Positions 1-20,000 of a stretch of DNA of 20,000 bases are shown in pieces. The stretch is taken from assembly GCF_004010195.1 (NCBI RefSeq), contig NC_057752.1, positions 14,222,709-14,242,708 on the forward strand, read 5' to 3'. Under the pieces are notes generated by a model. The model worked only from the letters and a program-made list of their open reading frames with translations, did not search any database and was not told where the DNA came from. The position numbers were made by a program, and so were the translations under genes. Within the stretch, counting starts at the first letter, position 1. Each line of letters opens with the position of its first letter. This DNA is from Chiloscyllium plagiosum (taxonomy: Eukaryota).

Positions 1-148
1 TTGAAAGGAAAGCTGGATAAACGCACGGTAAAGGGCAAGCTACCAAGGAACCTGAGGACTGCTTCAGCATTCGGAAGAGAGAGATGTCTGGCAGTGAGCG
101 TAATGGAAACGTCACGGTGTCATGGGCAAAGCAGAGAAGATGGAATGG

Positions 149-217
149 CAGCAGGTGTAGGAATTGAGTCTGTGTTGTTGGCATCACTCACCAGCAATCC
201 AGCCAACTGAGCTAACC
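149..217 (-). mobile_element. Decayed tRNA-derived SINE head
   Basis: Minus strand reads GGTTAGCTCAGTTGGCTGG (A-box-like) ... GACTCAATTCC (degenerate B-box), spaced like a tRNA-derived Pol III promoter. Confidence 0.5.
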
Positions 218-281
218 CTGCCAACGCAGGAGGGAAGGAAGGAGTGGAAGGACTGAAAGCACTGTGCATGCTGTAAATCAG

Positions 282-357
282 AGACAAAAACTGGAAAAGC
301 TCAGCAGGGCTGGAGAGAGAAACAGGGTCAACGTTGAGTGACCCTGCCTCAGACCTC
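282..357 (-). mobile_element. Decayed fragment of short Penelope-like terminal element with hammerhead remnant
   Basis: CTGGAAAAGCTCAGCAGG resembles CTGGAAAAGCGCAGCAGG of the 9290/19050 family; minus strand has CTGAGG.AGGGTCAC..AACGTTGA, a broken hammerhead-like core. Confidence 0.45.
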
Positions 358-578
358 TGTTTTAGTTGAATCCCTGGGATTTTATTGACTTCATGCAGGA
401 TGCAGACATGCCAACAGGAGTGCGAGTGGGAAGACATAACGCTGCGTGAACACACGAGCTGGTACGTGTGATAAGGGGAACAGCTTGAAGTGTACTCAAC
501 CTTCTGCAAAGTGAAGGATGAGTGTTAGAACCGGGCAGGGGTAAGGCAGTGTAACCTCGCTGAGAGTCAGCACCTTTA

Positions 579-1095
579 CAGAGTCATTGAGATGTGCAGC
601 ACGGAAACAGACCCTTCGGTTCAACCCGTCCATGCCAACCAGATATCCCAACCTAATCTAGTCCCACTTGCCAGCACTTGGCCCATATCCTCTAACCCCT
701 TCCTATTCATATACCCAATTTTTAAATGCTGTAATTGTGCCAGCCTCCACCACATCCTCTGGCAGCTCATTCCATACACACACCACCCTCTGTGTGAAAA
801 CATTGCCCCTTAGGTCTCTTTTATATCTTTCCCCCCTCACCTCAAACATGTGCCCTCTAGCTCTGGACTCCCTTACCCCAGGAAAAAGACCTTGTCTATT
901 TACCCTATCCAAGCCCCTCATGATTTTATAAGGTCACCCCCTCAGCCTTTGACACTCCAGGGAAAAATAGCCCCAGCCTATTCAGCCTCTCCCTGTAGCT
1001 CAAACCCTCCAACCCCGGCAACATCCTTGTAAATCTTTTCTGAACCCTTTCAAGTTTCACAACATCTTTCCGATAGGAAGGAGACCAGAATTGAA
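579..1095 (-). mobile_element. CR1-clade LINE (HER1-like), 5'-truncated 3' end
   Basis: Minus-strand ORF MRGLDRVNRQGLFPGVRESRARGHMFEVRGERYKRDLRGNVFTQRVVCVWNELPEDVV is the CR1 ORF2 C-terminus; conserved 3' UTR and ATGACTCT-type tail near 579-590. Confidence 0.92.
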
Positions 1096-2499
1096 CGGGC
1101 TATTCAGGGAAGGAAGATGTATAAATCAGACTGGAGGAGAGAGACAGTATTCACTAAAGATGCTTGGAAAGAGCTCACACACATCGCTCCACAGATGAAA
1201 ATTGGCTCCACGGTTATGAAACTCCCCTGAGCCTTTAAAGAAACGTTCCATTGGTTTTGTGGTGAAGGCAAGACCACAGGGAGGATGTTATTTCGTTTAC
1301 TTGAAATTGGCCCCACTTGGATCCACAGGTGAGGAGGGAAATTCCACTGCCTGATCCACTCAAAAGTGAACCCCTTCTGGTGAACCAGTGGTGAGAGGTT
1401 GGGGCTGCAGGACATGGCGGAGAAGAAGGCATGGGCAGATGCCACAGTGACATTGGCATCCAGGGCAGGACATGCCATGTCATTACCAGTTGAGGGCATT
1501 GGAGGGGGAGGAGGGGGGCACTCTTGGGAAGGGTGAGATTGCCTAATAAAAGTGGGCTTAAAAATATCAAGCAAATCGAAGGAATTCCACTCCCCCCCCC
1601 CCACCCCCACCCCCACCAATTAGCAGTCTCTTTATGTTCAATACCTCCATTTCTTTCTCCTTCATTGAGTCTGGGCTTTTGACTCTTTTGATGTAGGTGT
1701 GGGTACGTGCCCAGCTGGTGGCAAGCTTCGCCATGTCGGAGAGTCTGCCCACGGCCTGCCCCGCCTTTCAAATAAAACAGGGTTGGCAAATCCATGGATG
1801 AGCCCCTGAGCCTCTGAGGCACGCATGGGCTGAGGATTGACCCTCCTCGCCGTTGGCAGCATTCGCTTGCTCGAGGGGGCAGCTTCGCACACGGAGTGAT
1901 CATGCCCGCGGATGGCAGAAGCGATGGGTTCCCCCCCCGCCATGGCAATGACGGAATAATCCTCAACTTGGGAATGGAAGGGGTGGGGAAGAGAGAGGGA
2001 GAGTCTCTCTGATATTATGCCCAGAGTACAGAACCAGGAGCTGGTATAGAATGCGCGAGGTGACGATGTTGGGGCAATGGGTAGGTGGCAGAGATTTTTC
2101 TATACCCTGCCACATGTCCCCCACCTCACACTGCCCTTCCTATATTCCCTCAGTCCCTGCTCAGAATGGAAAAAAAACCTTCCTAACCTGTGCTCAGTAA
2201 AAAAACCACCCAAACCATCCCTTGCATTCATTGCAAAGGAGTGAATCATCTCAGCTGTGTCTCCTGGATAAATAGACTGTCCAGAGTACATACTAATGAG
2301 CCTTAAATGAGACATTTGATTATGAAACATGTCTATCTATCGAGCCACAAAGTACACCATTTACTCTTTAAATTAAGCGAGGTTATTAATGTTTGACTAG
2401 ATTTCAGAATGAGAGAATTCCACACGCCCAATGTCCACATTTGTAACAGACTACATATTCCCGTTAACTGGGATCGAGTGCTAGACCACACAGACATAC

Positions 2500-2607
2500 C
2501 TCTGACAGCTGTCCGTCGTATCTTGCATGCACCAGACAAATCCAGATCAATTCGATCTCGAGACGTCAATGCCAATAGTCTAGGAGTGTTCTTTAAACAG
2601 ACCCAAA
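2500..2607 (-). CDS. Candidate internal coding exon (108 nt, phase 1-1) of an unidentified host gene: xWVCLKNTPRLLALTSRDRIDLDLSGACKIRRTAVRx
   Basis: Minus strand: (TC)n polypyrimidine tract then CTGTTAAG acceptor; donor AG|GTATGT at 2500/2499; length divisible by 3; only one of three frames open; non-repetitive, CpG-retaining sequence. An alternative acceptor would start the exon at 2590. Confidence 0.45.
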
Positions 2608-2613
2608 CTTAAC

Positions 2614-2642
2614 AGAGAGAGTCAGAGAGAGAGAGAGAGAGA
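2614..2642 (+). repeat. Imperfect (GA)n microsatellite
   Basis: agagagagtcagagagagagagagagaga. Confidence 0.9.
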
Positions 2643-3260
2643 TCACAGGCACACACCATCGCACAGCCAAAGGAAAAGAAATAGGAATTAAGTTTCAACA
2701 GTCCACCCCTCATTGTCATAGCCAGTCCCCTGGACTAAATCTGTTCCTTCAGTTTCCTGTTTCTCTCTGTACCCTTGGCAGCAGTCACTATATGGATGTG
2801 GGAGAAACTCAAATGTTCTCTTATTGCTGTCTCTTCCTGTCTGGCCAGGCTCCACGGCTCATATTTTCTTATTTTGCAGCCCTAATAGTGCATTTCCTAT
2901 GTAATTCTCCCATTCCTGCTTGTAAAGGCCTCTCACTTTATCATCTATTTGACACGTTAATGCAATACAGATTGCACCATTCACGTGCGTTCAATTGCAA
3001 CGCTCCACAGTTTTGCTGCGTTTGTGGTTTTTGCTTTTGTTTTGAAATTCCAGAAATGCGATTTTTTTTTAAATCTGAGGAACTCGCAACAGCATTTAAC
3101 TTGGAGTTCTATTGTCCAGCAATTAGGAGTTTAGGATTTAGATCTTAATCTTTCAGCTGAGGAGTTGGAACTTACCCTCAGACTACATAACATTACACGG
3201 AATTTGCAACATAGCAGCTGACCATTCGGGCCAACTGATCCATGCCAGGGTTTGTAATCT

Positions 3261-4295
3261 TAGAGTCATAGAGTCATACAACATAGAAACAGACCCTTCG
3301 GTCCAACCAGTCCATGCTGACCAAAATCCCAAAATAAGCCAGTCCCACCTGCCTGCTCCTGGCCCATCTCCCTCCAAACCTTTCCTATTCACATCCTGAT
3401 CCAAATGCCTTTTAAACATTGTAACCGTACCCACATCCACCACTTCCTCAGGAAGTTCATTCCACACATGATCCACACTCTGTGTTCAAAAAACAGTTGC
3501 CCCTCATGTCTTTTTAAATCTTTCTCCTCTCATCTTAAACGTATGCCCCCTAGTCTTGAACTTCCCCGTCCCAGGGAAAAAAATCACCTGTCATTCACCT
3601 TATCTATACCCCTCACGATTTTATAAACCTCGATAAGGTCACCCCTCAACCTCCTGTGCTCCAAGTAAAATAGCCCCAGCCTATCAAGTTTATTTTTATA
3701 CCTCTAATTCACAGGGGGGGACATGCATTTCAGGTGAGAGGGGGAAAGTTCAAAGGAGATGTGAGGGGCAAGCTTTTTTACACAAAGGAGTGGTAGGAGT
3801 CTGGAATGTGCTGCCAGGGATGGTGGTGGAGGCAGGTAGGATAGGGGCATTTAAGGGACTTTTAGCTAAGCACATGAATATGCACGGAATGGAGGGCAGG
3901 CAGAAGGGATTAGTTTAATTTGGTGTCATGTTCAGTACAACATTGTGGGCTGAAGGGCCTGTTCCTGTGCTGTACAGTTCGATGTTCTAGAACTGTATCT
4001 CAAACCTTCCAATCCCAGCAACATCCTGGTCAATCTGTTCCGAACCCTCTCCAGTTTAATAATCTCCTCCCTGTAACAGGGCGACCAGAACTGCACACAA
4101 TACTCCAGAAGAGGCCTCGCCAATGTCCTGTACAACCTCAACATGATTCCCAACTCCTACACTCAAAGGACTGAGCAATGAAGGCAAGTATGCTAAACAC
4201 CTTCTTAACCCCCCTGTCTACATGTGATACAAACTTCAAAGGATGATGTACTTCAACCCCTAGGTCCCTCTGCTCTACAACACTACCCAAGGAAT
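3261..4295 (-). mobile_element. CR1 LINE 3' portion, interrupted by a plus-strand CR1 at about 3714-3989
   Basis: TAGAGTCATAGAGTCA tail at 3261; ORF pieces VWNELPEEVVDVGTVTMFKRHLD and MLRLYRTLARPLLEYCVQFWSPCYREEIIKLERV are collinear on either side of the insert. Confidence 0.9.
3714..3989 (+). mobile_element. CR1 LINE 3' end (different subfamily) nested in the previous element
   Basis: AGGTGAGAGGGGGAAAGTTCAAAGGAGATGTGAGGGGCAAG...TGGAATGTGCTGCCAGGG...GAAGGGCCTGTTCCTGTGCTGTAC followed by an ATGTTCTA tail. Confidence 0.85.
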
Positions 4296-4514
4296 TGTCT
4301 AAGTCCAATCCTCTCTTTCAATGTATTCTGTTATGTTCTTCGTCACCTGGTGGCAGTATGGAGCAGTTCAGTTCGAGAGCCCCAGTTGCCCTGGCAACAT
4401 ACACTTTCACAGCCTAGAGCCCCGGATAGTGATGGTCCAATTCTCTTTCCATTTCGGGGAAGGACCAGGAATCTCACCCACTCTCCTAACTGCCATTGAC
4501 ATGCATTAGAAGGC

Positions 4515-4590
4515 TTTACAAGGGGCAGTTTGGACGGGCAATAAATGCAGACCCAGGCAGCGAAACCCACACCCCATGAGGGAATTTTTT
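4515..4590 (+). mobile_element. Old SINE/LINE 3' tail fragment (DeuSINE/SacSINE1-like tail)
   Basis: GGGCAATAAATGC...CAGCGAAACCCACACCCCATGA resembles the remembered tail motif GGGCAATAAATGCTGGCC..GCCAGCGACGCCCACATCCCATGA. Confidence 0.45.
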
Positions 4591-5229
4591 AAAATCAACC
4601 TGTTTGACCTTGTTCTAAACACACTTTCCTTGGTCATCAAATCCTGGAGAGGCCGTTAAACCCAGAATTTCTGCTCCAGAGGTGAGAACAGAACCTCCTC
4701 CATCAACCAACCTCCTCTCATCAATGTTCTTTCCCTCAAAATGCCTCCATCCTGGTCACCTTAACTGTTCCCTTCGATAGTGAGCTCTGCGTTTGAAACA
4801 CTCTCTCACTTAACAGGCTCTTCCTGAATATTGGATTTATTTGTGACCATTTTCAATCTCGGACCCTTTATTTTGGTCTCCTCCCCACTCCACCCCCCCC
4901 GGCAAGTGAAATTATTCTCGCCATGTCTACCCAATCAGTGTGTGGATAGAATGATAGCCAAGCTAAGTGCACTGCCCTTCATTTTGAAGGCACACTCTCA
5001 GGCTGGAAAAGTGTCAGATATCTTGTGTTGCTGTCAGACAGATGAAGACCTCTAAGTGACTGCTGTGCCAACGCAGGGCAGAGTGCCCTCTTCGGCACCA
5101 GCTGGCCTGGTGTTGATGGTCCCAAATGGAGATGCCATGAGGGCGGGCTGATGTTGAAGCAAAGTGGCCCTTTGTTAAGGCTGTGGGACAGAGCGATGCG
5201 CTTTGCAGGAAGTCTTGTCCAAGCATGGT

Positions 5230-5389
5230 CGCCAAGTCATGCACAGCAAGATCCCACTTGCAACCCTCTGATAGATCTTCTCCTCATCAACTTGTTTTGA
5301 GGACGCCAAGACGCACCTCCGGAGCGGGATTTGAAGCGGGGCCTCTTGACTCAGAGGTAGGGACATTACTACCACACTACAAAATCCCT
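5230..5389 (-). mobile_element. Old tRNA-derived SINE 5' region
   Basis: Minus strand GTAGTGTGGTAGTAATGTCCCTACCTCTGAGTCAAGAGG...CTTCAAATCCC, homologous to the plus-strand copy at 5826-5942; a further decayed copy lies near 4590-4695. Confidence 0.55.
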
Positions 5390-5499
5390 AGGAACCTTCT
5401 GGTGATATTGTTGACTTGACGGCGAGGTACTGGAGAAAGCATCGAGAAGAACTATACCACTCTGCTGCCAAGATTCCCACAAAATTATTCACTGAAGGG

Positions 5500-5770
5500 A
5501 GGGGTATGGTGGCTCAGTGGTTAGCATTGCTAACTCACAACGTCAGCAACCCGGCTTTGATTCCAGCCTCGGGTGACTGTCTGTGTGGAGTTTGCACATT
5601 CTCCCCGTGTCTGTGTGGGTTTCCTCCCACACTCCAAAGATATGCAGATTAGGTGGTTTGGCTGTGGGAAATACAGTGTTGTGGGGATGGGGGCAGGGGG
5701 AATGGTCTTCAGAGGGTCAGTCCAGACGTGATGGACCAAATGGTCTGCTTCCATACTGTAAGGATCCTAA
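5500..5770 (+). mobile_element. HE1-like V-SINE
   Basis: tRNA head TGGTGGCTCAGTGGTTAGCA, V-domain GTCTGTGTGGAGTTTGCACATTCTCCCCGTGTCTG, CR1-like 3' end. Confidence 0.88.
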
Positions 5771-5825
5771 ATGGGCAGATAGGGGTCATCTGTTGAACAT
5801 CCCATTTCGAAAGGGGTTGGTGGGG

Positions 5826-5942
5826 GAGCCTCTTGTGGTGCAGTGATAGTGCCTCTACCCTTGGACCATGAGACTCAGGTTCAAGTCCTACCTCCTCAGA
5901 GGGATGTGCTATCATCTCTGAACAGGTTGATGAGGAAAATAG
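5826..5942 (+). mobile_element. Old tRNA-derived SINE 5' region
   Basis: A-box TGGTGCAGTGATAG and B-box GGTTCAAGTCC, followed by GAACAGGTTGATGAG shared with 5230-5389. Confidence 0.6.
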
Positions 5943-6066
5943 GTTAACAAAAATAACACTTAAAGCTGAGTTTGAAAAAGATTTTAATAAAACAGAAAGG
6001 CTGCAACACCCACCGCATGTACACCAGCACAATAACATACTGAAGTCTCTCAGGTGGAATCTGACT

Positions 6067-8312
6067 CCATAGGCCATAAAGCATGGGAGCAGAAATTAGG
6101 CCATTCGGCCCATCAAGTCTGCTCCACCATTCAATCATGGCTGATAAGTTTTTCAACCCCATTCTCCTGCTTTCTCCCCGTAACCCTTGATCCCCTTGGT
6201 AATCAAAAACCTATCTATCTCTGTCTTAAATCTACTCAATGACCCAGCCCCACAGCCTTCTGTGGCAATGAATTCCATAGATTCCCCACTCTCTGGTTGA
6301 AGAAGTTTCTCCTTATCTCCATCTAAAAGGCCTTCCCTTTACTCTAAGGCTGTGCCCTTGGGTCCTAGTCTCTCCTACCAATGGGAACATCTCCCCACCA
6401 TCCACTCTGTCCAGGCCATTCAGTATTCTATATGTTTCAATTAGATCCCCCCTCATCCTTCTAAACTCCGAGTATAAATCCAGAGTCCTCAAACGTCCCT
6501 CATATGTTAAGCTTTTCATTCCTGGGACCATTCTTGTGAACTTCCTCTGTTCTAGGGCCAGTACATCCTGAGATATAGGGCCCAAAACTGCACACAATAC
6601 TCCAAATGTGGTCTGACCAGAGCCTTATAGAGCCTCAGAAGTGCATCCCCACTTTTGCATTTACTTTCCTGACTACTGACTCAACTTGCAGGTTTACCTT
6701 GAGAGAATCCGGGACTAGAACTCCCAAGTCTCTTTGCACTTCAGACTTCTGAATTTTCTCCCCCTTTGGAAAATAGTCCATGCCTCTATTCTTCTGACCA
6801 AAGTGCATGACCTCACACTTTCCCATGTTGTATCCCACCTGCCACTTCTTTGCCCACTCTCCTACCCTGTCCAAATCCTTCTGCAGCCTCCCCACCTCCT
6901 CAACGCTACCTGTCCCTCTACCTCTCTTTGTATCATCTGCAAACGTAGCCAGAATGCCCTCAGTTCCTTCATCGAGATTGTTAATGTATAAAGTGAGAAG
7001 TTGTGGTCCCAAGATTGAACCTTGTGGAACACCACTTGTCACCGGCTGCTATCCTGAGAAGGAACCTTTTATCCCCACTCTCTGCTTTCTGTCTGACAGC
7101 CAATCATCTATCCATACCAGCACCTTTCCTCTGACACCATGGGCCCTTATCTTACTCAGTAGCCTTCTGTGCAGCACCTTGTCCAAGGCCTTTTTGAAGT
7201 CCAGGTGGATAACATCCATTGGCTCTCCTTGGTCTAACCTGCTCGGTACTTCCTCAAAGAATTCTAGCAGATTTGTCAGGCATGACCTCCCCTTGATGAA
7301 ACCATGCTGACTTTGCCCTATTTTACCACATCCTTCCAAGTGTTCAGAAGTCTTAAGACGTATTAAGGGTGCGACTGTGGCTCAGTGGTTAGCACTGCTG
7401 CCTCACAGCACCAGGGACCCAGGTTCAATTCCAGCCGAGGGTGATTGTCTGTGTGGAGTTTGCACATTCTCTCCGTGTCTGCCTGGGTTTGCTCCGCTTT
7501 CCTCCCACAATCCACTGATGTGCAGGTTAGCTGAATTGGCCATGCTAAATTGCCCGTAGTGTTCAAGGATGTGTACGTTAGGTGCCCTAGTCAGATGTAA
7601 ATGTAGAGTGATGGGTTTGGGGCGATACTCTTTGGAGGGTTGGTGTGGACTTGTTGGGCCGAAGGGCCTGTTTCTGCACAGTAGGGAGTCTAATTCTCAT
7701 CCTTCACAATAGATTCCAGGATCTTACCCATGACTGAGGTTAGGCTAATCAATCTGTAATTTTCCATCTTTTGCCTTACTCCCTTTTTGAAACAGGATGT
7801 TACGTTAGTGATTTTCCATTCTCTGGGACCCTCCCTGATTCTAGTCATTCCTGCAGGATCACCACTAATGCCTCCGCTATCTGTTCAGTTAACTCCCTTA
7901 GAACTCTGTGGTGTAGTCCATCTGGTCCAGGTGATATATCCACCTTCAGGCCATTCAGTTTTTCTAGCACCTTTTCCTTGGCGAGGGCCACCATACTCAC
8001 CTCTGCCCCCTCACTCTCTTGAATTTTTGAGATATTACTCATGTCTTCCATCGAGAAGACTGATACAAAGTAATTATCAATTCCTCAGCCATTTCCTTGT
8101 TCCCCACTACTCTCTCTCCAGTGTCATTTTCCACAGCCCAATCTCCACTTTTGCCTCTATTTTGCCCAATATATAACTAAAGAAACTCTTCCAGTCTTCC
8201 TTTATGTTACTGGCTAGCTTACCCTCATATTTAATCTTCTCCCTCCTTATTTCTTTTTTTGTTGCTCTCTGTTGGTCTTTGTAAGCTTCCAAATCCTCTG
8301 GTTTCCCACTGC
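6067..8312 (-). mobile_element. CR1 LINE, about 1.9 kb of decayed ORF2 (RT domain) plus 3' UTR, interrupted by a SINE
   Basis: Collinear RT motifs in broken frames: ISPGPDGLHHRVLREL, QSQHGFIKGRSCLTNLLEFF, DVIHLDFKKALDKVLHRRLL, TSGVPQGSILGPQL, ATFADDTK, QRDLGVLV; multiple stops and frameshifts. Confidence 0.95.
7367..7693 (+). mobile_element. HE1-like V-SINE inserted in CR1
   Basis: GTGGCTCAGTGGTTAGCACTGCTGCCTCACAGCACCAGGGACCCAGGTTCAATTCC (A/B boxes), V-domain, 3' TTGGGCCGAAGGGCCTGTTTC. Confidence 0.92.
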
Positions 8313-8839
8313 ATCATATGCTTTGCCTCAAAGGCAAGTGAGCAACATCTGAGCTCAGAAACCTGGACTTAGCACCCAAAATGGTTGTACAAGTTCCATT
8401 GGTCATTTTGGTGAGCCACAGAGATAAACACATGGCTTTTTCATTCCCGATCTGGATGCATGTGTCCCAGGAATTTTCCCAACTCAAGGGTTGATCCATC
8501 TCAGGGGCATTGACCTCGGAGTTTGGATTTCTGTTCTGGGGAAGATGGTGTATGCTGGCCTCAGGACCTCTGCCCTTGGTGGTACTAATGGCCAGTGAGG
8601 TTGTCTTCTTATTGGCCATCATGGAAGCAGTTAGGCCCTCTAATCCTCACCCCTCACATTTCCCTCATGCTGCCCACACCCAATGCCCCATTTGTGCCAA
8701 CACATACCCCCAACTGTCCCCATGGTGCATCATACCATCCTTGCCAATCTATGTGCCTCTACCCATCTACCCCATGGCTCCTCATGCCCTCCATGCCCAC
8801 CTTTCATTGGTCCTCATTCTCCCTGTGCCAGCTTAGTGC

Positions 8840-9074
8840 CAATGTTTTCACGCAGAGGGGGGTACGTGTATGGATTGAGCTGCCAGAGGAAGTGGTGGAG
8901 GCTGGTACAATGACAACAGTTAAAAGTCATCTGGATGGGTATATGAATAGGAATGGAGGGATATGGGCCAAATGCTGGCAAATGGGACTAGATTAATGTA
9001 GGAAATCTGGTCAGCATGGACAAATTGGACCAAAGGGTCTGTTTCTGTGCTGTACATCTCTCTGACTCTGTGAC
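8840..9074 (+). mobile_element. CR1 LINE (HER1-like) short 3' end
   Basis: NVFTQRGVRVWIELPEEVVEAGTMTTVKSHLDGYMNR followed by the conserved 3' UTR and CTCTGACTCTGTGAC tail. Confidence 0.9.
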
Positions 9075-9386
9075 ACCCACATCCCATGAAAGATGAAACA
9101 AACAGAAGGGAATGTCCAGTACATGAAATTGAAAGGTCCCTCCAATTTTTAAGAGTCATCTTTTGTCTTCTGATTGTCTACGTCCCAAACATGGACACAA
9201 AAGTACCCACGCGAGAAGGCAGACATTTTCCAAAGCTTTTGGTCTTCCACTCATCAGGATCGATGCAAGACTGGCACGTTTTAAACAATGGAGAAAGCGA
9301 GGACTGCAGATGCTGGAGATCAGAGCTGAAAATGTGTTGCTGGAAAAGCGCAGCAGGTCAGGCAGCATCCAAGGAACAGGAGAATC

Positions 9387-9414
9387 GACGTTTCGGGCAT
9401 GAGCCCTTCTTCAG
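9387..9414 (-). ncRNA. Minimal type-I hammerhead ribozyme core, intact
   Basis: CUGAAGA-A-GGGC(UCAU)GCCC-GAAA-CGUC; predicted cleavage 3' of the C at 9387. Confidence 0.75.
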
Positions 9415-9501
9415 GAATGAGGTAAAGTGGGCCAAGCAGGCTAAGATAAGGAGGGACAGTCCCTCCTCCCTACCTTTTATCTTAGCCTACTTTCCTCATT
9501 C

Positions 9502-9529
9502 CTGAAAAAGGGCTCATGCCCGAAACGTC
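9502..9529 (+). ncRNA. Minimal hammerhead core with G8-to-A mutation (probably inactive)
   Basis: CUGAAAA-A-GGGC(UCAU)GCCC-GAAA-CGUC. Confidence 0.65.
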
Positions 9530-9603
9530 GATTCTCCTGCTCCTTGGATGCTGCCTGACCTGCTGCGCTTTTCCAGCAACACATTTTCAGCTCTGATCTC
9601 CAG

Positions 9604-10171
9604 NNNNNNNNNNNNNNNNNNNNNNNNNNNNNNNNNNNNNNNNNNNNNNNNNNNNNNNNNNNNNNNNNNNNNNNNNNNNNNNNNNNNNNNNNNNNNNNNN
9701 NNNNNNNNNNNNNNNNNNNNNNNNNNNNNNNNNNNNNNNNNNNNNNNNNNNNNNNNNNNNNNNNNNNNNNNNNNNNNNNNNNNNNNNNNNNNNNNNNNNN
9801 NNNNNNNNNNNNNNNNNNNNNNNNNNNNNNNNNNNNNNNNNNNNNNNNNNNNNNNNNNNNNNNNNNNNNNNNNNNNNNNNNNNNNNNNNNNNNNNNNNNN
9901 NNNNNNNNNNNNNNNNNNNNNNNNNNNNNNNNNNNNNNNNNNNNNNNNNNNNNNNNNNNNNNNNNNNNNNNNNNNNNNNNNNNNNNNNNNNNNNNNNNNN
10001 NNNNNNNNNNNNNNNNNNNNNNNNNNNNNNNNNNNNNNNNNNNNNNNNNNNNNNNNNNNNNNNNNNNNNNNNNNNNNNNNNNNNNNNNNNNNNNNNNNNN
10101 NNNNNNNNNNNNNNNNNNNNNNNNNNNNNNNNNNNNNNNNNNNNNNNNNNNNNNNNNNNNNNNNNNNNNNN
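9604..10171. other. Assembly gap
   Basis: Run of N. Confidence 1.
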
Positions 10172-10484
10172 TTCAAGTTTCACAACATCTTTCCGATAGG
10201 AAGGAGACCAGAATTGCATGCAATATTCCAACAGTGGCCTAACCAATGTCCTGTACAGCCGCAACATGACCTCCCAACTCCTGTACTCAATACTCTGACC
10301 AATAAAGGAAAGCATACCAAACACCTTCTTCACTATCCTATCTACCTGCGACTCCACTTTCAAGGAGCTATGAACCTACACTCTAAGGTCTCTTTGTTCA
10401 GCAACACTCCCTTTGACCTTACCATTAAGTGTGTAAGTCCTGCTAAGATTTGCTTTCCCAAAATGCAGCACCTCACATTTATCT
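10172..10484 (-). mobile_element. CR1 LINE ORF2 internal fragment
   Basis: KVESQVDRIVKKVFGMLSFIGQSIEYRSWEVMLRLYRTLVRPLLEYCMQFWSPSYRKDVVKLE. Confidence 0.92.
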
Positions 10485-10682
10485 CATAACACATACAGCA
10501 CAGAAACAGACCATTCGGCCCGCCCAGTCCATGCTAACCATAATCCCCAAACCAAACTAGTCCCGCCTTCCCTATGCTTGGCCAATCTCCCTCCAAACCT
10601 TTCCTGTTCATGAACTTATTAAGTGTCTTTTAAACATTGTAACTGTACCCATAATCCACCACTTCCTCAGGAAGTTCATTCC
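10485..10682 (-). mobile_element. CR1 LINE short 3' end
   Basis: Homologous to 3261-3465 (AGAAACAGACC..CGG, AACTAGTCCC, TTTTAAACATTGTAAC, CTTCCTCAGGAAGTTCATTCC). Confidence 0.85.
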
Positions 10683-10687
10683 TACTA

Positions 10688-10970
10688 TGCCCAGCTCTGG
10701 TTACCCTGTTATAGGAAGGATATTATGAAGCTGGAGAGGGTTCAGAAGAGATTTACCAGGATGTTGAAGGGAATGGAGGGTTTGAGTTATAGGGAGAGGC
10801 TGGAGAGGCTAGAGTGTAGGAGGTTGAAAGGTGACCTTATAAAGGTTTATAAAATCATGAGGGGTACAAAAGGGTTAATGGTAGTTGTCTTTTCCCGAGA
10901 ATGGGGGATTTCAAGACTCGGGGGCTTATTTCTAAGGTGAGAGGAGAGAGACTTTGAAAAGACATGAGGG
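10688..10970 (+). mobile_element. CR1 LINE ORF2 C-terminal fragment
   Basis: QLWLPCYRKDIMKLERVQKRFTRMLKGMEGLSYRERLERLECRRLKGDLIKVYKIMRG. Confidence 0.88.
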
Positions 10971-11349
10971 CTTGATAGTACTGTTGTTGTTTCCAGAACC
11001 TATGTTATGGTGAGGGGTCCGATAACGACAGAATTGAATTGATGGATCCAAGAGGTTATTAAAAGATTAACTGTCTTTGATGTCGCTATGAAGTCCAACA
11101 TTTGGTTTTCTTGGAGATTTAAGTACTTGAAGGATTTTAAAGTATTGAATGGGCTTTTAGCAATGAAATATTATATATAGTGAAGTCTTGATACTTTAAA
11201 CTTCGTTTTATTTTATTCCAACATTGCTCCTGAGTCGACCCAATATTAGGTCATGGGTGAGTTGACACTGGTGATGTAAGGGTGGTTGCATAACTTGGCA
11301 TTGGGAGTATACAGCACCATAGGGATGAGTTGGAGGGTCATGGGTTGGC

Positions 11350-11686
11350 ATAAGTCATAGAGACGTACAGCACGGAAACAGACCCTTCGGTCCAACTCGT
11401 CCATGCCTTCCAGATATCCTAAATTCATCTAGCCCCATTTCCCAGCACTTGGCCCATATCCCTCTAAACACTTCCTATTCACGTACCAATCCAGATGCCC
11501 TTCAAATGTTGCAATTGTACCAGCCTCCACCATGTTACATACACACACAACCCTCTGCGTGAAAAAGTTGCCCTTTCGGTCCCTTTGAAATCCTTTCTCC
11601 TCTCACCTTATACCCATGCCCCTCTAGTTCTGGACTCCCCCATCCCAGGGAAAAGACCCTATTTACCCTATCCATGCTCCTCATGA
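11350..11686 (-). mobile_element. CR1 LINE (HER1-like) 3' end with internal deletions
   Basis: GTCATAGAGACGTACAGCACGGAAACAGACCCTTCGGTCCAAC..., collinear with 579-930. Confidence 0.9.
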
Positions 11687-11725
11687 ATGAAACATCTATC
11701 ACCCATCCTTGAACTGAGTGGCATT

Positions 11726-11865
11726 CTGGGCTATTTCAGAGGGTGGCTGCAAGCACTGCTGTGGGGTCTGGAGTCACGTGTAGGCCCAGACCAGGTAAGG
11801 ACATCAGATTTCCTTCCCTCAAGAACATGAGTGAACCCAATGGGGCTTTTATGACAATCGATGAC
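11726..11865. mobile_element. Old interspersed repeat fragment, probably LINE-derived
   Basis: GTAAGGACATCAGATTTCCTTCCC..ATGAGTGAACC is homologous to GTAAGGAGAGCAGATTTCCCTTCC..CATTCATGAACC in 13435-13580. Confidence 0.5.
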
Positions 11866-11879
11866 TGAATAAAAACCGT

Positions 11880-11955
11880 GGGTCATCAGAAATCTTAACC
11901 TTGATGTCTCTCCACAGACCCTGCCTGACCTGCCGAGCTTTCCCAGCAACGTCTG
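11880..11955 (+). mobile_element. Decayed Penelope-like terminal element fragment
   Basis: CTGCCTGACCTGCCGAGCTTTCCCAGCAAC matches CTGCCTGACCTGCTGCGCTTTTCCAGCAAC (9551, 19201); upstream GGGTCATCAGAAATCTTAAC may be a hammerhead remnant. Confidence 0.55.
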
Positions 11956-12019
11956 CACAGGATTACTGAGGTGAGCTTCATAGTTGAGATTTCTATCCCT
12001 GTTTTGGAAAGCCCACCAC

Positions 12020-12101
12020 TCCTGGGGTGAGATTTGAACCCATTCCCCAGAGCGTTGAGACCGGGTCAGATGGAGTCCAGTGACGGTGCCCGCACGCCAC
12101 C
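12020..12101 (-). mobile_element. Old tRNA-derived SINE head
   Basis: Minus strand GGTGGCGTG...GTCACTGGACT...CTCTGGGGAATGGGTTCAAATCTCACC (B-box); a related decayed copy lies at about 15465-15555. Confidence 0.5.
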
Positions 12102-12302
12102 TTGAGGCTTTGCCCTTTACAACTTGCGACCAGAGGGGAAGGGGGGGGGGCGGGGAGGTGTAATTTCAGGACGAAAATGGAAGACTTTCCAATGCTCGGG
12201 GATAGGATCCCCCTTTGCTGTTTTTCCACTCCTGTCCCACCACCCAGGCATCCATTCACCTGGTCACGGGCACAGTGTGTAAAACAATCCCATGTGGCAT
12301 TC

Positions 12303-12435
12303 GGAGAAAGTGAGGACGGCAGATGCTGAAGAGTCAGAGTCAAAAAGTGTGGCGCTGGGAAATCACAGCAGGTCAGGCAGCATCCGAGGAGCAGGAGAAT
12401 CGACATTTCGGGCACAAGCCCTTCATCAGGAATGA
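12303..12435 (-). mobile_element. Short Penelope-like terminal element (family A variant) with hammerhead core at 12402-12429
   Basis: Homologous along its length to 9290-9420; core CUGAUGA-A-GGGC(UUGU)GCCC-GAAA-UGUC (CpG-type change in stem III). Confidence 0.75.
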
Positions 12436-12679
12436 AAGCAAACTGCCAAGCAATCACTATCCAATGGCAGGTAGCCGTTCCAATATATGCTCCCTCTCTG
12501 CATCTTTTTACTTGGGATTGTATGAGCCAACCATCAAGAAGCCAGCAACCGACTTTGTCCCTGCAGGAGTCCCAGCAGCTCTTCCAGGCACAAGATTAAG
12601 GTAAAAATTTGTGTTGAGATGGGGCGATAATGACAGCAGGGAACAGTTAAGGAGAGGGTGCAGTTTGTTCCGAATCTCA

Positions 12680-13278
12680 GAGCATCGAGTAGAGGAGTTG
12701 GGAGGTCGTGTTGCAGCTGTACAGGATGTTGGACAGACCGCTTTTGGAATACTGCATTCAATTCTCTCGACTTGAGGGAGGATGTTGTAAAACTTGAAAG
12801 GGTTCAGAAAAGATTTACAAGGATGTTGTTGGGGTTGAGCTATAGGGAGAGACTGAACAGGCTGGGACTGTTTTCCCTGGAGCGTCGGAGGCTGAGGGGT
12901 GACCTTATAGAGGTTTATAAAATCATGAGGGGCATGGATAGGGTAAATAGGCAAAGTCTTTTCCCTGGGGTGGGGGAATCCAGAACTAGAGGGCATAGGT
13001 TTAGGGTGAGAGGGGAAAGATATAAAAGAGACCTAAGGGGCAACTTTTTTTCATGCAGAGGGTGGTATGTGTATGGAATGAGCTGCCAGAGGATGTGGTG
13101 GAGGCTGGTACAGTTACAGCATTTAAAGGACATCCAAATGGATATATGAATAAGAAGGGTTTAGAGGAATACGGGCCAAGTGCTGGAAAATGGGATAAGA
13201 TTAATTGAAGCTATCTGGTCAGCATGGACGAGTTGGACTGAACGGTCTGTTTCTGTGCGCTGTACACCTCTATGACTG
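12680..13278 (+). mobile_element. CR1 LINE (HER1-like) 3' portion
   Basis: EDVVKLERVQKRFTRML..LSYRERLNRLGLFSLERRRLRGDLIEVYKIMRGMDRVNRQSLFPGVGESRTRGHRFRVRGERYKRDLRGNFF, 3' UTR and CTCTATGACT tail. Confidence 0.95.
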
Positions 13279-13607
13279 AATGCCTTACAGCACAGGAAGT
13301 GGTGAGGTGAGTATTGAAAGGGATTTGGGCAGGCAATGTTAATATGGTAAATGACATTATCCATTTTGGAAAACAAAAAGGGAAGGCCAAGTATTTCTTA
13401 CCGACGAGGCTGAGTCCCTCATCTCTGAGTCACTTTTTTTAAATTCACTCCCAGGATGCAGGCATCACTAACTATTATTGACCATCTCTGAGTTCAGAGT
13501 CAACCACATTGTTAGGAATCTGTTAAGCAGACTGAGTAAGGAGAGCAGATTTCCCTTCCAAAAGGCATTCATGAACCATCACAGTTGCTCACCATTTACG
13601 ATTTGGT

Positions 13608-13717
13608 GTTGGACTGGGGTGGACAAAGTTAAAAATCCCAAACACCAGGTTATAGTCCAACAGGTCTATTTGGAAGCACTAGCTTTCGGAGTGCTGCTCC
13701 TTCATCGGGAGGTTGTG
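13608..13717 (-). mobile_element. Short Penelope-like terminal element (family B) with hammerhead core at 13680-13708 (U4-to-C)
   Basis: Minus strand CCGAUGA-A-GGAG(CAGCA)CUCC-GAAA-GCUA-GUGCUUCCAAAUAGACCUGUUGGACUAUAACCUGGUGUU; homologous to 15003-15036 plus 15357-15420. Confidence 0.7.
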
Positions 13718-13720
13718 ACC

Positions 13721-14994
13721 TCATAGAGTCATAGAGATGTACATCACTGCTTCGGTCCAACCCGTCCATGCTGACCAGATATCCCAACCCAATCTAGTCC
13801 CACCTGCCAGCACCCGGCCCATATCCCTCCAAACCCTTCCTATTCATATACCCATTCAAATGCCTCTTAAATGTTGCAATTGTACCAGCCTCCACCACTT
13901 CCTCTGGCAGCTCATTCCATTCACGAACCACCCTCTGTGTGCAAAAATTGTCCCGTAGGTCTCTTTTATATCTTTCTCCTCTCACCTTAAACCTATGCCC
14001 TCTAGTCCTGGACTCCCCGACCCCAGGGAAAAGACTTTGTCTATTTATCCTATCCATGCCTCTCNNNNNNNNNNNNNNNNNNNNNNNNNNNNNNNNNNNN
14101 NNNNNNNNNNNNNNNNNNNNNNNNNNNNNNNNNNNNNNNNNNNNNNNNNNNNNNNNNNNNNNNNNNNNNNNNNNNNNNNNNNNNNNNNNNNNNNNNNNNN
14201 NNNNNNNNNNNNNNNNNNNNNNNNNNNNNNNNNNNNNNNNNNNNNNNNNNNNNNNNNNNNNNNNNNNNNNNNNNNNNNNNNNNNNNNNNNNNNNNNNNNN
14301 NNNNNNNNNNNNNNNNNNNNNNNNNNNNNNNNNNNNNNNNNNNNNNNNNNNNNNNNNNNNNNNNNNNNNNNNNNNNNNNNNNNNNNNNNNNNNNNNNNNN
14401 NNNNNNNNNNNNNNNNNNNNNNNNNNNNNNNNNNNNNNNNNNNNNNNNNNNNNNNNNNNNNNNNNNNNNNNNNNNNNNNNNNNNNNNNNNNNNNNNNNNN
14501 NNNNNNNNNNNNNNNNNNNNNNNNNNNNNNNNNNNNNNNNNNNNNNNNNNNNNNNNNNNNNNNNNNNNNNNNNNNNNNNNNNNNNNNNNNNNNNNNNNNN
14601 NNNNNNNNNNNNNNNNNNNNNNNNNNNNNNNNNNNNNNNNNNNNNNNNNNNNNNNNNNNNNNNNNNNNNNNNNNNNNNNNNNNNNNNNNNNNNNNNNNNN
14701 NNNNNNNNNNNNNNNNNNNNNNNNNNNNNNNNNNNNNNNNNNNNNNNNNNNNNNNNNNNNNNNNNNNNNNNNNNNNNNNNNNNNNNNNNNNNNNNNNNNN
14801 NNNNNNNNNNNNNNNNNNNNNNNTCCATGTTGACTATCCCTAATCAGTCCTTGCCTTTCCAAATACATGTAAATCCTGTCCCTCAGGATTCCCTCCAACA
14901 ACTTGCCCACCACCGAGGTCAGGCTCACTGGTCTATAGTTCCCTGGCTTGTCCTTACCACCCTTCTTAAACAGTGGCACCACATTAGCCAACCT
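13721..14994 (-). mobile_element. Young CR1 LINE (HER1-like), probably one element spanning the assembly gap
   Basis: 3' end with TCATAGAGTCATAGAG tail and open C-terminal frame left of the gap; RLANVVPLFKKGGKDKPGNYRPVSLTSVVGKLLEGILRDRIY..IRDSQHG right of the gap, same strand and correct order. Confidence 0.88.
14065..14823. other. Assembly gap
   Basis: Run of N. Confidence 1.
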
Positions 14995-15002
14995 GATGAA
15001 GG

Positions 15003-15420
15003 TCACCTGATGAAGGAGCGGCGCTCTGAAAGCTAGATTTTTTTTTTAGATTACTTTACAGTGTGGAAACAGGCCCTTCGGCCCAACAAGTCCACACCGA
15101 CCCGCCGAAGCGCAAACCACCCATACCCCTACATTTACCCCTTACCTCATACTACGGACAATTTAACATGGCCAATTCACCTAACCTGCACATCTTTGGA
15201 CTGTGGGAGGAAACCGGAGCACCCGGAGGAAACCCACGCAGACACAGGGAGAACGTGCAAACTCCACACAGTCAGTCGCCTGAGGCGGGAATTGAACCCG
15301 GGTCTCTGGCGCTGCGAGGCAGCAGTGCTAACCACTGTGCCACCGTGCCGCCCACTGTGCTTCCAAATAAACCTGTTGGACTATAAACTGGTGTTGTGGG
15401 ATTTTTAACTTTGCTCACCA
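15003..15420 (+). mobile_element. Family B Penelope-like terminal element split by a SINE; hammerhead core at 15007-15035
   Basis: CAC-CUGAUGA-A-GGAGC(GGC)GCUCU-GAAA-GCUA-G, resuming at 15357 as GTGCTTCCAAATAAACCTGTTGGACTATAAACTGGTGTT, collinear with the reverse complement of 13620-13708. Confidence 0.75.
15037..15353 (-). mobile_element. Young full-length HE1-like V-SINE
   Basis: Minus strand starts GGGCGGCACGGTGGCACAGTGGTTAGCAC, B-box GGTTCAATTCC, V-domain, tail TAATCTAAAAAAAAAATC; CpGs retained. Confidence 0.95.
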
Positions 15421-15599
15421 TTTAGGCTAACGTTTTATTTTAAAACAAAGGTTGAATTGTAATTTCACCACCTACCGTGGTGAAGCCATGCCCCAAAACA
15501 TTAACCTGGGATTCGCAACAGCTCGTCCAGTGGCATTGCCACAATGCCATGCCACACGTCAACAGGCTAGGCAATTGGAAAGGTGAAGGGTGTGTCAGC

Positions 15600-16790
15600 C
15601 TTCATCACAAGGTGATTTCAGTGCAGGAGTTAAGATAACGTGCAGTGGTACAGAGCCTCGGTGGTGGGGCAGTGCCCAGAGCGCCAACAAGGACAAAAAT
15701 CACCACTACCAGCTCCCCCACATTTGTGGGAACGGCTGGGTAAACTCTGCACTCGGCTTCATGTCGACAGTGCAGGCCCTTACATGGGCTCAACGTTCTT
15801 AGTCATTGTCGACTCAAAATGGTCAGATGTGAATCGAGATCATTCGTCAAACACGGGGACAATGGCACAAAAACAGCAAGCAGCTTTTGAAATATATGGA
15901 CTCCTGGAAGTGTTGGTCACAGGCCATCGTTTACCAGCAGTAAATTTGAGTATTTTCTAAAGTCGAATGGTATTCATAATATACGGACAGCTCCATACAA
16001 TCCATCATCCAATGGCCTGGCCGAAAGAACAGTCCAAACTTTGAAGGCAGGCTGAAAGAAACAGCCTACAGTGTCACTTGATACCAAACTGTCCCAGTTC
16101 CCATCTGCTTATTGGACCATCCCTCATGCAATGACAGGGACAGCTCCAGCAGAGTTGCTAATGGGAAGAGGACTCCTCATCAGGTTAAACCTGGTCTTCC
16201 CGGACCTGTGGGGGTGGGGAGGGGGATGGGATTTCGGGGGGGGGGTGGGTGGCGGTGGGTGAAATGGCATCAGGAACGGGAATGGCGGACACAAGACTCT
16301 ACCAGCCGAGAGAGACAGTTTACCTCGGGTGATGAAGCTTAGTGTGTTGGCATTGCAGGAATGGCCCTGCGTGGGTAACAGGCATGGTCGATGTGAGGTC
16401 AGGCCCAGTGACGTATAAAGTTCAGGTAGGTGCGATGGTTCTGAACAAACATGTGGACCATATGGAAGCTGCAAACCATGCAGGAGCCAAATGGGCCCAG
16501 CTCCTTGACAGCCTGTCCAACTGTTCCCGAACCTAGGAGTTCTCTCTCTCTGTCAAGTGTTGAAGAGACCTCGGAATCTGAGATGGACACGGTGGATCTC
16601 GCTACCTCGACGCCTTTGCAGGCTGAAGAAGAGAATTAATTTCTGTCGAGATACTCCTGGCCCTCAGGGGCGAGGTAATGTCTGTTACACGCCACCCATA
16701 TTCAAAGCAGAGTTGTCAGTGCTAAAACGCCCCAGGAGGACCAACAAAAACCAGAACCAGCCGATGTCCTCAGACTCAGAGGGACAGGGA
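15600..16790 (+). mobile_element. Decayed Gypsy/Ty3 LTR retrotransposon integrase region
   Basis: Broken-frame motifs: GQCPERQQGQKSP..HLWERLGKLCTRLHVDSAGPYMGSTFLVIVDSKW; FLKSNGIHNIRTAPYNPSSNGLAERTVQTLK; TIPHAMTGTAPAELLMGR; WVTGMVDVRSGPVTYKV...HVDHM; purine-rich PPT AGAGGGACAGGGA at 16778-16790. Confidence 0.9.
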
Positions 16791-17014
16791 TGTCGGGATT
16801 GTAACAGGATCAGCTGGTGCAGGTTCCTAGACTGGGGCTGTTAACCTGGTTCAATCAGGGAGCCCTGGCTGACAAATAGAAACAGCAGTGTCAGGGGTTC
16901 TGCTCACTCTGAGAGCTGGCTCAGAGGTAGCTGGATCAGGGTCAGGGGTTCTCTACATGGAAATAAAGGGGGATCTTGGTGAAGGGATGCCAGTCTCTGT
17001 GGAGTTATTTTACA
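16791..17014 (+). mobile_element. 3' LTR of the Gypsy element
   Basis: Begins TGT directly after the PPT, ends TTACA, AATAAA at 16962-16967; no 5' LTR is visible to confirm the boundaries. Confidence 0.7.
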
Positions 17015-18680
17015 TGGAAACAGACCCTTCACTGACCAGATATCCCAACCTAATCTAGTCCCATTCGCCAGCACCTGGCACATATCCCTCTAAACCCTTC
17101 CTATTCATATACCCATCCAAATGCCTTTTAGATGTTGTAATTGTACCAGCCTCCACCACTTCCTCTGGTAGCTCATTCCATACACGTACCACCCTCTGTG
17201 TGAAAACGTTGCCCTTTAGGTCCCTTTTAAATCTTTCCCCTCTCACGTTAAACCTATGCCCCTCACCTTTCTTAAATAATGGCACCACGTTAGCCAACCT
17301 ATTTATCCTATCCATGCCCCTCATGACTTTATAAACCCCTATAAGGTCACCCCTCAGTCTCTGACACTCCAGGGAAAACAGCCCCAGCCTGTTCAGCCTC
17401 TCCCTACAGCTCAGACTCTCCAACCCTGGCAACATCCTTGTAAATCTTTACTGAACCCTTTCAGGTTTCACCACATCCTTCCGATAGCAGGGAGACCAAA
17501 ACTGAACACAGCATTCCAGCCTAACCAATGTCCTGTACAGCCGCAACATGACCTCCCAACTACTGTACTCAATACTCTGACCAATAAAGGAAAGCATACC
17601 AAACGCCGCCTTCACTATCCTATCTACCTGCGACTCCACTTTCAAGGAGCTATGAACCTGCACTCCAAGGTCTCTTTGTTCAGCAACACTCCCCATGACC
17701 TTACTGTAAAATGTATAAGTCCTGCCCTGATTTATCTTTCCAAAATGCAGCACCTCACATTTATCTGAATTAAACTTCATCTGCCACTTTGGCCCATCTG
17801 ATCAAGATCCTGTTGTACTCTGAGGTAACCTTCTTTGCTGTCCACTATACCACAAATTTTGATATCTTCTTCAAACTTACCGGCCATACCTCCTACGCTC
17901 CCATCCACGGCACGGTGGCACAGTGGTTAGCTCTGCTGCCTCACAGCACCAGAGACCCAGGTTCAATTCCCACCTGTCTGTGTGGAGTTTGCACATTCTC
18001 CCTGTGTCTGCGTGGATTTCCTCCCACAGTCCCAAAATGTGCAGGTTAGGGTGGATTGGCCATGCCAAATTCCCTGTAGTGTTAGGTGTAGGGGAATGGG
18101 TCTGGGAGGGTTGCTCTTCAGCGGGTCGGTGTGGACGTTTTGGGCCAAAGGGCCTGTTTCCACACTGTAAGTAATCGAATCATTTATATAAATGTCAAAA
18201 AGTAGTGGACCCAGCACCGAGCTCTGGGTAAAACCACTGGGTCACAGGTCTCTAGTCTGAAAAACAACCCTCCACCAGCACTCTGTATCTCTCTTACCTT
18301 CAAACTAATTTTGTATCCAAGTGGCTAGCTCCCCCCAGATTCCACGTGATCTAACCTTTTTAACCAGTCTACCATGTGGAACCTTGTCAAATGCCTTGCT
18401 GAAGTCTGTATAGACAATATCTACCGCTCTACCTTCATCAATCTTCTTCGTTACTTCTTCAATAAACTAGATTAAGTTTGTGAGACATGATTTCCCACGT
18501 ACAAAGCCAAGTTGATGATCCCAAATCAGTCCTCGCCTTTTCAAATGCATGTCAATCCTGTCCCTCAGGATTCCCTCCATCAACTTGCCCACCGTCAGGC
18601 TCACCGGTCTACAGTTCCCTGGCTTTTCCTTACCACCTTTCTTAAATAATGACACCACGTTAGCCAACCTCCAGTCTTCA
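17015..18680 (-). mobile_element. CR1 LINE (HER1-like), RT to 3' UTR, with deletions and a nested SINE
   Basis: ANVVSLFKKGGKEKPGNCRPVSLT..GFVRGKSCLTNLI; MKFNSDKCEVLHFGK..QRDLGVQVH; RLRGDLIGVYKVMRG..VWNELPEEVV. Confidence 0.95.
17908..18181 (+). mobile_element. HE1-like V-SINE inserted in CR1
   Basis: CGGCACGGTGGCACAGTGGTTAGC, GGTTCAATTCC, V-domain, tail CTGTAAGTAATCGAATC. Confidence 0.93.
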
Positions 18681-19114
18681 CTCGGAGAGTTTAAAATTAA
18701 TAGGAAGAAATCTTAAAAAGATTGCTGGTGCTTGAAGATAACAACGCACAGGGACCGGATGAGATGTAACCAAGGATTTTGAAGAAAGGTGAGGGTGGAG
18801 ATTGCAAGGTCACTGGCTACAATCTTTCCTGGACTTGGGAATGTGCCAGAAGACCAGAGAATTGTAAACATGACAGCCTCATCCAAGAAAGGTTGTCATA
18901 ATAAATCCCAGTAATTACAGGCCAGCGAGTCTAACTTCAGTGGGAAAACTTCTAGAAACCATTATCCTGGATAGAATTAGTAATCACACAGAGAAAGGTG
19001 AGATGATTAGGAAAAGCCAGCACAGATTTCTCAGGGGTAAGTCATGTTTAGAGCTGAAAATGTGTTGCTGGAAAAGTGCAGCAGGTCAGTCGGCATCCAA
19101 GGAGCAGGAGAATC

Positions 19115-19142
19115 GACGTTTCGGGCATGAGCCCTTCTTCAG
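19115..19142 (-). ncRNA. Minimal type-I hammerhead ribozyme core, intact
   Basis: CUGAAGA-A-GGGC(UCAU)GCCC-GAAA-CGUC. Confidence 0.75.
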
Positions 19143-19151
19143 GAACTCTTC

Positions 19152-19179
19152 CTGAAGAAGGGCTCATGCCCGAAACGTC
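19152..19179 (+). ncRNA. Minimal type-I hammerhead ribozyme core, intact
   Basis: CUGAAGA-A-GGGC(UCAU)GCCC-GAAA-CGUC. Confidence 0.75.
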
Positions 19180-19867
19180 GATTCTCCTGCTCCTTGGATG
19201 CTGCCTGACCTGCTGCGCTTTTCCAGCAACACATTTTCAGCTCTGATCTCCAGCATCTGCAGTCCTCGCTTTCTCCCTGAGCGATAGGGAACACAGTCGG
19301 TGGGAGTGGGGTTCTCCAGGGCTGTGTTTTTGAGACCATTGCTTTTCCTGATGTACCTTAACAATCTGGATCTTGCGGTAAAGGTGACAATTTCAACGCT
19401 TGCAGATGACACCAGCATGCAGAAGCGATTTACAGGCATGGTTCCAGGGATGAGGATCGATTAATGACGTTGGGATTGTTCTCCCTGGGAGAGCAGAAGG
19501 CTGAGAGGGCAATCTGATCGAGATTTTCAGAATCATGAGTGAGTTGGACAGAGTCGACAGGGAGGAGCCGATTCCACGAAGAGGGGCCTCGATTTAAAGT
19601 GACACGTGAATGGTGGAAGAGCGATGTGAGGAAAATCCTTTTCACTCAGCAAGAATACATTGCCTGAAAATGTGGAGTCAGGTTCAAGCCAGGGATTCAA
19701 AAGGGGCATTGGATGTTTATTTGGATAGGAATGGGGTAAAGACAGGAAATTGGCCCCAAAGGGATAGAATCAGAGCTGGTATGATCAGCCGGATGACCTC
19801 CTTCAGTCCCATAACAATTCTGTCATCCTGTGTAATGTCACCTATGGCAATTTGTTATCATATTTTG

Positions 19868-20000
19868 GATCAGTGGTGCTGGAAGAGCACAGCAGTTCAG
19901 GCAGCATCCGAGGAGCAGCAAAATCGACGTTTCGGGCAAAAGCCCTTCATCAGGAATAAAGGCAGAGAGCCTGAAGAGTGGAGAGATAAGCTAGAGGAGG
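19868..20000 (-). mobile_element. Penelope-like element 3' terminal region (related to family A), running off the window; intact hammerhead core at 19926-19953
   Basis: CAGGCAGCATCCGAGGAGCAG homology to 12375-12395; core CUGAUGA-A-GGGC(UUUU)GCCC-GAAA-CGUC on the minus strand. Confidence 0.75.

Follow-up and report, generated by a model that had tools for sequence, protein, structure and literature searches.

Pseudo-LTR hammerhead motifs of Penelope-like elements in Chiloscyllium plagiosum and the replication steps their insertion ends may record

Introduction

Minimal hammerhead ribozymes (min-HHR) in the pseudo-LTRs (pLTRs) of metazoan Penelope-like elements (PLEs), including the fish elements Xena, Poseidon and Neptune, are described in the portion of Cervera and De la Pena (2014; PMC4209133) available to us, and the motif class dealt with here has thus been in print since 2014. 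In PAc, the Poseidon element of Anolis carolinensis, reverse transcription (RT) initiates internally, uncut RNA is the dominant template and cleavage is assisted by protein (Frangieh et al. 2024, PMC11167929); Penelope itself has an internal promoter (PMC2377424). Among the elements with a C-terminal GIY-YIG endonuclease, Neptune came out as paraphyletic (Craig et al. 2021, PMC8557442). Non-LTR retrozymes reach up to 120,000 copies in the axolotl, as given in the accessible parts of two reports (PMC7229834; bioRxiv 10.64898/2026.07.22.740005). Our literature search yielded no description specific to sharks, and the species list of Lunse et al. (dimer cleavage), as cited in PMC6765202, may include them.

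The class being known, its occurrence in the genome of C. plagiosum is in itself ordinary, and the added value lies in the very high copy number and in the ends of the insertions. These would record the PLE replication cycle, namely the RNA start, the sites of RT priming and the uncut template, by which the in vivo role of PLE hammerheads becomes testable from a genome sequence and one 5'-end experiment.

Hammerhead motifs in the window

The DNA analysed, hereafter the window, is a stretch of 20,000 nt, for which a preliminary description had listed eight minimal hammerhead motifs. Their positions, their strands and the extra A before stem II were borne out for all eight, and they belong to the following features:

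9290..9457, minus strand: family A1 PLE end, forming the left arm in a head-to-head pair; 3' UTR of about 40 nt, which matches long A1 copies such as that of locus L064, intact hammerhead 9387-9414, leader to +125
9460..9603, plus strand: family A1 PLE end, forming the right arm; G8A in its hammerhead (9502-9529); runs into an N run
11921..11950, plus strand: leader remnant of family A that lacks the hammerhead (identity 90% over 30 nt, E 1e-6), absent from the preliminary list
12303..12435, minus strand: older family A-type short copy, 86% identical to 19149-19276; hammerhead 12402-12429 with broken palindrome, start about 6 nt before the core
13603..13717, minus strand: short copy of family B, spanning -8 to +106; its hammerhead (13680-13708) has U4C and a mismatch in stem II
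14989..15036, plus strand: 5' part of a family B copy; duplicated start and hammerhead 15007-15035
15037..15355, minus strand: SINE of about 320 bp, inserted one base past the hammerhead cut site; family B resumes at 15356
15356..15415, plus strand: 3' part of the leader of the family B copy, 92-95% identical to 13618-13679
19050..19145, minus strand: short copy of family A1, spanning -2 to about +93; its hammerhead (19115-19142) is intact; inverted partner
19149..19276, plus strand: short copy of family A1, spanning -2 to +125; its hammerhead (19152-19179) is intact
19873..20000, minus strand: family A2 PLE end; intact hammerhead 19926-19953; extends beyond the window into a 2.7-kb N run, past which an opposite-strand A2 copy follows (L011:3768)

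Core, stem II and palindrome are all intact in four of the eight motifs (9387, 19115, 19152 and 19926), and CUGANGA is kept in six. Besides the substitutions given above for 9502 and 13680, the palindrome of 12402 changed from CG to UG, and the motif at 15007 has a G-U pair at 10.1-11.1 and lacks the 3' strand of stem I because of the SINE, which matches window copies at 5508-5627, 7377-7560 and 17908-18176 and which we take to be HE1/V-SINE-like. A relaxed scan of the window for CUGANGA, a stem and GAAA returned nine matches (200 dinucleotide shuffles: mean 0.185, maximum 2), comprising six of the listed motifs and three looser ones; the other two were missed owing to a mutated core. An Rfam search of the window gave 18 matches at E<=10, with no hammerhead family among them, and the matches to miRNA families were rejected, as they are the inverted pairs and lie below the gathering scores. 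Both inverted pairs (9290-9603 and 19050-19277) are predicted to fold into near-perfect hairpins (-256 and -197 kcal/mol), which would bury the hammerhead motif. The eight motifs are genuine sequences of the minimal hammerhead type, with putative cleavage activity.

Covariation, stem strength and abundance

The compensatory changes that had been pointed out in stem II and the palindrome were seen, and covariation extends to stem I and to the 3-8 pair, including a U3-A8 swap in the core. Across five lineages, 37 of 40 stem I/II cells are paired (shuffle mean 27.8, maximum 34; 0/5000 shuffles as high), with lineages D and E represented by two copies each and the structure assigned by hand; the pairs were counted by script, since MAFFT misaligned the stems between families. 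The stem II formerly ascribed to family B, GGAG/CUCC with the loop CAGCA, turned out to be that of the decayed 13680 copy: in the family B majority, stem II has 5 bp and its loop 3 nt. A palindrome at 15.2-16.2 takes the place of helix III and reads CG in family A and GC in family B, and CA in the majorities of C and E, consistent with CpG decay. All 10 majorities or seeds of the families keep the extra A. In A1, A3 and B1, stem I should seldom form according to prediction (pair probability 0.00-0.15), and the palindrome duplexes are predicted at -1.7 to -4.5 kcal/mol only.

Genome-wide, 288,668 strict cores were counted, about one per 12 kb, against 2,657 for a control pattern, in agreement with the very high abundance of ribozyme-bearing PLE ends that had been proposed; the pattern is looser than that of PMC4209133 and stem-free, which should be kept in mind when comparing with that paper, whose available portion reports about 4,000 motifs in the coelacanth and 9,000 in Xenopus. 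Both stems and the palindrome are present in 9 of 28 sampled cores, which by extrapolation gives roughly 90,000 in the genome.

Coding context

Extending copies in the 5' direction, as the preliminary description had suggested, led to an ORF with RT and GIY-YIG for both families, which supports its placing of minimal type I hammerheads in PLE termini. Family A is represented by a 561-aa ORF (L064:2148-3833) with an RVT_1 match (E 1.4e-8), a GIY-YIG match that falls under the curated cutoff (E 5e-4) and a CX4CXXC linker. The endonuclease C-terminus retrieved 25 loci, 20 of which have a family A core downstream on the same strand. The family B UTR leads to a second EN/RT ORF (L108, L109), with an RVT_1 match in L109 and no Pfam match reached for the family B EN. 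In both families, RT is followed within one ORF by a GIY-YIG endonuclease with internal cysteines (L064 for A; L108 and L109 for B; the ORFs of both families are incomplete), and a CX2-5CXXC linker, present in 101 of 120 listed homologs, lies upstream of GIY-YIG; the two proteins are 29% identical. The hammerhead lies downstream of the stop codon, at a distance of about 155 nt in family A and of about 850 nt in family B. Other long open frames were mostly discounted, being inflated by N runs. It is virtually certain that the motifs are pseudo-LTR hammerheads of two endonuclease-bearing PLEs, which are likely of the Neptune type, an assignment based on the linker motif rather than on an RT tree.

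Leader and insertion ends

At family B head-to-tail junctions (L089), the hammerhead and a leader of about 90 nt run straight into the ATG, and the tail-to-ATG junction is spanned at 40/40 scored places; since the tail joins the start codon, the hammerhead module is the 5' leader and the repeat is also the 5' UTR. For family A, the loci examined contained no tail-to-ORF junction, and a coding function of its leader was rejected by eye, since A1 and A2 do not share the reading frames. A conserved poly(A) signal in the repeat was likewise rejected as weak, the signal being present in B and A3 and absent in A1 and A2.

The 5' ends were mapped in 55 consecutive A1 copies, picked by a downstream anchor in the first 1.9 Mb of one chromosome. 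Of 44 resolved ends, 23 lie at -5 to 0, 13 at +1 to +12, five at +13 to +44 and three upstream of -6; the remaining copies extend past -59 (eight) or abut N (three). Per base, the stop rate is 16% at -5 to 0 vs 0.17% at -59 to -6 (Fisher p 3e-16, in a test that treats copies as independent although inverted partners do not meet this assumption). An accumulation of ends at the cut site, considered as a sign of in vivo cleavage, was dropped after base-level mapping, as the two of 44 ends at +27 to +31 do not exceed background (p 0.18). An initiator-like motif, BBCABW, occurs at -3 in A1 as well as A3 and, in B1-B3, at -7; it is missing from A2. In family B, the 5' ends are broader in a thin sample (8 of 19 unselected copies at -10 to +6). 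Solo short copies show target-site duplications of 7-14 bp; G bases before some junctions belong to such duplications or to inverted partners, and a cap-derived extra G was rejected. The 3' ends fall at +125 (10/30) and at +83 to +95 (18/30). The tandem junction in B, the inverted partners and the two 3'-end classes are all present as PLE traits.

In a single-cell poly(A) library, a type ill-suited to the purpose, no transcript 5' end of the element was observed, and no position was listed as the start or end of many molecules. One raw RNA run gave 3,194 reads from both strands, 92% of which continue into unlike sequence, and these fit read-through of genomic copies; a second run contributed no reads. 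A search of sequencing runs with the stretch returned 20 rows from nine studies and five coded organisms, with no RNA run among those listed.

How the copies may have arisen

Taken as a whole, we hold it to be quite probable that two EN+ PLEs are present and that most window copies are short leader insertions, likely reverse-transcribed from uncleaved RNA. With 5' ends 1-6 bases before the core and few near the cut site, the short copies are probably run-off cDNAs, although run-off from the transcript start is held with somewhat less assurance than the whole. Transcription would start at the initiator-like motif, which precedes the core by 4 nt in A and by 8 nt in B; the protein would nick DNA and start RT at two internal positions of the RNA, separated by about 35 nt, as suggested by the two 3'-end classes and by the in vitro work on Anolis Poseidon, the outer one being in B presumably the start codon. 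Priming in the 5' leader with run-off at the RNA 5' end would yield insertions of 90-130 bp, often with an inverted partner, and priming in the downstream repeat would give longer, randomly truncated copies. The ribozyme may be selected in master lineages and yet be slow, with family-specific dimer formation or protein help, and slow cutting would leave most templates uncut. The genomic hammerhead copies are probably inert. A bolder and rather unlikely version regards the short copies as integrated strong-stop DNAs, primed at the start codon and copied to the RNA 5' end before integration or a jump to the 3' repeat, as in LTR retroelements. If it were true, the pLTR would be a genuine U3-R-U5 analogue with the hammerhead in R, and the start of the PLE transcript would be mapped by several hundred thousand junctions, with the ribozyme nearly silent on templates, in what is possibly the most hammerhead-rich genome reported for a vertebrate.

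The sharp 5' limit and the target-site duplications of the short copies would also be expected of a self-propagating, non-autonomous SINE-like family, a unit of 125 nt that brings along an internal promoter and the two priming sites and whose transcripts the PLE protein copies in trans. Short copies outnumber long ones (of the 52 A1 copies not abutting N, 41 begin at -5 or further downstream), every inferred cis signal lies within them, and rotifer PLE termini act in trans, according to the accessible part of PMC3846280. We consider such a family improbable, as A1 and A3 each comprise short and long copies (26 and 16 for A1, four and one for A3, at unbiased loci) with the same core and tail diagnostics, and the 3' ends keep to the two PLE tail sites and carry no host sequence along. 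Less probable still is a processing boundary, with RT stalling, jumping or folding back where a folded or protein-bound hammerhead has its 5' edge. In both families the pile-up does coincide with stem I's 5' strand, and many ends at +1 to +12 are inverted junctions with short microhomology, but a polymerase moving 3' to 5' would meet the 3' side of the fold first (about +30 to +35), where few ends lie; solo copies, which have no partner, share this end position, and copies reaching beyond -5 almost never stop within the next 54 nt.

The retrozyme-like system envisaged in the preliminary description found no support. Tandem retrozymes are reported from one chondrichthyan in the portion of bioRxiv 10.64898/2026.07.22.740005 at hand, and repeated family A ends occur in the small contigs L013-L017, of which L016 is a 28-bp satellite carrying a PLE end along. 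The window and the sampled copies consist of dispersed singles or head-to-head pairs, several of the solo copies having target-site duplications, and contain no head-to-tail arrays of 150-450-bp monomers; short and long copies belong to the same subfamilies, and the scissile site stays intact in the short ones; the motifs are minimal, without a stable helix III, and ends at the cut site are as scarce as stated. Spread of self-cleaving retrozymes through circular RNA monomers is therefore highly improbable.

Comparison with known systems

Like metazoan non-LTR retrozymes, the copies described here combine a type I hammerhead, PLE ancestry and high copy number, but those are, as far as the available parts of PMC7229834 and bioRxiv 10.64898/2026.07.22.740005 go, head-to-tail repeats of 150-450 bp with canonical hammerheads and circular RNA, in contrast to dispersed, minimal units starting at the 5' edge of the motif. 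With the min-HHR of PMC4209133, in the portion accessible, our motifs share the type I fold, an extra nucleotide between 9 and 10.1, G10.1-C11.1, the palindromic 15.2-16.2, a short helix I and the U3-A8 variant, as well as the prevalence of single dispersed motifs from truncated PLEs and the close opposite-strand pairs. Helix II has 4-5 bp here vs 7-8 bp in Schistosoma, and no shark is named in the accessible text or the searchable supplement of that paper. PAc (PMC11167929) resembles our elements in the position of its hammerhead, where pLTR and ORF join, in the two internal RT start sites that define the tail, and in the use of uncut RNA as template; its ORF starts at stem II with priming inside the ORF, whereas the ATG of family B lies about 120 nt past the core, at the outer priming site. 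The CX2-5CXXC linker, found in both families, is absent from Penelope/Poseidon and is shared with Neptune/Nematis (PMC8557442), together with the C-terminal GIY-YIG with two cysteines in the motif, the DKG motif, 5' truncation, an inverted 5' copy and an optional tail of 30-40 bp.

Hammerhead motifs of the window

All eight hammerhead motifs claimed in the preliminary description are present in the window, where a relaxed scan returned nine matches as against 0.185 in shuffled sequences; an Rfam search at E<=10 gave no matching hammerhead model. Half of the motifs are intact.

Hammerhead motifs (window coordinates)
9387: intact
19115: intact
19152: intact
19926: intact
9502: damaged, G8A
13680: damaged, U4C
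12402: damaged, palindrome lost
15007: damaged, SINE adjoining the cut site

With hammerhead position C3 counted as +1 and the preceding base as 0, the cut site lies after +28 in family A and after +29 in family B; the insertion point of the SINE (window 15037-15355) is one base 3' of the family B cut site. Stem II of family B, described earlier as GGAG/CUCC with a CAGCA loop, keeps these pairs in the family majority but reads GGAGC/GCUCC, with a 3-nt loop.

The compensatory changes proposed for stem II and the palindrome extend across five lineages, namely A, B and three more from the examined loci (C with nine copies, D and E with two each): the third pair of stem II is G-C or A-U and the fourth C-G, G-C or U-A, the palindrome is CG or GC, the 3-8 pair C-G or U-A, and in stem I the first pair is C-G or U-A and the second U-A, A-U or C-G. 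The score (37 of 40 cells paired, shuffle maximum 34) is inflated by lineage kinship and the hand-set structure. Within a family, the core is kept no better than the downstream leader, as expected for neutral copies. Predicted pair probabilities are at least 0.9 for stem II in A and B, and for stem I 0.00-0.15 in A1, A3 and B1 and 0.35-0.73 in D; in inverted pairs, long hairpins are predicted in place of the hammerhead fold. Since ACGU cannot cross-pair with AGCU, any hammerhead dimer should be family-specific. Family D is related to A and has a U3-A8 pair in its core, a 5-bp stem II and a 4-bp stem I; it was found at:

L125:4821-4859 (+)
L149:7852 (+)
L169 (-)

The U3-A8 swap is already in print for Schistosoma PLEs.

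Parent elements and abundance

Extension in the 5' direction reached the predicted RT and GIY-YIG ORFs in both families, whose ends lead into RT-EN frames, as assumed for minimal hammerheads in PLE termini; these frames are known here as partial ORFs, N runs interrupting the long A copies. In family A, a 155-nt 3' UTR separates the hammerhead from the upstream GIY-YIG C-terminus, and the 561-aa frame of one locus (L064) matches RVT_1 and GIY-YIG and contains a CX4CXXC linker, a mark of Neptune/Nematis and not of Penelope/Poseidon according to PMC8557442. In family B, ~850 nt of CA-rich UTR lie between the hammerhead and a second RT-EN frame, 29% identical to that of A. Among the named homologs of the element protein, the closest come from sharks and from a ray (61-81% identity), invertebrate relatives standing near 50%. 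N runs are frequent inside long PLE copies of the assembly, and two A2 ends (window 19954-20000 and L011:1002-3720) are separated by a 2.7-kb N run and oriented away from one another. Several PLE ends are inserted in LINE RT fragments (RVT_1; window 6635-7381 (-) and many other stretches), which we take to be CR1-like. A degraded stretch at window ~15700-16200 (+) resembles an LTR-retrotransposon integrase; one ORF from it had no match in Pfam.

The very high abundance claimed for these ends was borne out: the 3.56-Gb host genome contains 288,668 matches to the stem-free core pattern, against 2,657 to its reversed control, and exact anchors count 66,367 copies of one A subfamily and 39,452 of family B (control 0 for each). 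An unbiased sample of forty 10-kb regions at round coordinates, with 381 kb of N-free sequence, contributed 65 ends of type A, 17 of family B and 28 strict cores; stem II has at least 4 bp in 20 of these cores, combined with the palindrome in 12 and additionally with 2 bp of stem I in 9. Small contigs (L013-L017) contain many repeated family A ends, among them a variant whose stem I is perfect over 6 bp; in L016 such ends are part of a 28-bp satellite array.

The repeat as leader

The family B terminal repeat doubles as 5' leader. At one locus (L089), 3' UTR, hammerhead and tail run straight into an ATG and the N-terminal PLE frame, and the tail-to-ATG junction is spanned at 40 of 40 scored places in the genome. 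Many B copies terminate around this ATG, which lies at ~+120 (+118 in L089, owing to a 2-nt deletion). In family A the 3' end is at +125 in 10 of 30 copies and at +83..95 in 18 of 30, at least four of the latter being alignment stops at an indel. The two classes of 3' end are the PLE tail, traced by Frangieh et al. (PMC11167929) to two internal RT start sites. A long stem-loop predicted 3' of the hammerhead (window 19193-19262; equivalents in A2, A3, D and E; +46..+115 of the B leader) and a leader core, GAUGCUGCC...CCAGCA, common to families with differing hammerheads, form a candidate protein-binding and priming signal. At +39..+44 the B leader reads AATAAA (B1, B3) or ATTAAA (B2), possibly a poly(A) signal inside the repeat.

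The 5' boundary

The sample consists of the first 55 copies among the listed exact matches (66,367 in total) of a downstream 32-mer, a selection therefore blind to the 5' end. Three adjoin N, eight extend beyond -59, and the 44 resolved ends fall at -5..0 (23), +1..+12 (13), +13..26 (two), +27..31 (two), +39 (one) and upstream of -6 (three). Copies stop at a per-base rate of 16% within -5..0, compared with 0.17% farther upstream and 0.4% over +13..44, and the cut-site window has no excess of ends among the 44 (p 0.18). Two junctions exactly at +29, the first base past the cut, were seen (L153:4267 (-) and L205 (+)), one of them joining an ORF end to +29; both are single events, not above background. 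Among 19 unselected B copies, eight start at -10..+6, nine pass -50 and two start later, including the SINE-split window copy. In two other organisms, reads and contigs alike show a step increase in depth at the pile-up position, inflated by upstream subfamily differences. BBCABW is the initiator consensus; a motif of this kind occurs in A1 and A3, its A at -3, and in B, its A at -7; in A2 it was looked for and found absent.

The simplest reading of the pile-up is that reverse transcription ran off the 5' end of uncut element RNA. An internal promoter is reported for the Penelope pLTR (PMC2377424). Solo copies are primary insertions, as they are flanked by target duplications of 7-14 bp. The short copies might instead be a separate non-autonomous family mobilised in trans, which is possible, but A1 and A3 each occur short as well as long. 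Against the retrozyme-like system suggested initially, no head-to-tail monomer arrays appeared in the window or in the samples, the repeated ends of L016 being carried by its 28-bp satellite; tandem retrozymes are described for one chondrichthyan in bioRxiv 10.64898/2026.07.22.740005.

Relation to known elements

The accessible text and supplement of PMC4209133 name no shark, and in the partly accessible literature, with subscription papers and Repbase outside its scope, we found no account of shark PLE hammerheads. Nor did we find one of the 5' pile-up in the sources available; Fig. S2 of PMC11167929 may show the same boundary. PLE expansion is known from whale shark introns (bioRxiv 10.1101/443036). 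The window motifs are real, covarying hammerheads of a known kind, new shark members of the PLE minimal hammerheads, to which copy number, the tail-to-ATG junction in family B and a sharp 5' boundary are added here.

Follow-up and report, generated by a model that had tools for sequence, protein, structure and literature searches.

A head-to-head pair of truncated Penelope-like element (PLE) ends carrying hammerhead core motifs within a CR1-type element of Chiloscyllium plagiosum

The window, that is, the whole stretch of 20,000 nucleotides that was analysed, contains near its right end a short inverted insert embedded in a decayed CR1-type RT fragment (Table 1). The insert totals 227 nt and consists of two arms joined at their 5' ends, both of which stop 3 nt upstream of the sequence CUGAAGA, with the 3' ends facing outward, much as the preliminary description of this locus had proposed in placing the truncation about 3 nt upstream of this sequence. 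That description also announced a near-perfect palindrome with 96-nt arms and a 3-nt spacer, and this was recovered: in the window sequence, the segments 19050-19145 and 19149-19244, 96 nt each, are complementary at 93 of the 96 positions and enclose the spacer CTC, as it stands in the assembly. The extent assigned to the palindrome, 19050 to 19276, has to be narrowed, however, because the paired arms reach 19244 only and the final 32 nt form an unpaired tail, by which the right arm overshoots the left one (128 vs 96 nt). Computed folding turns the region 19030-19300 into a single hairpin of -214.6 kcal/mol, and none of 200 shuffled sequences was as stable (z -24.6). The insert ends with the letters TTTCTCC, without poly(A), and its first base, A 19050, is shared by the left arm and the target, a microhomology of 1 nt.

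Table 1. Features of the inverted insert, its host flanks and the second inverted pair in the window
Feature	Position	Strand	Description
Left host flank	18682..19049	+	Decayed CR1-type RT fragment ending GKSCL
Left arm	19050..19145	-	PLE end of 96 nt, truncated at the 5' side and without the tail; its sense strand is the minus strand; a related-species contig matches through 19050
Left hammerhead core, C3 to C17	19115..19142	-	Descriptor match at 19142
Central spacer CTC	19146..19148		Untemplated, or the family's upstream CTCA minus A
Right arm	19149..19276	+	128-nt 5'-truncated PLE end reaching the family 3' terminus
Right hammerhead core	19152..19179	+	Descriptor match at 19152; CUGAAGA with one extra A, GGGC/GCCC as stem II, GAAA and the palindrome ACGU; cut predicted after 19179
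Tail	19245..19276	+	32 nt, unpaired, on the right arm only
Right host flank	19277..19720 (end approximate)	+	Same CR1-type element, resumes at LSDRE
Pair 2, head-to-head, same family	9290..9603		Arms both truncated 43 nt upstream of CUGA

The host on both sides is a CR1-type RT sequence, in agreement with the initial assignment of the insert to an old CR1, although Pfam gives RVT_1 only and CR1 is the clade to which we take this host to belong. The GKSCL of the left-flank frame ends at 19050, and the RVT_1 match of this frame is weak (E 0.0015, below the curated cut-off), whereas an intact CR1-type copy at 7291-7099 on the minus strand matches RVT_1 in its two frames with E values of 2.9e-06 and 2.3e-09. 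By comparison with this intact copy, 177 nt are absent between GKSCL and LSDRE, from which the right-flank frame continues through PLLFLMY to LADD. Hence, RT sequence is indeed missing, as had been noticed, but the gap ends earlier than just before PLLFLMY, namely, at LSDRE (19277). A separate, smaller deletion lies further along the right flank, and in the host copy internal deletions also follow LSDRE and LADDT. We looked for a target-site duplication but found none, the longest word common to the two flanks being 5 nt and located away from the junctions. The CR1-type RT fragments at 18190-18595 (minus) and 18682-19049 (plus) contain the same motifs and are arranged back to back, adjoining the insert.

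There are six copies of at least 84 nt of this PLE family and its relatives in the window. The copy at 9417-9290 is identical to the right arm at 127 of 128 positions and lies within a second inverted pair (pair 2 in Table 1), which has a 1-nt spacer at 9458, nine perfect pairs and rearranged inner parts; its right core is mutated (CUGAAAA), and its right arm runs into an N gap. A member of a related subfamily (88% over 84 nt) occupies 19873-20000 with its sense on the minus strand; it is tail-less and continues upstream of CUGA for 47 nt or more, as far as the window reaches, and could represent the left arm of one more inverted pair beyond the window. At 12303-12432, there is one tailed copy from a related subfamily (86%), which is family-like for about 26 nt upstream of the core and in which the helix III palindrome is broken (AUGU). 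Apart from these PLE copies, a repeated SINE-like element with a tRNA-like head is found at 5496-5771, 7367-7694, 15224-15356 and 17912-18180, presumably resembling the shark HE1-type SINEs.

Four of 24 listed sequencing runs were compared with the region 18700-19800: three DNA runs, which come from the species of the window (organism A; run X1), from the same organism in another study (X5) and from a related species (organism B; X12), and one RNA run. The family is very abundant, with 82,154 contigs aligned to the stretch in one run. Its 3' end at 19276 was found in all four runs, with 740, 522, 545 and 599 loose ends and a low agreement of 0.34-0.46. At 19149, there were 167, 207, 253 and 363 loose ends, indicating that many copies extend further upstream. 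The tail-less end (19050/19244) did not appear among the 24 of 1479 loose-end positions listed.

We consider it very likely that the structure is a single PLE insertion of the inverted-plus-tail type. Four of five features of PLE insertions were found, namely, a hammerhead in the repeat, a head-to-head inverted copy, a one-sided tail and a fixed 3' end without poly(A). An inverted, 5'-truncated copy together with a one-sided tail is described as typical of endonuclease-bearing (EN+) PLEs in the sections of PMC8557442 and PMC3846280 covered here, and tails of 30-40 nt are described for PLEs in these two papers and in PMC11167929, again in the parts covered. The inserts of EN+ PLEs with an inverted pLTR plus tail, in the accounts by Arkhipova et al. 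2013 (PMC3846280) and in PMC8557442 and PMC2377424 as far as these were covered, show the same head-to-head inversion and junction palindrome as the insert analysed here; the tail of the rotifer Pen2a is 31 nt vs 32 nt in the present case, and in both the hammerhead lies in the repeat (PMC3846280, in the same sections). There are, however, three differences from the published cases, in the portions considered: the present insert, 227 nt as a whole, has no ORF between the repeats; the rotifer examples had a target-site duplication of 8-10 bp or none, and here there is none but approximately 177 nt of target are lost, as checked against an empty site (see below); and both arms of the present insert stop at one base just before the hammerhead core. 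The insert is a real, young and single insertion of a known kind, and a dead stub. In the 64 of 106 stop-to-stop frames of at least 70 aa that were scanned, there was no GIY-YIG match, and the three RVT_1 matches all fell in CR1-type pieces.

Several other classes were considered for the insert. Non-LTR retrozymes, as described in the covered part of 10.64898/2026.07.22.740005, are likewise non-coding, hammerhead-bearing and PLE-derived, but they form head-to-tail tandem arrays in which a dimer ribozyme is possible in cis, whereas here the copies are head to head on opposite strands; with copies inverted rather than tandem, this class was ruled out. A MITE or another palindromic non-autonomous transposon was ruled out as well, given that the ends differ by 32 nt, there is no target-site duplication and the centres vary between loci. 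A microRNA precursor was discarded because all six Rfam matches were to miRNA models and below gathering (the best one at 51.2 vs 68 bits), as is usual for long hairpins.

Both arms carry CUGAAGA, one extra A, a 4-bp stem II, GAAA and CGUC, and in both the palindrome ACGU (positions 15.2-16.2) could provide a shared helix III of a dimer. Stem II is closed by G10.1-C11.1, with the extra base after A9, in both arms, as expected for the core of a minimal type I hammerhead (min-HHR; CUGANGA, GAAA and UH), and the hammerhead descriptor gave seven matches in the window compared to a mean of 0.0 in 50 shuffled sequences. The core, the extra base, stem II and ACGU are features that the arms share with the min-HHRs of metazoan PLEs described by Cervera and de la Pena 2014 (PMC4209133, in the parts covered). 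Helix I, in contrast, comprises two contiguous pairs in both arms, where 4-5 bp are expected for min-HHRs and 2 bp are given for D. virilis (same source and same parts); in untruncated copies of the family, helix I pairs at three of the four first positions. A search against Rfam returned no hammerhead match at E<=1. Of the two intact hammerheads that had been claimed, therefore, the core, stem II and ACGU stand, but helix I and the Rfam search speak against intactness, so that we file the arms as hammerhead core motifs rather than as intact ribozymes, any activity of which would need a dimer. Minimal PLE hammerheads are thought to act as dimers and to cleave weakly, according to the sections of PMC4209133 covered. 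The exact search with a degenerate hammerhead pattern produced no matches in viral contigs and none in metagenome contigs.

The two cores are only 9 nt apart and lie on opposite strands, which makes dimerisation in cis impossible; in Schistosoma, dual motifs on opposite strands are located about 100-700 bp from each other (PMC4209133, in the part covered). In a transcript of either strand, the antisense copy precedes the sense copy, and in computed folding the pairing probability of stem II is 0.0 in both read-through strands vs 0.99 in a lone arm. These predictions bear out the suggestion that the hammerhead would be sequestered whichever strand is transcribed, and in the folding model it is a passenger that is unable to fold in either read-through transcript. 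Trans cleavage at the upstream CUC was rejected by inspection, as the palindromic partner of helix III and the pair 1.1-2.1 would mismatch. Two more hammerhead-like motifs, with sequences unrelated to this PLE family, were observed at 14993-15036 and 9215-9257 (minus); the former has a duplicated start, CUGAUGAAGG, and the latter lies about 30 nt outside pair 2.

The outer junctions of the insert are present in X1, in contigs that match 18700-19073 (depth 4.6) and 19257-19800 (depth 4.5), with 2 of 374 and 8 of 544 letters different, respectively, and that cross the host junctions by only 24 and 20 nt, short of the 31 letters required for a crossing. A unitig is expected to end shortly after it enters a high-copy repeat. 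In X5, there was no junction-crossing piece among those listed. The exact CTC centre is absent from the listed reads and contigs, none of which spans the centre, and CTC accordingly rests on the assembly. One could imagine, then, that the centre is an artefact, a short-read assembler having collapsed or shortcut a longer repeat between real outer junctions. This explanation is in line with the lack of a listed contig across the centre, where the outer junctions are crossed by no more than the 24 and 20 nt mentioned, with the two N gaps in the window, one of them adjoining pair 2, with the presence of G at 19268 in both pairs of the window where A accounts for about 98 in 100 of depth, and with the warning in the covered text of PMC8557442 that such structures mis-assemble. 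Nevertheless, we regard it as highly unlikely: the outer junctions are found in contigs of single-copy depth with the few differences given above, the arms, attached to the two flanks of a single CR1, both face outward, such that an inversion must lie between them, there are three private differences between the arms, and near-identical centres occur in reads at other loci.

The comparison with a sister species that had been suggested at the outset was run on X12. A contig of 596 nt matches 18700-19050 (24 differences in 351 nt) and continues with 154 unlike letters, and a contig of 631 nt matches 19277-19800 with 42 differences over 524 nt, preceded by 38 letters unlike the stretch, so that the orthologous contigs stop matching at one border of the insert and restart at the other. 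The overhangs sum to 192 letters, or to 162 if they overlap by 30, and thus bracket the expected 177. The related species has an empty site with extra sequence, and the loss occurred in the present lineage. With at least 154 unlike letters past the left breakpoint in the related species, the suspicion that a deletion may accompany the insertion is supported. The flanks differ between the two organisms by 7.5% and the arms from each other by 3.1%, which makes the insert the younger feature. Together with closely similar head-to-head centres elsewhere in all three DNA runs, the empty site upholds the original view of a single integration event. Two independent insertions placed back to back by chance are conceivable for a family as abundant as this one, which aligned 82,154 contigs in one run and has six copies of at least 84 nt in 20 kb; yet, the two arms share one truncation point, the related species has neither of them and other loci show the same centre again, and we consider such a coincidence next to negligible. 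The locus provides a clean, dated example of an inverted PLE insert that can replace target DNA instead of duplicating it.

At other loci, variants of the centre were identified at 19146-19147, namely, GGAATTCC in 13, 9 and 21 contigs, GGAATCC in 12, 4 and 14 contigs, and GGAACCTTCC in 11, 1 and 13 contigs of X1, X5 and X12, respectively. The central forms amount to 1-2 in 100 of depth in X5 vs 8-13 in X1 and X12, a scarcity which implies that library effects matter. A longer inverted insert that was later shortened by a central deletion, through processing of a cruciform or hairpin, perhaps with removal of the CR1 segment, could also yield such a structure. Long palindromes are unstable, pair 2 has longer arms and an internal rearrangement near its centre, and the arms of the insert already differ at 3 of 96 positions, all of which would agree with this scenario. 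We judge it distinctly improbable, however, given that the centre is at the same position at many loci, in three runs and two species, where independent deletions should scatter, and that a central deletion accounts neither for the 32-nt offset of the tail nor for the loss of flanking CR1 sequence.

At other loci, 11 of the 15 listed joints between arms (of 597) combine an arm that stops at -3 or -2 with one that stops anywhere from +33 to +99, and in the remaining 4 of these 15, the longer arm ends at +4 to +19. The reference used for the comparison itself stops at -3, which inflates the number of joints placed at 19145. Among the 12 rows listed (of 533), five start from 19145 and show their filler letters; the filler starts with T in four of these, one of the four having TG, and never with TGA, so that those long arms truly end at -3 to -5. 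Microhomology was 0 in all runs for 12 of the 15 joints listed (of 597), a value that is necessarily 0 where filler letters are present. The joins thus lie 3-5 nt upstream of CUGA and approximately 30 nt from the hammerhead cut site.

This placement bears on the idea that hammerhead cleavage fixes the junction. The junction is indeed within 3 nt of the core, and one listed row ends at 19180, the first base past the cut. Cleavage, however, would strip all sequence upstream of 19180, and CUGAAGA and stem II with it, yet these are kept in both arms, and none of the 15 joints listed (of 597) ends within 2 nt of the cut; furthermore, in the covered text of PMC11167929, mutants of the anole ribozyme left insertion in vitro unchanged and no RNA-seq reads began at the cut. 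The early formulation of an event at the ribozyme, if understood as driven by cleavage, fails here because the cut is expected after 19179, which is 28 nt downstream from C3, whereas the join is at -3. We therefore attach very little probability to ribozyme-set ends, a possibility that is largely refuted for this locus.

For the origin of the insert as a whole, we favor a scheme to which we would give an even chance of being correct in its entirety: cDNAs primed at two ends of a target break, running off the 5' end of the RNA and joined end to end, after the split from the related species. The PLE endonuclease would have opened both target strands inside the old CR1, and each 3' end would have primed RT at one of two internal starts 32 nt apart, producing one arm with and one without the tail, by analogy with the anole enzyme; the 32-nt offset between the arms is the part of this two-start step that can be seen here. 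Both cDNAs, of only about 96-128 nt, would have left the RNA at its 5' end, 3-4 nt ahead of the hammerhead core, where the clustering of ends is partly seen, and transcription would probably start at this point of the pLTR. The 3' ends of the two cDNAs would then have been joined with a few filler bases left, and about 160-180 nt of CR1 between the priming points would have been lost, the loss in this lineage being seen and its timing at insertion being presumed.

In the parts of PMC11167929 (Frangieh et al. 2024) covered here, the Poseidon protein of Anolis carolinensis cleaves and extends both strands in vitro and initiates RT at two internal sites on either side of the tail, to which the 32-nt tail on one arm of the present insert corresponds; these starts are located about 111-118 nt past the point where stem II begins, and the family end in our case is 116 nt past it. 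Inverted products and the positions of cDNA ends are not treated in the text of that paper that was covered. The scheme also resembles the twin priming of L1 (10.1101/2024.12.14.628481, in the sections covered), in which cDNAs on both ends of a break are joined into an inverted insert with short target deletions, as in the present case. The likeness has its limits. In twin priming of L1, one cDNA starts at a poly(A) and the other copies a different part of the RNA, whereas here both copy the same 96 nt, resulting in a palindrome without poly(A).

The asymmetry between arms of 96 and 128 nt, which equals the 32-nt tail, counts in favor of priming from two starts at two ends, and the recurrence of centres at the same point counts in favor of run-off; the common end of both arms of pair 2 at family position -43 was counted likewise. 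The family sequence at -4, TCATTCC, matches the initiator consensus YYANWYY, although a match is expected once every 90 nt by chance, which lessens its weight. Other observations tell against run-off, in particular, that the reference ends at -3 and 15 of 597 joints were listed, and that many copies extend upstream of -4 (the 167-363 loose ends at 19149, and pair 2). The tail-less end being absent from the 24 of 1479 listed positions, no family-wide second start is seen in them, and the left end could be a trimming product. Given the other internal deletions in the CR1, the 177-nt loss could postdate the insertion. The window links no PLE ORF to the insert, which was also counted against the scheme.

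The main rival, close to the view taken in the preliminary description, is fold-back or self-priming, whereby one cDNA (or an antisense template) folds near the hammerhead and copies itself into the inverted arm. Self-priming has been published for rotifer Penelopes on the grounds of palindromes at inverted junctions (PMC3846280, in the part covered), it explains symmetric ends, such as those of the insert and of pair 2 (-43/-43), as well as asymmetric joints, and the cDNA strand can form a 3-bp micro-hairpin at the site (TCA-GGAA-TGA, -0.6 kcal/mol). The best-supported centres, however, include a loop-less perfect palindrome, which is impossible for simple fold-back without processing; the 7-nt-shorter junction that the micro-hairpin predicts is absent among the rows listed (15 of 597 joints, with 6 centre rows unlisted); and the lack of microhomology in 12 of these 15 joints adds to the case against it. 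Simple fold-back is therefore disfavored, and we regard self-priming as unlikely, although clearly less so than the other rivals.

Generalizing the scheme of two primed ends with run-off, we suggest, tentatively and with somewhat less than even confidence, that PLEs make short run-off cDNAs similar to "strong-stop" products, which end at the transcription start before the hammerhead and, when joined end to end, give rise to mini-palindromes. Such products would follow if RT starts internally on a pLTR-initiated RNA, with only about 100-130 nt left to its 5' end, and both nicked target strands can serve as primers. In D. virilis, the promoter is internal and a 75-bp intron lies 46 bp downstream of the start (PMC2377424), and this intron ends at helix I (PMC4209133), both in the parts of the papers covered; by this analogy, a transcription start near the hammerhead would have a precedent, although not at this spacing. 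A 3' splice site at the junction, in the style of D. virilis, was considered and rejected, there being no AG at -4. The strong-stop-like model was not found in the PLE literature searched, supplements and paywalled papers aside, and the formation of PLE inverted repeats is called an open question in the covered text of PMC8557442. What is new here is the empty-site evidence for the loss of target sequence and the placement of the join away from the ribozyme cut; the architecture has already been published. If the model holds, PLE inverted repeats would originate at two primed ends instead of through self-priming on an antisense template, the promoter of each family and its two RT start sites could be read off the palindrome centres in the genome, and the question of how PLE inversions form would be settled. 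With many such stubs in one genome, priming at two ends and self-priming could be separated by counts of junction types.

In one raw RNA run, about 2 in 100 of the reads of which were examined, depth was 0 on the unique flanks of the insert. Altogether, 2609 reads fell on the stretch, 97 in 100 of them continuing unlike it, and 23 of 30 bins had no depth. Places with A>G and T>C numbered 19 and 13 in the RNA run vs 20 and 17 in a DNA run, and thus were no commoner. These RNA reads derive from other copies of the family and tell nothing about whether this locus is expressed or edited. A pile of RNA starts was not found in this polyA single-cell library, a type unsuited to such starts.

In X5, there is zero depth in the bin to the right of the palindrome (19292-19328), and palindromic centres are roughly five- to tenfold rarer than in X1 and X12; the interval 19029-19049 on the other side was noted along with this bin. 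The X5 pattern is what a loss of hairpin-forming fragments from some libraries would produce, and the hole in depth proves nothing. Finally, both position 19268 and its counterpart in the copy at 9290-9417 are G, and A is found there in about 98 in 100 of the aligned depth; the shared G in both tailed arms may reflect either a rare young subfamily that is present twice within 10 kb or the reuse of a path by the assembler.
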